A DNA stretch of 64,000 nucleotides from Escherichia coli. Its GTDB lineage: Bacteria; Pseudomonadota; Gammaproteobacteria; Enterobacterales; Enterobacteriaceae. The notes under the pieces were generated by a model, which did no database searches, was not told the origin of the DNA, and was given only the letters and a program-made list of their open reading frames with translations. The position numbers were made by a program, and so were the translations under genes. This document shows, piece after piece, positions 1 through 64,000 of the stretch (positions are counted from its first letter, which is position 1; the number at the start of each line of letters is the position of its first letter). The stretch is from assembly GCF_029227855.1 (NCBI RefSeq), contig NZ_CP074356.1; one strand, given 5' to 3'.

Positions 1-102
1 GACACTGCGCTGGATCGTCTGATGCAGGGTGCACCGGCACCGCTGGCTGCAGGTAACCCGGCATCTGATGCCGTTAACGATTTGCTGAACACACCAGTGT
101 AA
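1..102 (+). CDS. C: 3' end of lambda gpC/Nu3 (capsid protease/scaffold), truncated by the window edge
   Basis: Frame 1 is open from base 1 and ends ...DAVNDLLNTPV with TAA at 100-102, just upstream of D. The DNA matches my memory of lambda immediately before D. Confidence 0.75.
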   Translation, partial: DTALDRLMQGAPAPLAAGNPASDAVNDLLNTPV

Positions 103-111
103 GGGATGTTT

Positions 112-444
112 ATGACGAGCAAAGAAACCTTTACCCATTACCAGCCGCTGGGCAACAGTGACCCGGCTCATACCGCAACCGCGCCAGGCGGATTGAGTGC
201 GAAAGCGCCTGCAATGACCCCGCTGATGCTGGACACCTCCACCCGTAAGCTGGTTGCGTGGGATGGCACCACCGACGGTGCTGCTGTCGGCATTCTTGCT
301 GTTGCTGCTGACCAGACCAGCACCACGCTGACGTTCTACAAGTCCGGCACGTTCCGTTATGAGGATGTGCTCTGGCCGGAGGCTGCCAGCGACGAGACGA
401 AAAAACGGACCGCGTTTGCCGGAACGGCAATCAGCATCGTTTAA
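112..444 (+). CDS. D: Head decoration protein gpD
   Basis: [12 protein letters not shown]...FAGTAISIV is essentially the lambda gpD sequence (110 aa). The ATG at 112 is preferred over the ATG at 106 because lambda D starts MTSKE. Confidence 0.95.
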
Positions 445-465
445 CCTTACCCTTCATCACTAAAG

Positions 466-486
466 GCCGCCTGTGCGGCTTTTTTT
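466..486 (+). terminator. Small hairpin plus T-run between D and E, as in lambda
   Basis: GCCGC (466-470) pairs with GCGGC (475-479), followed by T7 at 480-486. Confidence 0.5.
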
Positions 487-499
487 ACGGGATTTTTTT

Positions 500-775
500 A
501 TGTCGATGTACACAACCGCCCAGCTGCTGGCGGCAAATGAGCAGAAATTTAAGTTTGATCCGCTGTTTCTGCGTCTCTTTTTCCGTGAGAGCTATCCCTT
601 CACCACGGAGAAAGTCTATCTCTCACAAATTCCGGGGCTGGTAAACATGGCGCTGTACGTTTCGCCGATTGTTTCCGGTGAGGTTATCCGCTCCCGTGGC
701 GGCTCCACCTCTGAATTTACGCCGGGATATGTCAAGCCGAAGCACTTAGCATGGCTTTCTGAGGCTTTCGTGTAG
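500..775 (+). pseudogene. E: Major capsid protein gpE, 5' fragment (codons 1-82) running into island DNA
   Basis: MSMYTTAQLLAANEQKFKFDPLFL...SEFTPGYVKPKH matches lambda gpE residues 1-82. After base 745 the frame reads LAWLSEAFV and stops at 773-775. The rest of E resumes at 11872. Confidence 0.93.
735..744 (+). repeat. Left copy of the 10-bp direct repeat AGCCGAAGCA (attL core)
   Basis: Identical 10-mer at 11864-11873. Both copies lie on the E codons for K-P-K-H. Confidence 0.8.
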
Positions 776-872
776 CTGCTGGTTTTTACACTTAATCTTT
801 TGATAATAAAGAATAAGTTTATCTGGCGCTTTCACTGAATTTTCCTCGTTATCTGTGTGTTGCAATCATCTC

Positions 873-893
873 TGTATTGCAGCTTGTATTGCT
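873..893 (+). repeat. Tandem TGTATTGC motif (TGTATTGCAGCTTGTATTGCT), candidate arm-type Int binding site, left arm
   Basis: A near-identical 21-mer (TGTATTGCAGCATGTATTGCT) lies in the same orientation at 11768-11788. A degenerate third copy, TGTGTTGCAA, lies at 857-866. Confidence 0.5.
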
Positions 894-907
894 TTTTGGG
901 GCTAAAA

Positions 908-2143
908 ATGGCTGGCGAGAACAAACTGAGCGACAAAGCGCTTAAAGGATATCTGGGGAAACCCAGAGAAAAGCAGATCACCATTGCTGATGGAAAGGGG
1001 CTTTCTATTCGTGTGAGTACTAAAGGGGCTGTGAGCTTTGTTTTCTTCTACAGGTTAGCAGGTGGCCGGGCTGCTCCGGTCTGGCTAACGTTGGGTAAAT
1101 ATCCTGATATGTCACTCAAACAGGCAAGGGAAAAGCGCGACGAGTGCCGTGGTTGGTTGGCTGACAAACGTGATCCGCGTATCCAGATTAAGATTCAGGC
1201 TGAAGAACGCTTAAAGCCGGTCACAGTGGAGGATGCACTAAATTACTGGTATGAAAATTACTGTAAGGTGCGTCGTAAAACTCATGCTGTAACGCTTGGC
1301 AGATTTCGAAAGCATATCTTTCCCTATATCGGTCATTTGCCCGTAAATGACACTCACCTATATGAATAGCTGGACTGTTTTGACCGAATTAAACGTAATG
1401 CACCAGTTATGGCGGCGTATGTTTTTTCTGACACTAAATTAGCTCTTCGTTTTTGTCGGGTACGCCAGTACGCGACGTGTGATGCTTTAAAGGATTTGCG
1501 CATGAGTGATGTGGGGCAGATTGCAGGTAAGCGGGATCGGGTTCTGGATGAGGTCGAACTCGGCCAGCTCTGGAAGGCAATTTTTGTCGAGCCTGATTTA
1601 AAACTAATGTCTGAATACACGCGAAAAATGTTTGTGCTTTGTACAGTATTTGGATGTCGAATGAGTGAAGCCCGATTATCAGAATGGAGCGAATGGGATC
1701 TCGAAAGTTGGGTTTGGACTGTGCCAAAAGATCACTCAAAAACTGGTGTTGAAATCGTCAGACCAGTACCTGAAATTCTACGACAGTGGGTAACGGATGT
1801 TCACGAAGAGACAAAACATACTGGTTATGTGCTGGGAAGTCTGCGAATTAGAGAAAGCGTAAGCAAGATTGGGGGGAAAATCGGTAAACGTTTGGGCCAT
1901 GAAAAACAATGGTCACTACACGACCTTAGAAGAACGCTATCTACTCATCTAAGTGATCTCGGTGTTGAATTTTATGTAGTAGAACAACTGTTAGGCCATG
2001 CGCTACCTGGCGTGGCAGGTGTTTACAACCGGAGTAAGTTTATGGCTAAAAAACTGGATGCTCTGGAACTCTGGACTACATATCTCAATAGCATCGCAGC
2101 TGCTGATTCAAAAGTGACAATCCTCAAACAAAAGGCTGGTTAG
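908..2143 (+). pseudogene. int: P4-family tyrosine integrase interrupted by one in-frame amber codon
   Basis: ORFs 857-1369 and 1409-2143 are in the same frame, separated only by TAG at 1367-1369 (context LYE*LDCFDRI; TGG/Trp would fit). The C-terminal part has HDLRRT, LLGH and GVYNRS catalytic-type motifs. The ATG at 908 gives MAGENKLSDKALK. Confidence 0.85.
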
Positions 2144-2144
2144 C

Positions 2145-2375
2145 ATGAAAAAAATGGCAATTGTTGATAAAAAGGGTCTGGAGTACATTCCTAACATTGA
2201 CCGAATGATCCGTGAGAAAGAATGTCGGGAGCTAACTACTCTTGCGAACAGCACACGCTGGAAGCTGGAGAAGGAAGGAAAATTTCCTAAGCGGATCAAG
2301 ATTGGTTCCACTGCTGTTGCATATCGTCTTTCAGAAGTGCAGGCATGGATTCGAGGTGAGTGGGAAACAACTTAA
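2145..2375 (+). CDS. alpA: AlpA-family HTH regulator/excisionase-like protein
   Basis: 76 aa. IREKECRELTTLANSTRWKLEKEGKFPKRIKIGSTAVAYRLSEVQAWI fits the AlpA pattern (G-FP-P-K-G ... W-x-x-EV-x-W). The ATG lies 1 nt after the int stop. Confidence 0.8.
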   Translation: MKKMAIVDKKGLEYIPNIDRMIREKECRELTTLANSTRWKLEKEGKFPKRIKIGSTAVAYRLSEVQAWIRGEWETT

Positions 2376-2382
2376 CTATTAG

Positions 2383-3213
2383 GTGGGCATTGTGGCTATA
2401 TTTCATTATACAGATCTTTTTGGTTTGAAAGGTATATTAGACTCTAATTCTTTATGGGCTACAAACATATATTTCTTAAATGATAAAGAGGAGTCTAACC
2501 ATGGATGTGAATGCTTTCGAAATACAATTAAAATAGTTGATGACAATATCATTCCAAAAGATAAGAAAACTATTTTGCTCAAGTCTCTTGACATGTATGA
2601 GAAAGGGAGGTTACAAAAAGAAAAAGGGATTGATAAACATGTTTATAGCATCTCTTTTTGTAAGGAAAACGATAAGTTAAGTCAGTGGAGAGGTTACGGA
2701 AATAAACAGGGTGTTTGCATTGAGTTTGATGCGGATGAACTTGTGAGCTTTTCTCAAAATATTTATTTAAATTGTGTTGCACATGATGTTATATATTCAA
2801 ATAATAACGATATTACTAAGATGAGTAAGGAGTTGGGAGAGTTTTTTTCTTGTAATGGTATTAATATTAAAGAAATGAATGATCATTTTGTAACAATGGT
2901 CTCTACGTATCAATTTATATCTAAATACATCCCATTTTTTAAACATCCTAGTTTTATCGAAGAGAATGAATTTAGATTGGTATTTACTCCGTGGATGCAA
3001 ATGCCAGATGTGCACTTCAGAATAAATAATAATGGGATCATCCCTTATATCATCATTGATAATAAAGATAATAGAAAGTTACCAATTAAAAGCATTACAA
3101 TTGGCCCGACAAACGATTATGATTTCATTGAGGCTGGTATAAAAATGTTCTTGGATTCAAGAGGATTTAGTTCTGTGGAAATTAAATCCTCATCAATTCC
3201 ATTCAGGGGGTAA
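2383..3213 (+). CDS. DUF2971-like protein (AT-rich cargo)
   Basis: 276 aa with a GTG start. Motifs FHYTD...GIL, FLNDKEE, SISFC...DKLSQWRGYG..GVCIEF and KHPSFIEENEFR resemble the DUF2971 signature. The gene is markedly AT-rich compared with its neighbours. Confidence 0.6.
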   Translation: MGIVAIFHYTDLFGLKGILDSNSLWATNIYFLNDKEESNHGCECFRNTIKIVDDNIIPKDKKTILLKSLDMYEKGRLQKEKGIDKHVYSISFCKENDKLSQWRGYGNKQGVCIEFDADELVSFSQNIYLNCVAHDVIYSNNNDITKMSKELGEFFSCNGINIKEMNDHFVTMVSTYQFISKYIPFFKHPSFIEENEFRLVFTPWMQMPDVHFRINNNGIIPYIIIDNKDNRKLPIKSITIGPTNDYDFIEAGIKMFLDSRGFSSVEIKSSSIPFRG

Positions 3214-3258
3214 GGATTAACACTTTTAATCTATGATATTATAAAAATGGTGGATAAA

Positions 3259-3278
3259 GGCGACCAGAATTGGTCGCC
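3259..3278. terminator. Hairpin between the convergent cargo genes
   Basis: GGCGACCA (3259-3266) pairs with TGGTCGCC (3271-3278). Confidence 0.4.
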
Positions 3279-3344
3279 AATGTGAGTATATAGTTAGCCT
3301 TAATCAGAATACGAGGTTATCGCCTGATAGGCAATGTGAACAGT

Positions 3345-3701
3345 TCAATATTTAGGTGGTTCAACAAGAGCGTTTATCATTGCTCTCAAATTATCGCGAA
3401 CACTTATCCAAGTCTGTTCTGCTCGTTCTAACTCATCAGTGTACAACTTTAATGTTTTATCTATGCCATATGTGGCTATTAAATTTATAGCTTCTTGTAA
3501 TTTTTCAGGATTATTCCTTCTTGGGGGAGTGAATATACCACGGATTTTTCCGGTAATTAAAGCTTTACGGTGTCTACATAGAATACCTTTACTTCCTGCT
3601 GGACAATTACAAGTCATGATTAGCGAGCCAGAATCGTTTGATACAGTGACTATGTATACATCCAAACTACTGCTACTTGTTGCGAAGAATTCGTATTTCA
3701 T
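3345..3701 (-). CDS. Small SWIM-type zinc-finger protein
   Basis: 118 aa. CNCPAGSKGILCRHRKAL fits the CxC...CxH SWIM motif. Convergent with the DUF2971-like gene. Confidence 0.6.
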   Translation of the reverse strand: MKYEFFATSSSSLDVYIVTVSNDSGSLIMTCNCPAGSKGILCRHRKALITGKIRGIFTPPRRNNPEKLQEAINLIATYGIDKTLKLYTDELERAEQTWISVRDNLRAMINALVEPPKY

Positions 3702-3728
3702 GTGTTAGCTCCTTGACTTCAATTATTC

Positions 3729-3920
3729 TTATCCTTTTGGTTCAATACCGCGCCGTAGCAGCTCTTTGCGCCCTAATTCTTTAAGCCAGTTGGCTAGGCT
3801 TATGCCGTCGCTCTGCGCTTCTTTGTCGAATTGCTCTTTTAGCTCTGGAGAAATTCGCATTCTGAATTGTGGAGATTGCCCATCACCCTTAGGACTTTTA
3901 TCGCGTTTGATCGTTGACAA
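3729..3920 (-). CDS. Arc/Mnt-like ribbon-helix-helix repressor candidate
   Basis: SPQFRMRISPELKEQFDKEAQSDGISLANWLKE resembles the Arc N-terminus (PQFNLRWPREVLDLV...). I prefer the TTG start at 3920, which is preceded by AGGTGG. The ATG at 4043 in the ORF track would add a low-complexity extension that overlaps the divergent leader. Confidence 0.55.
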   Translation of the reverse strand: MSTIKRDKSPKGDGQSPQFRMRISPELKEQFDKEAQSDGISLANWLKELGRKELLRRGIEPKG

Positions 3921-3965
3921 GTGACCACCTATTGAATTAGCCTTTTCATTGTTAGGTGACCACCT
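3921..3965. promoter_or_regulatory. Two direct copies of GTGACCACCT, candidate operators in the divergent control region
   Basis: Exact 10-mers at 3921-3930 and 3956-3965. The second copy lies within the palindrome AGGTGACCACCT. The first abuts the repressor start. Confidence 0.4.
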
Positions 3966-3991
3966 TAACACGGGGGCACTTAAAAAAGCAA

Positions 3992-4022
3992 AGCCCGAAG
4001 GTGCTGGGAACACCAACGGGCT
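3992..4022 (+). ncRNA. Structured hairpin in the leader of the early operon (possible C4/CI-like immunity RNA element)
   Basis: AGCCCG-AA-GGTG-CTGGGAA-CACC-AA-CGGGCT forms a two-tier stem with a symmetric AA/AA internal loop. It lies about 40 nt upstream of an icd-like gene, the position of c4 in P1 immI. Confidence 0.3.
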
Positions 4023-4059
4023 TCTAACCACCAACGATAGCAACAGTATCGAGGTAGCT

Positions 4060-4263
4060 ATGAGAAATCATACCACACACCCGCAAGGGCGGGACCCGCA
4101 CAACCTGAATAAATACATCTGGCGTTTTATCGCCTTGAGTACGGCACAACCGCGCATGATTACCATCGAGGCCATCAGCGAACAGGAAGCCCGCCAGCAA
4201 TCCCCAACTGGCTGCGTGATGGTATTCGCCGCCCGTATTCGTCAGGAGGTGTGCCGTGCTTAA
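4060..4263 (+). CDS. Icd-like (cell division inhibitor-like) small protein
   Basis: 67 aa. KYIWRFIALSTAQPRMITIEAISEQEARQQSP...FAARIRQEV matches my memory of Icd-like proteins from P4-type satellites. GAGGT lies 5 nt upstream of the ATG at 4060. Confidence 0.55.
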   Translation: MRNHTTHPQGRDPHNLNKYIWRFIALSTAQPRMITIEAISEQEARQQSPTGCVMVFAARIRQEVCRA

Positions 4264-4441
4264 AACCTTCCGTGTATTTGCCCGAGCTGTTAACCCACTG
4301 GGCCACACAATTGGTATCACTCAGAACGTGAAGGCTGTTAATGTTCAGACGGCTATTGCTGCGGTGAGAAGCGAATCATCAGAATATGGCTTATCACAAG
4401 TCATTATTTCAGCAGTGTATGAATTAAAAGAGGTGCATTAA
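4256..4441 (+). CDS. Hypothetical protein
   Basis: 61 aa with a GTG start overlapping the upstream stop. Part of a tightly packed same-strand operon. Confidence 0.45.
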   Translation: MLKTFRVFARAVNPLGHTIGITQNVKAVNVQTAIAAVRSESSEYGLSQVIISAVYELKEVH

Positions 4442-4632
4442 TGCAGGAAATCACATTACACGAAGCCGCTGAACGTGCGCACCAGACAGAAATTATTTGC
4501 CGCCTTCTTGAGGTATACCCGAACAAAATTACAGATGCTGATATATCCGCGCTGGCGAGCCTACTGGCGCGCCTTTCGGGAAGTGTCGCTAGTTTCCTGA
4601 TTGAGGAAGAAAGTAAGCTGGTGGGGGATTAA
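4441..4632 (+). CDS. Hypothetical protein
   Basis: 63 aa. TAATG overlap with the upstream gene suggests translational coupling. Confidence 0.5.
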   Translation: MQEITLHEAAERAHQTEIICRLLEVYPNKITDADISALASLLARLSGSVASFLIEEESKLVGD

Positions 4633-4854
4633 ATGAATACAGAACGGGAAGTCTTTTTTAAATTGTTAGCATGTGCAGAAAGTTCATTAACTTTAAATAA
4701 TTCAGCAAAAGCAATATTAAATATGTGGCTTGATTGCATAAATGACAATGAAGATGCAAATATTGCTTATGGCCTGTTGTCACTTATTGATGAATCAGCA
4801 GAAAAACTCAATGACGCAATAAATAGTGCCCTGCTATCAAATAAGTCGAGTTAA
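4633..4854 (+). CDS. Hypothetical protein (AT-rich)
   Basis: 73 aa. The ATG directly follows the upstream TAA. Confidence 0.5.
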   Translation: MNTEREVFFKLLACAESSLTLNNSAKAILNMWLDCINDNEDANIAYGLLSLIDESAEKLNDAINSALLSNKSS

Positions 4855-4871
4855 GTCGAGGAATAAATAAT

Positions 4872-5171
4872 ATGGAAATGAAAAATTCTGGCTTTATTGC
4901 CAGCGGCCCCGCTCGGCCTGAATTTATGAACGGCGATATTTACCGCGATAAATACGGCGGCACGGTAACGATTAAAGGCGTGGCAGAACGGCGCATCACT
5001 TACCGCCGTGAGGGGTATAGCTATGACTGCGTGATGCCTGTTTATCAGTTCCGGCGTGATTTTTCCCTGGTATATGCCGCACCCCGCAGTAAGCCCATCA
5101 GCAGGGAAAAAGCGCGGGGAAACATCCAGAAAATGAAAAGCATGATTAACGCATTCAGGGGCAAAAAATGA
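4872..5171 (+). CDS. Hypothetical protein
   Basis: 99 aa. ATGA overlap with the primase-helicase gene. Confidence 0.55.
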   Translation: MEMKNSGFIASGPARPEFMNGDIYRDKYGGTVTIKGVAERRITYRREGYSYDCVMPVYQFRRDFSLVYAAPRSKPISREKARGNIQKMKSMINAFRGKK

Positions 5172-6919
5172 AACTGGCACCGAACTTAAAAAAACAGCCA
5201 CGCGACAGACTGACAGAGGTAATCATCTTTGCAGGTAGTGATGCGTGGAGCCATGCGAAAGAGTGGCGGGAATGGGCGGGTAAACATATTGCCGCCGACG
5301 ATGTGCCGCCTGTCGTGCTGGCTGATGAGCAACTGAAAAATATCACCGATTACCGGATCATTGATGAAGATCGTCAGTGTGTGCGTGTTTACCGCGCAGG
5401 ACATATCACAGAGCACAGCATGACGCAGATTGTTACGTTACTGGCTGTGGCTGGAGTGAAGACCGTACACGAATACGCGGGGATTACTGACACCAGCCCA
5501 GTGGATTTATCCGAGCAGTTGCCGCGACTCAAAGAGGAATGCGAGCGTGGGGAAAGTCTGGTGCTTAATCTTCCGACGAAGCAAAAGGCGCAACTTTCAC
5601 AGATGGCAGACAGTGAACGTGCACAACTACTTGCCGATCGCTTTGATGGTGTGTGTGTTCATGCAGAAAGTGAAATCGTCCACGTATGGCGCGGCGGGGT
5701 ATGGTGTCCGGTCAGCACAATGGAGCTGAGCCGCGAAATGGTGGCGATCTATTCAGAGCACAGGGCCACGTTCAGCAAACGTGTAATCAATAACGCCGTG
5801 GAAGCGTTAAAAGTTATTGCCGACCCCATGGGGGAGCCGTCCGGTGATTTGCTACCGTTCACTAATGGTGTGCTTAACCTGAAAACGGGGGAATTTTCTC
5901 CGCACTCGCCGGAGCACTGGAGCACCACGCACAATGGCATTGAGTACACGCCACCAGTAGCAGGGGAAAACATCCGCGATAATGCGCCAAATTTCCATAA
6001 ATGGCTTGAACATGCTGCAAGAAAAGACCCGCGCAAGATGATGCGTATATGTGCCGCGTTATACATGATTATGGCGAACCGCTACGACTGGCAGATGTTC
6101 ATTGAGGCCACCGGAGACGGGGGAAGCGGTAAGAGTACATTTACCCATATTGCCACCCTGCTTGCTGGCAAACAGAACACCGTAAGCGCGGAGATGACAT
6201 CACTCGATGATGCAGGAGGGCGCGCGCAGGTTGTCGGGAGTCGTCTTATCGTCCTTGCCGATCAGCCGAAATATACGGGGGAAGGCACGGGCATCAAGAA
6301 AATCACGGGAGGCGATCCCGTTGAAATTAACCCGAAATATGAGAAGCGATTCACGACGATAATAAGGGCGGTGGTACTGGCAACCAATAACGACCCGATG
6401 ATCTTTACCGAACGGGCCGGAGGTGTGTCACGCCGTCGGGTGATTTTCCGGTTCGACAACATTGTAAGGGAGGACGAAAAAGACAAGGAATTACCGGAAA
6501 AGATAGCGGCAGAAATCCCCGTAATTATCCGCCGCTTGCTGGCTAATTTTGCTGACCCTGAAAAGGCACGGGCTTTATTACTGGAACAGCGTGACGGTGA
6601 TGAAGCTCTGGCAATAAAGCAGCAAACGGATCCGGTTGTTGAGCTTTGCGCGGCGCTGGAGTTTCTGGAGGAAGCTCGTGGGCTAATGATGGGCGGTGGT
6701 GGTGACACCGTGAAGTACACGACCAGAAACAGCCTTTACCGTGTCTATATGGCCTTCATGGCATACACAGGAAAGGGGAAATGTTTGAGCGTGAATGAGT
6801 TCGGAAAGGCTATGAGGTCAGCGGCGAAAGTTTACGGATATGAATATATTACGCGAAAAGTTAAGGGAGTCACGCAGACCAACGCAACGACTACTGATGA
6901 TTGCGATGCGTTTTTATAA
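5168..6919 (+). CDS. P4/D5-family primase-helicase (replication initiator, pri-rep type)
   Basis: 583 aa. FHKWLEHAARKD...YDWQMFIEATGDGGSGKSTF fits the phage/plasmid primase P4-family C-terminal NTPase with a Walker A motif. An iteron field lies immediately downstream. Confidence 0.8.
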   Translation: MKLAPNLKKQPRDRLTEVIIFAGSDAWSHAKEWREWAGKHIAADDVPPVVLADEQLKNITDYRIIDEDRQCVRVYRAGHITEHSMTQIVTLLAVAGVKTVHEYAGITDTSPVDLSEQLPRLKEECERGESLVLNLPTKQKAQLSQMADSERAQLLADRFDGVCVHAESEIVHVWRGGVWCPVSTMELSREMVAIYSEHRATFSKRVINNAVEALKVIADPMGEPSGDLLPFTNGVLNLKTGEFSPHSPEHWSTTHNGIEYTPPVAGENIRDNAPNFHKWLEHAARKDPRKMMRICAALYMIMANRYDWQMFIEATGDGGSGKSTFTHIATLLAGKQNTVSAEMTSLDDAGGRAQVVGSRLIVLADQPKYTGEGTGIKKITGGDPVEINPKYEKRFTTIIRAVVLATNNDPMIFTERAGGVSRRRVIFRFDNIVREDEKDKELPEKIAAEIPVIIRRLLANFADPEKARALLLEQRDGDEALAIKQQTDPVVELCAALEFLEEARGLMMGGGGDTVKYTTRNSLYRVYMAFMAYTGKGKCLSVNEFGKAMRSAAKVYGYEYITRKVKGVTQTNATTTDDCDAFL

Positions 6920-6932
6920 AAAATGGCAATGG

Positions 6933-7161
6933 TTATCTACCTTGTCTACCTGACTGAAAGAAAATACTTTTATTTCAATGTATTAATGCAGGTAGATAAC
7001 TATTTTTCACTGTCTACCTGTTATCTACCTTATCTACCCATTTTTGTAGACAGGTAAGGAGACGGGTAGAGATGAGGTAGACAGCTATTTGGGGCTGTCT
7101 ACCTCCCTGAAACCCGCGCCATTACTGGCCTGATAACTAATCAGGTAGACAAGGTAGACAA
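6933..7161. repeat. Iteron field, candidate satellite origin of replication
   Basis: At least 10 copies of GGTAGA(C/T)A or its complement, in both orientations: 6933-6941, 6942-6950, 6991-6999, 7011-7018, 7021-7029, 7030-7038, 7077-7085, 7095-7103, 7144-7152, 7153-7161. AT-rich spacers lie around 6955-6990. Confidence 0.75.
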
Positions 7162-7208
7162 GGTGGTGGTGCACAAAAAACTTTTTAAACGAGGGGGTAA
7201 AAATAAAA

Positions 7209-7466
7209 ATGCACACTTCAGGAAAACTGAACAAACATATAAAGCCACATTACCGCGCCCTTGATATGGCTGAACACTGGCTAAGGGTGGCGATTAAGGC
7301 AATAGACCGCAACGCCGGGGAAGGATACGCGAAAGCACATCCCGAACTGATAAGCGCATTCATGACAACGGCGGCTGCAAACTTTGCCACGCTGACCGAA
7401 CGGGAGATTGCTGAAGCGGAGGAAGTGACAACAATCAATATTAAGTCCGGAGAGCAGGCAGCATGA
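7209..7466 (+). CDS. Hypothetical protein
   Basis: 85 aa. ATGA overlap with the SSB gene. Confidence 0.5.
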   Translation: MHTSGKLNKHIKPHYRALDMAEHWLRVAIKAIDRNAGEGYAKAHPELISAFMTTAAANFATLTEREIAEAEEVTTINIKSGEQAA

Positions 7467-7912
7467 CGGCGCAAATATCAGTTTACGGGCGGTTGGTGGA
7501 CGACCCGCAGACAAAACAGACCAGCAAGGGCACCCCCATGACGCTGGCGCGTATGGCGGTATCACTGCCCTGCAGTCAGTCGGATGACGGTCTGGCGACG
7601 TTGTGGTTATCTGTCCTGGCGTTTGGCAGACAAGCCGACGCGCTGGCAAAGCATCACAAAGGCGAACTCCTGAGCGTGGCGGGTAACATGCAGATGAGCC
7701 AGTGGACTGGACAGAACGGCGAAACGCGGCAGGGCTGGCAGGTTATCGCAGACAGCGTAATCAGTGCGCGATCGGTGCGACCGGGCGGCAAAAAAGGCCA
7801 ACAGGGGCAGGCTACTGACGCACTGAACAGAGCAAAACAACAGGCAGATCAGCAAGGAAGCCAGCCACCAGAGGGAGATAATGAGCAATGGGGAGATGAT
7901 ATCCCGTTTTAA
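7463..7912 (+). CDS. ssb: Single-stranded DNA-binding protein (SSB family)
   Basis: 149 aa. OB-fold-type N-terminus (VYGRLVDDPQTKQT...WLSVLAFGRQAD...KGELLSVAGNMQMSQW), a Gln/Gly-rich linker, and the canonical acidic tip DDIPF. Confidence 0.8.
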   Translation: MTAQISVYGRLVDDPQTKQTSKGTPMTLARMAVSLPCSQSDDGLATLWLSVLAFGRQADALAKHHKGELLSVAGNMQMSQWTGQNGETRQGWQVIADSVISARSVRPGGKKGQQGQATDALNRAKQQADQQGSQPPEGDNEQWGDDIPF

Positions 7913-7923
7913 ATATTGCCAAT

Positions 7924-7954
7924 AAAAAAAGCCGGAAAAAATAAATTTTCCGGC
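7924..7954 (-). terminator. Hairpin with its T-run only on the minus strand, between the replication and capsid modules
   Basis: GCCGGAAAA (7931-7939) pairs with TTTTCCGGC (7946-7954). A7 at 7924-7930 gives a U-tract only for leftward transcription. Confidence 0.4.
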
Positions 7955-8128
7955 ATGCTACATAAATCCCGACCAAAGGGAGTGAAGATATTAACACTAA
8001 TTGTCCGCACTGAAGTTGTCACACCAAAACTTTATACAACATTGCACTCGGTTGCATGTGTTCGCATGACAAATATCGGTGATAGCATATATCCACAATT
8101 ATTTTTAATGAATGCAAAGAGGATGCGT

Positions 8129-9169
8129 ATGGTTGATTTATATTCGCCTACTCAGCTTGTACAGGTAGTTAATGCTGTAGATGTACAAAAACAACTAAAT
8201 GCGTTGTTTACCAGTTTGTTTTTTACTCGCTCGGTAATGTTTGAATCGCGCGATATTATTCTTGATACAATCGACGATCCAAATATCCCAATTGCAGCGT
8301 TTTGTTCTCCTATGGTGGGTAGTAAAGTTTCACGTGACGAAGGGTACGAATCAAAAACAATTCGTCCAGGCTATATGAAGCCGAAAAGCAGCATTGATCC
8401 AAATAAGTTAGCTGTGCGCCCTGCTGGTGTGTCACCTGAGCAATACAATGCTTTTGGGGCGCGTAATATTAAAGTTAAACAGGCGATTGTAAATCAGGCT
8501 AAAGCTATTCGTGCACGTATTGAATGGCTTGCTGTTCAGGCAATCACAACGGGGAAAAATATCATTGAGGGCGATGGTATTGAACGTTATGAGCTGGACT
8601 GGAATATAAAACCACAAAATATCATCACTCAGTCTGGCGGTACTGAGTGGTCAGGTAAGGATAAAGAAACTTTTGATCCAAATGATGATATTGAGAGCTA
8701 CGCAGAATTTAGTGAGGGCGTCACTAATATCATCATTATGGGTGGTAATGTATGGAAGAAATACCGTTCATTCAGAGCGATAAAAGAGGCTTTGGATACC
8801 CGTCGTGGTTCTAATTCCGAACTGGAAACGGCCCTTAAAGACCTTGGTGATTCGGTGAGTTTTAAAGGGTATATGGGCGATGTTGCGATTGTTGTTTACA
8901 GCGGGCGTTATACCGACGAGGACGGAACAGAAAAACATTTCCTTGATCCTGATTTGATGGTGCTTGGCAATACGGCTCTTCAGGGGATTGTCGCCTATGG
9001 CGGTATTCAGGATCCGGAGCTAATCCGAATGGGGCTGACTAAAGCCGAACTTGCACCGAAAAACTATATTGTGCCTGGTGATCCGGCTATTGAATATGTG
9101 CAGACACATTCAGCACCACAGCCAATACCGGCCCGCATCAATCGTTTTGTTACCGTTCGCATTGGCTAA
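8129..9169 (+). CDS. Satellite-encoded major capsid protein, gpE (lambda E) family
   Basis: 346 aa. The C-terminal half aligns by eye with lambda gpE: ITQSGGTEWSGKDKETFDPNDDIESYA, LDTRRGSNSELETALKDLG, YMGDVAIVVYSGRY, MVLGNTA, PGDPA. The N-terminal half is much more diverged. The ATG at 8129 has AAGAGGA 6 nt upstream. The longer ORF from 7916 has no homology support. Confidence 0.88.
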   Translation: MVDLYSPTQLVQVVNAVDVQKQLNALFTSLFFTRSVMFESRDIILDTIDDPNIPIAAFCSPMVGSKVSRDEGYESKTIRPGYMKPKSSIDPNKLAVRPAGVSPEQYNAFGARNIKVKQAIVNQAKAIRARIEWLAVQAITTGKNIIEGDGIERYELDWNIKPQNIITQSGGTEWSGKDKETFDPNDDIESYAEFSEGVTNIIIMGGNVWKKYRSFRAIKEALDTRRGSNSELETALKDLGDSVSFKGYMGDVAIVVYSGRYTDEDGTEKHFLDPDLMVLGNTALQGIVAYGGIQDPELIRMGLTKAELAPKNYIVPGDPAIEYVQTHSAPQPIPARINRFVTVRIG

Positions 9170-9178
9170 GGGGGAGCA

Positions 9179-9520
9179 ATGGCTACTCATTACACTGAAC
9201 TCATGGCTGGCACTGAAGCACTGGTGACTACGCTGGGGATATTTTCAGCTAATAAAGGGGTAATTCCTGCATTTACGCCACTGATGCAGGAAGATGCAAC
9301 AGGTGCACTGGTGGTATGGGATGGTTCGAGCGTAGGTAAAGCGGTTTATGTTTCCGCTGTACAAATCGACACCGCGAAAAAAACACAGGCTCAGGTCTAT
9401 AAGACAGGTGTCTTAAATGTTGATGCTCTGAACTGGCCTGAGTCTGTTAAAGAACTGTCAGTAAAGGTTGCAGCGTTTGTTGGCTCAGGTATTTCTGTTC
9501 AGCCGCTGGCTCGTGTGTAA
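9179..9520 (+). CDS. Satellite-encoded head decoration protein, gpD family
   Basis: 113 aa. Shares TPLM, LVxWDG, YKxG, LxWPE and AFxGxGIS with lambda gpD in the same order. Confidence 0.75.
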   Translation: MATHYTELMAGTEALVTTLGIFSANKGVIPAFTPLMQEDATGALVVWDGSSVGKAVYVSAVQIDTAKKTQAQVYKTGVLNVDALNWPESVKELSVKVAAFVGSGISVQPLARV

Positions 9521-9531
9521 AGGGGGATACA

Positions 9532-9915
9532 ATGCAGAATGATTACAATGACCTTAAGCCAATTGCCGAAATGATGTACCCGAATCAAGCTGTAGAGGAA
9601 TTAAAAGCTATCGCTGACAAAATGTGTTTAAGCGAGCGCCTTGTTGATATGAATCAGGTGATGGAAATTACAACCCTGAGTCGTCGTACACTGCTAAACC
9701 TTGAGGCTAGTGGAGAGTTCCCGGAGCGTGTGCAGGTTACGGAAGGGCGTAAGGCCTGGTATTTAAGTGAAGTGATCGACTGGATAAATAATATTCCTCG
9801 CGCTTCTGAATATTGCCGCGTACCTGTCCCAAAAAAGCCAGATGCGGCGCTATGCCTCAAGATTGAGCGTGTACGCCGCAATGCACGGGATGGTCGCTAT
9901 AAGCTGATTGGTTGA
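9532..9915 (+). CDS. AlpA/MerR-like winged-HTH protein immediately upstream of cos
   Basis: 127 aa. MNQVMEITTLSRRTLLNLEASGEFPERVQVTEGRKAWYLSEVIDWI fits the AlpA pattern. It is the last gene before the cos site. Confidence 0.65.
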   Translation: MQNDYNDLKPIAEMMYPNQAVEELKAIADKMCLSERLVDMNQVMEITTLSRRTLLNLEASGEFPERVQVTEGRKAWYLSEVIDWINNIPRASEYCRVPVPKKPDAALCLKIERVRRNARDGRYKLIG

Positions 9916-9922
9916 TGAAATT

Positions 9923-9948
9923 AGGACCCGCTCTGGCTGGCGGGTCCT
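9923..9948 (+). terminator. Hairpin after the capsid module
   Basis: AGGACCCGC (9923-9931) pairs with GCGGGTCCT (9940-9948), followed by TTCC (a weak T-run). Confidence 0.45.
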
Positions 9949-9954
9949 TTCCGG

Positions 9955-10140
9955 CGATCCAGAACGTTACGGGGCGTCAGGCGCGCAGTTTTTCGCTATT
10001 TGTGAAAATTTTCCTGTTTAAGGCGTTTCCGTTCTTCTTCGCCGTAACTTAATGTTTTTATTAAAAACACCCCCTAAAAAGAAAGGAAACGACAGGTGCT
10101 AAAAACAGGCTTTTTGGCCTCTGTCGTTTCCTTTCTCTGG
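9955..10140 (+). other. cos: Lambda-type cos site (cosN plus cosB R3-I1-R2-R1) with no adjacent terminase genes
   Basis: CGTTACG|GGGCGTCAGGCG|CGCAGTTTTTCGCTATTTGTGAAAATTTTCCTGTTTAAGGCGTTTCCGTTCTTCTTCG...GAAAGGAAACGACAGGTGCT...GGCTTTTTGGCCTCTGTCGTTTCCTTTCTCTG is collinear with my memory of the first ~180 bp of lambda. The R-site repeats CGTTTCC lie at about 10023-10034, 10081-10095 (inverted) and 10121-10135. The predicted 12-nt end at 9972-9983 matches lambda GGGCGGCGACCT at 7 of 12 positions. Confidence 0.85.
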
Positions 10141-10479
10141 TTTTGTTGCCATCCGTCGCGGTCTATCACCAGAAAAAATCTTATCCCTGAGTTGAATCAG
10201 GCCCTATTCAGAAGCGGCCAATAACGCGCCGCTAGCTTCACTTCATAGTTATGGCCTACTTCTGCGCCATTGCAATTGCTTTATGCGCCTTGATGGTGGA
10301 ATATAGAGCAAGCAGTTTGCGAATAACAAAGTTTCATATGTTTTTTGCTGTGTGGCTAGACAACTTTACAGCAGAGTTTTGTGTCAGTTCTTTATGTGTG
10401 CAAGCAAGCTTGAGGGGGAATTACTTCTGGCTGTATCTTTGCTTAAGAACAGCAATAATTTAATCATAAGGAAATGTAT

Positions 10480-10506
10480 ATAAGCCTGATTAAATTTCAG
10501 GCTTAT
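10480..10506 (-). terminator. Hairpin just downstream of the TIR gene
   Basis: ATAAGCCTGA (10480-10489) pairs with TCAGGCTTAT (10497-10506), 8 nt past the stop of the minus-strand gene. Confidence 0.5.
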
Positions 10507-10513
10507 TGAAATG

Positions 10514-11656
10514 TTAACTCCTTATTAGAGAGTAAATTCCATCCTCTTTAAGGAAGTCTATTACTTCAAAGAATGAGATAAAGAATTCCCAAGAACCAAA
10601 AGCATATGCATGAATTTCGTAAGGTGCAAAATGGAATCTAAATCCATCACTATTTATTGTGAACGAGTCTAAGTTACTATCCATGATACCCGTTGCAAAC
10701 GTACTAATGTCGTCCTCACTTGGTTTTTCACCAGTTTTCTCCCAAAATTCACGAGCTGATTCAGAGATTATTTTTTGTTTTATCTTATTAATCGCTTCTT
10801 GCTCTTTCCCTTCGGTAAATACATCCCATAAACTAAATTTGTATGCGTAGTCATCCTTGGTTATTACGAAATTACTAGTTTCAAAATGACTGTTAGGGTG
10901 TGCTGCTCCCGCACCATACCAATGTACGGAATGAAGGATGCTCATGACATTTTCGTTACAGTATGAGATGTTATAACTTTCATTATAGGAACTAGTGTAA
11001 GTGTGTTTATATTCTTCATCCCAATATGGTGTTCCTGGCCATAGTGATGTGCGTTCAGAAAAAATATGTAAAGCCGCTTTTCCTGAAAAGTAATCACTAA
11101 TGAGTTTTGCTGATTTCGGTAATGTATGGCTTTCAATTCTTGGATATGCTATTTCAATTTCATGCCCTGGGATCTTGTTATATTCTTCCTTGAAAACCTC
11201 GCTGCTAAAGTTAAATGGCCCATAAGTGATACCTTGAGATATTTCAAGTTTTTGTTGCGATGCTGCTAATCTTAAAGATCTAGATAAAATGTCCCAACCA
11301 TCATTTCTCTTAAAATCAATGAATTGGAGCTTGCTTGATATGTAGGCGGGTACTTCGCAATCATCAATAAGTAATGGTATCACGAACACATCATCTGGTT
11401 TGTAATACTTTAGTTTATCAATGGCGTCATTTATTTCGCGGCGAATATAACCATTTTTCTGAGTGCTCACTTTGCTAAGGATAAGGATTATCAAGTTTGA
11501 ATTAGCGAAGTTTTTTTGGATTTCATAATCCCAGTTTACGCCAGCGGGTATATCTTTTACATCCATCCAAGGGGAATATCCTCCACTTTTTAGCCTTTCA
11601 TAGATTTCTTCAGTTATCGTTTCATCTTCTTTTGCATGAGCAAGAAAAATTTTCAT
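10514..11656 (-). CDS. TIR-domain protein fused to a DUF4163/DUF3298 (RsiV-like) C-terminal domain
   Basis: 380 aa with no signal peptide or TM segment visible. The N-terminus (MKIFLAHAKEDE...GYSPWMDVKDIPAGVNWDYEI...SNLIILILSKVSTQKNGYIRREINDAI) fits the TIR_2 pattern, including the conserved Glu position. The C-terminus has IEIAYPRI... and HWYGAGAAHPNSHFETSNF...FSLWDVF, resembling the DUF4163 and DUF3298 motifs. AT-rich. Confidence 0.7.
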   Translation of the reverse strand: MKIFLAHAKEDETITEEIYERLKSGGYSPWMDVKDIPAGVNWDYEIQKNFANSNLIILILSKVSTQKNGYIRREINDAIDKLKYYKPDDVFVIPLLIDDCEVPAYISSKLQFIDFKRNDGWDILSRSLRLAASQQKLEISQGITYGPFNFSSEVFKEEYNKIPGHEIEIAYPRIESHTLPKSAKLISDYFSGKAALHIFSERTSLWPGTPYWDEEYKHTYTSSYNESYNISYCNENVMSILHSVHWYGAGAAHPNSHFETSNFVITKDDYAYKFSLWDVFTEGKEQEAINKIKQKIISESAREFWEKTGEKPSEDDISTFATGIMDSNLDSFTINSDGFRFHFAPYEIHAYAFGSWEFFISFFEVIDFLKEDGIYSLIRS

Positions 11657-11767
11657 TGAATATTCCTTTATAATTTAACTAATTAAGTGAAGGAGGCTTT
11701 ACTTGGCTGTGTTAGAAAAAATTCGGTTTGTTTTTTGTACGATGCCAAGAAGGCTTTTCCCTAACCA

Positions 11768-11788
11768 TGTATTGCAGCATGTATTGCT
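11768..11788 (+). repeat. Tandem TGTATTGC motif (TGTATTGCAGCATGTATTGCT), candidate arm-type Int site, right arm
   Basis: Matches 873-893 at 20 of 21 positions, in the same orientation. Confidence 0.5.
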
Positions 11789-11863
11789 ACGTAATTCTGC
11801 ACCCTCTCATTTATAAAATAAATCTCTGTTAAATCAAGTATCTTTTTTCTATTTGACTCATGT

Positions 11864-11873
11864 AGCCGAAGCA
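11864..11873 (+). repeat. Right copy of the 10-bp direct repeat AGCCGAAGCA (attR core)
   Basis: Identical to 735-744. Followed by TGAGGTGAATCCGCAG, the continuation of lambda E (H-E-V-N-P-Q). Confidence 0.8.
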
Positions 11874-12699
11874 TGAGGTGAATCCGCAGATGACCCTGCG
11901 TCGCCTGCCGGATGAAGATCCGCAGAATCTGGCGGACCCGGCTTACCGCCGCCGTCGCATCATTATGCAGAACATGCGTGACGAAGAGCTGGCCATTGCC
12001 CAGGTCGAAGAGATGCAGGCAGTTTCTGCCGTGCTTAAGGGCAAATACACCATGACCGGTGAAGCCTTCGATCCGGTTGAGGTGGATATGGGCCGCAGTG
12101 AGGCGAATAACATCACGCAGTCCGGCGGCACGGAGTGGAGCAAGCGTGACAAGTCCACGTATGACCCGACCGACGATATCGAAGCCTACGCGCTGAACGC
12201 CAGCGGAGTGGTGAATATCATCGTGTTTGATCCGAAAGGCTGGGCGCTGTTCCGTTCCTTCAAAGCCGTCAAGGAGAAGCTGGATACTCGTCGCGGCTCT
12301 CATTCCGAGCTGGAGACAGCGGTGAAAGACCTGGGCAAAGCGGTGTCCTACAAGGGGATGTATGGCGATGTGGCCATCGTCGTGTATTCCGGACAGTACG
12401 TGGAAAACGGCGTCAAAAAGAACTTCCTGCCGGACAACACGATGGTGCTGGGGAACACTCAGGCACGCGGTCTGCGCACCTATGGCTGCATTCAGGATGC
12501 GGACGCACAGCGCGAAGGCATTAACTCCTCTGCCCGTTACCCGAAAAACTGGGTGACCACCGGCGATCCGGCGCGTGAGTTCACCATGATTCAGTCAGCA
12601 CCGCTGATGCTGCTGGCTGACCCTGATGAGTTCGTGTCCGTACAACTGGCGCAATCGTGGCCCTTCGGGGCCATTTTCTCTCTGTGGAGGAGTCCATGA
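11872..12699 (+). pseudogene. E: Major capsid protein gpE, 3' fragment (codons 82-341), with loss of the normal stop
   Basis: HEVNPQMTLRRLPDEDPQNLADPAYRRRR...DPDEFVSVQLA matches lambda gpE 82-341. The expected TAA is CAA (12652-12654), so the frame runs 15 more codons (QSWPFGAIFSLWRSP) to TGA at 12697-12699. Confidence 0.93.
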
Positions 12700-13091
12700 C
12701 GAAAGATGAACTGATTGTCCGTCTCCGGTCGCTGGGTGAGCAACTGAACCGTGATGTCAGCCTGACGGGGACGAAAGAAGAACTGGCGCTCCGTGTGGCA
12801 GAGCTGGAAGAGGAGCTTGATGACACGGATGACGCTGCCGGTCAGGATACCCCTCTCAGACCGGAAAATGCGCTGACCGGACATGAAAATGAGGTGGTAT
12901 CAGAGCAGCCGGATACCATGATTGATACGGCTGCTCTGGTCACGGTCGTGGCACTGGTGACGCTGCATACTGATGCACTTCACGCCACGCGGGATGAACC
13001 TGTGGCATTTGTGCTGCCGGGAACGGCGTTTCGTGTCTCTGTCGGTGTGGCAGCCGAAATGACAGAACGTGGCCTGGCCAGAATGCAATAA
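12696..13091 (+). CDS. FI: DNA-packaging/head-completion protein FI
   Basis: MTKDELIVRLRSLGEQLNRDVSLTGTKEELALRVAELEEEL...MTERGLARMQ is close to lambda gpFI. Confidence 0.92.
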   Translation: MTKDELIVRLRSLGEQLNRDVSLTGTKEELALRVAELEEELDDTDDAAGQDTPLRPENALTGHENEVVSEQPDTMIDTAALVTVVALVTLHTDALHATRDEPVAFVLPGTAFRVSVGVAAEMTERGLARMQ

Positions 13092-13102
13092 CGGGAGGCG
13101 CT

Positions 13103-13456
13103 GTGGCTGATTTCGATAACCTGTTCGATGCTGCCATTGCCCGCGCCGATGAAACGATACGCGGGTACATGGGAACGTCAGCCACCATGACATCCGGTGA
13201 GCAGTCCGGCGCTGTGATACGTGGTGTTTTTGATGACCCTGAAAATATCAGCTATGCCGGACAGGGCGTACGCGTTGAAGGCTCCAGCCCGTCCCTGTTT
13301 GTCCGGACTGATGATGTGCGGCAACTGCGGCGTGGAGACACGCTGACCATCGGTGAGGAAAACTTCTGGATAGATCGTGTTTCGCCGGATGATGGCGGAA
13401 GCTGTCATCTCTGGCTTGGGCGGGGCGTACCGCCTGCCGTTAACCGTCGCCGCTGA
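13103..13456 (+). CDS. FII: Head-tail joining protein FII
   Basis: GTG start as in lambda. ADFDNLFDAAIARADETIRGYMG...GRGVPPAVNRRR. Confidence 0.92.
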   Translation: MADFDNLFDAAIARADETIRGYMGTSATMTSGEQSGAVIRGVFDDPENISYAGQGVRVEGSSPSLFVRTDDVRQLRRGDTLTIGEENFWIDRVSPDDGGSCHLWLGRGVPPAVNRRR

Positions 13457-13467
13457 AAGGGGGATGT

Positions 13468-14046
13468 ATGGCCATAAAAGGTCTTGAGCAGGCCGTTGAA
13501 AACCTCAGCCGTATCAGCAAAACGGCGGTGCCTGGTGCCGCCGCAATGGCCATTAACCGCGTTGCTTCATCCGCGATATCGCAGTCGGCGTCACAGGTTG
13601 CCCGTGAGACAAAGGTACGCCGGAAACTGGTAAAGGAAAGGGCCAGGCTGAAAAGGGCCACGGTTAAAAATCCGCAGGCCAGAATCAGGGTTAACCGGGG
13701 GGATTTGCCCGTAATCAGGCTGGGTAATGCGCGGGTTGTCCTGTCCCGACGCAGGCGTCGTAAAAAGGGGCAGCGTTCATCCCTGAAAGGTGGCGGCAGC
13801 GTGCTTGTGGTGGGAAACCGTCGTATTCCCGGCGCGTTTATTCAGCAACTGAAAAATGGCCGGTGGCATGTTATGCAGCGTGTGGCCGGGAAAAACCGTT
13901 ACCCCATTGATGTGGTGAAAATCCCGATGGCGGTGCCACTGACCACGGCGTTTAAACAGAATATTGAACGGATACGGCGTGAGCGTCTTCCGAAAGAGCT
14001 GGGCTATGCGCTGCAGCATCAACTGAGAATGGTAATAAAGCGATGA
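13468..14046 (+). CDS. Z: Tail completion protein Z
   Basis: 192 aa. MAIKGLEQAVENLSRISKTAVPGAAAMAINRV... matches lambda gpZ. Confidence 0.92.
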   Translation: MAIKGLEQAVENLSRISKTAVPGAAAMAINRVASSAISQSASQVARETKVRRKLVKERARLKRATVKNPQARIRVNRGDLPVIRLGNARVVLSRRRRRKKGQRSSLKGGGSVLVVGNRRIPGAFIQQLKNGRWHVMQRVAGKNRYPIDVVKIPMAVPLTTAFKQNIERIRRERLPKELGYALQHQLRMVIKR

Positions 14047-14438
14047 AACATACTGAACTCCGTGCAGCCGTACTGGATGCACTGGAGAAGCATGACACCG
14101 GGGCGACGCTTTTTGATGGTCGCCCCGCTGTTTTTGATGAGGCGGATTTTCCGGCAATTGCCGTTTATCTCACCGGCGCTGAATACACGGGCGAAGAGCT
14201 GGACAGCGATACCTGGCAGGCGGAGCTGCATATTGAAGTTTTCCTGCCTGCTCAGGTGCCGGATTCAGAGCTGGATTCGTGGATGGAGTCCCGGATTTAT
14301 CCGGTGATGAGCGATGTCCCGGCACTGTCAGATTTGATCACCAGTATGGTGGCCAGTGGCTATGACTACCGGCGCGACGATGATGCGGGCCTGTGGAGTT
14401 CAGCCGATCTGACTTATGTCATTACCTATGAAATGTGA
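14043..14438 (+). CDS. U: Tail tube terminator protein U
   Basis: 131 aa. [33 protein letters not shown]... matches lambda gpU. Confidence 0.92.
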
Positions 14439-14445
14439 GGACGCT

Positions 14446-15186
14446 ATGCCTGTACCAAATCCAGTAATGCCGGTGAAAGGGGCCGGGACCACACTGTGGG
14501 TTTATAAGGGGAACGGTGACCCTTATGCGAACCCGCTTTCAGACGTTGACTGGTCGCGTCTGGCTAAAGTTAAAGACCTGACGCCCGGCGAACTGACCGC
14601 TGAGTCCTATGACGACAGCTATCTCGATGATGAGGATGCGGACTGGACTGCGACCGGGCAGGGGCAGAAATCTGCCGGAGATACCAGCTTCACGCTGGCG
14701 TGGATGCCCGGAGAGCAGGGGCAGCAGGCGCTGCTGGCGTGGTTTAATGAAGGCGATACCCGTGCCTATAAAATCCGCTTCCCGAACGGCACGGTCGATG
14801 TGTTCCGTGGCTGGGTCAGCAGTATCGGTAAGGCGGTGACGGCGAAGGAAGTGATCACCCGCACGGTGAAAGTCACCAATGTGGGACGTCCGTCGATGGC
14901 AGAAGATCGCAGCATGGTAACAGCGGCAACCGGCATGACCGTGACGCCTGCCAGCACCTCGGTGGTGAAAGGGCAGAGCACCACGCTGACCGTGGCCTTC
15001 CAGCCGGAGGGCGTAACCGACAAGAGCTTTCGTGCGGTGTCTGCGGATAAAACAAAAGCCACCGTGTCGGTCAGTGGTATGACCATCACCGTGAACGGCG
15101 TTGCTGCAGGCAAGGTCAACATTCCGGTTGTATCCGGTAATGGTGAGTTTGCTGCGGTTGCAGAAATTACCGTCACCGCCAGTTAA
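14446..15186 (+). CDS. V: Major tail tube protein V
   Basis: 246 aa from the ATG at 14446. [22 protein letters not shown]...AEITVTAS matches lambda gpV, including the Ig-like C-terminus. Confidence 0.93.
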
Positions 15187-15201
15187 TCCGGAGAGTCAGC
15201 G

Positions 15202-15624
15202 ATGTTCCTGAAAACCGAATCATTTGAACATAACGGTGTGACCGTCACGCTTTCTGAACTGTCAGCCCTGCAGCGCATTGAGCATCTCGCCCTGATGAAA
15301 CGGCAGGCAGAACAGGCGGAGTCAGACAGCAACCGGAAGTTTACTGTGGAAGACGCCATCAGAACCGGCGCGTTTCTGGTGGCGATGTCCCTTTGGCATA
15401 ACCATCCGCAGAAGACGCAGATGCCGTCCATGAATGAAGCCGTTAAACAGATTGAGCAGGAAGTGCTTACCACCTGGCCCACGGAGGCAATTTCTCATGC
15501 TGAAAACGTGGTGTACCGGCTGTCCGGTATGTCTGAGTTTGTGGTGAATAATGCCCCTGAACAGACAGAGGACGCCGGGCCCGCAGAGCCTGTTTCTGCG
15601 GGAAAGTGTTCGACGGTGAGCTGA
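15202..15624 (+). CDS. G: Tail assembly chaperone G
   Basis: 140 aa. MFLKTESFEHNGVTVTLSELSALQRIEHLALMKRQ... matches lambda gpG. Confidence 0.92.
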   Translation: MFLKTESFEHNGVTVTLSELSALQRIEHLALMKRQAEQAESDSNRKFTVEDAIRTGAFLVAMSLWHNHPQKTQMPSMNEAVKQIEQEVLTTWPTEAISHAENVVYRLSGMSEFVVNNAPEQTEDAGPAEPVSAGKCSTVS

Positions 15625-16040
15625 GTTTTGCCCTGAAACTGGCGCGTGAGATGGGGCGACCCGACTGGCGTGCCATGCTTGCCGGGATGTCATCCACGGA
15701 GTATGCCGACTGGCACCGCTTTTACAGTACCCATTATTTTCATGATGTTCTGCTGGATATGCACTTTTCCGGGCTGACGTACACCGTGCTCAGCCTGTTT
15801 TTCAGCGATCCGGATATGCATCCGCTGGATTTCAGTCTGCTGAACCGGCGCGAGGCTGACGAAGAGCCTGAAGATGATGTGCTGATGCAGAAAGCGGCAG
15901 GGCTTGCCGGAGGTGTCCGCTTTGGCCCGGACGGGAATGAAGTTATCTCCGCTTCCCCGGATGTGGCGGACATGACGGAGGATGACGTAATGCTGATGAC
16001 AGTATCAGAAGGGATCGCAGGAGGAGTCCGGTATGGCTGA
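15202..16040 (+). CDS. T: Tail assembly chaperone fusion G-T (via -1 frameshift at 15600-15606)
   Basis: The T-frame ORF (15606-16040) reads ...LSFALKLAREMGRPDWRAMLAGMSSTEYADWHRFY..., matching lambda gpT. Confidence 0.85.
15600..15606 (+). other. Programmed -1 frameshift slippery heptamer G GGA AAG (G to G-T)
   Basis: GGGAAAG is in the correct phase of the G frame (codons GCG GGA AAG). The T frame is the -1 frame. Confidence 0.85.
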
Positions 16041-18594
16041 ACCGGTAGGCGATCTGGTCGTTGATTTGAGTCTGGATGCGGCCAGATTTGACGAGCAGAT
16101 GGCCAGAGTCAGGCGTCATTTTTCCGGTACGGAAAGTGATGCGAAAAAAACAGCGGCAGTCGTTGAACAGTCGCTGAGCCGACAGGCGCTGGCTGCACAG
16201 AAAGCGGGGATTTCCGTCGGGCAGTATAAAGCCGCCATGCGTATGCTGCCTGCACAGTTCACCGACGTGGCCACGCAGCTTGCAGGGGGGCAGAATCCGT
16301 GGCTCATCCTGCTGCAACAGGGGGGGCAGGTGAAGGACTCCTTCGGCGGGATGATCCCCATGTTCAGGGGGCTTGCCGGTGCGATCACCCTGCCGATGGT
16401 GGGGGCCACCTCGCTGGCGGTGGCGACCGGTGCACTGGCGTATGCCTGGTATCAGGGCAACTCAACCCTGTCCGATTTCAACAAAACGCTGGTCCTTTCC
16501 GGCAATCAGGCGGGACTGACGGCAGATCGTATGCTGGTCCTGTCCAGAGCCGGGCAGGCGGCAGGGCTGACGTTTAACCAGACCAGCGAGTCACTCAGCG
16601 CACTGGTTAAGGCGGGGGTAAGCGGTGAGGCTCAGATTGCGTCCATCAGCCAGAGTGTGGCGCGTTTCTCCTCTGCATCCGGCGTGGAGGTGGACAAGGT
16701 CGCTGAAGCCTTCGGGAAGCTGACCACAGACTCGACGTCGGGGCTGACGGCGATGGCACGCCAGTTCCATAACGTGACGGCGGAGCAGATTGCGTATGTT
16801 GCTCAGTTGCAGCGTTCCGGCGATGAAGCCGGGGCATTGCAGGCGGCGAACGAGGCCGCAACGAAAGGGTTTGATGACCAGACCCGCCGCCTGAAAGAGA
16901 ACATGGGCACGCTGGAGACCTGGGCAGACAGGACTGCGCGGGCATTCAAATCCATGTGGGATGCGGTGCTGGATATTGGTCGTCCTGATACCGCGCAGGA
17001 GATGCTGATTAAGGCAGAGGCTGCGTTTAAGAAAGCAGACGACATCTGGAATCTGCGCAAGGATGATTATTTTGTTAACGATGAAGCGCGGGCGCGTTAC
17101 TGGGATGATCGTGAAAAGGCCCGTCTTGCGCTTGAAGCCGCCCGAAAGAAGGCTGAGCAGCAGACTCAACAGGACAAAAATGCGCAGCAGCAGAGCGATA
17201 CCGAAGCGTCACGGCTGAAATATACCGAAGAGGCGCAGAAGGCTTACGAACGGCTGCAGACGCCGCTGGAGAAATATACCGCCCGTCAGGAAGAACTGAA
17301 CAAGGCACTGAAAGACGGGAAAATCCTGCAGGCGGATTACAACACGCTGATGGCGGCGGCGAAAAAGGATTATGAAGCGACGCTGAAAAAGCCGAAACAG
17401 TCCGGCGTGAAGGTGTCTGCGGGCGATCGTCAGGAAGACAGTGCTCATGCTGCCCTGCTGACGCTTCAGGCAGAACTCCGGACGCTGGAGAAGCATGCCG
17501 GAGCAAATGAGAAAATCAGCCAGCAGCGCCGGGATTTGTGGAAGGCGGAGAGTCAGTTCGCGGTACTGGAGGAGGCGGCGCAACGTCGCCAGCTGTCTGC
17601 ACAGGAGAAATCCCTGCTGGCGCATAAAGATGAGACGCTGGAGTACAAACGCCAGCTTGCTGCACTTGGCGACAAGGTTACGTATCAGGAGCGCCTGAAC
17701 GCGCTGGCGCAGCAGGCGGATAAATTCGCACAGCAGCAACGGGCAAAACGGGCCGCCATTGATGCGAAAAGCCGGGGGCTGACTGACCGGCAGGCAGAAC
17801 GGGAAGCCACGGAACAGCGCCTGAAGGAACAGTATGGCGATAATCCGCTGGCGCTGAATAACGTCATGTCAGAGCAGAAAAAGACCTGGGCGGCTGAAGA
17901 CCAGCTTCGCGGGAACTGGATGGCAGGCCTGAAGTCCGGCTGGAGTGAGTGGGAAGAGAGCGCCACGGACAGTATGTCGCAGGTAAAAAGTGCAGCCACG
18001 CAGACCTTTGATGGTATTGCACAGAATATGGCGGCGATGCTGACCGGCAGTGAGCAGAACTGGCGCAGCTTCACCCGTTCCGTGCTGTCCATGATGACAG
18101 AAATTCTGCTTAAGCAGGCAATGGTGGGGATTGTCGGGAGTATCGGCAGCGCCATTGGCGGGGCTGTTGGTGGCGGCGCATCCGCGTCAGGCAGTACAGC
18201 CATTCAGGCCGCTGCGGCGAAATTCCATTTTGCAACCGGAGGATTTACGGGAACCGGCGGCAAATATGAGCCAGCGGGGATTGTTCACCGTGGTGAGTTT
18301 GTCTTCACGAAGGAGGCAACCAGCCGGATTGGCGTGGGGAATCTTTACCGGCTGATGCGCGGCTATGCCACTGGTGGTTATGTCGGTGGCACCGGAAGTC
18401 CGGCACAAATGCGGCGTTCAGAGGGTATCAGATTTGAGCAGAACAACAACGTGGTGATTCAGAACGACGGTACGAATGGTCTGCCAGGTCCACAGATGCT
18501 GAAGGCGGTGTATGACATGGCCCGCAAGGGTGCCCGTGATGAAATTCAGGCACAGATGCGTGATGGTGGTCTGTTCTCCGGAGGTGGACGATGA
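16033..18594 (+). CDS. H: Tape measure protein H
   Basis: 853 aa, the same length as lambda gpH. MAEPVGDLVVDLSLDAARFDEQMARVRRHF... Confidence 0.93.
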   Translation: MAEPVGDLVVDLSLDAARFDEQMARVRRHFSGTESDAKKTAAVVEQSLSRQALAAQKAGISVGQYKAAMRMLPAQFTDVATQLAGGQNPWLILLQQGGQVKDSFGGMIPMFRGLAGAITLPMVGATSLAVATGALAYAWYQGNSTLSDFNKTLVLSGNQAGLTADRMLVLSRAGQAAGLTFNQTSESLSALVKAGVSGEAQIASISQSVARFSSASGVEVDKVAEAFGKLTTDSTSGLTAMARQFHNVTAEQIAYVAQLQRSGDEAGALQAANEAATKGFDDQTRRLKENMGTLETWADRTARAFKSMWDAVLDIGRPDTAQEMLIKAEAAFKKADDIWNLRKDDYFVNDEARARYWDDREKARLALEAARKKAEQQTQQDKNAQQQSDTEASRLKYTEEAQKAYERLQTPLEKYTARQEELNKALKDGKILQADYNTLMAAAKKDYEATLKKPKQSGVKVSAGDRQEDSAHAALLTLQAELRTLEKHAGANEKISQQRRDLWKAESQFAVLEEAAQRRQLSAQEKSLLAHKDETLEYKRQLAALGDKVTYQERLNALAQQADKFAQQQRAKRAAIDAKSRGLTDRQAEREATEQRLKEQYGDNPLALNNVMSEQKKTWAAEDQLRGNWMAGLKSGWSEWEESATDSMSQVKSAATQTFDGIAQNMAAMLTGSEQNWRSFTRSVLSMMTEILLKQAMVGIVGSIGSAIGGAVGGGASASGSTAIQAAAAKFHFATGGFTGTGGKYEPAGIVHRGEFVFTKEATSRIGVGNLYRLMRGYATGGYVGGTGSPAQMRRSEGIRFEQNNNVVIQNDGTNGLPGPQMLKAVYDMARKGARDEIQAQMRDGGLFSGGGR

Positions 18595-18920
18595 AAACCT
18601 TCCGCTGGAAAGTGAAACCCGGTATGGATGTGGCTTCGGCCCCTTCCGTAAGAAAGGTGCGCTTTGGTGATGGCTATTCCCAGCGAGCGCCTGCCGGGCT
18701 GAACGCTGACCTGAAAACGTACAGCGTGACGCTTTCTGTTCACCGTTGGGAGGCCACGGCGCTGGAGTCGTTTCTGGCTGAGCACGGGGGCTGGAAGGCC
18801 TTTCTGTGGACGCCGCCTTATGAGTGGCGGCAGATAAAGGTGACCTGCGCAAAATGGACGTCGCGGGTCAGTATGCTGCGTGTTGAGTTCAGCGCAGAGT
18901 TTGAACAGGTGGTGAACTGA
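18591..18920 (+). CDS. M: Tail tip protein M
   Basis: 109 aa. MKTFRWKVKPGMDVASAPSVRKVRFGDGYSQ... Confidence 0.92.
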   Translation: MKTFRWKVKPGMDVASAPSVRKVRFGDGYSQRAPAGLNADLKTYSVTLSVHRWEATALESFLAEHGGWKAFLWTPPYEWRQIKVTCAKWTSRVSMLRVEFSAEFEQVVN

Positions 18921-19618
18921 TGCAGGATATCCGGCAGGAAACACTGAATGAATGCACCCGTGCGGAGCAGTCGGCCAGCGTGGTGCTCTGGGAAATCGAT
19001 CTGACAGAGGTCGGTGGAGAACGTTATTTTTTCTGTAATGAGCAGAACGAAAAAGGTGAGCCGGTCACCTGGCAGGGGCGGCAGTATCTGGCGTATCCCA
19101 TTCAGGGGAGTGGTTTTGAACTGAATGGCAAAGGCACCAGTACGCGCCCCATGCTGGCAGTCTCTAACCTGTACGGCATGGTCACCGGGATGGCGGAAGA
19201 CCTGCAGAGTCTGGTCGGCGGAACGGTGGTCAGGCGTAAGGTTTACGCCCGTTTTCTGGATGCGGTGAACTTCGTCAACGGAAACAGCGATGCCGATCCG
19301 GAGCAGGAGGTGATCAGCCGCTGGCGCATCGAACAGTGCAGCGAACTGAGCGCGGTCAGTGCCTCTTTTGTACTGTCCACACCGACGGAAACGGACGGCG
19401 CTGTTTTTCCGGGGCGCATCATGCTGGCCAACACCTGCACCTGGACCTATCGCGGTGATGAGTGCGGTTATAACGGTCCGGCGGTCGCGGATGAATATGA
19501 CCAGCCGACGTCCGATATCACGAAGGATAAATGCAGCAAATGCCTGAGTGGCTGTAAGTTTCGCAATAATGTCGGCAACTTTGGCGGCTTCCTTTCCATT
19601 AACAAACTTTCGCAGTAA
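18920..19618 (+). CDS. L: Tail tip protein L
   Basis: 232 aa. MQDIRQETLNECTRAEQSASVVLWEIDLTEVGGERYFFCNE... Confidence 0.92.
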   Translation: MQDIRQETLNECTRAEQSASVVLWEIDLTEVGGERYFFCNEQNEKGEPVTWQGRQYLAYPIQGSGFELNGKGTSTRPMLAVSNLYGMVTGMAEDLQSLVGGTVVRRKVYARFLDAVNFVNGNSDADPEQEVISRWRIEQCSELSAVSASFVLSTPTETDGAVFPGRIMLANTCTWTYRGDECGYNGPAVADEYDQPTSDITKDKCSKCLSGCKFRNNVGNFGGFLSINKLSQ

Positions 19619-19623
19619 ATCCC

Positions 19624-20367
19624 ATGACAGAGACAGAATCAGCGATTCTGGCGCACGCCCGGCGATGTGCGCCAGCGGAGTCGTGCGGCTTCGTGGTGAG
19701 AACGCCGGAAGGGGAAAGATATTTTCCCTGCGTGAATATCTCCGGTGAGCCGGAGGCGTATTTCCGGATGTCGCCGGAGGACTGGCTGCGGGCAGAGATG
19801 CAGGGTGAGATTGTGGCGCTGGTCCACAGCCACCCCGGTGGCCTGCCCTGGCTGAGTGAGGCTGACAGGCGGCTGCAGGTGCAGAGCGATTTGCCTTGGT
19901 GGCTGGTCTGCCGGGGTGAGATTCATAAATTCCGCTGTGTGCCGCATCTTACCGGGCGGCGCTTTGAGCACGGGGCGACGGACTGTTACACGCTGTTCCG
20001 GGATGCTTATCATCTGGCGGGGATTGAGATGCCGGACTTTCATCGTGAGGATGACTGGTGGTGTAACGGCCAGAATCTCTATCTGGATAATCTGGAGGCC
20101 ACAGGGCTGTATCAGGTGCCGTTGTCAGCGGCGCAGCCGGGCGATGTGCTGCTGTGCTGTTTTGGTTCATCGGTGCCGAATCATGCCGCCATTTACTGCG
20201 GCGACGGTGAGCTGTTGCACCATATTCCTGAACAACTGAGCAAACGAGAGAGGTATACCGACAAATGGCAGCGACGCACACACTCCCTCTGGCGTCACCG
20301 GGCATGGCACGCATCTGCCTTTACGGGGATTTACAACGATTTGGCCGCCGCATCGACCTTCGTGTAA
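19624..20367 (+). CDS. K: Tail tip assembly protein K (JAB/MPN plus NlpC/P60-like)
   Basis: MTETESAILAHARRCAPAESCGFVV...HSHPGG...TDCYTLFRDAYH matches lambda gpK. The exact start was not verified. Confidence 0.85.
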   Translation: MTETESAILAHARRCAPAESCGFVVRTPEGERYFPCVNISGEPEAYFRMSPEDWLRAEMQGEIVALVHSHPGGLPWLSEADRRLQVQSDLPWWLVCRGEIHKFRCVPHLTGRRFEHGATDCYTLFRDAYHLAGIEMPDFHREDDWWCNGQNLYLDNLEATGLYQVPLSAAQPGDVLLCCFGSSVPNHAAIYCGDGELLHHIPEQLSKRERYTDKWQRRTHSLWRHRAWHASAFTGIYNDLAAASTFV

Positions 20368-20912
20368 AAACGGGGGCTGAAGCCATCCGGGCGTTGTCCA
20401 CACAGCTCCCGGCGTTTCGTCAGGAACTGAATGACGGCTGGTATCAGGTGCGCATTGCCGGGCGTGATGCAGGTGAAACCGAATTATCTGCCCGTCTTAA
20501 TGAGCCGCTGGCAAATGGTGCCGTGATCCACATCGTGCCGCGTCTGGCGGGAGCTAAAAGTGGCGGTGTGTTTCAGGTGGTGCTGGGGGCGGCGCTGATT
20601 GCGGTGGCATGGTGGAACCCTGTGGGCTGGCTGGGAGCCGCGGCTGTATCGGGTATGTATGCGGCAGGGGCCAGTATGATCCTGGGCGGAGTGGCGCAGA
20701 TGCTGGCACCGAAAGCCAGGACGCCCACGGCAGCAAGTACAGATAACGGCAAACAGAACACCTATTTCTCCTCACTGGATAACATGGTTGCCCAGGGCAA
20801 TGTTCTGCCCGTTCTGTACGGTGAAATGCGCGTGGGGTCGCGGGTGGTCTCTCAGGAGATCAGCACGGCAGACGAAGGGGATGGTGGTCAGGTTGTGGTG
20901 ATTGGCCGCTGA
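20265..20912 (+). CDS. I: Tail tip assembly protein I
   Basis: MAATHTLPLASPGMARICLYGDLQRFGRRIDLRVKTG...GGQVVVIGR. Overlaps the K 3' end as in lambda. The central Gly/Ala-rich region differs from lambda. Confidence 0.88.
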   Translation: MAATHTLPLASPGMARICLYGDLQRFGRRIDLRVKTGAEAIRALSTQLPAFRQELNDGWYQVRIAGRDAGETELSARLNEPLANGAVIHIVPRLAGAKSGGVFQVVLGAALIAVAWWNPVGWLGAAAVSGMYAAGASMILGGVAQMLAPKARTPTAASTDNGKQNTYFSSLDNMVAQGNVLPVLYGEMRVGSRVVSQEISTADEGDGGQVVVIGR

Positions 20913-20972
20913 TGCAAAATATTTCATGTGAAACCGCCTCCGGGCGGTTTTGTCGTTTATGGAGTATGACGA

Positions 20973-23900
20973 ATGGGCAAAGGAAGCAGTAAGGGGCATA
21001 CCCCGCGCGAAGCGAAGGACAACCTGAAGTCCACGCAACTGCTGAGTGTGATTGATGCCATCAGCGAAGGGCCGATTGAAGGTCCGGTGGATGGATTAAA
21101 AAGCGTGCTGCTGAACAGTACGCCAGTGCTGGACACTGAGGGGAATACCAACATCTCCGGCGTCACGGTGGTGTTCCGGGCCGGTGAGCAGGAGCAGACA
21201 CCGCCGGAGGGATTTGAATCCTCCGGCTCCGAGACGGTGCTGGGTACGGAAGTGAAATACGACACGCCGATCACCCGGACCATCACGTCGGCAAACATTG
21301 ACCGACTGCGTTTTACCTTCGGCGTGCAGGCACTGGTGGAAACCACCTCAAAGGGGGACAGGAATCCGTCGGAAGTCCGCCTGCTGGTTCAGATACAACG
21401 TAACGGTGGCTGGGTGACGGAAAAAGACATCACCATTAAAGGCAAAACCACCTCACAGTATCTGGCCTCGGTGGTGGTGGGTAACCTGCCGCCGCGCCCG
21501 TTCAATATCCGGATGCGCAGGATGACGCCGGACAGCACCACAGACCAACTGCAGAACAAAACGCTCTGGTCGTCATACACCGAAATCATCGATGTGAAAC
21601 AGTGCTACCCGAACACGGCACTGGTTGGCGTGCAGGTGGACTCGGAGCAGTTCGGCAGCCAGCAGGTGAGCCGTAATTATCATCTTCGCGGGCGCATTCT
21701 GCAGGTGCCGTCGAACTATAACCCGCAGACGCGGCAATACAGCGGTATCTGGGACGGAACGTTAAAACCGGCATACAGCAACAACATGGCCTGGTGTCTG
21801 TGGGATATGCTGACCCATCCGCGCTACGGCATGGGGAAACGTCTTGGTGCGGCGGATGTGGATAAATGGGCGCTGTATGTCATCGGCCAGAATTGCGACC
21901 AGTCAGTGCCGGACGGCTTTGGCGGCACGGAGCCACGCATCACCTGTAATGCATACCTGGCCACACAGCGCAAGGCGTGGGATGTGCTCAGTGATTTCTG
22001 CTCGGCGATGCGCTGTATGCCGGTATGGAACGGGCAGACGCTGACGTTCGTGCAGGACCGACCGTCCGATAAGGTGTGGACCTATAACCGCAGTAATGTG
22101 GTGATGCCGGATGATGGCGCGCCGTTCCGCTACAGCTTCAGCGCCCTGAAGGACCGCCATAATGCCGTTGAGGTGAACTGGATTGACCCGGATAACGGCT
22201 GGGAGACGGCGACAGAGCTTGTGGAGGACACGCAGGCCATTGCCCGTTACGGTCGTAACGTCACGAAAATGGATGCTTTTGGCTGTACCAGCCGGGGGCA
22301 GGCACACCGCGCCGGGCTGTGGCTGATTAAAACGGAGCTGCTGGAAACGCAGACCGTGGACTTCAGCGTGGGCGCAGAAGGGCTGCGCCATGTACCGGGT
22401 GATGTTATTGAAATCTGCGATGATGACTATGCGGGGATCAGCATTGGCGGGCGCGTGCTGGCGGTGAACAGCCAGACCCGGACGCTGACGCTCGACCGTG
22501 AAATCACGCTGCCATCCTCCGGTACCACGCTGATAAGCCTGGTTGACGGAAGTGGCAATCCGGTCAGCGTGGAGGTTCAGTCCGTCACCGACGGCGTGAA
22601 GGTAAAAGTGAGCCGTGTTCCTGACGGCGTTGCCGGATACAGCGTATGGGGGCTGAAGCTGCCGACGCTGCGCCAGCGCCTGTTCCGCTGCGTGAGTATC
22701 CGTGAGAACGACGACGGCACGTATGCCATCACCGCCGTGCAGCATGTGCCGGAAAAAGAGGCCATCGTGGATAACGGGGCGCACTTTGACGGCGAACAGA
22801 GTGGCACGGTGAATGGTGTCACGCCGCCAGCGGTGCAGCACCTGACCGCAGAAGTCACTGCAGACAGCGGGGAATATCAGGTGCTGGCGCGATGGGACAC
22901 ACCGAAGGTGGTGAAGGGCGTGAGCTTCCTGCTCCGTCTGACCGTAACAGCGGACGACGGCAGTGAGCGGCTGGTCAGCACGGCCCGGACGACGGAAACA
23001 ACATACCGCTTCAGGCAGCTGGCGCTGGGGAACTACAGGCTGACAGTCCGGGCAGTAAATGCCTGGGGGCAGCAGGGAGACCCGGCGTCGGTATCGTTCC
23101 GGATTGCCGCACCGGCAGCGCCGTCACAGATTGAGCTGACTCCGGGCTATTTTCAGATAACCGCCACGCCGCATCTTGCGGTTTATGATCCGACGGTACA
23201 GTTTGAGTTCTGGTTCTCGGAAAAGCGGATTGCGGATATCAGGCAGGTTGAAACCACAGCACGCTATCTTGGCACGGCGCTGTACTGGATAGCCGCCAGT
23301 ATCAATATCAAACCGGGCCATGATTATTATTTTTACATCCGCAGTGTGAACACCGTTGGCAAATCGGCATTTGTGGAGGCTGTTGGCCAGCCGAGTGATG
23401 ATGCATCCGGCTATCTGAATTTTTTCAAAGGAGAGATAGGGAAAACCCATCTGGCTCAGGAGCTGTGGACGCAGATTGATAACGGTCAGCTTGCGCCTGA
23501 CCTGGCGGAAATCAGAACGTCCATCACGGATGTCAGTAATGAAATCACGCAGACCGTCAATAAGAAACTGGAAGACCAGAGTGCGGCAATCCAGCAGATA
23601 CAGAAGGTTCAGGTTGATACAAATAATAACCTGAACAGCATGTGGGCTGTGAAGCTGCAGCAGATGCAGGACGGACGCCTTTATATCGCGGGTATTGGTG
23701 CCGGTATTGAGAATACCCCTGACGGTATGCAGAGTCAGGTGCTGCTGGCGGCGGACAGGATTGCGATGATTAATCCTGCGAATGGCAACACAAAACCGAT
23801 GTTTGTTGGTCAGGGCGATCAGATATTCATGAACGAAGTGTTCCTGAAATATCTGACGGCTCCCACCATTACCAGCGGCGGTAATCCTCCGGCATTTTCC

Positions 23901-24452
23901 CTGACACCGGACGGGCGGCTGACGGCGAAAAATGCCGATATTAGCGGTAACGTGAATGCGAACTCCGGGACGCTCAACAACGTCACGATTAACGAGAACT
24001 GCCGGGTTCTGGGAAAACTGTCCGCGAACCAGATTGAAGGCGATCTCGTTAAAACAGTGGGCAAAGCTTTCCCCCGGGACTCCCGTGCACCGGAACGGTG
24101 GCCATCAGGGACCATTACCGTCAGGGTTTATGACGATCAGCCGTTTGACCGGCAGATTGTTATTCCGGCGGTGGCATTCAGCGGCGCTAAACATGAGAGA
24201 GAGCATACTGATATTTACTCCTCATGCCGTCTGATAGTGCGGAAAAACGGTGCTGAAATTTATAACCGTACCGCGCTGGATAATACGCTGATTTACAGTG
24301 GCGTTATTGATATGCCTGCCGGTCACGGTCACATGACGCTGGAGTTTTCGGTGTCAGCATGGCTGGTAAATGACTGGTATCCCACAGCAAGTATCAGCGA
24401 TCTGCTGGTTGTGGTGATGAAGAAAGCCACCGCAGGCATCAGTATCAGCTGA
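20973..24452 (+). CDS. J: Central tail fibre / host specificity protein J
   Basis: 1159 aa. [37 protein letters not shown]... The lambda-like C-terminus reads ...[38 protein letters not shown]. Confidence 0.93.
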
Positions 24453-24470
24453 ATTTTATAACCCATATAC

Positions 24471-24495
24471 GGGCGCCAGAAATGGCGCCTTTTTT
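24471..24495 (+). terminator. Rho-independent terminator after J
   Basis: GGGCGCC ... GGCGCC followed by T6 (24490-24495). Confidence 0.6.
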
Positions 24496-24519
24496 ATTGC
24501 AGAAAAGCGAGAGGTAATT

Positions 24520-25119
24520 ATGCGTAAAGTTTGTGCCGCCATTTTTTCCGCAGCCATTTGTCTGGCCGTATCCGGTGCGCCTGCATGGGCATCTGAACAT
24601 CAGTCCACGCTGAGCGCGGGGTATCTTCATGCCTCGACGAACGTTCCCGGCAGCGATGATCTGAACGGGATTAACGTGAAATACCGTTATGAGTTTACGG
24701 ACACACTGGGGATGGTGACGTCATTCAGCTATGCAGGAGACAAGAATCGCCAGCTTACCCGTTACAGCGATACCCGCTGGCATGAAGATTCCGTGCGTAA
24801 CCGCTGGTTCAGCGTGATGGTGGGGCCGTCTGTGCGCGTGAATGAATGGTTCAGCGCGTATGCGATGGCGGGTATGGCTTACAGCCGTGTTTCGACTTTC
24901 TCCGGAGATTATATCCGCGTAACTGACAACAAGGGGAAAACGCACGATGTGCTGACCGGAAGTGATGACGGTCGCCACAGCGACACGTCTCTGGCATGGG
25001 GGGCTGGCGTGCAGTTTAACCCGACCGAATCCGTGGCCATTGATATTGCTTATGAAGGTTCCGGCAGTGGCGACTGGCGCACTGACGGTTTCATCGTGGG
25101 TGTCGGTTATAAATTCTGA
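24520..25119 (+). CDS. lom: Outer membrane beta-barrel protein Lom (Ail/Lom family)
   Basis: 199 aa with a signal peptide ([24 protein letters not shown]) and the terminal sequence ...FIVGVGYKF. Confidence 0.92.
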
Positions 25120-25145
25120 TTAGCCAGATAACACAGTGTTATGAC

Positions 25146-25172
25146 AGCCCGCCGGTTCAGGCGGGCTTTTTT
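25146..25172 (+). terminator. Rho-independent terminator after lom
   Basis: AGCCCGCC (25146-25153) pairs with GGCGGGCT (25160-25167), followed by a T-run. Confidence 0.7.
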
Positions 25173-25183
25173 GTGGAGTGGAT

Positions 25184-27583
25184 ATGGCAGCAGTAAAAAT
25201 CTCAGGTGTGCTGAAAGATGGTGCGGGAAAACCAATACAGAACTGCACTATTCAACTGAAGGCAAAGCGTAACAGCACCACGGTACTGGTGAACACGGTG
25301 GCCTCTGAAAATCCGGATGAAGCCGGGCGTTACAGCATGGATGTTGAGTATGGCCAGTACAGCGTCACCCTGCTGGTTGAAGGTTTTCCGCCTTCGCATG
25401 CCGGGACCATTACCGTCTATGAAGGTTCCAGACCAGGTACGCTGAATGATTTTCTCGGTGCCATGACGGAAGAGGATGTCATGCCGGAGGCATTGCGCCG
25501 TTTTGAGGAAATGGTGGAAGAAGCGGCACGCAACGCCGAAGCCGCCTCTCAGAGCGCAGCGGCGGCAAAGAAATCCGAAACGGCTGCGGCATCATCGAAG
25601 AACGCGGCGAAAACCTCAGAAACGAATGCAGCTAATAGTGCACAGGCGGCAGCGACCTCAAAGACTGCATCGGCAAACTCCGCGACAGCAGCCAAAAAAT
25701 CAGAAACCAACGCGAAAAATAGCGAGACAGCCGCAAAGACGAGCGAAACCAACGCAAAGTCCAGCCAGACGGCAGCGAAAACCAGCGAAACGAATGCCAA
25801 AGCCAGTGAAACTGCGGCAAAAAACAGCCAGGTTGCAGCAGCCCAAAGCGAGAGCGCGGCAGCCGGTTCTGCGACTTCAGCAGCTGGATCAGCAACTGCT
25901 GCGGCTAACAGCCAGAAAGCTGCGAAGACGAGTGAAACTAACGCAAAGTCCAGCCAGACGGCAGCGAAGACCAGCGAAACGAATGCCAAAGCCAGCGAAA
26001 CTGCGGCGAAAAACAGCCAGGTTGCAGCAGCCCAAAGCGAGAGCGCGGCAGCTGGTTCTGCAAGCGCGGCGGCTGCTTCTGCCACTGCATCAGCCAACAG
26101 TCAAAAAGCGGCAAAAACCAGTGAAACCAATGCAAAGACAAGCGAGACTGCAGCGGCGAACTCGGCGAAAGCATCGGCAGCAAGCCAGACAGCAGCTAAA
26201 GCAAGTGAAGACGCAGCCAGAGAGTATGCAAGTCAGGCAGCAGAGCCGTATAAATATGTCTTACAGCCACTGCCTGATGTGTGGATACCGTTTAACGATT
26301 CACTGGATATGATTACGGGCTTTTCGCCGTCATATAAAAAAATTGTTATTGGTGATGATGAAATAACGATGCCTGGCGACAAGGTTGTTAAGTTTAAACG
26401 CGCATCAACTGCCACATATATCAATAAATCAGGCGTATTTAGTGTTGCTAAAATTGATGAGCCACGATTTGAAAAAGAAGGTTTATTGATTGAAGGACAG
26501 CGCACTAACTATTTTGTTAAATCCAATACTCCCGCTGAATGGACGAGTACCAGCAATATCGATAAAACTAATAATGGTGTTGATGAATTTGGTTTTTCAT
26601 ATGCCAAAATGCGAACAAAAGATAATATGACAGGACAATCATCTGCACTTAGTCTGCATACATGCAGTGCATCCCGGGGGATTGATGTTAGTGGCGATAA
26701 TAAGTATTGCACTGTTTCATGCAGGGTTAAAGCTCCTGATGGTCTTCGTTGTCGTTTGCGTTTTGAAAAATACGATGGGTCGGTTTATACATTTTTAGGA
26801 GATGCTTATTTAACTTTCGGAACTCTGATAATAGAAAAAACTGGCGGAGCAGCCAATAGAATAGCAGCTACTGCAACTAAAGATCCGGTTACAGGGTGGA
26901 TTTTCTATGAGGCAACTATAGAAGCTGTTGAAGGTGAAGCCTTAATTGGCGCAATGATTCAGTATGCGCCGAAAAAAGGTGGTATAACTGAAGCGGGAGA
27001 TTATATTTACCTTGCAACACCACAATTTGAAAACGGCGGATGTGCTTCATCTTTTGTTATTACGACAACTGCACCCGCAACCCGCTCCAGTGATATGGTG
27101 ACGATCCCAACTGAAAATAATATCTATAATAGACCGCTTACGTGTCTTGTCGAGGTCAATAGAAATTGGGGCGATATTCCTCCTAATGTAGCACCGCGTA
27201 TTTTTGATTTTTCTGGTGTGCCACCTATTGAGTCAATTACATACGCTTTTAACACAACTGAGAAATATTACGGTCAGCTTTATATACAAACTTATAAAGC
27301 GTCGACAAGTACTTACGTTTCTAGTGTGTTTGCTGGTCGAACTGATGTTCGAAAATTCATTGGTGGTTTTAATATTTATTCTGATGGTACTAAACGAGTA
27401 GTTTCTAACGGTGAGGCTACTAAAACTATGAAAACGGAGTGGACGGGCGTAAAAACACGGACCTTTATTCGAATTGGAGGTCAAGCCACATCGGGAACTC
27501 GTCATCTATTCGGCCATTTGAGAAATCTTCGTCTCTGGCATAAAGAATTAACTGATGCGCAAATGGGGGAGAGTATTAAATGA
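25184..27583 (+). CDS. stf: Side tail fibre, mosaic (lambda Stf-like N-terminus, unrelated AT-richer C-terminal domain)
   Basis: MAAVKISGVLKDGAGKPIQNCTIQLKAKRNSTT...GRYSMDVEYGQYSV matches the lambda Stf N-terminus. An Ala/Ser/Thr-rich repeat region follows. From about 26230 a different domain ends ...GTRHLFGHLRNLRLWHKELTDAQMGESIK (LamG/concanavalin-like feel). Confidence 0.85.
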   Translation: MAAVKISGVLKDGAGKPIQNCTIQLKAKRNSTTVLVNTVASENPDEAGRYSMDVEYGQYSVTLLVEGFPPSHAGTITVYEGSRPGTLNDFLGAMTEEDVMPEALRRFEEMVEEAARNAEAASQSAAAAKKSETAAASSKNAAKTSETNAANSAQAAATSKTASANSATAAKKSETNAKNSETAAKTSETNAKSSQTAAKTSETNAKASETAAKNSQVAAAQSESAAAGSATSAAGSATAAANSQKAAKTSETNAKSSQTAAKTSETNAKASETAAKNSQVAAAQSESAAAGSASAAAASATASANSQKAAKTSETNAKTSETAAANSAKASAASQTAAKASEDAAREYASQAAEPYKYVLQPLPDVWIPFNDSLDMITGFSPSYKKIVIGDDEITMPGDKVVKFKRASTATYINKSGVFSVAKIDEPRFEKEGLLIEGQRTNYFVKSNTPAEWTSTSNIDKTNNGVDEFGFSYAKMRTKDNMTGQSSALSLHTCSASRGIDVSGDNKYCTVSCRVKAPDGLRCRLRFEKYDGSVYTFLGDAYLTFGTLIIEKTGGAANRIAATATKDPVTGWIFYEATIEAVEGEALIGAMIQYAPKKGGITEAGDYIYLATPQFENGGCASSFVITTTAPATRSSDMVTIPTENNIYNRPLTCLVEVNRNWGDIPPNVAPRIFDFSGVPPIESITYAFNTTEKYYGQLYIQTYKASTSTYVSSVFAGRTDVRKFIGGFNIYSDGTKRVVSNGEATKTMKTEWTGVKTRTFIRIGGQATSGTRHLFGHLRNLRLWHKELTDAQMGESIK
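25731..26108 (+). repeat. 189-bp (63-codon) tandem duplication inside stf
   Basis: AAKTSETNAKSSQTAAKTSETNAKASETAAKNSQVAAAQSESAAAGSA occurs twice. The DNA copies are offset by exactly 189 bp (for example AAGAC at 25736 and 25925). Confidence 0.85.
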
Positions 27584-27861
27584 AAGATTTAACACTCAAA
27601 TTTGCAGACAGGGCCGACTTTTCGGCCTTTATGGAGAGCATTGGCTATTATGATGACGAGTCGATGCAGGATGATATTCTTATTGACGTGATAGGTAATG
27701 TGTACAAAGAAACCGGAGAACTGACTGAAGATGGCGAACCGGTATGTGTTAAGGAAGACGGATATTTTGTAAACGTGCGCATCATTAATGATTCGCAAAT
27801 ATCGTCAATATTCGATGAATACGTGGTTGCTGTTGAGCATCAACTTCGTGGCTGGATGTGA
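27580..27861 (+). CDS. Hypothetical protein (fibre-module accessory)
   Basis: 93 aa. ATGA overlap with the stf stop. Confidence 0.55.
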   Translation: MKDLTLKFADRADFSAFMESIGYYDDESMQDDILIDVIGNVYKETGELTEDGEPVCVKEDGYFVNVRIINDSQISSIFDEYVVAVEHQLRGWM

Positions 27862-27870
27862 GGAAGAAAA

Positions 27871-28911
27871 ATGGCTACATCGACAGTAATTCCTGATGAC
27901 ATCAAAACGCTAAAATCCGACGTTAGCAAATTAAAAAACGATCAAGGAAGCTACGCAACAAAATTATATGTAGACAGCAAAGATGAAATCGTTGGTGACT
28001 GGTCTGTTTCATGGTATCAGCAGGTATTGCCAACTAGCGGAGCTATATTTGGGAGAAAACTCCGCTCAACTCACAGGACGGCAGGTGTTGAGGATGCGTA
28101 TTGCGAACTATACCTCAAAAAATGGATAGACAGTCCAGGTAACGCAATGGCGCGCCTTAACCTGAACGATAACGGGACAAACATTTGCTGGGACTTTACC
28201 AACCTTTATGGCGGTACGATGATTTTTCCCGGTGACAGCGGATACCTCAAAATGGGTAACTGCCTTATGTCATACAGCAAGCGTGGAAGTAACGCGCTTA
28301 TTAAATTTGATTACACCGACACATTACAGATCAAATATGCCAATCATGGGTCAACCATGACATTAAACACACAGGGAACCGCTTATGCTGGTGTTACTGC
28401 TCAATTGTGGGGCAACTCCAGCCGTCCTGTTGTTTATGAAGTCGGTGTTGATGGTGGCGCTTATATGTTCTATGCGCAGAAAAATACCGATAACACCTAT
28501 ATGTTAAGCGTTAATGGTGCATGTCATGCCACCGCATTTAACCAGCATTCCGACCGGGATCTGAAAGACAACATTCAGGTGATCGATAATGCAACCGACC
28601 GCATCCGTAAAATGAACGGCTATACATACACGCTTAAAGAAAACGGTATGCCCTATGCTGGTGTCATTGCACAGGAAGCTCTGGAAGCAATCCCAGAAGT
28701 TGTAGGTTCCGCAATGAAATATCAGGACGGTGCGAGCGGATCGGAAGGTGAAGAAGGTGAACGTTATTACACAGTAGATTATTCTGGTGTTACTGGCTTG
28801 CTTGTTCAGGTAGCCAGAGAGTCAGACGACAGAATAACAGCACTGGAAGAAGAAAACGCAGAATTAAGACAAAGATTATCTGCAATTGATGCGGCGCTTG
28901 CGTCTAAATAA
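27871..28911 (+). CDS. Tail fibre/spike protein with a C-terminal intramolecular chaperone (peptidase S74-type) domain
   Basis: 346 aa. SDRDLKDNIQVIDNATDRIRKMNGYTYTLKENGMPYAGVIAQEALEAIPEVV...YYTVDYSGVTGLLVQVARE... plus a terminal coiled coil resembles the endosialidase/T5 L-shaped-fibre chaperone domain. Confidence 0.75.
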   Translation: MATSTVIPDDIKTLKSDVSKLKNDQGSYATKLYVDSKDEIVGDWSVSWYQQVLPTSGAIFGRKLRSTHRTAGVEDAYCELYLKKWIDSPGNAMARLNLNDNGTNICWDFTNLYGGTMIFPGDSGYLKMGNCLMSYSKRGSNALIKFDYTDTLQIKYANHGSTMTLNTQGTAYAGVTAQLWGNSSRPVVYEVGVDGGAYMFYAQKNTDNTYMLSVNGACHATAFNQHSDRDLKDNIQVIDNATDRIRKMNGYTYTLKENGMPYAGVIAQEALEAIPEVVGSAMKYQDGASGSEGEEGERYYTVDYSGVTGLLVQVARESDDRITALEEENAELRQRLSAIDAALASK

Positions 28912-28917
28912 TATTAA

Positions 28918-28937
28918 GGGGCCGAGCGCCCCGTTTT
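28918..28937 (+). terminator. Rho-independent terminator after the fibre gene
   Basis: GGGGC (28918-28922) pairs with GCCCC (28928-28932), followed by GTTTT. Confidence 0.6.
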
Positions 28938-28953
28938 ATTGGGTAGGATGAAA

Positions 28954-29247
28954 ATGGATATAACACCTTTCCTTCATGCGCTTTGTGCTGTGGCTGCGCA
29001 GCTACTGATTGGTCTTTTTACCGGGAACTGGGCTTACGGGGCGATAGCCGGTTGTACGTTCTTCATTGCGCGTGAACACACCCAGGCAGAATATCGCTGG
29101 ATCGAAATGTTCGGGCATGGCAAGCGAATGAATATGCCGTGGTGGGGCGGTTTTGATCCACGCGCGTGGGATGTGGCAAGCCTGATGGATTTTGCTGTGC
29201 CGGTGGTGGCGTGTCTGCTGGTCTGGCTGTTGGTTAATCGTGGGTGA
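28954..29247 (+). CDS. Small predicted inner-membrane protein, function unknown
   Basis: About 97 aa with 2-3 hydrophobic segments ([45 protein letters not shown]). The start is ambiguous (28948 or 28954). Confidence 0.55.
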
Positions 29248-29257
29248 AAAAAGGTGG

Positions 29258-29386
29258 GCTGTATATGCAACGGAGGAAGAAACCACGTTGCTGGAAGCCT
29301 GGAAGAAGTATCGGGTGTTGCTGAACCGTGTTAATACAACAACTGCACCGGATATTGAATGGCCAACAGTACCCATTATCGAATAG
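29258..29386 (+). pseudogene. tfa: Tail fibre assembly protein (Tfa) C-terminal remnant
   Basis: [39 protein letters not shown] matches the conserved Tfa C-terminus. There is no matching N-terminal part or plausible start. Confidence 0.6.
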
Positions 29387-29459
29387 TGCATTACGAACTG
29401 CAGGATATTATATGGGATAATATTCTGCAGTTTATTGGGGCTGTATTTTAAAAAGGTGT

Positions 29460-30791
29460 TTATTTTGAGTGAATTATCACCTTGTTTTTTCCGGTTCTTT
29501 TGGCTTGATATAACGCTTTGTCGGCATTGACTAACATTTCAGATGGACTGAGATTATTCTCTTTTGAAGCAAAGCAACCAATACTGACAGTTATTTTCTC
29601 AGGTCCATGCGATAATAATTTTTCCGAGCATTGCTCTTCAATGTTTTTTCTGATTCGCTCTGCAATTGATAGCAAGAGTTTTTGAGTATTACCTTTAATG
29701 ATAATACCGAACTCCTCACCGCCTAAGCGCCCTAATATATCCTCTTTCCTGATGGATTTTTTTATTATTCTGGTAACCATTACTATGACTTGATCACCCA
29801 TATGATGCCCCCATTTGTCATTGATGCTTTTGAAACTGTCAATATCTAACATTATTACTGAGAAATCATGGTGTTTTGATATATTCTTCAATGAGTCAAT
29901 AAAGTATCTTCTATTGTATGTATTCGTTAGTGGATCATGAATTGCCATATGATTAGCATGATTTAATTTCCTGAAAACATAATACATGAGTGTTGAAATG
30001 ATATAAATCATTGATATCAATTCAAGAAATTTTGTCATGTACCATGCAGGATGGGATTTATCAATAAAATACAATAAAATTAGATTATTGCATACTGACA
30101 CTATACTAATAAGTATTATACACAACCATATTTTTGAGTAATTACGTATGCTGATGCATGAGCTGATAAGTAATACAAGCCAAAATACTGATATTATTTT
30201 GGTGTACACGATATTCCACGTCGACAAATGACGATTCAGCGAGTATTGTATAATATTAAGACTATATTTTATATGGTCACTGCTTAGATTTTTTGCTACA
30301 AACGGAGTAATAAAAAGAATTAATATTGACAAAACAACAATTATTATGTTTCTTTTATCTTCTAAAATACTTTTATTTTTAACATTGGTGGAATAAACAG
30401 CCAGAAAGATTATAGATATAAAGCTGAACTGACGGAATAGATAATATATTGCGATATCATTTGATTTCTGATAGATTGTAGATAAATCGTTACCTAACGG
30501 AGATAAAGAAATAATAGCCACTTCTAATAAATAATACGTGTTGCTCAAAAACGCGAATGAAAGAATTAAGAGATAACTTTGTCTCTGATTAGAAACATAG
30601 TAAAGCAATAGAAAAATAAAAATCATCAGGTTTATGAAAAAAAGCCCAATAATGAAAACACTATAACTTATTTGTGTTGTTTGTGTTATGTATATTCCAT
30701 TATTTTCATGCAGTAACAAAAATATAATAGAGATGCATGAAAATAAAAAGATGAAGATTTTTATTTTTATAGGTACCTGGTTGATAATCAT
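29460..30791 (-). CDS. Membrane-bound GGDEF diguanylate cyclase (AT-rich prophage-end cargo)
   Basis: 443 aa. About 8 TM segments, then HDPLTNTYNRRYF...DIDSFKSINDKWGHHMGDQV...GRLGGEEFGIII...ADKALYQAKRTGKNKV (intact GGEEF). Very AT-rich. Confidence 0.85.
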   Translation of the reverse strand: MIINQVPIKIKIFIFLFSCISIIFLLLHENNGIYITQTTQISYSVFIIGLFFINLMIFIFLLLYYVSNQRQSYLLILSFAFLSNTYYLLEVAIISLSPLGNDLSTIYQKSNDIAIYYLFRQFSFISIIFLAVYSTNVKNKSILEDKRNIIIVVLSILILFITPFVAKNLSSDHIKYSLNIIQYSLNRHLSTWNIVYTKIISVFWLVLLISSCISIRNYSKIWLCIILISIVSVCNNLILLYFIDKSHPAWYMTKFLELISMIYIISTLMYYVFRKLNHANHMAIHDPLTNTYNRRYFIDSLKNISKHHDFSVIMLDIDSFKSINDKWGHHMGDQVIVMVTRIIKKSIRKEDILGRLGGEEFGIIIKGNTQKLLLSIAERIRKNIEEQCSEKLLSHGPEKITVSIGCFASKENNLSPSEMLVNADKALYQAKRTGKNKVIIHSK

Positions 30792-31050
30792 GTACGCACC
30801 TGAGAATGATATATATATAATATGTATCGCTACAAATAACGATAATTTCTTACTGGTGATAGTATACTATTATTCTGGTTAATCGCTGTCAAATTGATGA
30901 TTTTGGTTAGTATTGCAATAGCGAAGGGTTTGATCCGGTAAGACTGGCTAGGCAAGGCTATACCAAAAAATCAGTGTAGGTTCAGAAAACGATGCACCAT
31001 ACAATCATCAATAATTTCAAATTGTCCATTGTGCATAAATCATAAAGAAA

Positions 31051-31085
31051 ACCGCAGCACGTCGTATGCAAGAACGTGCTGCGGT
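31051..31085 (-). terminator. 12-bp perfect-stem hairpin with a T-rich tail on the minus strand
   Basis: ACCGCAGCACGT (31051-31062) pairs with ACGTGCTGCGGT (31074-31085). On the minus strand it is followed by TTTCTTTATGAT. No obvious upstream gene. Confidence 0.35.
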
Positions 31086-31383
31086 TGGCTGGTGAGCTTT
31101 CGATAGTGCGAGTATTGAATGATTTCCAGACGTTACCGATTTTATATAACTGCAGTGGAATTATTCAACACACAGGCAAAACGGAATAAGCTGAGAAAAA
31201 AGCGTGCTTTCCCAATCTGGGGCAAATCACGTCTGAATGACACCTGAAAACAGGTGGTAGCCTCAAGAAGGCTTGGAATATTCTTCTTTAATGTTATGTA
31301 ATTCATTGATTTTTCTTGTACGATTTTAAGACATTTATTCCAAGAAAAATTTTTAACTCTTTGATTTTTCGACTCTGTATCAT

Positions 31384-31445
31384 CGGTCTCGAAAACCGGA
31401 GTAGGGGCAACTCTACCGGGGGTTCAAATCCCCCTCTCTCCGCCA
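31384..31445 (+). tRNA. serU: 3' 62-nt fragment of tRNA-Ser (serU-like), probable prophage attR core and not a functional tRNA
   Basis: CGGTCTCGAAAACCGGAGTAGGGGCAACTCTACCGGGGGTTCAAATCCCCCTCTCTCCGCCA covers the anticodon-stem 3' side, the long variable arm, the T-arm and the acceptor 3' end with CCA. The 5' half (GGAGAGATGCCGGAGCGG...) is absent. Confidence 0.8.
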
Positions 31446-31993
31446 CTTTATCAATGACTTATCTCCCGACTTCCCGCCTTGCTTTTCCTAAACAGAACAA
31501 TCGTAGAATATTCTTGAAGGGTTAGATCGTCACTGTTTTCTGTTCGATACTGTGACATTCAGCACTTGATTCGCTATGGATCTGACAGGAAGGTTTCGAG
31601 CGAAAATCTGCAATTATTCAGTCGTTTTCTTATCGGTCACCATTATTCTTTTAGACATTGATCCTACAAAGCTGCCGCAAAGTTGGTGGTGGGAACTGAA
31701 GTTGCGTAGAGAAGGGGGCAATAATTGAGCAAAAAAAGGAACGCGGCCGTCAGATTAAAGCCGCGGGACAAAGTCCATAATTTCCAAGAGTTGTTGAATT
31801 TCCCAGCTTTTTTGAAAGCCTTTGTATCATACTAACAAGTAAAAAAGGTTTAAATACCAAAATTAACCTATATTTCTGGTTAGCTTTACCATGACAGATG
31901 ACTTGCTCCTGGAGACATTGGCGCAGCCAGTCTGTATTGGTGAGTTGTGTATTTATTGTTCGCCGTTTTCTCAGTTTTTTTCTACAGACGTAA

Positions 31994-32027
31994 TAAAAAA
32001 GACACGTCTCAAGCATGAGCGTGTCTG
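31994..32027 (-). terminator. Rho-independent terminator downstream of zinT
   Basis: AGACACG (32000-32006) pairs with CGTGTCT (32020-32026). A6 at 31995-32000 gives a U-tract on the minus strand. Confidence 0.65.
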
Positions 32028-32114
32028 AGTTTGTCTTATTTATTTGTCTTGGTAAATTATTGTCGTTACTACCAGGCACTGTTCTGTTAAATAATTGAAG
32101 TCAGCGCAAAAAAA

Positions 32115-32765
32115 TCAATGAAACATCATCTCCTCGACCACTTCTTCGCTACTCAACTGATAGGGATAATACGTTGGCCAGTTTTCCATTTCATTTAATA
32201 AAGATTGTTGTGAATCATTACCCATAAAAATGTGAAAATGAGATGATTTTCGTGGTGCATTTATATGATCGCTAAATTGAATATATTTAGGGGCTTTGCT
32301 TTCAGGATCTTTACATTCGAATAAGTAACGAACACCTTTCTTGCCTGATTTATAGGTGAGTATTTTGTATCCATCGTAATCATATTTACAGGATGTTGTT
32401 TCATTATTTCTATGGAATTCAACAATGCCGTCCTCAATGCCAATCATCTCGATATCTGTCACATAACCTTTGCGATAATAATCTTTAATTTCAGCAAATG
32501 TTTTGGTTTTATCTGCATCCGCTTTTTTCTGAAAGACGGGGTCAAGTTTGCCACTTTGCAGTAAAGGATAAACGGATTGCCAGACTCCATCCCAGTCACT
32601 GAGCATTCGATTTTGTACATTGGCATCATCAAAAACACCATTAGCAGCTTTTTGTTCGATCTCTGTTAAAGGTTTGCCGTGTGAGTGATGACCATGCGAA
32701 AAGGCAGGAGCGCTAACAATAAAGACGCCTAAAGCAACAGCCAGTTTATGAAGACGAATCGCCAA
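32115..32765 (-). CDS. zinT: Periplasmic zinc/cadmium-binding protein ZinT (YodA)
   Basis: 216 aa. [35 protein letters not shown]... matches ZinT. Confidence 0.95.
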
Positions 32766-32801
32766 AACAGTTTCCTCCAGAGTTAATGTATATGATATGT
32801 A

Positions 32802-32818
32802 ATGTTATATTGTAACAT
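32802..32818. promoter_or_regulatory. Zur box in the zinT promoter
   Basis: The palindrome ATGTTA-TATTG-TAACAT lies about 40 bp upstream of the zinT start. zinT is a known Zur regulon member. Confidence 0.65.
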
Positions 32819-32954
32819 ATAACAAAATGCAACAACTCTTAGGAGACAAGAGAATAGTTCTCACAGGTGTGCTTATCTATCTTATTGAAATAAAATAAAT
32901 TATGTCGATGATTTGAGGTTGATGACAAACGAAACATAACTTGATGTGATCTGC

Positions 32955-32990
32955 GTAGGCCGGATAGGGCGCTCGCGCCGCATCCGGCAG
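32955..32990. repeat. REP (repetitive extragenic palindrome) element
   Basis: GTAGGCCGGATAGGGCGCTCGCGCCGCATCCGGCAG is a typical REP sequence. Confidence 0.8.
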
Positions 32991-33021
32991 GGATAACGCG
33001 TACTTTGTCGGCAATATGAAG

Positions 33022-33657
33022 TTATAGAGATAATTTGTTGTGAACCTGCTTGCGTAACCGGTTGAAAAGGGAAAGCAACTTCTTATACCGTAAGGCTAAA
33101 AGCAGTACCGCCAGCCCAGCGTAGATGAGTGGCTGCGGTGAAATAATCTTCACTGACCACAGATAATGTATTGGGGCCAGGATCGCGACAAGATAGACGA
33201 AGTTATGCAACTGTTGCCAGTGCTTGCCGAGTTTTCGCTGCATCGCCTGGGTTGAAGTAAACGCTAAAGCAAGCAAAATAACCCAGCTGATAATTCCTAA
33301 CGTTAAATAAGGCCGGGTAATTAACTCCTTACCTAATAACGCCAGATTATTCACGCCCAGCTCCAGTAATGCGTAACTGGTTAAATGCAGTGTCGCCCAG
33401 GCAAAGCACCATAAGCCTAACAGGCGGCGAGTGCGTATCAATAACGGCTGTTTTGCGTAGCGTGCCAGAGGTGTGATTAACAAGGTCGCCAGCAAAAATT
33501 TCAGTGCAGTGCGACCAGTAAAATGCTGAATATCTTTCACTGGATCGGCACCCAGTCCACCGTGATTGATCGCCCAGACCAGCCAGAGAAACGGCAACAA
33601 TCCGGCAAGATGCAGGCAAACTTTCATCCATGTCACCTGTTTTGCTGTCAGACGCAT
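33022..33657 (-). CDS. msrQ: Methionine sulfoxide reductase heme-binding membrane subunit MsrQ (YedZ)
   Basis: 211 aa. [48 protein letters not shown]... Confidence 0.95.
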
Positions 33658-34668
<1,011 letters not shown>

Positions 34669-34770
34669 TCACACTTTTTTGTCTTTAGCCAGAAAGAGCC
34701 GTTTACTGTTAATCTGTCAGGGAGTGTCCTCCCTAACAGTAGCAGAGATCTGCTTTTACATATTTATGCA

Positions 34771-35184
34771 TTAACTGCCACGATAGGTTGAATACCCATA
34801 TTGGCTAAGTAATAAAGGCACATGATAATGCTCGTTCACTTTATTAATATGAAATTCAACGGGGATCTCAGGGAAGAAACTTTCAAGATTTTGTTTCTTG
34901 AAATAGTCCCCGGTTTTAAATACGACACGGTAATCGCCCGTAGTCGCAGTTTGCTCGGGCCACAGTGCCTTAATTCGTCCATCCTTATCTGTTTTGGCGG
35001 TATTAAGTTGTAACCAGCCGTTATCCGCTTTCTTTTCAAGAGTGACTGTCACGTCGGCAGCGGGTTTTCCTGTTTGCTGGTTCAAAATGTGCACGCTAAG
35101 AATGTTTTGTTGTGCAGCATAGACCAAAGAAGGTAATGAAAATGCAGCCGTTACTACGGAGAGTACTAAATAACGCTTTAACAT
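34771..35184 (-). CDS. hiuH: 5-hydroxyisourate hydrolase, transthyretin-like (YedX)
   Basis: 137 aa ending ...[19 protein letters not shown]. Confidence 0.93.
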
Positions 35185-35253
35185 GTTTATATCCTTGTCA
35201 TGTGAATGAGTTTTGAGGATAGCGAAAAAACGTCTAGGGTAACCTTACAGCAG

Positions 35254-35271
35254 CATTACAATTTTGTAATG
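35254..35271. promoter_or_regulatory. HprR/CusR-type box in the hiuH-hprR intergenic region
   Basis: Inverted repeat CATTACA-ATTT-TGTAATG. The published HprR/CusR box, as I remember it, is CATTACAAAATTGTAATG. Confidence 0.55.
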
Positions 35272-35316
35272 AACCAGGCTGTTTCTATAACATATGATTT
35301 ATGGCATATTATTTTC

Positions 35317-35988
35317 ATGAAGATTTTACTTATTGAAGATAATCAAAGGACCCAGGAGTGGGTAACGCAGGGGCTTTCCGAAGCGGGTTATGTCATTGAT
35401 GCCGTTTCTGATGGCAGAGATGGGCTTTATCTTGCGCTGAAGGATGATTATGCATTGATCATTCTGGATATTATGCTTCCGGGTATGGATGGCTGGCAGA
35501 TCTTACAAACGTTAAGAACAGCAAAGCAAACCCCTGTTATTTGCCTTACTGCAAGGGATTCTGTCGATGACAGAGTCAGAGGGCTGGACAGTGGAGCAAA
35601 TGATTATCTGGTAAAACCTTTTTCATTTTCTGAGTTGCTGGCAAGGGTTCGGGCACAATTAAGGCAACATCACGCTTTGAATTCAACATTAGAAATCAGT
35701 GGCTTAAGAATGGACTCTGTTAGTCAAAGTGTGAGCAGGGACAATATCAGTATTACACTGACGCGCAAGGAGTTTCAGTTACTTTGGCTACTGGCCTCCA
35801 GAGCTGGCGAGATTATCCCCAGAACGGTTATTGCGAGTGAAATTTGGGGAATCAACTTTGATAGTGATACCAATACGGTGGACGTCGCCATTCGCAGGCT
35901 CCGCGCAAAAGTTGATGATCCTTTTCCTGAAAAGCTAATCGCCACAATCCGGGGGATGGGCTATTCATTCGTAGCGGTAAAAAAATAA
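35317..35988 (+). CDS. hprR: Response regulator HprR (YedW), OmpR family
   Basis: 223 aa from the ATG at 35317. MKILLIEDNQRTQEWVTQGLSEAGYVIDAVSDGRDG... Confidence 0.93.
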   Translation: MKILLIEDNQRTQEWVTQGLSEAGYVIDAVSDGRDGLYLALKDDYALIILDIMLPGMDGWQILQTLRTAKQTPVICLTARDSVDDRVRGLDSGANDYLVKPFSFSELLARVRAQLRQHHALNSTLEISGLRMDSVSQSVSRDNISITLTRKEFQLLWLLASRAGEIIPRTVIASEIWGINFDSDTNTVDVAIRRLRAKVDDPFPEKLIATIRGMGYSFVAVKK

Positions 35989-37346
35989 TGAAAAGATTAT
36001 CTATAACCGTCCGTTTAACCTTGCTTTTTATATTGCTGCTGTCTGTTGCTGGCGCTGGAATTGTCTGGACTCTCTATAATGGCCTGGCAAGTGAGTTGAA
36101 ATGGCGCGATGATACAACACTCATTAACCGGACAGCGCAGATCAAGCAGTTGTTAATTGATGGGGTAAATCCAGATACGTTACCTGTGTACTTTAACCGG
36201 ATGATGGATGTTAGTCAGGATATCTTGATCATTCATGGTGATAGCATCAACAAAATTGTTAACCGGACGAATGTCAGTGATGACATGTTAAATAACATAC
36301 CTGCTACTGAGACAATCAGCGCAGCTGGCATTTACAGAAGCATTATTAATGATACAGAGATAGATGCTTTACGAATTAATATTGATGAAGTTTCGCCATC
36401 ATTAACGGTTACTGTGGCTAAATTGGCTTCAGCCAGACATAACATGCTTGAACAGTATAAAATTAATAGCATTATAATTTGCATTGTCGCCATTATACTT
36501 TGCTCAGTATTAAGTCCGCTGTTAATCAGAACGGGGTTACGAGAGATCAAAAAGTTGAGTGGTGTAACGGAAGCGCTGAATTATAACGATAACCGGGAGC
36601 CTGTTGAGGTTAGCGCATTACCGAGAGAACTAAAACCTCTTGGGCAGGCGTTGAATAAAATGCACCAAGCCTTAGTCAAAGATTTTGAACGCCTAAGTCA
36701 ATTTGCTGACGATCTCGCTCATGAACTTAGAACGCCAATTAATGCATTACTGGGTCAGAATCAGGTTACGCTCAGTCAAACCAGAAGTATCGCTGAATAT
36801 CAAAAAACAATTGCCGGAAACATTGAAGAGCTGGAAAATATTTCGCGGTTAACAGAGAACATACTGTTTCTTGCCAGGGCAGATAAAAACAATGTTTTGG
36901 TGAAACTGGATTCGCTTTCTCTCAATAAGGAAGTCGAAAATTTGTTGGACTATCTTGAATACCTTTCAGACGAGAAAGAGATTTGCTTTAAGGTCGAGTG
37001 CAATCAGCAAATTTTTGCGGATAAAATTTTACTGCAACGAATGTTATCGAATCTTATTGTTAACGCTATTCGATATTCACCAGAAAAATCGCGCATTCTT
37101 ATAACCAGTTTTCTTGATACCAACGGCTCTCTTAATATTGATATCGCCAGCCCTGGAACGAAAATTAATGAGCCTGAAAAACTCTTCCGTAGATTTTGGC
37201 GCGGAGATAATTCGCGTCATTCCGTAGGTCAGGGACTTGGTCTTTCTTTAGTCAAAGCGATTGCCGAATTGCATGGAGGAAGTGCTACGTATCACTATCT
37301 CAATAAGCTTAATGTGTTCCGGATTACGTTACCGCAAAGAAATTAA
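35988..37346 (+). CDS. hprS: Sensor histidine kinase HprS (YedV)
   Basis: 452 aa. TAATG overlap with hprR. H-box FADDLAHELRTPINAL. Confidence 0.93.
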   Translation: MKRLSITVRLTLLFILLLSVAGAGIVWTLYNGLASELKWRDDTTLINRTAQIKQLLIDGVNPDTLPVYFNRMMDVSQDILIIHGDSINKIVNRTNVSDDMLNNIPATETISAAGIYRSIINDTEIDALRINIDEVSPSLTVTVAKLASARHNMLEQYKINSIIICIVAIILCSVLSPLLIRTGLREIKKLSGVTEALNYNDNREPVEVSALPRELKPLGQALNKMHQALVKDFERLSQFADDLAHELRTPINALLGQNQVTLSQTRSIAEYQKTIAGNIEELENISRLTENILFLARADKNNVLVKLDSLSLNKEVENLLDYLEYLSDEKEICFKVECNQQIFADKILLQRMLSNLIVNAIRYSPEKSRILITSFLDTNGSLNIDIASPGTKINEPEKLFRRFWRGDNSRHSVGQGLGLSLVKAIAELHGGSATYHYLNKLNVFRITLPQRN

Positions 37347-37453
37347 CATAGGGCTTCAGTACGCCATAAATTAACCGTGAAAAAACGCAGCCACGTCGTG
37401 AGTACTAACGCAGCTGCGATTGATTATGCGCTTACATTCAAACGTAACAGGGA

Positions 37454-38305
37454 TTAACCCGCGTAAGCTGCCAGCATTTCCTGCGCCGCCAGTTTACCCA
37501 ACGCATTCGCTGCGAAAGGACTGTCGCCGGTGAGAACTTTACGGTCCTTATGTACTCGCCCGGTGATGTCGTCATTAATAATGTTCATGCCCATTTTCTT
37601 CAGCTCTTCGCCGAAGTACCAGGTGAGATGACCCGGCATATAGCCTATCTCTGGCGTTTGTTTGTCTGCGGCGTCTGGGAATGCGCAAATGGAATAACCA
37701 TTCAGTGGGTTATCGCCGTGGCGAAGCGCCAGAAAAGCCGCCGGGCCGTGGCAAAGGGAGATAACAAAACGGTCATTTTTGATTGCCCACTGTAAAGCGG
37801 CAGCCACGTCCTGGCTTTCAGGTAAACCAATAAGTGCGCCATGACCACCAGGAACAAAGATTGCTGCATATTCGCTGTCTGCGTTGAGGCTGGCGACAAC
37901 ATCCGCGAGTTTCTTCGGATTGCGGAACAACGATTTATGCTGCTCAAAGAATGGCATTACTTTTTCATCTTTGTGCGGCATAGCCCAGTATTCAAACTTG
38001 GTCATCAGACCGGAAATGGTCGCCACTTCGAATTCGAAACCTGCAGCGTGGAGATGATACAACGGCAGCAACGTTTCAATCGGATGGTTACCGGTCGAGA
38101 ACAGTTTTCCGTTATCGGTCGGCAAATAACGTTCGTCCGCGGCGATCACCAGAATTTTATGTTTACCGCGATACGGTTTTGGATAGTCCACGCCATCAAG
38201 ATCAGAGACAGGACTGGTATATTGGCTAAGCGAATATTCTGAAGGGAAGAATGCATTATCTTCAGCAATATCGACCTGCGGATTTTTACTTGTTTGAACA
38301 GTCAT
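37454..38305 (-). CDS. hchA: Hsp31 glyoxalase III / protein deglycase HchA
   Basis: 283 aa. MTVQTSKNPQVDIAEDNAFFPSEYSLSQYTSPVSDLDG... Confidence 0.95.
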   Translation of the reverse strand: MTVQTSKNPQVDIAEDNAFFPSEYSLSQYTSPVSDLDGVDYPKPYRGKHKILVIAADERYLPTDNGKLFSTGNHPIETLLPLYHLHAAGFEFEVATISGLMTKFEYWAMPHKDEKVMPFFEQHKSLFRNPKKLADVVASLNADSEYAAIFVPGGHGALIGLPESQDVAAALQWAIKNDRFVISLCHGPAAFLALRHGDNPLNGYSICAFPDAADKQTPEIGYMPGHLTWYFGEELKKMGMNIINDDITGRVHKDRKVLTGDSPFAANALGKLAAQEMLAAYAG

Positions 38306-38816
38306 AGTGTATTCCTTATTGTTGCTTAGTTAGGGTAGTCACTATATTTGCGACTGAGCTGGTCGCTATTTTTAACCAGGCTGGAAAATTGAGTCAATAT
38401 ATCGAAAGCGGTAGTCGGCGGGTGTAAGTATGTAATGATGATGCTGCACTGGTGTTGAATATTATTCACGCCAAATTTTCCTTATTGAGCTACGTCGTCG
38501 CAAGTGGCCTCAATGATTTTAGACCATTATCAGAGGTACGGGGCGGCGGGGAGAGATTTAGTGCTGTGGAATATTGTGGTGCTGATGAATATTTATATCC
38601 CGGATTGGTAGAGAAAAAGCTTTTTCTATGCACTTTTTTTGCAAATATTTCTGTATGGGAGGCGGTTTTGTTGCAGATTAATTCATAAAGAAATGCATTT
38701 GGGTGTTGGCTGGAAGAGTCGCGGGTAGATGTTATTGTGCCAGCAGGGGCAGGGTAAGGTACTGTATCGATATGCTTTGGCAATTGCATGTGCCGCAGAG
38801 GGAGATGAAATGCCAA

Positions 38817-38853
38817 TAAAAAAGCCTGAGTTCGATGAGGGACGAACTCAGGC
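38817..38853 (-). terminator. Rho-independent terminator of the porin gene
   Basis: GCCTGAGTTCG (38824-38834) pairs with CGAACTCAGGC (38843-38853). The A-run at 38817-38823 gives a U-tract on the minus strand. Confidence 0.75.
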
Positions 38854-38896
38854 TAGTGTTAACTTTTACAGTAACACGCCGCGGCGCGTTGGCTGA

Positions 38897-40090
38897 TTAG
38901 AACTGGTAGACTAAGCCCACAGCAACGATATCATCGGTAGCGATGCCGTTTGCTTTGTAGAAGTCGTCGTCGTTGTCCAGCAGGTTGATTTTGTAATCAA
39001 CGTAGGTGGACATGTTTTTGTTGAAGTAGTAAGTCGCACCAATATCAACGTATTTAACCAGATCTTTATTGGTGTAACGTGGGTCGCCGTTGCCGTCATG
39101 AGCCCAACCACCTAAATCCTTACCTTTAGATTGCAGGTAAGCGATGGACGGGCGTAGGCCGAAGTCGAACTGATACTGAGCAACAACTTCAAAGTTTTGG
39201 GTTTTGTTCGCAATACCACCTCTGTCAATGTCGTTATTGTCTTTTCCGCTGCCATATGCAGTCATATTACGTGTTTCTGCATACATTGCCGCTAAATAGA
39301 CATTATTCGCATCATATTTAGCACCGACTGTCCATGCTTCAGCTGTTTCACCACCAGCATATTTATTCGAGCGTTGCTCACCTAAACCAGTAGCACGTTG
39401 GTTATCAGTACGGTCAGAGTTTGAATATGCAGCCCCGAGGCTTAACCCGAAGTCAAAGTCATAGGAAGTGGACATACCGAAACCGTCACCATTTTCTTTA
39501 GACAGTTTACGATTATTACCATTACCAGAACCTTCTTGATCCCAAAGCCCACCCGATCCTTCATTATTACCCTGATATTGCAGAGCAAAGTTCAGGCCAT
39601 CGACCTGACCAAAGAAGCCATTGTTACGGTAGGTTGCAACACCATTAGCACGACCGTTCATGAAGTTGTCGGCACCAGCATAGGTATCGCCACCAAATTC
39701 TGGCAGCATATCGGTCCATGCTTCGATGTCATATACGACACCGTAGTTACGACCATAGTCGAAAGTACCATTCTGACCAAAGCCTAAACCTGCAAATGCC
39801 AGACGCGTTGCGGTATTACCTTTGTCGCTTTCAGGACCGTTTGCGCCAATGTTAAATTCCCACTGACCATAACCAGTGAATTGGTCAGCGATCTGAGTTT
39901 CACCTTTGAAACCGATACGGGCATATGACATGTCGCCATCGCTGCCAGCATCATCAGAGAAGTAGTGCAGGCCCGCTACTTTTCCGTACAAATCCAGTTT
40001 ATTACCATCTTTATTATAGACTTCAGCCGCATTTGCTGCGCCAGCAACTAATAACGCCGGGACCAGCATTGCCAGAACTTTTCTTTTCAT
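38897..40090 (-). CDS. yedS: OmpC/OmpF-family general porin (intact yedS allele)
   Basis: 397 aa from the ATG at 40090. [38 protein letters not shown]...VGLVYQF. It sits at the yedS position between hchA and yedR. Confidence 0.88.
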
Positions 40091-40402
40091 TATGTATTCC
40101 CTTGTGATTATAATCTTCATGAATATATCAATAAGTGCCGTTATCCAAAAAAAAAGCACATTTGGATACTATTCTATGAAGTTCATTTTATTTTAAAGAT
40201 TACATGTAACAAATGTATTTAAAAGATTTCAAAATGTTTCTAATTTATTTAATATAATTCAGAATTATGAATTCTAAATATAAATATTCATGAAAATTAT
40301 AAATGTATATCAATATGTTATGAGTTGAGTGGAAACATGGGGGGTATCAATGAGTGTTGCGCCAAACGGCTGGTGTGATCACGCGCACATTAATGAAGGC
40401 AT

Positions 40403-40492
40403 AAAAAAAGCCGGCATCATGCCGGCCCAAAAAATATAAACAAGACGATAAAAGGCTAATAACGGAGGCATCATGACACAGAAAAATAAAAA
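40403..40492 (-). ncRNA. rseX: Candidate RseX sRNA
   Basis: The minus strand has TTCAAT-18 nt-TACAAT promoter-like hexamers (TACAAT = 40504-40499). About 90 nt downstream lies a terminator (GCCGGCA/TGCCGGC at 40410-40426, plus T7). From memory, K-12 rseX (about 91 nt) lies in the yedR-yedS intergenic region on the yedS strand. I cannot recall its sequence to confirm. Confidence 0.4.
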
Positions 40493-40719
40493 GGTATAAT
40501 TGTAATCAGTGCTAATATATTGATTGAATGAATTAATAAAGCCGATATCAAAGATAAATAAAATCGCTCAAAACGATTTTTCCTGTATTCACTGCCATTG
40601 CGCAAAAGTTATCTATTTGTTCAAAAAATGATTGAGTCTTGACTGGCTCATCCAATGTGGAAAAATGTGACTTTTATCACATAATAGTACTAAGTCTGAA
40701 TTTTCCGGGTTATCTCAAA

Positions 40720-41022
40720 ATGGAATACGGTTCGACAAAGATGGAAGAGAGACTCTCTCGCAGCCCTGGCGGCAAATTGGCTTTGTGGGCTTTCTATACA
40801 TGGTGTGGCTATTTTGTCTGGGCAATGGCGCGTTACATCTGGGTGATGAGCCGGATCCCCGATGCCCCCGTGTCGGGATTTGAAAGCGATTTAGGCTCTA
40901 CCGCGGGAAAGTGGTTAGGGGCACTGGTCGGATTTTTATTTATGGCTCTGGTCGGGGCATTGTTAGGCAGCATTGCCTGGTATACCCGACCTCGTCCCGC
41001 ACGTAGCAGACGCTATGAATAA
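40720..41022 (+). CDS. yedR: Small inner-membrane protein YedR
   Basis: MEYGSTKMEERLSRSPGGKLALWAFYTWCGYFVWAMARYIW... The start is uncertain among several ATGs. Confidence 0.8.
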   Translation: MEYGSTKMEERLSRSPGGKLALWAFYTWCGYFVWAMARYIWVMSRIPDAPVSGFESDLGSTAGKWLGALVGFLFMALVGALLGSIAWYTRPRPARSRRYE

Positions 41023-41061
41023 AAACTGCTAAGGTTGCGACTCTTTGGCAACGGGGCGCGT

Positions 41062-41757
41062 ATGGACGTACAACACTGGCAGGCACAGTTCGAAAACTGG
41101 TTGAAAAACCATCATCAGCACCAGGACGCGGCCCATGACGTATGTCATTTTCGCCGTGTCTGGGCTACGGCACAGAAGCTGGCGGCAGATGACGATGTCG
41201 ATATGCTGGTGATTTTAACCGCCTGTTATTTTCACGATATTGTGAGCCTGGCGAAAGATCATCCGCAACGGCAGCGTTCTTCAATCCTGGCGGCAGAAGA
41301 GACGCGTCGCCTGCTCCGTGAAGAGTTCGTGCAATTTCCGGCGGAGAAAATCGAGGCCGTTTGTCATGCCATTGCCGCTCACAGTTTCAGCGCGCAAATC
41401 GCCCCCTTAACAACGGAAGCTAAAATCGTCCAGGATGCGGATCGGCTGGAAGCCCTGGGGGCGATTGGCCTGGCGCGCGTGTTTGCCGTTTCAGGGGCAT
41501 TGGGCGTGGCGCTGTTTGATGGCGAAGATCCGTTCGCACAGCATCGCCCGCTGGATGATAAACGCTACGCGCTGGATCATTTCCAGACTAAGTTGCTGAA
41601 GCTACCGCAAACCATGCAAACCGCAAGAGGCAAGCAGCTGGCGCAGCACAACGCGCAATTTTTAGTCGAGTTTATGGCGAAGCTCAGTGCCGAACTGGCG
41701 GGGGAGAATGAAGGTGTCGATCACAAGGTGATAGATGCGTTTTCACCCGCGGGCTGA
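41062..41757 (+). CDS. yedJ: HD-domain phosphohydrolase YedJ
   Basis: 231 aa. [34 protein letters not shown]... Confidence 0.9.
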
Positions 41758-41823
41758 GCGCGTGGCCCTAAATGGCTGTAATTATGTTAACCTGTCGGCC
41801 ATCTCAGATGGCCGGTTAAATCT

Positions 41824-43242
41824 ATGCAGGAAAATATATCAGTAACCGATTCATACAGCACCGGGAATGCCGCACAGGCAATGCTGGAGAAACTGCTGCA
41901 AATTTATGATGTTAAAACGCTGGTGGCGCAGCTTAATGGTGTGGGTGAGAATCACTGGAGCGCGGCAATTTTAAAACGTGCACTGGCGAATGACTCGGCA
42001 TGGCACCGTTTAAGTGAGAAAGAGTTCGCCCATCTGCAAACGTTGTTACCCAAACCACCGGCACATCATCCGCATTATGCGTTTCGCTTTATCGATCTAT
42101 TCGCCGGAATTGGCGGCATTCGTCGCGGTTTTGAATCGATTGGCGGACAGTGCGTGTTTACCAGCGAATGGAACAAACATGCGGTTCGCACTTATAAAGC
42201 CAACCATTATTGCGATCCGGCGACGCATCATTTTAATGAAGATATCCGCGACATCACCCTCAGCCATAAAGAAGGCGTGAGTGATGAGGCGGCGGCGGAA
42301 CATATTCGTCAACACATTCCTGAACACGATGTATTACTGGCGGGTTTTCCTTGTCAGCCATTTTCGTTGGCTGGCGTATCGAAAAAGAACTCGCTCGGGC
42401 GGGCGCACGGTTTTGCCTGCGATACCCAGGGCACGCTGTTCTTTGATGTGGTGCGCATTATCGACGCGCGTCGTCCGGCGATGTTTGTGCTCGAAAACGT
42501 CAAAAACCTGAAAAGTCACGATAAAGGAAAAACGTTCCGCATCATCATGCAGACGCTGGACGAACTGGGCTATGACGTGGCTGATGCAGAAGATAACGGG
42601 CCAGACGATCCGAAAATCATCGACGGCAAACATTTTCTGCCGCAGCACCGTGAACGCATCGTGCTGGTGGGGTTTCGTCGCGATCTGAATCTGAAAGCCG
42701 ATTTTACCCTGCGTGATATCAGCGAATGTTTCCCTGCGCAGCGAGTGACGCTGGCGCAGCTGCTGGACCCGATGGTCGAGGCGAAATATATCCTGACGCC
42801 GGTGCTGTGGAAGTACCTCTATCGATATGCGAAAAAACATCAGGCGCGCGGTAACGGCTTCGGTTATGGAATGGTTTATCCGAACAATCCGCAAAGCGTC
42901 ACGCGTACGCTGTCTGCGCGTTATTACAAAGATGGCGCGGAAATTTTAATCGATCGCGGCTGGGATATGGCCACGGGTGAAAAAGACTTTGACGATCCGC
43001 TGAATCAGCAACATCGTCCACGTCGGTTAACGCCTCGTGAATGTGCGCGCTTAATGGGTTTTGAAGCGCCGGGAGAAGCGAAATTCCGCATTCCGGTTTC
43101 GGACACTCAGGCCTATCGCCAGTTCGGTAACTCGGTGGTCGTACCGGTCTTTGCCGCGGTGGCAAAACTGCTTGAGCCAAAAATCAAACAGGCGGTGGCG
43201 TTGCGTCAGCAAGAGGCACAACATGGCCGACGTTCACGATAA
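41824..43242 (+). CDS. dcm: DNA cytosine-5 methyltransferase Dcm
   Basis: 472 aa. [23 protein letters not shown] and ENVKNL motifs. Confidence 0.95.
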
Positions 43243-43693
43243 GGCCACTCGCAGCAAAAATATGCGCGCGATTGCCACGCGTGATACGGCGATTGAGAAG
43301 CGCCTCGCCAGTCTGTTAACCGGGCTGGGCCTGGCGTTTCGCGTTCAGGACGCCAGTCTGCCCGGACGCCCGGATTTTGTCGTTGATGAATATCGCTGCG
43401 TGATATTTACCCACGGCTGCTTCTGGCACCATCATCACTGCTATTTGTTTAAAGTGCCTGCGACTCGAACCGAGTTCTGGCTGGAGAAGATAGGTAAAAA
43501 TGTTGAACGCGATCGCCGCGATATCAGTCGCTTGCAGGAACTCGGCTGGCGCGTATTGATTGTCTGGGAGTGTGCGTTACGTGGGCGCGAGAAGCTGACG
43601 GATGAAGCGCTTAGCGAGCGTCTGGAAGAGTGGATCTGCGGCGAAGGTGCCAGCGCGCAGATCGACACGCAGGGGATTCATTTACTCGCTTGA
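43223..43693 (+). CDS. vsr: Very-short-patch repair endonuclease Vsr
   Basis: 156 aa. [32 protein letters not shown]... The 20-nt overlap with the dcm 3' end is the known arrangement. Confidence 0.95.
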
Positions 43694-44602
43694 TGCGTCC
43701 TGAATAACGGGCGCAACTACGGGTTTTGCCGGGAAGAGATATTTTCCCAACGTGACCAGTAACACCGCGAAGACAATCACGCCGAGCGCCAGCCATTCAA
43801 TCTTCGACAGCGTCTCTCCGCCCAGTCCCGTACCCAGCAAGACCGCGACCACCGGGTTAACGTAGGCGTAGCTGGTGGCGAGAGCCGGACTGACGTTGCG
43901 GATTAAATACATATAAGCGTTAATGGCGATAATCGAACCAAACAGCGCCAGATAGCCGACCGCAAGGAAGCCTGAAAGGGAAGGGAGCGCCGTCAGTTTT
44001 TCACCCGCAATCATCGACGCGATCATTAACACCACGCCTGCCGCCAGCATCTCAATCGCACCCGCCATCATCCCTACAGGTAAGGTAATGCGCGAGCCAT
44101 AAACCGAGCCAAACGCCCAGCTAATCGAGCCGATTAAAATCAGAATCGCGCCCCACGGATTGCCGCTTAAATTTCCACCGCTATTGAGCATGATGATTCC
44201 GGCAAGCCCAATGGCGATACCCACCCATTCCAGTTTGCGCGTTTTAATGCCAAACAGGCGGCTGAAGCACAGGGTAAAGAGGGGCACGGTTGCAACCACT
44301 ACGGCGGCGATGCCGGAAGGAACATTTTGATGCTCGGCAACCGTCACCATGCCATTACCGACAGCCAATAATAACAGGCCAATCAGTGCGGCATTGAGCA
44401 GCGGACGTAGCGGGGGGAGTTTGTGTCCGCGTAGTAGCAAAAATGCCAGCAATAAAATACCGGCTGCCAGGAATCGAACGCCCGCCATCATTAACGGCGG
44501 CCAGCTTTCCACGCCAATCCGAATGACAAAATAGGTTGAGCCCCAAATGATATACAACGCAAACAGCGCGCCAAAAAGCGGTAACAACTGGCGGAAACGC
44601 AT
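43682..44602 (-). CDS. yedA: EamA/DMT-family transporter YedA
   Basis: 306 aa, polytopic. MRFRQLLPLFGALFALYIIWGSTYFVIRIG... Confidence 0.93.
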   Translation of the reverse strand: MRFRQLLPLFGALFALYIIWGSTYFVIRIGVESWPPLMMAGVRFLAAGILLLAFLLLRGHKLPPLRPLLNAALIGLLLLAVGNGMVTVAEHQNVPSGIAAVVVATVPLFTLCFSRLFGIKTRKLEWVGIAIGLAGIIMLNSGGNLSGNPWGAILILIGSISWAFGSVYGSRITLPVGMMAGAIEMLAAGVVLMIASMIAGEKLTALPSLSGFLAVGYLALFGSIIAINAYMYLIRNVSPALATSYAYVNPVVAVLLGTGLGGETLSKIEWLALGVIVFAVLLVTLGKYLFPAKPVVAPVIQDASSE

Positions 44603-44774
44603 AATCCCTCACGGTGGAAATAAAAAGGTGGTTCATAGTAAACGTGAAAATCATTCTGCTGGCGAGAGATATAATTGCACTTGATTGTTAAAAAAATGTT
44701 GACCTGTGAAGCAAGTATCAGAGCTGCCGTTTTTGCTTCATACTTACACCCTTCAACAATAAAAATGAGAGGGA

Positions 44775-45692
44775 ATGCTTTTGGCCGGGAGTAGTTTACT
44801 GACGTTGCTCGATGATATCGCCACACTGCTGGACGATATCTCCGTGATGGGCAAACTGGCGGCGAAGAAAACCGCCGGTGTATTAGGGGATGACTTATCG
44901 CTCAATGCGCAACAAGTTTCAGGCGTGCGGGCCAACCGGGAACTTCCCGTGGTCTGGGGCGTGGCGAAAGGATCGCTGATCAATAAAGTGATTCTGGTGC
45001 CGCTGGCGCTGATCATCAGTGCGTTTATCCCGTGGGCGATTACGCCACTGTTGATGATTGGCGGCGCGTTTCTCTGCTTTGAAGGGGTAGAGAAAGTGCT
45101 GCATATGCTGGAGGCGCGTAAACATAAAGAAGATCCGGCGCAGAGTCAGCAGCGTCTGGAGAAGCTGGCGGCGCAGGATCCGCTGAAGTTTGAAAAAGAC
45201 AAAATAAAAGGGGCGATTCGTACCGATTTTATATTGTCTGCGGAAATCGTCGCCATCACGCTGGGGATTGTGGCAGAAGCGCCGTTGCTTAATCAGGTGC
45301 TGGTGCTTTCAGGCATCGCGCTGGTAGTGACCGTGGGCGTCTACGGTCTGGTAGGGGTTATCGTTAAGATTGATGACCTGGGGTATTGGCTGGTGGAAAA
45401 ATCCAGCGCGCTGATGCAGGCATTAGGTAAAGGGTTATTGATCATTGCGCCCTGGTTGATGAAGGCGTTATCGATTGTCGGCACGCTGGCGATGTTCCTC
45501 GTCGGCGGCGGGATTGTGGTACATGGTATTGCGCCGCTGCATCACGCCATTGAACATTTCGCCGGGCAGCAAAGTGCGGTGGTGGCGATGATATTACCGA
45601 CTGTTATAAATCTGATTCTTGGATTTATCATCGGCGGCATCGTGGTGCTGGGAGTGAAAGCAGTAGCGAAAATGCGCGGTCAGGCACATTAA
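44775..45692 (+). CDS. yedI: DUF808 inner-membrane protein YedI
   Basis: 305 aa. [41 protein letters not shown]... Confidence 0.92.
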
Positions 45693-45770
45693 TACTCGCA
45701 CTGGCTATTATGCAAAATTCGCCATCTTCAACTAAGGTGAACAAGTTTCACTCGAAAAAAGGAGGCGAGT

Positions 45771-45953
45771 ATGAGCTTTATGGTTAGTGAGGAAGTTACG
45801 GTTAAAGAGGGCGGCCCGCGGATGATTGTCACCGGATACTCCAGCGGTATGGTTGAGTGTCGTTGGTATGACGGTTACGGGGTCAAGCGGGAAGCTTTTC
45901 ATGAAACCGAGCTTGTTCCGGGGGAGGGGAGTCGTTCTGCGGAAGAAGTTTGA
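45771..45953 (+). CDS. yodC: Small protein YodC (DUF2158)
   Basis: 60 aa. MSFMVSEEVTVKEGGPRMIVTGYSSGMVECRWYDGYGVKREAFHETELV... Confidence 0.9.
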   Translation: MSFMVSEEVTVKEGGPRMIVTGYSSGMVECRWYDGYGVKREAFHETELVPGEGSRSAEEV

Positions 45954-46123
45954 AAGGGTATCATTTACACCAGGCCGGATCACATCCGGCCTGGTGTGCC
46001 AATGCCTGCAATGAATGATAGTCGCGTCTTATCATGCCACCATTATAAAATTATCGCTGTTTTGCGGTACGTTATCGCCGGGTTATGCCAGAATCATAAA
46101 AAAGCAGGTTGGGAGTCGTCAGG

Positions 46124-48648
<2,525 letters not shown>

Positions 48649-48827
48649 TTACCAGGATGATTCTCAAAACAGCACAAATTATCAAAGATGATTTTTTCGG
48701 GAGCGATCCCGTTGACGCCAGAGCCACCAAGGGGTGACGCGCGTCACATTTCTATTCATAAGTAGCGTTAATCATTCATATCACGAATATTTTCTTGTCA
48801 GCGAAAAAAATTGCGGATAAGGTGATG

Positions 48828-48914
48828 AACACATCAGATTTCCTGGTGTAACGAATTTTTTAAGTGCTTCTTGCTTAAGCAAGTTTCATCCCGACCCCCT
48901 CAGGGTCGGGATTT
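48828..48914 (+). ncRNA. dsrA: DsrA small regulatory RNA
   Basis: AACACATCAGATTTCCTGGTGTAACGAATTTTTTAAGTGCTTCTTGCTTAAGCAAGTTTCATCCCGACCCCCTCAGGGTCGGGATTTTTTT matches the DsrA sequence from memory, including the terminator hairpin. Confidence 0.93.
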
Positions 48915-48927
48915 TTTTATTGTGCAT

Positions 48928-49155
48928 TCAACGATTCACTTCAGAGACGCTGAAGTCATGAATATCCAGTTCGAAGGCATCCGCCAATTCACGCCATGTA
49001 TGATATTCACGTCCATCGACGCTAACGTGTTCAGAATCGTTCTGGCTGCGATGAACTTCGCTTTCGCTAATTTCATTGATCGCCGCCAGCAGGGCATCGA
49101 CATCGACGCTGACCTCACGTTTTGCGGTATCGCTGTACTCTTTTGCGGTTTTCAT
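48928..49155 (-). CDS. yodD: Stress-induced small protein YodD
   Basis: 75 aa. MKTAKEYSDTAKREVSVDVDALLAAINEISESEV... Confidence 0.9.
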   Translation of the reverse strand: MKTAKEYSDTAKREVSVDVDALLAAINEISESEVHRSQNDSEHVSVDGREYHTWRELADAFELDIHDFSVSEVNR

Positions 49156-49227
49156 CATCTTTCCTCGCAACCGTTACTCTGTTGTTGCCGCCAGTCGTTA
49201 AGTCCGCCTGGCATCTCTTAAGTATAG

Positions 49228-49506
<279 letters not shown>

Positions 49507-49549
49507 TCTAATTCAGCCTGACTGGTGGGAAGCCACCAGTCAGAATGTG

Positions 49550-50173
49550 TTAGCGCATGTTGACAAAAATACCATTAGTCACATTATCCGTCAGTCGGAC
49601 GACATGGTAGATAACCTGTTTATTATGCGTTTTGATCTTACGTTTAATATTACCTTTATGCGATGAAACGGTCTTGGCTTTGATATTCATTTGGTCGGAG
49701 ATTTGAATGGTTCCCTGACCTGCCATCCACATTCGCAACATACTCGATTCGGTTCGGCTCAATGATAACGTCGGCATATTTAAAAACGAGGTTATCGTTG
49801 TCTCTTTTTTCAGAATATCGCCAAGGATATCGTCGAGAGATTCCGGTTTAATCGATTTAGAACTGATCAATAAATTTTTTCTGACCAATAGATATTCATC
49901 AAAATGAACATTGGCAATTGCCATAAAAACGATAAATAACGTATTGGGATGTTGATTAATGATGAGCTTGATACGCTGACTGTTAGAAGCATCGTGGATG
50001 AAACAGTCCTCATTAATAAACACCACTGAAGGGCGCTGTGAATCACAAGCTATGGCAAGGTCATCAACGGTTTCAATGTCGTTGATTTCTCTTTTTTTAA
50101 CCCCTCTACTCAACAGATACCCGGTTAAACCTAGTCGGGTGTAACTACATAAATCCATAATAATCGTTGACAT
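49550..50173 (-). CDS. rcsA: Colanic acid capsule co-activator RcsA (LuxR-type HTH)
   Basis: 207 aa. [38 protein letters not shown]... Confidence 0.95.
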
Positions 50174-50462
50174 GGCATACCCTCACTCAATGCGTAACGA
50201 TAATTCCCCTTACCTGAATATTTCATCATGACTAAACGGAACAACATGGGTCACCTAATGCGCCACTCTCGCGATTTTTCAGGCGGACTTACTATCCCGT
50301 AAAGTACTGTATAATTTGCCTGGAATTGTCTTAAAGTAAAGTAAATGTTGCGATATGTGAGTGAGCTTAAAACAAATATTTCGCCGCAGGAGTATCCTGG
50401 AAGATGTTCGTAGGTATTATTTTTCGGATAATCCTTAGGATAACATGATAAACGTTACGGAA

Positions 50463-51248
50463 TTATATTAATGGCAATTCACTAATAATATCAGCCAGCA
50501 AATTAAACATCTCACTGAATAAATGTTCGCAAAAAGGCGCAATTAACGGCATTAATGCCGCCATTAAAGAGATACCGACAGTCAGAGTTAATGGAAATCC
50601 AATAACAAAAATGGATAATTGCGGGGCCATACGATTCAGTAAACCTAATGCCAGATTCAGGGTCAGCAGCAGAGTAATGAGCGGTAACGCCAGCATCAGC
50701 CCGTTAAGGAAAATCAAACTCCCTGCTTTGGTGAGTGCCAGAAACGCATTGCTGTTCAACGGTTCGCCACCAATTGGCAGGGTGTGAAAGGTATCGACCA
50801 GCAGTGAAATCAACCATAAATGACCGTTAAATGTCAGGAACAGCAGTAACGCCAGCATATCCATGATACGCGCTAAAACGGGCATATTGAGATGGCTGGC
50901 CGGATCGACAAACGTCGCAAATGACAGCCCCATTTGCAGACCGATAATTTCACCAGCGGTTCGCACAGCGGCAAAGGCAAATTGCATGGTAAAACCAAGC
51001 GCAATGCCGATCAGGATCTGCTGCACGGCCAGCCACAGAGCAAAGAACGAAAAAACAGGAACATCGTTGGCAGGTAATGATGGGGCAATAGCGAACGTGA
51101 TCATCATTGCCAGACCCAGTTTTACCCGTTTCGGCACGCTGCGTTCGCTCAGAATTGGCGCGGTAGAAATGAGCGCCAGCACGCGCAGTAACGGCCAGAA
51201 GTACAGACTTAGCCAGGATAGCCATTGATCGCTTGTCACCTGCAACAT
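50463..51248 (-). CDS. fliR: Flagellar export apparatus protein FliR
   Basis: 261 aa, polytopic. Position and sequence as in fli region III. Confidence 0.95.
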
Positions 51249-51256
51249 TGTACGGG

Positions 51257-51526
51257 CTACCCGATGATATACGGCAGGTTAGTGAACAAGGTGCGGACGT
51301 AATCCAGCAACAGATTGAGCATCCACGGTCCGGCAATAATAATGGCGATAAATACGGCGATGATTTTCGGAATAAACGACAGCGTCATTTCGTTAATCTG
51401 CGTGGCGGCCTGCAAAATACTGATGATAAGGCCCGTGACCAACGCCACCAGCAACAGCGGGGCAGCCAGTGCCAGCGCGACTTTCATCGCTTCAGTCCCC
51501 ATCATCATGACCGATTCAGGTGTCAT
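51257..51526 (-). CDS. fliQ: Flagellar export apparatus protein FliQ
   Basis: 89 aa. [46 protein letters not shown]... Confidence 0.95.
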
Positions 51527-51535
51527 TTTGCCTCT

Positions 51536-52273
51536 CTAGCTGTAAAAGCTCTGCGCCAGCGAACCGACCAGCAATTGCCAGCCATCCACCAGTACAAACA
51601 GCATCAGTTTAAAGGGCAGAGCAATGGTGGCTGGGGGAACCATCATCATCCCCAATGCCATCAACACGCTGGCAATCACCAGGTCGATAATCAAAAAAGG
51701 AATGAAAATCGTGAAGCCTATCTGAAATGCGGTTTTCAACTCGCTGGTCACGTAGGCCGGGAGCAAAATGCGCATCGGCACGGCTTCAGGTCCCTGCAAC
51801 GGGCCGGTATTCGCTAGTCTGGCAAACAACCCTAAATCCGCCTCACGGGTCTGACGCAGCATAAACTCACGTAGCGGCTGCGCCCCTTTTTCCAGCGCCT
51901 CCTGCATTGATATTTTCTCTTCGCTAAATGGCTGGTACGCATCGACATAAATTTTGTCGATCACCGGCGACATAATAAAAAAGGTCAAAAACAGTGCCAG
52001 CCCCAGCAATACCTGGTTAGGTGGCGCGGAGGGTGTTCCCAGTGCGTTACGCAATAAACCAAAAACAATGATGATGCGGGTGAAACTGGTCATCATCAGT
52101 AAAATTGCCGGAATAAACGTCAACGAGGTAATGAACACCAGCGTCTGCACCGGGAGCGACCAGCTTTGTCCACCGCCAGGCAGCGGCTGGCTGGTGATAC
52201 CCGGCAGTTGCGCGAAGGCGAGGGGCGTAACCAGCCAGAGAAGGACAGGTGCGACAGACAACAAACGACGCAT
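51536..52273 (-). CDS. fliP: Flagellar export apparatus protein FliP
   Basis: 245 aa with a signal sequence and TM segments. Confidence 0.95.
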
Positions 52274-52638
52274 CAGGATCTCCCGCTACGCTTAAGCAAG
52301 TTTTTCATGACCGACTGAAAATCGGTCTGCGGTATCTCTTCCGTTGGTGCTGAAGGGGGAAGTTTATGCAGCAGATTGATTTGCCCAGCGGTAACGCCGA
52401 GCACCAGCCGTGCATCTTCCACATCGACCACCACGACCCGTTCACGCGCGCCCAGCGAAGCACTGGCGCTAATTTTCAGACCGTTAACGCCAGTGCGTTT
52501 CGGGGCAAATCCCAGCCGTTTTACCAGCCAGGCAGCAGCGAGGATCAGGGCAATAATGGCGATGAGTGCGCCGCTCACCTGCAGCAGTGGCGCAGCAGAA
52601 ACCGGCGCGGAAGATTGCACAGTAGCGTGGTTATTCAT
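52273..52638 (-). CDS. fliO: Flagellar protein FliO
   Basis: 121 aa from the ATG at 52638 (the GTG at 52641 is an alternative). [43 protein letters not shown]... Confidence 0.92.
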
Positions 52639-52640
52639 CA

Positions 52641-53054
52641 CTAACGGCTCAGGCGGCGCATCCGCTCAGACGGAGTAATGATATCGGTGATCCGCACGCC
52701 ATATTTATCAGCGACTACGACAACTTCGCCCTGAGCAATTAAATAACCGTTGATCAGAATATCCAGCGGTTCGCCCGCCAGACCGTCCAGCGCCACGACG
52801 GACCCTTGCGTCAGACGCAACAGCTCTTTGATGGTCATCCGCGTACGGCCCAGCTCGACGGTCAGCTTGACCGGAATATCCATAATCAGGTCGATATCCT
52901 GCAACGTTCCGCTGACATCACCACCGCCAAATTGCTGGAACACCGCGTCGGCAGCGCTTTTGCTGCTGGTTGATTTTTGTTCGCTCAACGCTTCAGCCCA
53001 CAGATCGTCCATTGCACCGTTGTTGTCATCGGCCGGATTATTCATGTCACTCAT
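52641..53054 (-). CDS. fliN: Flagellar motor switch protein FliN
   Basis: 137 aa. MSDMNNPADDNNGAMDDLWAEALSEQKS... Confidence 0.95.
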   Translation of the reverse strand: MSDMNNPADDNNGAMDDLWAEALSEQKSTSSKSAADAVFQQFGGGDVSGTLQDIDLIMDIPVKLTVELGRTRMTIKELLRLTQGSVVALDGLAGEPLDILINGYLIAQGEVVVVADKYGVRITDIITPSERMRRLSR

Positions 53055-54055
53055 TTGGGCTGTTCCTCGTTCAGAGAATTTAAAATCGGGTTAATCAAAT
53101 GTTCTATCCGTAACGCATATTGACCGTTGAGGGTGCCGTACTGACTGGTCAGCACCGGGACACCGTCAACATGGGCGATGATGCGGTCGGGTTTTTCTAT
53201 CGGCAGGACGTCACCTGGTTTCAGTTTTAAAATCTGCGACAGACGTAGCGAGATATCGGCAAAGTTGGCGACCAGCTCCAGCTGTGAATGCTGCACCTGG
53301 CGCACCAGGTTATCGCGCCAGTTCTGATCTTCATTACGCGAGTTTTCCAGCGGCGGGTTAACCAACAATTCCCGTAGCGGCTCGATCATGCTGAATGGCA
53401 GGCAGATATTAAATTCGCCGGTCAGGTTGCCAATCTCCACATGGAACGGCGTGTTAACCACAATGTCATTTGGTGAGGTGGTGATATTGGTAAATTTCAC
53501 CTGCATTTCCGAACGCACGTACTCAACTTCCAGCGGATTAATCGCCTTCCAGGCATCGCTATAGCCTTCAAGCGCCAGCTTTAACATGCGGTTGATGACG
53601 CGCTGTTCGGTATGGGTAAACTCGCGACCTTCCACTTTGGTCGGGAAGCGTCCATCGCCGCCAAACAGGTTATCCACGGCGATAAACACCAGACTCGGCG
53701 AGAACACCACCAGCCCAGTGCCGCGCAGCGGTTTCAGATGGATAAGGTTCAGGTTGGTCGGCACCGGCAGGTTGCGGGCAAATTCATGGTACGGCTGAAT
53801 GCGGATGGCCCCGACGGTAATGTCCGGGCTACGGCGCAGCAGGTTGAACAGCCCCATACGAAAATGGCGGGCAAAGCGCTCATTAATGATTTCCAGCGCC
53901 TGCAAACGTTCGCGCACAACCCGTCGTTGGGTATTCGGATCGTACGGACGAATGTCACTTTCGCCGCTAACACTGGCTGTCGGTTCGTCTTTGACTTCGC
54001 TGTCGCCATTCAACAGCGCATCAATTTCAGCTTGAGAAAGAATACTATCGCCCAT
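53051..54055 (-). CDS. fliM: Flagellar motor switch protein FliM
   Basis: 334 aa from the ATG at 54055. MGDSILSQAEIDALLNGDSEVKDEP... Confidence 0.95.
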   Translation of the reverse strand: MGDSILSQAEIDALLNGDSEVKDEPTASVSGESDIRPYDPNTQRRVVRERLQALEIINERFARHFRMGLFNLLRRSPDITVGAIRIQPYHEFARNLPVPTNLNLIHLKPLRGTGLVVFSPSLVFIAVDNLFGGDGRFPTKVEGREFTHTEQRVINRMLKLALEGYSDAWKAINPLEVEYVRSEMQVKFTNITTSPNDIVVNTPFHVEIGNLTGEFNICLPFSMIEPLRELLVNPPLENSRNEDQNWRDNLVRQVQHSQLELVANFADISLRLSQILKLKPGDVLPIEKPDRIIAHVDGVPVLTSQYGTLNGQYALRIEHLINPILNSLNEEQPK

Positions 54056-54059
54056 GTCG

Positions 54060-54524
54060 TTATCGCAGAATAAAAGCGGTATACAGCACGTCGGTGACAT
54101 CCTGTTTCGGTTGCCCGGCAACAAGCGGGGTGGAAAGTGTGGTTTTAATCTCGGCAATCAGTTTTTTCTTGCCTTCTTCTGTCGCCAGTACGGCAGCATC
54201 CTGACGCGAAAACAGTAACAGCAAGCGACTACGGACTTCCGGCAAATACTCACTCAGCCGCGAGCGGGTTGCTTCATCTTTCAGTCGCAGGGTTATGCCG
54301 ATATAAAGTACGCGATCCGCATCGCCCAGATTGACCGTAAAGGTATCCAGCGCATAGAAGACCGGGGAGGGCACGACGCGTTGCTGCGCTTTGTCGTCAG
54401 CGGCAACCTGATGCGAATGCCAGTAGCTGTAACCTGCGCTGGCACAGGCCGCGAGGGTAATGAATACCAGAATCGGGATCCAAAGCGATCGCTTGCTTTT
54501 CTTGCTTATCGCGTAATCAGTCAT
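54060..54524 (-). CDS. fliL: Flagellar basal-body-associated protein FliL
   Basis: 154 aa. [35 protein letters not shown]... Confidence 0.95.
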
Positions 54525-54628
54525 GTGTTGCGGTCTTCCTGTGTCGCTACTGCTTATCGGCTAATTATCCTGCGTCTTGAGCGCAACAAAGCGGGGAAAA
54601 GACGCGGATTACGGTGCTACCTCTGACA

Positions 54629-55756
54629 TTAGGCGAAAATATCAACGCCGCTGTTGCCTGTTACACGCCCTTGTAAAGAGACGGGAACCGGAAGCGTATC
54701 GTCGTCTTCCCCCGCCAGAGGTTCATGGTTTGCTGTGCGTTGGCTTTGCTGTTGCTGGGAAGCGGCCTGCTGCTGACCACTAAAGCTTTCGCCACTGATG
54801 TTGCTTTGCCCTAACTGAATGCCACTCTCGGCCAGCTGCGTACGCAGTACCGGCAGCGCTGCTTCCAGGGCGGCGCGCACGTGCTGATGCGGTGAAACCA
54901 TCTGGATTTGTGCCTGGTTATCATCCACTTTGAGGGAGATTTGCACTTCACCTAAATCCTGTGGGTGCAGACGCAACTCTGCACTTTGTTGCCCCTGGCG
55001 GGTGAACAGCGAAATATGCTGGCTTAATGATTGTTGCCATTCGTGAGAACCCAGCGGTTCACTCAAGACAGGCGCGGCGACGGTGGGCAGTGGCTGTGTC
55101 TGGTGTGGAGTGATTAGCGGGCTGGCGGCAGCGGTCACCGACGAAGGCGTGCTGATGACTTCCGCTTTACTCTGGGCTTCTGCTACCAGCGGTGTTAATG
55201 GCTGAGCTGGTGTGCCGGGGGCGTCATCAGGCTGTGCTGTTGTGAGTTGCGCAGAAGTCAGTTTTGTGAAGACCGTTGGTTTCTCTGCCGGTAACACGGT
55301 TGACGGCGCATCAGTCACTTTGGGCGTATTGTCAAAACCCGGCAACATCGCAAAAAGGGCACTCAGGCTTGCGGTGACGTCTTCATTCAGATCATCCGCT
55401 TTTTCGTCTTTTGCCGTATTGTTGTCAGCCACCGCAGCCAACGTCATCGCCTGAGCGGTGGTTAACGGTGTTGATGTGGATTGTTCGTCGTTGATGACAG
55501 GAAGTGTTTCATCCACAGGGATCAGTAAATCCGCTTGTTGCGCGTCGGAAACAATATCGCTGACCAGCGGCTCGCCTTTTGCCGTGGGCTTATCTGTTGC
55601 CACCAGCAACTGGGGAGTCGCTTTGTCGGTTGTTGCCTCGCCTGTTAATGCTTCGCTCAACAACGCGAGAAAATCTTGTGCAGCATCGCTGGCTTTGCCG
55701 CCAGGCAATGTGGCGTTATCAACGTCGGCGGTAATCAAGGGCGCTAAGCGAATCAT
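54629..55756 (-). CDS. fliK: Flagellar hook-length control protein FliK
   Basis: 375 aa. [33 protein letters not shown]... Confidence 0.95.
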
Positions 55757-56196
55757 TCAGGTTTCCTCATGGCGGCGCGCTGGGCGAACTCATCCATCTT
55801 TTTCTGATCGAGGCGGTTTTCTGCAAGCAGTGCCGCCGTGGATTGCCGTTCCTGCAGTGTCTGCCAGGCCTGCAAACGTTGTTTCTTTTCTCGCCAGCTG
55901 TTCAGGGCAATGTCAACTTTCTGCGTCCACTGATTAAGTTGCTGGCGATGCTGAGTAATGGCTTTTTCCAGCGTCTGGATAAACTGCTGATAGTTGATCC
56001 AGCGGTTGCTGGTCATCCCGGCACTCATATCGCTATTGAGGTTATTGCGATATTCATTCTGATAATCGATCAGCATTTTGAGCTGTTCTTCCGCCTGCTG
56101 ACATCCGCGACGCATTTCACCCAGCAGGCGCGCGGCATCCTCTACCTCTTTTTCTGCCAGATCTTTCAGGGTCGCCAGCGCACCATGTTCTGCCAT
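55753..56196 (-). CDS. fliJ: Flagellar export chaperone/stalk protein FliJ
   Basis: 147 aa. [31 protein letters not shown]... Confidence 0.95.
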
Positions 56197-56214
56197 CTGC
56201 CGTTATCTCCTGGG

Positions 56215-57587
56215 TTATGACACTGTCGGGAAAATACGCTCCAGCCCCTGGAGAGACGCTTCCCAGTCCGCGCGTTCAAAAATGCCTTGTTGCAAATAGC
56301 CCTCCAGCTGCGGCCACAGGGCGATGGCTTTGTCGAGCATCGGATCGCTGCCTTTGGCATACGCGCCGACGCTAACCAGATCGCGGTTACGCTGAAAACT
56401 CGACAACAGCTGTTTGAAGGTGCGCACTCGCGCATAATGTTGCTCGCTGATCAACGCCGTCATTGCGCGGCTGATCGACGCTTCAATATCGATAGCCGGA
56501 TAGTGCCCGGCTTCCGCCAGTCGGCGAGACAGCACAATATGACCGTCGAGGATGGCCCGCGCGGAGTCGGCAATGGGGTCCTGCTGGTCATCGCCTTCGG
56601 TGAGCACGGTATAAAACGCGGTAATCGAGCCGCCGCCGCTAATGCCATTTCCGGCACGCTCGACCAGTGCCGGTAATTTGGCAAACACCGACGGTGGATA
56701 ACCTTTAGTGGCAGGTGGTTCGCCAATCGCCAGCGCAATCTCACGCTGGGCCATCGCGTAGCGGGTGAGGGAGTCCATAATCAGCAACACATGCTGACCA
56801 CGATCGCGAAAATCTTCGGCAATGCGCGTGGCATAGGCGGCACCCTGCATTCGCAGGAGCGGAGAAACATCCGCCGGAGCGGCAATCACCACGGAGCGTG
56901 CACGCCCTTCGGCACCGAGGATATTCTCAATAAAATCTTTTACTTCGCGTCCGCGTTCACCAATCAAACCCACGACAATGACATCGGCGCGGGTGTAACG
57001 TGCCATCATCCCCAGCAGCACACTTTTACCAACGCCCGACCCGGCAAACAGCCCCATACGCTGCCCGCGCCCGACGGTAAGCAGGGCATTGATTGGGCGC
57101 ACGCCGGTGTCCAGCACATGTTCAATCGGTGTACGTTGCAACGGGTTAAATGGCGGGGTAATCAGCGCACCGGTTTCCGTCGTATCGGGGGAGGGGAGGC
57201 CATCGAGCGGTTTACCGCTGCCGTCCAGAACGCGACCTAATAACGCCGGACCGAGCGGCAACTGCTTGCCGCTTTGCAGCCCTTCTGCCGAAATGTTTTT
57301 GGCATAAACACGCGCGCCGGGCAGGACACCTTCCACTTCCTCCAGCGGCATTAAAAACAGCCGTTGGCCGTTAAAGCCAACGACTTCGCTTTCTACTTCG
57401 TGCGTTTCGCTGCCGTTCTGGCGTTCAATGACACAGGTTGCGCCGAGCGGCAATTGTAATCCGGTGGCTTCCAGCACCAGCCCGGTAGCGCGGGTTAATC
57501 GCCCGTAGCGACGTACCGCAGGCAACTGCGCCATTTTGGCTTCAAAGTTATCCAGCGTGGTTAGCCAGCGAGTCAGACGCGTGGTCA

Positions 57588-57588
<1 letters not shown>
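56215..57588 (-). CDS. fliI: Flagellum-specific ATPase FliI
   Basis: 457 aa. Walker A motif [13 protein letters not shown]. Confidence 0.95.
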
Positions 57589-60913
<3,325 letters not shown>

Positions 60914-61127
60914 CGCGCACCTCGTGGCTGATTATGGACGGCGTTAATGGCAAAGTGGAACAAGACTCACTCCCGGGTCAGCAAACTCGAAAAATTGACG
61001 CTGCCATTATTTGTGCTTTCGTTTTTTTCTATCCGCCAATAAACCCGTTTTTTTGTTGCTATTTAGCGCCTTTGTCTTATTGACTTACTGGTAGGCTTTG
61101 CTACCAGAAATTATCCGGGAGATGAAA

Positions 61128-61442
61128 ATGTCAGCGATACAGGGGATTGAAGGGGTTATCAGCCAGTTACAGACCACGGCGATGAGTGCACGTGCGCAGG
61201 AATCACTGCCGCAACCGACCATTAGTTTTGCCGGGCAGCTGCACGCCGCGCTCGATCGCATAAGCGATACACAAACAGCCGCCCGCACGCAGGCAGAAAA
61301 ATTCACTCTCGGTGAACCCGGCGTGGCGTTAAACGATGTGATGACCGATATGCAAAAAGCCTCAGTTTCAATGCAAATGGGGATTCAGGTGCGTAATAAG
61401 CTGGTGGCGGCGTATCAGGAAGTGATGAGCATGCAGGTGTAG
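61128..61442 (+). CDS. fliE: Flagellar hook-basal body protein FliE
   Basis: 104 aa from the ATG at 61128. [39 protein letters not shown]... Confidence 0.95.
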
Positions 61443-61792
61443 GTTGTGTAACCTGTTGTTAATTACATCCGATCTCACCGCGTGGGGCATGGATGGGGCA
61501 AACTCACTCTATTTCTGGTTTAAAATGGATACCTGATCCTGAACGTTTTCTGCCATCCACGATCCGTAAACGCAATAAACCCTTTGACCATCAGAGTGTC
61601 TCATTTGACACTCATCACCACGTCGGATGTTGTTACGACCACAGACGCAACAGTAACCTCTGGATAATTTAATCTTCGTTCTTATTTTTATTAATATACT
61701 GCGTTATAAAAATGAGCGATTTTTGATAGTGGTAATTTTATTGTGTTTTAGAATGCTCCCTGGGCAATATAATTTATTAAACAGGAGTGTAA

Positions 61793-62790
61793 ATGTTTCC
61801 ATTAAATGATCTGTCGTTAAAAGCTCAGTCGGTTCAATTAAATAAAATCACATCTAATACTGAGTCTACGATAAAACAACAAGATTTAGTATCTGATGAT
61901 GCAATGATAAATGAATTATCAAGTGAGTTAGTCAGTTGTCTTGGAAATGGTAGGTTTACACCAATTAGTGAAGACAGCAAATTACTGAATATGCTGTCAG
62001 AATTTAAGTTGTTGCACTCAGAATATTTCGGATGGGGTGATTATAGTCTCTGGTTTCAAGGTTTCTCGATTTATGATAAGACAGGTTTTATCATGATAGA
62101 AAAAAGTCAGGGAGCTGGTAATCCACCCATTCGGCATACATTAGAGTTTATATCGACTAATATTGCAGAGTTTCTAGACAAGTTAACGAAAATTACAGAT
62201 GCCAGACTTTGCAAAGGTTTCAGTGACTGGGCTAATTCAGTCAAAGAAGGCGCATCGAATGACTTCAAAGAAAATGTGGATATAGCATTGGTGAGATTGT
62301 TTAAATGTGTTGAACTCCACAATAGTAAACTTGACTTAACAGATCTTCACTTGGGGTCTTTGCCACCTCTTCCAGACTGGATTGAGGTGCTTTCTCTTCG
62401 TCATAATGGCCTTGCCACAATACAAATTCCCAAATTCTGCAAAGAATTAGAACTCGATTTTAATAATTATATGGTATTTCCAAAAGTATCCGATGGAATT
62501 ACCCAGGTCTCCGTAGATAATAATCTGATATCGCGTGTTGACTCATCTCCGTCAAAGGCTATGAAAATTTTTATTTATCGCAATAAAATATGGTAAATAC
62601 CAGCAATGCCTGAGACTACTAATCTGTTTAATTGTGGCGATAATAAGATAAAAAAATTCAATACTTCCCAAATCATCTGGAGACAGCACTTATGGAGTAT
62701 AATATTGAGGTTGTCCCTGCGATGCATAGCAATTTAAAATTCTTTTTTACAGGATGTAATCCTGTTGAAGAGACATTTTTATATCATGGG
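61793..62790 (+). pseudogene. yedN: IpaH/SspH-like leucine-rich-repeat effector remnant (yedN/yedM-like)
   Basis: ORF 61793-62596 ends in LPX-type LRRs (LDLTDLHLGSLPPLPDWIEVLSLRHNGLATIQIP...). After the stop, LRR-like coding continues in other frames to about 62790. No E3-ligase (NEL) domain is present. Confidence 0.6.
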
Positions 62791-63064
62791 CTTTGACAGG
62801 GATTTGCTATGAAAGATCGCAGCGAAAATATATTATTACGAATCCCGCCGATTATGATAAATATTCCGATATGGTTAAAAAGTATGTAATAGATGGTGAG
62901 GATCACATAATTAAATATTTTATGTAAGTAATTAGGCGTAATTGTGTCACTGGAATAGAGGTTTCTTGTGGCGCATGTGGAAGGGGCGTCTAGAGACAAG
63001 GCGTTTCCGGCTGGTGATAAATAAAGGCGCAGCGCGTCGAATGCAAGAATGTGCTGCGTCTGGC

Positions 63065-63544
63065 TCATGGCAATTCATTATTTTCGCATAGCGTCAATGA
63101 TAAAAATCGACTGTGTGGATCAAATCGATAATCAGCAAACGGTTCGCAATCAACGAAACCATGCTTCAAATAAAGTTGATGGCAGGCCGTAAATCCAGCC
63201 TGTGTACCCGTTTCTAAGCTCAGGCGATGAAGACATCTGTCCTGGGCGACCTGCAAAATGTGGCGTAAAATCAGACTGGCGACACCTCGACGTAAATAAT
63301 TTGGCGCGGTACGCATTGATTTCAGTTCGCCATGTTTATCATCCAGCAACTTCAGCGCACCAATTCCTGCGAGTTGTTCGCCTTCCCATACTGACCAGAA
63401 TGTTACTTTCGGGTTACGTAATTTTTGCACATCTAAAGCATGACTGCTTTCGGGGGGAGACTGCTGCAGCATGCCGGAAATATGGTAAGCCACTAATGCT
63501 TGCACTGCTGGATGGGTGAGATCATCTGTTTTAATCGTGAACAT
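63065..63544 (-). CDS. yedL: GNAT-family N-acetyltransferase YedL
   Basis: 159 aa. MFTIKTDDLTHPAVQALVAYHISGMLQQSPPESSHALD... Confidence 0.92.
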   Translation of the reverse strand: MFTIKTDDLTHPAVQALVAYHISGMLQQSPPESSHALDVQKLRNPKVTFWSVWEGEQLAGIGALKLLDDKHGELKSMRTAPNYLRRGVASLILRHILQVAQDRCLHRLSLETGTQAGFTACHQLYLKHGFVDCEPFADYRFDPHSRFLSLTLCENNELP

Positions 63545-63654
63545 AACGATTCCGCATTGGTGTTATTTTTGCAATATGCCAACAGGTAATGAAATCTTTG
63601 TCTAATAGAGATTTCTTATGACGCAGTATTGTTGATCAATAATCTTCAGGCTTG

Positions 63655-64000
63655 TCAAACAGGTTGAATTAACTCCGCGCCCTGGTTTTTGACATTACCC
63701 ACCGCGCGCGATACCGGGTGCCAGGTGAACTGGTTTGCTGGCACACAGCCACTGGTAGCGATTTCTGAGGCTTCTTTACCGCCAATATCTTGCCGCATCC
63801 ATTCCCGCGCAGCTTCTGGCGACAGTACCAGTGGGCGGCGGTCATGAATATCTACCAGACCCTGGTCTGCTGCTGCAGTGACAATCAAAAATCCTTCGGC
63901 TTCGTCACCGCGCTCGAACGGTGTGCTACCTATCGCGGCCAGAAAAACAGGTTGTCCATCAGCACGATAGATAAAATAAGGCTGCTTTTTGTCGCCTTCT
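63655..64000 (-). CDS. yedK: SRAP-domain abasic-site DNA-protein crosslink protein YedK, 3' part (continues beyond the window)
   Basis: The C-terminus reads ...IVTAAADQGLVDIHDRRPLVLSPEAAREWMRQ...VKNQGAELIQPV. The frame stays open to base 64000. Confidence 0.88.
   Translation of the reverse strand, partial: EGDKKQPYFIYRADGQPVFLAAIGSTPFERGDEAEGFLIVTAAADQGLVDIHDRRPLVLSPEAAREWMRQDIGGKEASEIATSGCVPANQFTWHPVSRAVGNVKNQGAELIQPV

What the first reader, a model, noticed from the sequence alone, without database searches (positions are those of the whole stretch)
10514..11656. Cytoplasmic TIR domain fused to an RsiV-like DUF4163/DUF3298 domain in the cos-to-att cargo slot
Seen in sequence:
- A 380-aa AT-rich minus-strand gene lies alone between cos and attR.
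- The N-terminal ~130 aa fit the bacterial TIR_2 pattern: IFLAH..ED, W.D..DI..G..W, ILILS..S....G.I..E with the Glu at the usual catalytic position.
- The remainder carries ...IEIAYPRI... and ...HWYGAGAAHPNSHFETSNF...F.LWDVF, which look like DUF4163 and DUF3298.
- No signal peptide or TM segment is visible.

Established knowledge:
- Bacterial TIR proteins are NAD-consuming or signalling effectors in Thoeris, CBASS-like and other abortive-infection systems.
- DUF3298 is the lysozyme-binding domain of the anti-sigma factor RsiV.
- The equivalent position in P4, between cos/psu and int, is a defence-gene hotspot.

Inference: this may be a single-gene defence in which an RsiV-like sensor detects a phage muramidase or another phage protein and triggers TIR NADase activity. 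I cannot match it to a named system.
Basis: partly seen in the sequence, partly recalled or inferred. Interest (0 to 1): 0.8.

Follow-up and report, generated by a model that had tools for sequence, protein, structure and literature searches.

The report
Satellite-borne TIR protein with RsiV-like sensor
A phage satellite lodged inside a prophage capsid gene carries one lone gene that joins an NAD-destroying TIR domain to a cytoplasmic RsiV-like domain; it is very probably an untested, unnamed single-gene anti-phage suicide switch, but nothing shows that it senses phage lysozymes.

Summary

It is the only gene in a 1.7-kb cassette (10138-11845) between a lambda-type cos and attR. The host element is not P4-like. 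It is a known "11capE"-type helper-embedded PICI inserted in capsid gene E of a lambdoid prophage. Sibling elements carry an AbiJ-like gene or an unknown gene in the same slot.

The family of about 130 clusters keeps this architecture across Proteobacteria. It always occurs alone, on prophages, satellites and integrative islands, often beside known defence genes. The same cytoplasmic C-domain is also fused to HNH nucleases.

Best reading (0.6): a single-protein abortive-infection sensor and effector that works like SpbK. The C-domain saddle binds a phage-derived trigger, the TIR domains assemble, and NAD+ is depleted.

The endolysin-sensing idea is not supported. The conserved motifs are generic to DUF3298, RsiV's own lysozyme loop is absent, and RsiV is specific for C-type lysozyme.

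I found no name, PADLOC model or paper for this fusion, so I rate it a new variant of a known kind. No experiment exists.

The parts
10514..11656 (-). Gene for the 380-aa TIR-DUF4163/DUF3298 protein (identical to RefSeq WP_000688840.1, 'TIR domain-containing protein')
   Evidence: ORF; Pfam; 100% match to P0001; RefSeq annotation
11282..11656 (-). TIR domain, residues 1-125; effector-type, closest to the TIR domains of SPARTA TIR-APAZ
11435..11437 (-). Codon of Glu74, the predicted catalytic glutamate of the TIR NADase site
   Evidence: Invariant in alignment A1; aligns with the Glu of LKEL (residue 77) in SPARTA TIR-APAZ chains
10517..11251 (-). C-terminal DUF4163/DUF3298 (RsiV-fold) domain pair, residues 136-380; proposed sensor
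10892..10921 (-). WYGAGAAHPN motif (residues 246-255); invariant Y247 G248 G250 A252 H253 N255; occupies the position of RsiV's lysozyme-binding loop 163-171
   Evidence: RsiV contacts from PMC5014341 Table 2
10595..10624 (-). PYEIHAYAFG motif (residues 345-354); invariant Y346 and Y351; aligns with RsiV Y255-Y261 (YEVAPGY), the second lysozyme-contact loop
10480..10506 (.). Perfect 10-bp inverted repeat (ATAAGCCTGA-7 nt-TCAGGCTTAT) 7 nt after the stop codon; possible terminator
   Evidence: Read from the sequence. The consensus terminator scan did not report it
10138..11845 (.). Cargo cassette: the segment that differs from sibling satellite L010, which carries a 1.9-kb cassette with an unknown 438-aa gene at exactly this place
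   Evidence: blastn break-points; annotations
9940..10146 (+). Lambda-type cos region of the satellite
   Evidence: 88-91% identical to the cos region of more than 3000 E. coli lambdoid prophages; PMC10111431 places cos at this position in 11capE
735..744 (.). attL core AGCCGAAGCA inside prophage capsid gene E
   Evidence: a 10-bp identity block is described in PMC10111431
11864..11873 (.). attR core AGCCGAAGCA; the C-terminal part of capsid gene E resumes here
745..11863 (+). Helper-embedded PICI satellite of '11capE' type. Genes in order: int (pseudogene), DUF2971 and SWIM cargo, DUF4222, D5/P4-type primase, SSB, capsid E homologue, decoration D homologue, AlpA, cos, TIR cargo
   Evidence: PMC10111431

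Best explanation
The gene encodes a self-contained, cytoplasmic abortive-infection protein. The satellite carries it as cargo, and it is expressed from its own promoter, antisense to the helper's late transcription. The N-terminal TIR domain is the effector, an NAD+ glycohydrolase with catalytic Glu74. The C-terminal DUF4163/DUF3298 (RsiV-fold) module is the sensor. Its most conserved surface is the 'saddle' formed by the WYGAGAAHPN and PYxxxxYAxG loops. This saddle binds a phage-derived ligand, most likely a (multimeric) phage protein. Binding brings TIR domains together or releases them, the composite NADase site forms, NAD+ collapses, and the infected cell dies or arrests before phage release. 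That outcome protects the lysogen, the helper prophage and the satellite from competing phages. Shown computationally: the domain architecture, the fold, the conserved Glu, the conserved saddle, the solitary-gene organisation, the location in mobile-element and defence hotspots, and the effector swap to HNH. Inferred: NADase activity, assembly on activation, the abortive outcome and the identity of the trigger.
For: TIR domain. TIR_2 scores above its cut-off and E74 is invariant. The domain is most similar to NAD-depleting effector TIRs: SPARTA TIR-APAZ, TIR-SAVED and retron-TIR. The ThsB_TIR model is below its cut-off (13.8 bits against 21.2).

C-domain. It has the fold of RsiV and 3CYG. Its invariant residues lie in the two loops that form RsiV's ligand-binding saddle (PMC5014341).

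Family. 131 homologue clusters keep the ~380-aa architecture from Enterobacterales to Burkholderia, Xanthomonas and Sphingomonas. 68 of the 146 closest C-domain representatives (best 150 listed, less four already held) carry an N-terminal TIR.

Organisation. No neighbour is conserved within 4 kb in nine contexts.

Contexts. Burkholderia and Xanthomonas prophages, between the replication and terminase modules. Yersinia islands, next to reverse transcriptases, AAA_23 and YobI genes. A Cronobacter islet with AbiTii. A Pantoea island with GmrSD_N, HEPN and RelA_SpoT genes. A Sphingomonas mobilisable element.

Slot. The same slot in sibling satellites holds an AbiJ-like gene or a different unknown gene, with clean cassette break-points. 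PICI ends are published immune hotspots (PMC11364771).

Effector swap. About 100 clusters of cytoplasmic HNH-DUF3298 proteins have the same AGAAHPN and PYQVAAYA motifs. One of them lies next to an integrase.

Against: There is no experimental datum for this family. A survey of all E. coli TIR proteins (64 clusters, 32 cloned, 12 active; PMC11350192) lists TM, AAA, TPR, DUF4238 or TIR-only among the active systems and never mentions DUF3298. This cluster was therefore either not cloned or was inactive against 111 phages; the supplements are not held, so I cannot tell which. The gene is rare in E. coli (15 of 5426 complete genomes) and absent from 50,697 isolated phage genomes. The simple scan found no consensus sigma-70 promoter upstream. 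The AF2 inter-domain geometry is uncertain (pTM 0.65), so autoinhibition is not shown. DUF3298 domains are otherwise mostly extracytoplasmic, and their generic function is unknown.
Confidence: 0.6

Rival explanations
1. One reading: the RsiV-like domain specifically recognises a phage endolysin or muramidase in the cytoplasm late in infection, and this triggers the TIR NADase.
Against: The closest structure is 3CYG, not RsiV. The conserved motifs are generic to DUF4163/DUF3298, including MPT64, BF2082 and secreted lipoproteins. RsiV's contact loop ETTQASSYT is replaced by GAGAAHPN. RsiV is specific for C-type lysozyme, and MPT64 did not co-purify with lysozyme (PMC5014341). From my own knowledge, phages of Proteobacteria use GH24, GH19, GH104 or GH108 enzymes or amidases, not GH22 enzymes. 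Nothing in the genomic contexts points to lysins.
Confidence: 0.1
2. The C-domain senses a small molecule or cell-wall-derived ligand (for example, muropeptides released when phage lysins damage the wall) rather than a phage protein.
For: The GGAHP-type and PYxxxPYAxG motifs are conserved across secreted and cytoplasmic DUF3298 proteins with very different partners. These include peptidoglycan deacetylases (PdaC, and SpPgdA 2C1G). Such conservation is more typical of a shared small ligand or a structural core than of a variable protein target.
Against: No ligand is known for any DUF3298 domain other than lysozyme for RsiV. The motifs may simply be structural. No transporter or muropeptide-recycling genes are linked to the family.
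Confidence: 0.1
3. The TIR domain is a signal generator, as ThsB is in Thoeris. It would make an ADPR-derived messenger for an effector encoded elsewhere, not an NAD+-depleting effector.
Against: No ThsA, caspase-like, Macro or SLOG partner, or any conserved neighbour, was found in nine contexts. The gene moves alone between unrelated mobile elements. ThsB_TIR is below its cut-off, while effector-type TIR models score far better. The parallel HNH fusion argues that the N-terminal position holds the killing module.
Confidence: 0.07
4. It is not an anti-phage defence. It would instead be a satellite-helper interference or addiction factor, or a Tcp-like TIR virulence protein acting on eukaryotic hosts.
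For: It sits on a satellite that already manipulates its helper (PMC10111431). Some E. coli TIR proteins (TcpC) are virulence factors (general knowledge). 20 of 32 tested E. coli TIR candidates showed no defence (PMC11350192).
Against: Homologues occur in soil, plant and water bacteria and in metagenomes, and in prophages and islands that are not satellites. The protein has no secretion signal. Its neighbours are defence genes, not virulence genes. Sibling satellites replace it with AbiJ.
Confidence: 0.08

Closest known systems
SpbK of Bacillus subtilis ICEBs1 (single-protein TIR abortive infection; PMC11984713)
   Different: The domain order is reversed: in SpbK the sensor is N-terminal and the TIR domain C-terminal. 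SpbK's 115-aa sensor region is unrelated to DUF4163/DUF3298. The host is Gram-positive. The trigger of the E. coli protein is unknown.
TIR-APAZ of SPARTA (short prokaryotic Argonaute systems)
   Same: It has the closest TIR sequences among solved structures (E 4e-8; the catalytic Glu aligns) and in PADLOC (Aga_TIR 1.6e-17). The TIR domain is N-terminal and acts as an NADase when oligomerised.
   Different: There is no APAZ domain, no adjacent Argonaute gene and no nucleic-acid guide. The C-terminal half has a different fold.
RsiV anti-sigma factor (lysozyme receptor; PDB 5JEN, PMC5014341)
   Different: RsiV is a membrane protein with an extracytoplasmic sensor, a sigma-V-binding N-terminus and a sigV operon. 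None of these is present here. Sequence identity is about 15%. The lysozyme-contact loop is not conserved. RsiV signals through proteolysis, not through a fused enzyme.
TIR-SAVED, TIR-STING and Cat1 (ligand-activated TIR effectors)
   Different: Those sensors bind cyclic nucleotides made by a linked cyclase or by a CRISPR system. Here there is no linked signal synthase, and the sensor fold is different.
PICI and P4 accessory-slot defence genes (Fillol-Salom 2022 via PMC11364771; Rousset 2022, PMC9122126) and HE-PICI 11capE (PMC10111431)
   Same: The genomic logic is the same: a swappable cassette near cos at the satellite's 3' end. The sibling elements' AbiJ-like gene occupies the identical slot.
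   Different: None of the held papers mentions a TIR-DUF3298 gene. The 11capE paper treats the non-unidirectional genes as hypothetical.

Membership tests
TIR domain superfamily (Pfam TIR_2, PF13676) | Profile match above the curated cut-off | tested here: met
   76.7 bits against a cut-off of 28, residues 3-122
TIR domain superfamily (Pfam TIR_2, PF13676) | Flavodoxin-like TIR fold | tested here: met
TIR domain superfamily (Pfam TIR_2, PF13676) | Catalytic glutamate of NADase-type TIRs | tested here: met
   E74 is invariant in 30 homologues and aligns with Glu77 of SPARTA TIR-APAZ
TIR domain superfamily (Pfam TIR_2, PF13676) | NAD+ glycohydrolase or cyclase activity | not testable with these tools
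   Needs an enzyme assay
DUF4163/DUF3298 module (PF13739 PdaC + PF11738) | PF11738 match above the cut-off | tested here: met
   42.8 bits against 24.1, residues 278-362
DUF4163/DUF3298 module (PF13739 PdaC + PF11738) | PF13739 match above the cut-off | tested here: not met
   16.4 bits against 29.1, E 0.02. Some homologues do carry a precomputed PF13739 hit
DUF4163/DUF3298 module (PF13739 PdaC + PF11738) | Two-domain fold as in 3CYG, RsiV, PA4972 and BF2082 | tested here: met
RsiV-type lysozyme receptor / anti-sigma factor | N-terminal sigma-V-binding region, transmembrane helix and extracytoplasmic sensor | tested here: not met
   The N-terminus is a TIR domain, and there is no hydrophobic segment
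RsiV-type lysozyme receptor / anti-sigma factor | Adjacent ECF30 sigma factor gene (sigV operon) | tested here: not met
   There is no sigma gene beside the gene in the window or in nine homologous contexts
RsiV-type lysozyme receptor / anti-sigma factor | Conservation of lysozyme-contact residues (H139, loop 163-171, Y255/E256/P259/Y261) | tested here: not met
   Loop 163-171 is replaced by GAGAAHPN. Only Y255/E256 have equivalents (Y346/E347) (a low-probability hhalign consistent with the structural superposition; contacts from PMC5014341)
RsiV-type lysozyme receptor / anti-sigma factor | Binds C-type lysozyme | not testable with these tools
   Needs a binding assay
Thoeris (ThsB + ThsA-type effector) | Linked effector gene (ThsA SIR2/SLOG, Macro-TM, caspase-like) | tested here: not met
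   No conserved neighbour within 4 kb in nine contexts; gene tables
Thoeris (ThsB + ThsA-type effector) | ThsB-type TIR profile | tested here: not met
   PF08937 scores 13.8 bits against 21.2. NCBIfam ThcB4 scores 16.4 against 220
SPARTA (TIR-APAZ + short pAgo) | APAZ domain and adjacent Argonaute gene | tested here: not met
   PADLOC Aga_TIR models match residues 2-118 only. The C-half has the DUF3298 fold. No Argonaute-like neighbour appears in the gene tables
Helper-embedded PICI, 11capE type (host element) | Integrated inside prophage capsid gene E with a 10-bp attL/attR identity block | tested here: met
   AGCCGAAGCA at 735-744 and 11864-11873; the E N-terminal and C-terminal fragments flank the element; PMC10111431
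Helper-embedded PICI, 11capE type (host element) | PICI gene set (int, alpA, pri, own capsid homologue, cos similar to the helper's) | tested here: met
   Pfam calls for int, D5_N/DUF5906 primase, SSB, Phage_cap_E, HDPD and AlpA; cos
Helper-embedded PICI, 11capE type (host element) | Inducible excision and helper-dependent transfer | not testable with these tools
   In this copy int carries W154* (TGG to TAG), so excision is doubtful
Validated E. coli TIR systems TIR-I to TIR-IX (PMC11350192) | Sequence identity to one of the nine named systems | not testable with these tools
   The sequences and supplements are not held. The text lists TM, AAA, TPR, DUF4238 or TIR-only architectures, none with DUF3298

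The most novel reading that the evidence does not exclude
The cytoplasmic DUF4163/DUF3298 (RsiV-fold) module is a previously unrecognised class of infection sensor. It would couple to interchangeable killing domains (TIR NADase here, HNH nuclease in a sister family). Its conserved saddle would recognise a phage cell-wall enzyme or a cell-wall-damage product. If so, bacteria would use one fold to detect lysozyme-like attack both outside the cell (RsiV) and inside it (this family).
Probability: 0.12. Interest if true: 0.85.

Novelty: new variant of a known kind. Interest (0 to 1): 0.55.

Why it matters
If the gene proves active, it adds a new sensor fold to the TIR-based bacterial immune repertoire. 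It also gives the large DUF3298 family its first cytoplasmic function. The parallel HNH-DUF3298 family would show that the fold works as a portable trigger module.

The gene is small, self-contained, native to E. coli and carried on a defined cassette. Trigger identification by escaper genetics would therefore be straightforward.

The finding also documents defence cargo on helper-embedded PICIs, elements whose cargo has not been discussed. Here the cargo gene points against the helper's late transcription. This hints that helper induction may silence the defence by transcriptional interference.

If the gene is inactive, it is one more unvalidated TIR candidate.

Tried and rejected
**Searches that led nowhere**
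- Full-text searches for DUF3298 with TIR, and for RsiV with anti-phage, found no papers. DUF3298 with phage found only unrelated papers.
- PADLOC, NCBIfam and PHROGs gave only partial, TIR-only matches and no full-length model or name.
- Two papers on E. coli TIR systems and on domain-centric discovery do not mention this architecture. The supplements of the E. coli TIR survey are not held, and the Fillol-Salom 2022 Cell paper is not held.
- tblastn against 50,697 isolated phage genomes found nothing. In plasmids there are only two distant full-length homologues, on Agrobacterium and Rhizobium megaplasmids.
- The promoter scan gave no consensus site upstream of the gene. By eye there is only a weak candidate, TTGATT-16 nt-TATAAA, on the minus strand at about 11800-11830.
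- I could not get model coordinates, so the conserved surface could not be mapped in 3D. No complex prediction with phage proteins was possible.

**Considered and rejected**
- A P4-like host element: it is a PICI with a lambda-type cos, capsid and decoration homologues and AlpA.
- A Thoeris, SPARTA or CBASS component: no partner genes.
- An RsiV orthologue: no TM, no sigma gene, and the contact loop is not conserved.
- A third, unknown cytoplasmic N-terminal domain in the ~390-aa DUF3298 hits: these have lipoprotein signal peptides and are secreted.

Full report
**1. The observation**

An AAGGA ribosome-binding site lies 8 nt upstream. A perfect 10-bp inverted repeat (10480-10506) follows 7 nt after the stop.

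The gene is AT-rich, with 35.6% GC. The element has 43.7% and the adjacent prophage head and tail genes about 57%.

Pfam confirms TIR_2 (residues 3-122, E 2.8e-21) and DUF3298 (278-362, E 1e-10), both above their curated cut-offs. The former DUF4163 model, now called PdaC, matches 166-256 but below its cut-off (E 0.02).

An AlphaFold2 model built on a 30-sequence alignment is confident (mean pLDDT 87) and settles the DUF4163 question at fold level. The whole C-terminal half superposes on the two-domain DUF4163/DUF3298 structures:

The Glu in RREIN is E74. It is invariant across 30 homologues that are as little as 24% identical. It aligns with the Glu of LKEL (residue 77) in SPARTA TIR-APAZ chains. 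From my own knowledge, that residue is the catalytic one.

**2. The surroundings**

The host element is not P4-like. Window 473-744 encodes the first ~86 residues of a lambda-type major capsid protein E, and the rest of E resumes at 11864. Between them lies an 11.1-kb element bounded by a 10-bp direct repeat, AGCCGAAGCA, at 735-744 and 11864-11873.

Its genes are, in order:
- a tyrosine integrase
- a variable region
- a DUF4222 protein
- a D5/P4-type primase
- an SSB
- its own capsid-E homologue
- a decoration-protein D homologue
- an AlpA regulator
- a lambda-type cos

This is the published "11capE" helper-embedded PICI, including the 10-bp identity block (PMC10111431). That paper does not discuss the cargo gene.

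All 15 of 5426 complete E. coli genomes that carry the TIR gene (at least 99% identity) have it in this element, next to a split capsid gene.

Compared with a sibling element (L010), similarity stops at window 10137, just after cos, and resumes at 11846, 18 bp before the att core. So 10138-11845 is a discrete cassette. In siblings the same slot holds one of three things:
- an unannotated 438-aa protein
- an AbiJ-like Abi_C gene (PADLOC AbiJ, 2e-21)
- nothing

PICI 5' and 3' ends are reported immune-system hotspots (PMC11364771, citing Fillol-Salom et al. 2022).

**3. The family**

A search of 5.8 billion proteins found 131 clusters with the same ~380-aa TIR_2 + DUF3298 architecture. They come from Enterobacterales (63-71% identity), Burkholderia, Collimonas, Pseudomonas, Xanthomonas, Delftia and Sphingomonas (24-41%), and from many metagenomes.

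Besides the TIR residues, the invariant columns are Y247 G248 G250 A252 H253 N255 (motif WYGAGAAHPN) and F343 Y346 Y351 (motif FxFxPYxxxxYAxG).

The genomic contexts are all mobile or defence-like:
- three different Yersinia island contexts, beside reverse transcriptases, AAA_23 and YobI ATPase genes
- Burkholderia and Xanthomonas prophages, between the replication and terminase modules
- a Sphingomonas mobilisable element
- a Cronobacter islet with AbiTii
- a Pantoea island with an integrase and GmrSD_N, HEPN and RelA_SpoT genes
- a Salmonella island end

An all-against-all comparison of ORFs within 4 kb in nine contexts found no shared neighbour. The gene therefore travels alone.

**4. The C-domain as a module**

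An exhaustive phmmer search with residues 136-380 against 1.84 billion representatives gave 495 hits. Of the 146 best representatives not already held, 68 carry an N-terminal TIR domain. The rest are fragments or classical secreted or lipoprotein DUF3298 proteins.

One hit was an HNH-DUF3298 fusion. Following it up revealed about 100 clusters of 310-350-aa cytoplasmic HNH + DUF3298 proteins with the same AGAAHPN and PYQVAAYA motifs. One of them lies beside an integrase.

A conserved C-terminal module joined to alternative toxic N-terminal domains is the usual signature of a sensor with swappable effectors.

**5. The lysozyme idea**

I recalled the B. subtilis RsiV sequence from memory and validated it: residues 60-285 are identical to chain 5JEN_A. 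A profile alignment to the family's C-domain has low formal probability but is consistent with the structural superposition. It places two RsiV lysozyme-contact loops as follows:
- Loop 163-171 (ETTQASSYT) falls at the position of WYGAGAAHPN.
- Loop Y255-Y261 (YEVAPGY) falls on P345-A352 (contacts from PMC5014341 Table 2).

So the family's most conserved residues sit where RsiV binds its ligand, which supports a binding-site role. However, these motifs are generic. They also occur in 3CYG, BF2082, MPT64 and secreted lipoproteins. RsiV is the member that has lost the GGAH-type motif.

RsiV is specific for C-type lysozyme, and the DUF3298 protein MPT64 did not co-purify with lysozyme (PMC5014341). 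The fold therefore says "binding module", not "lysozyme sensor". I give the endolysin version 0.1.

**6. The most likely mechanism (0.6)**

I propose a single-protein abortive-infection switch that works like SpbK. SpbK is the ICEBs1 TIR protein whose NADase is switched on by direct binding of the phage portal protein (PMC11984713).

The TIR domain is of the effector type. The best matches are SPARTA TIR-APAZ, TIR-SAVED and retron-TIR, while ThsB models fall below their thresholds. I therefore expect NAD+ depletion rather than production of a signal for a partner, and no partner gene exists.

The trigger is unknown. A phage protein is the most likely class. A small ligand or cell-wall-derived ligand remains possible (0.1).

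The gene points against the direction of the helper's late transcription through the satellite (PMC10111431). This fits expression in the lysogen and possible silencing when the helper is induced; that last point is inference only.

**7. Caveats**

There is no experimental evidence. A systematic survey of E. coli TIR proteins grouped 781 proteins from 2289 genomes into 64 clusters, cloned 32 and found 12 active (PMC11350192). That set of genomes presumably included IAI39, which carries this gene. The active systems are described as having TM, AAA, TPR or DUF4238 domains, or TIR only. DUF3298 is never mentioned, and the supplements are not held. The cluster was therefore either untested, which is more likely given its rarity, or negative.

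I found no paper, PADLOC model or NCBIfam model for the fusion.

**8. Verdict**

- The domain interpretation and the single-gene-defence idea are supported by context.
- The lysozyme-sensing mechanism is not supported.
- The host element is an already described type of satellite.
- The gene is an uncharacterised, unnamed candidate: a new variant (new sensor fold) of a known kind (single-protein TIR abortive infection).
- Interest is moderate (0.55). It would rise sharply if the trigger proves to be a lysin or a wall-damage signal.

Noticed in passing
window 908-2143 (stop at 1367-1369): The satellite's integrase carries an in-frame TAG where an otherwise 99%-identical intact copy (L001) has TGG (W154*). 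This copy probably cannot excise, which would leave the helper's capsid gene permanently split.
   Followed up: yes
window 12652-12654: The stop codon of the split prophage capsid gene E is CAA here and TAA in L001. This adds 15 codons and is a second sign that the interrupted capsid gene is decaying.
   Followed up: yes
window 2365-7255: The window's satellite and the L001 satellite are 98-99% identical at both ends but unrelated or mosaic in the centre. The window copy has a DUF2971 protein (2383-3213) and a SWIM zinc-finger protein (3345-3701, minus strand) in the 5' variable region. Both give only weak hits to PADLOC candidate families (PDC-S31, PDC-S62). This may be a second cargo hotspot.
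   Followed up: partly
L010:6221-7537 (minus strand), E. coli AF40: In a sibling satellite the cos-to-attR slot holds a 438-aa protein (WP_016247987.1) with no Pfam or PADLOC match. By position it is another candidate defence gene.
   Followed up: partly
L011:7171-7932 (minus strand), E. coli KMi006: Another sibling satellite carries an AbiJ-like (Abi_C) gene in the same slot and has a small-terminase gene in place of the cos segment.
   Followed up: partly
proteins P0221, P0267-P0366; loci L020 and L021: There is a sizeable family of cytoplasmic HNH-endonuclease + DUF3298 fusion proteins (310-350 aa), found mostly in metagenomes. They share the AGAAHPN and PYQVAAYA motifs, and one lies next to an integrase. 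No source gives any member a functional name beyond its domain labels.
   Followed up: partly
protein P0186 (653 aa): This variant has TIR + DUF3298 followed by a C-terminal right-handed beta-helix domain.
   Followed up: no
window 7916-9169: The mechanical ORF for the satellite's capsid homologue starts at a TTG and is 417 aa long. RefSeq annotates the equivalent gene as 346 aa, so the true start is probably near 8129.
   Followed up: no
L012 (portal gene B) and L013 (chromosomal, near yejO): Close relatives of the same satellite backbone are integrated at other sites, namely a prophage portal gene and a chromosomal site. This agrees with the published range of target sites for this integrase clade.
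   Followed up: no
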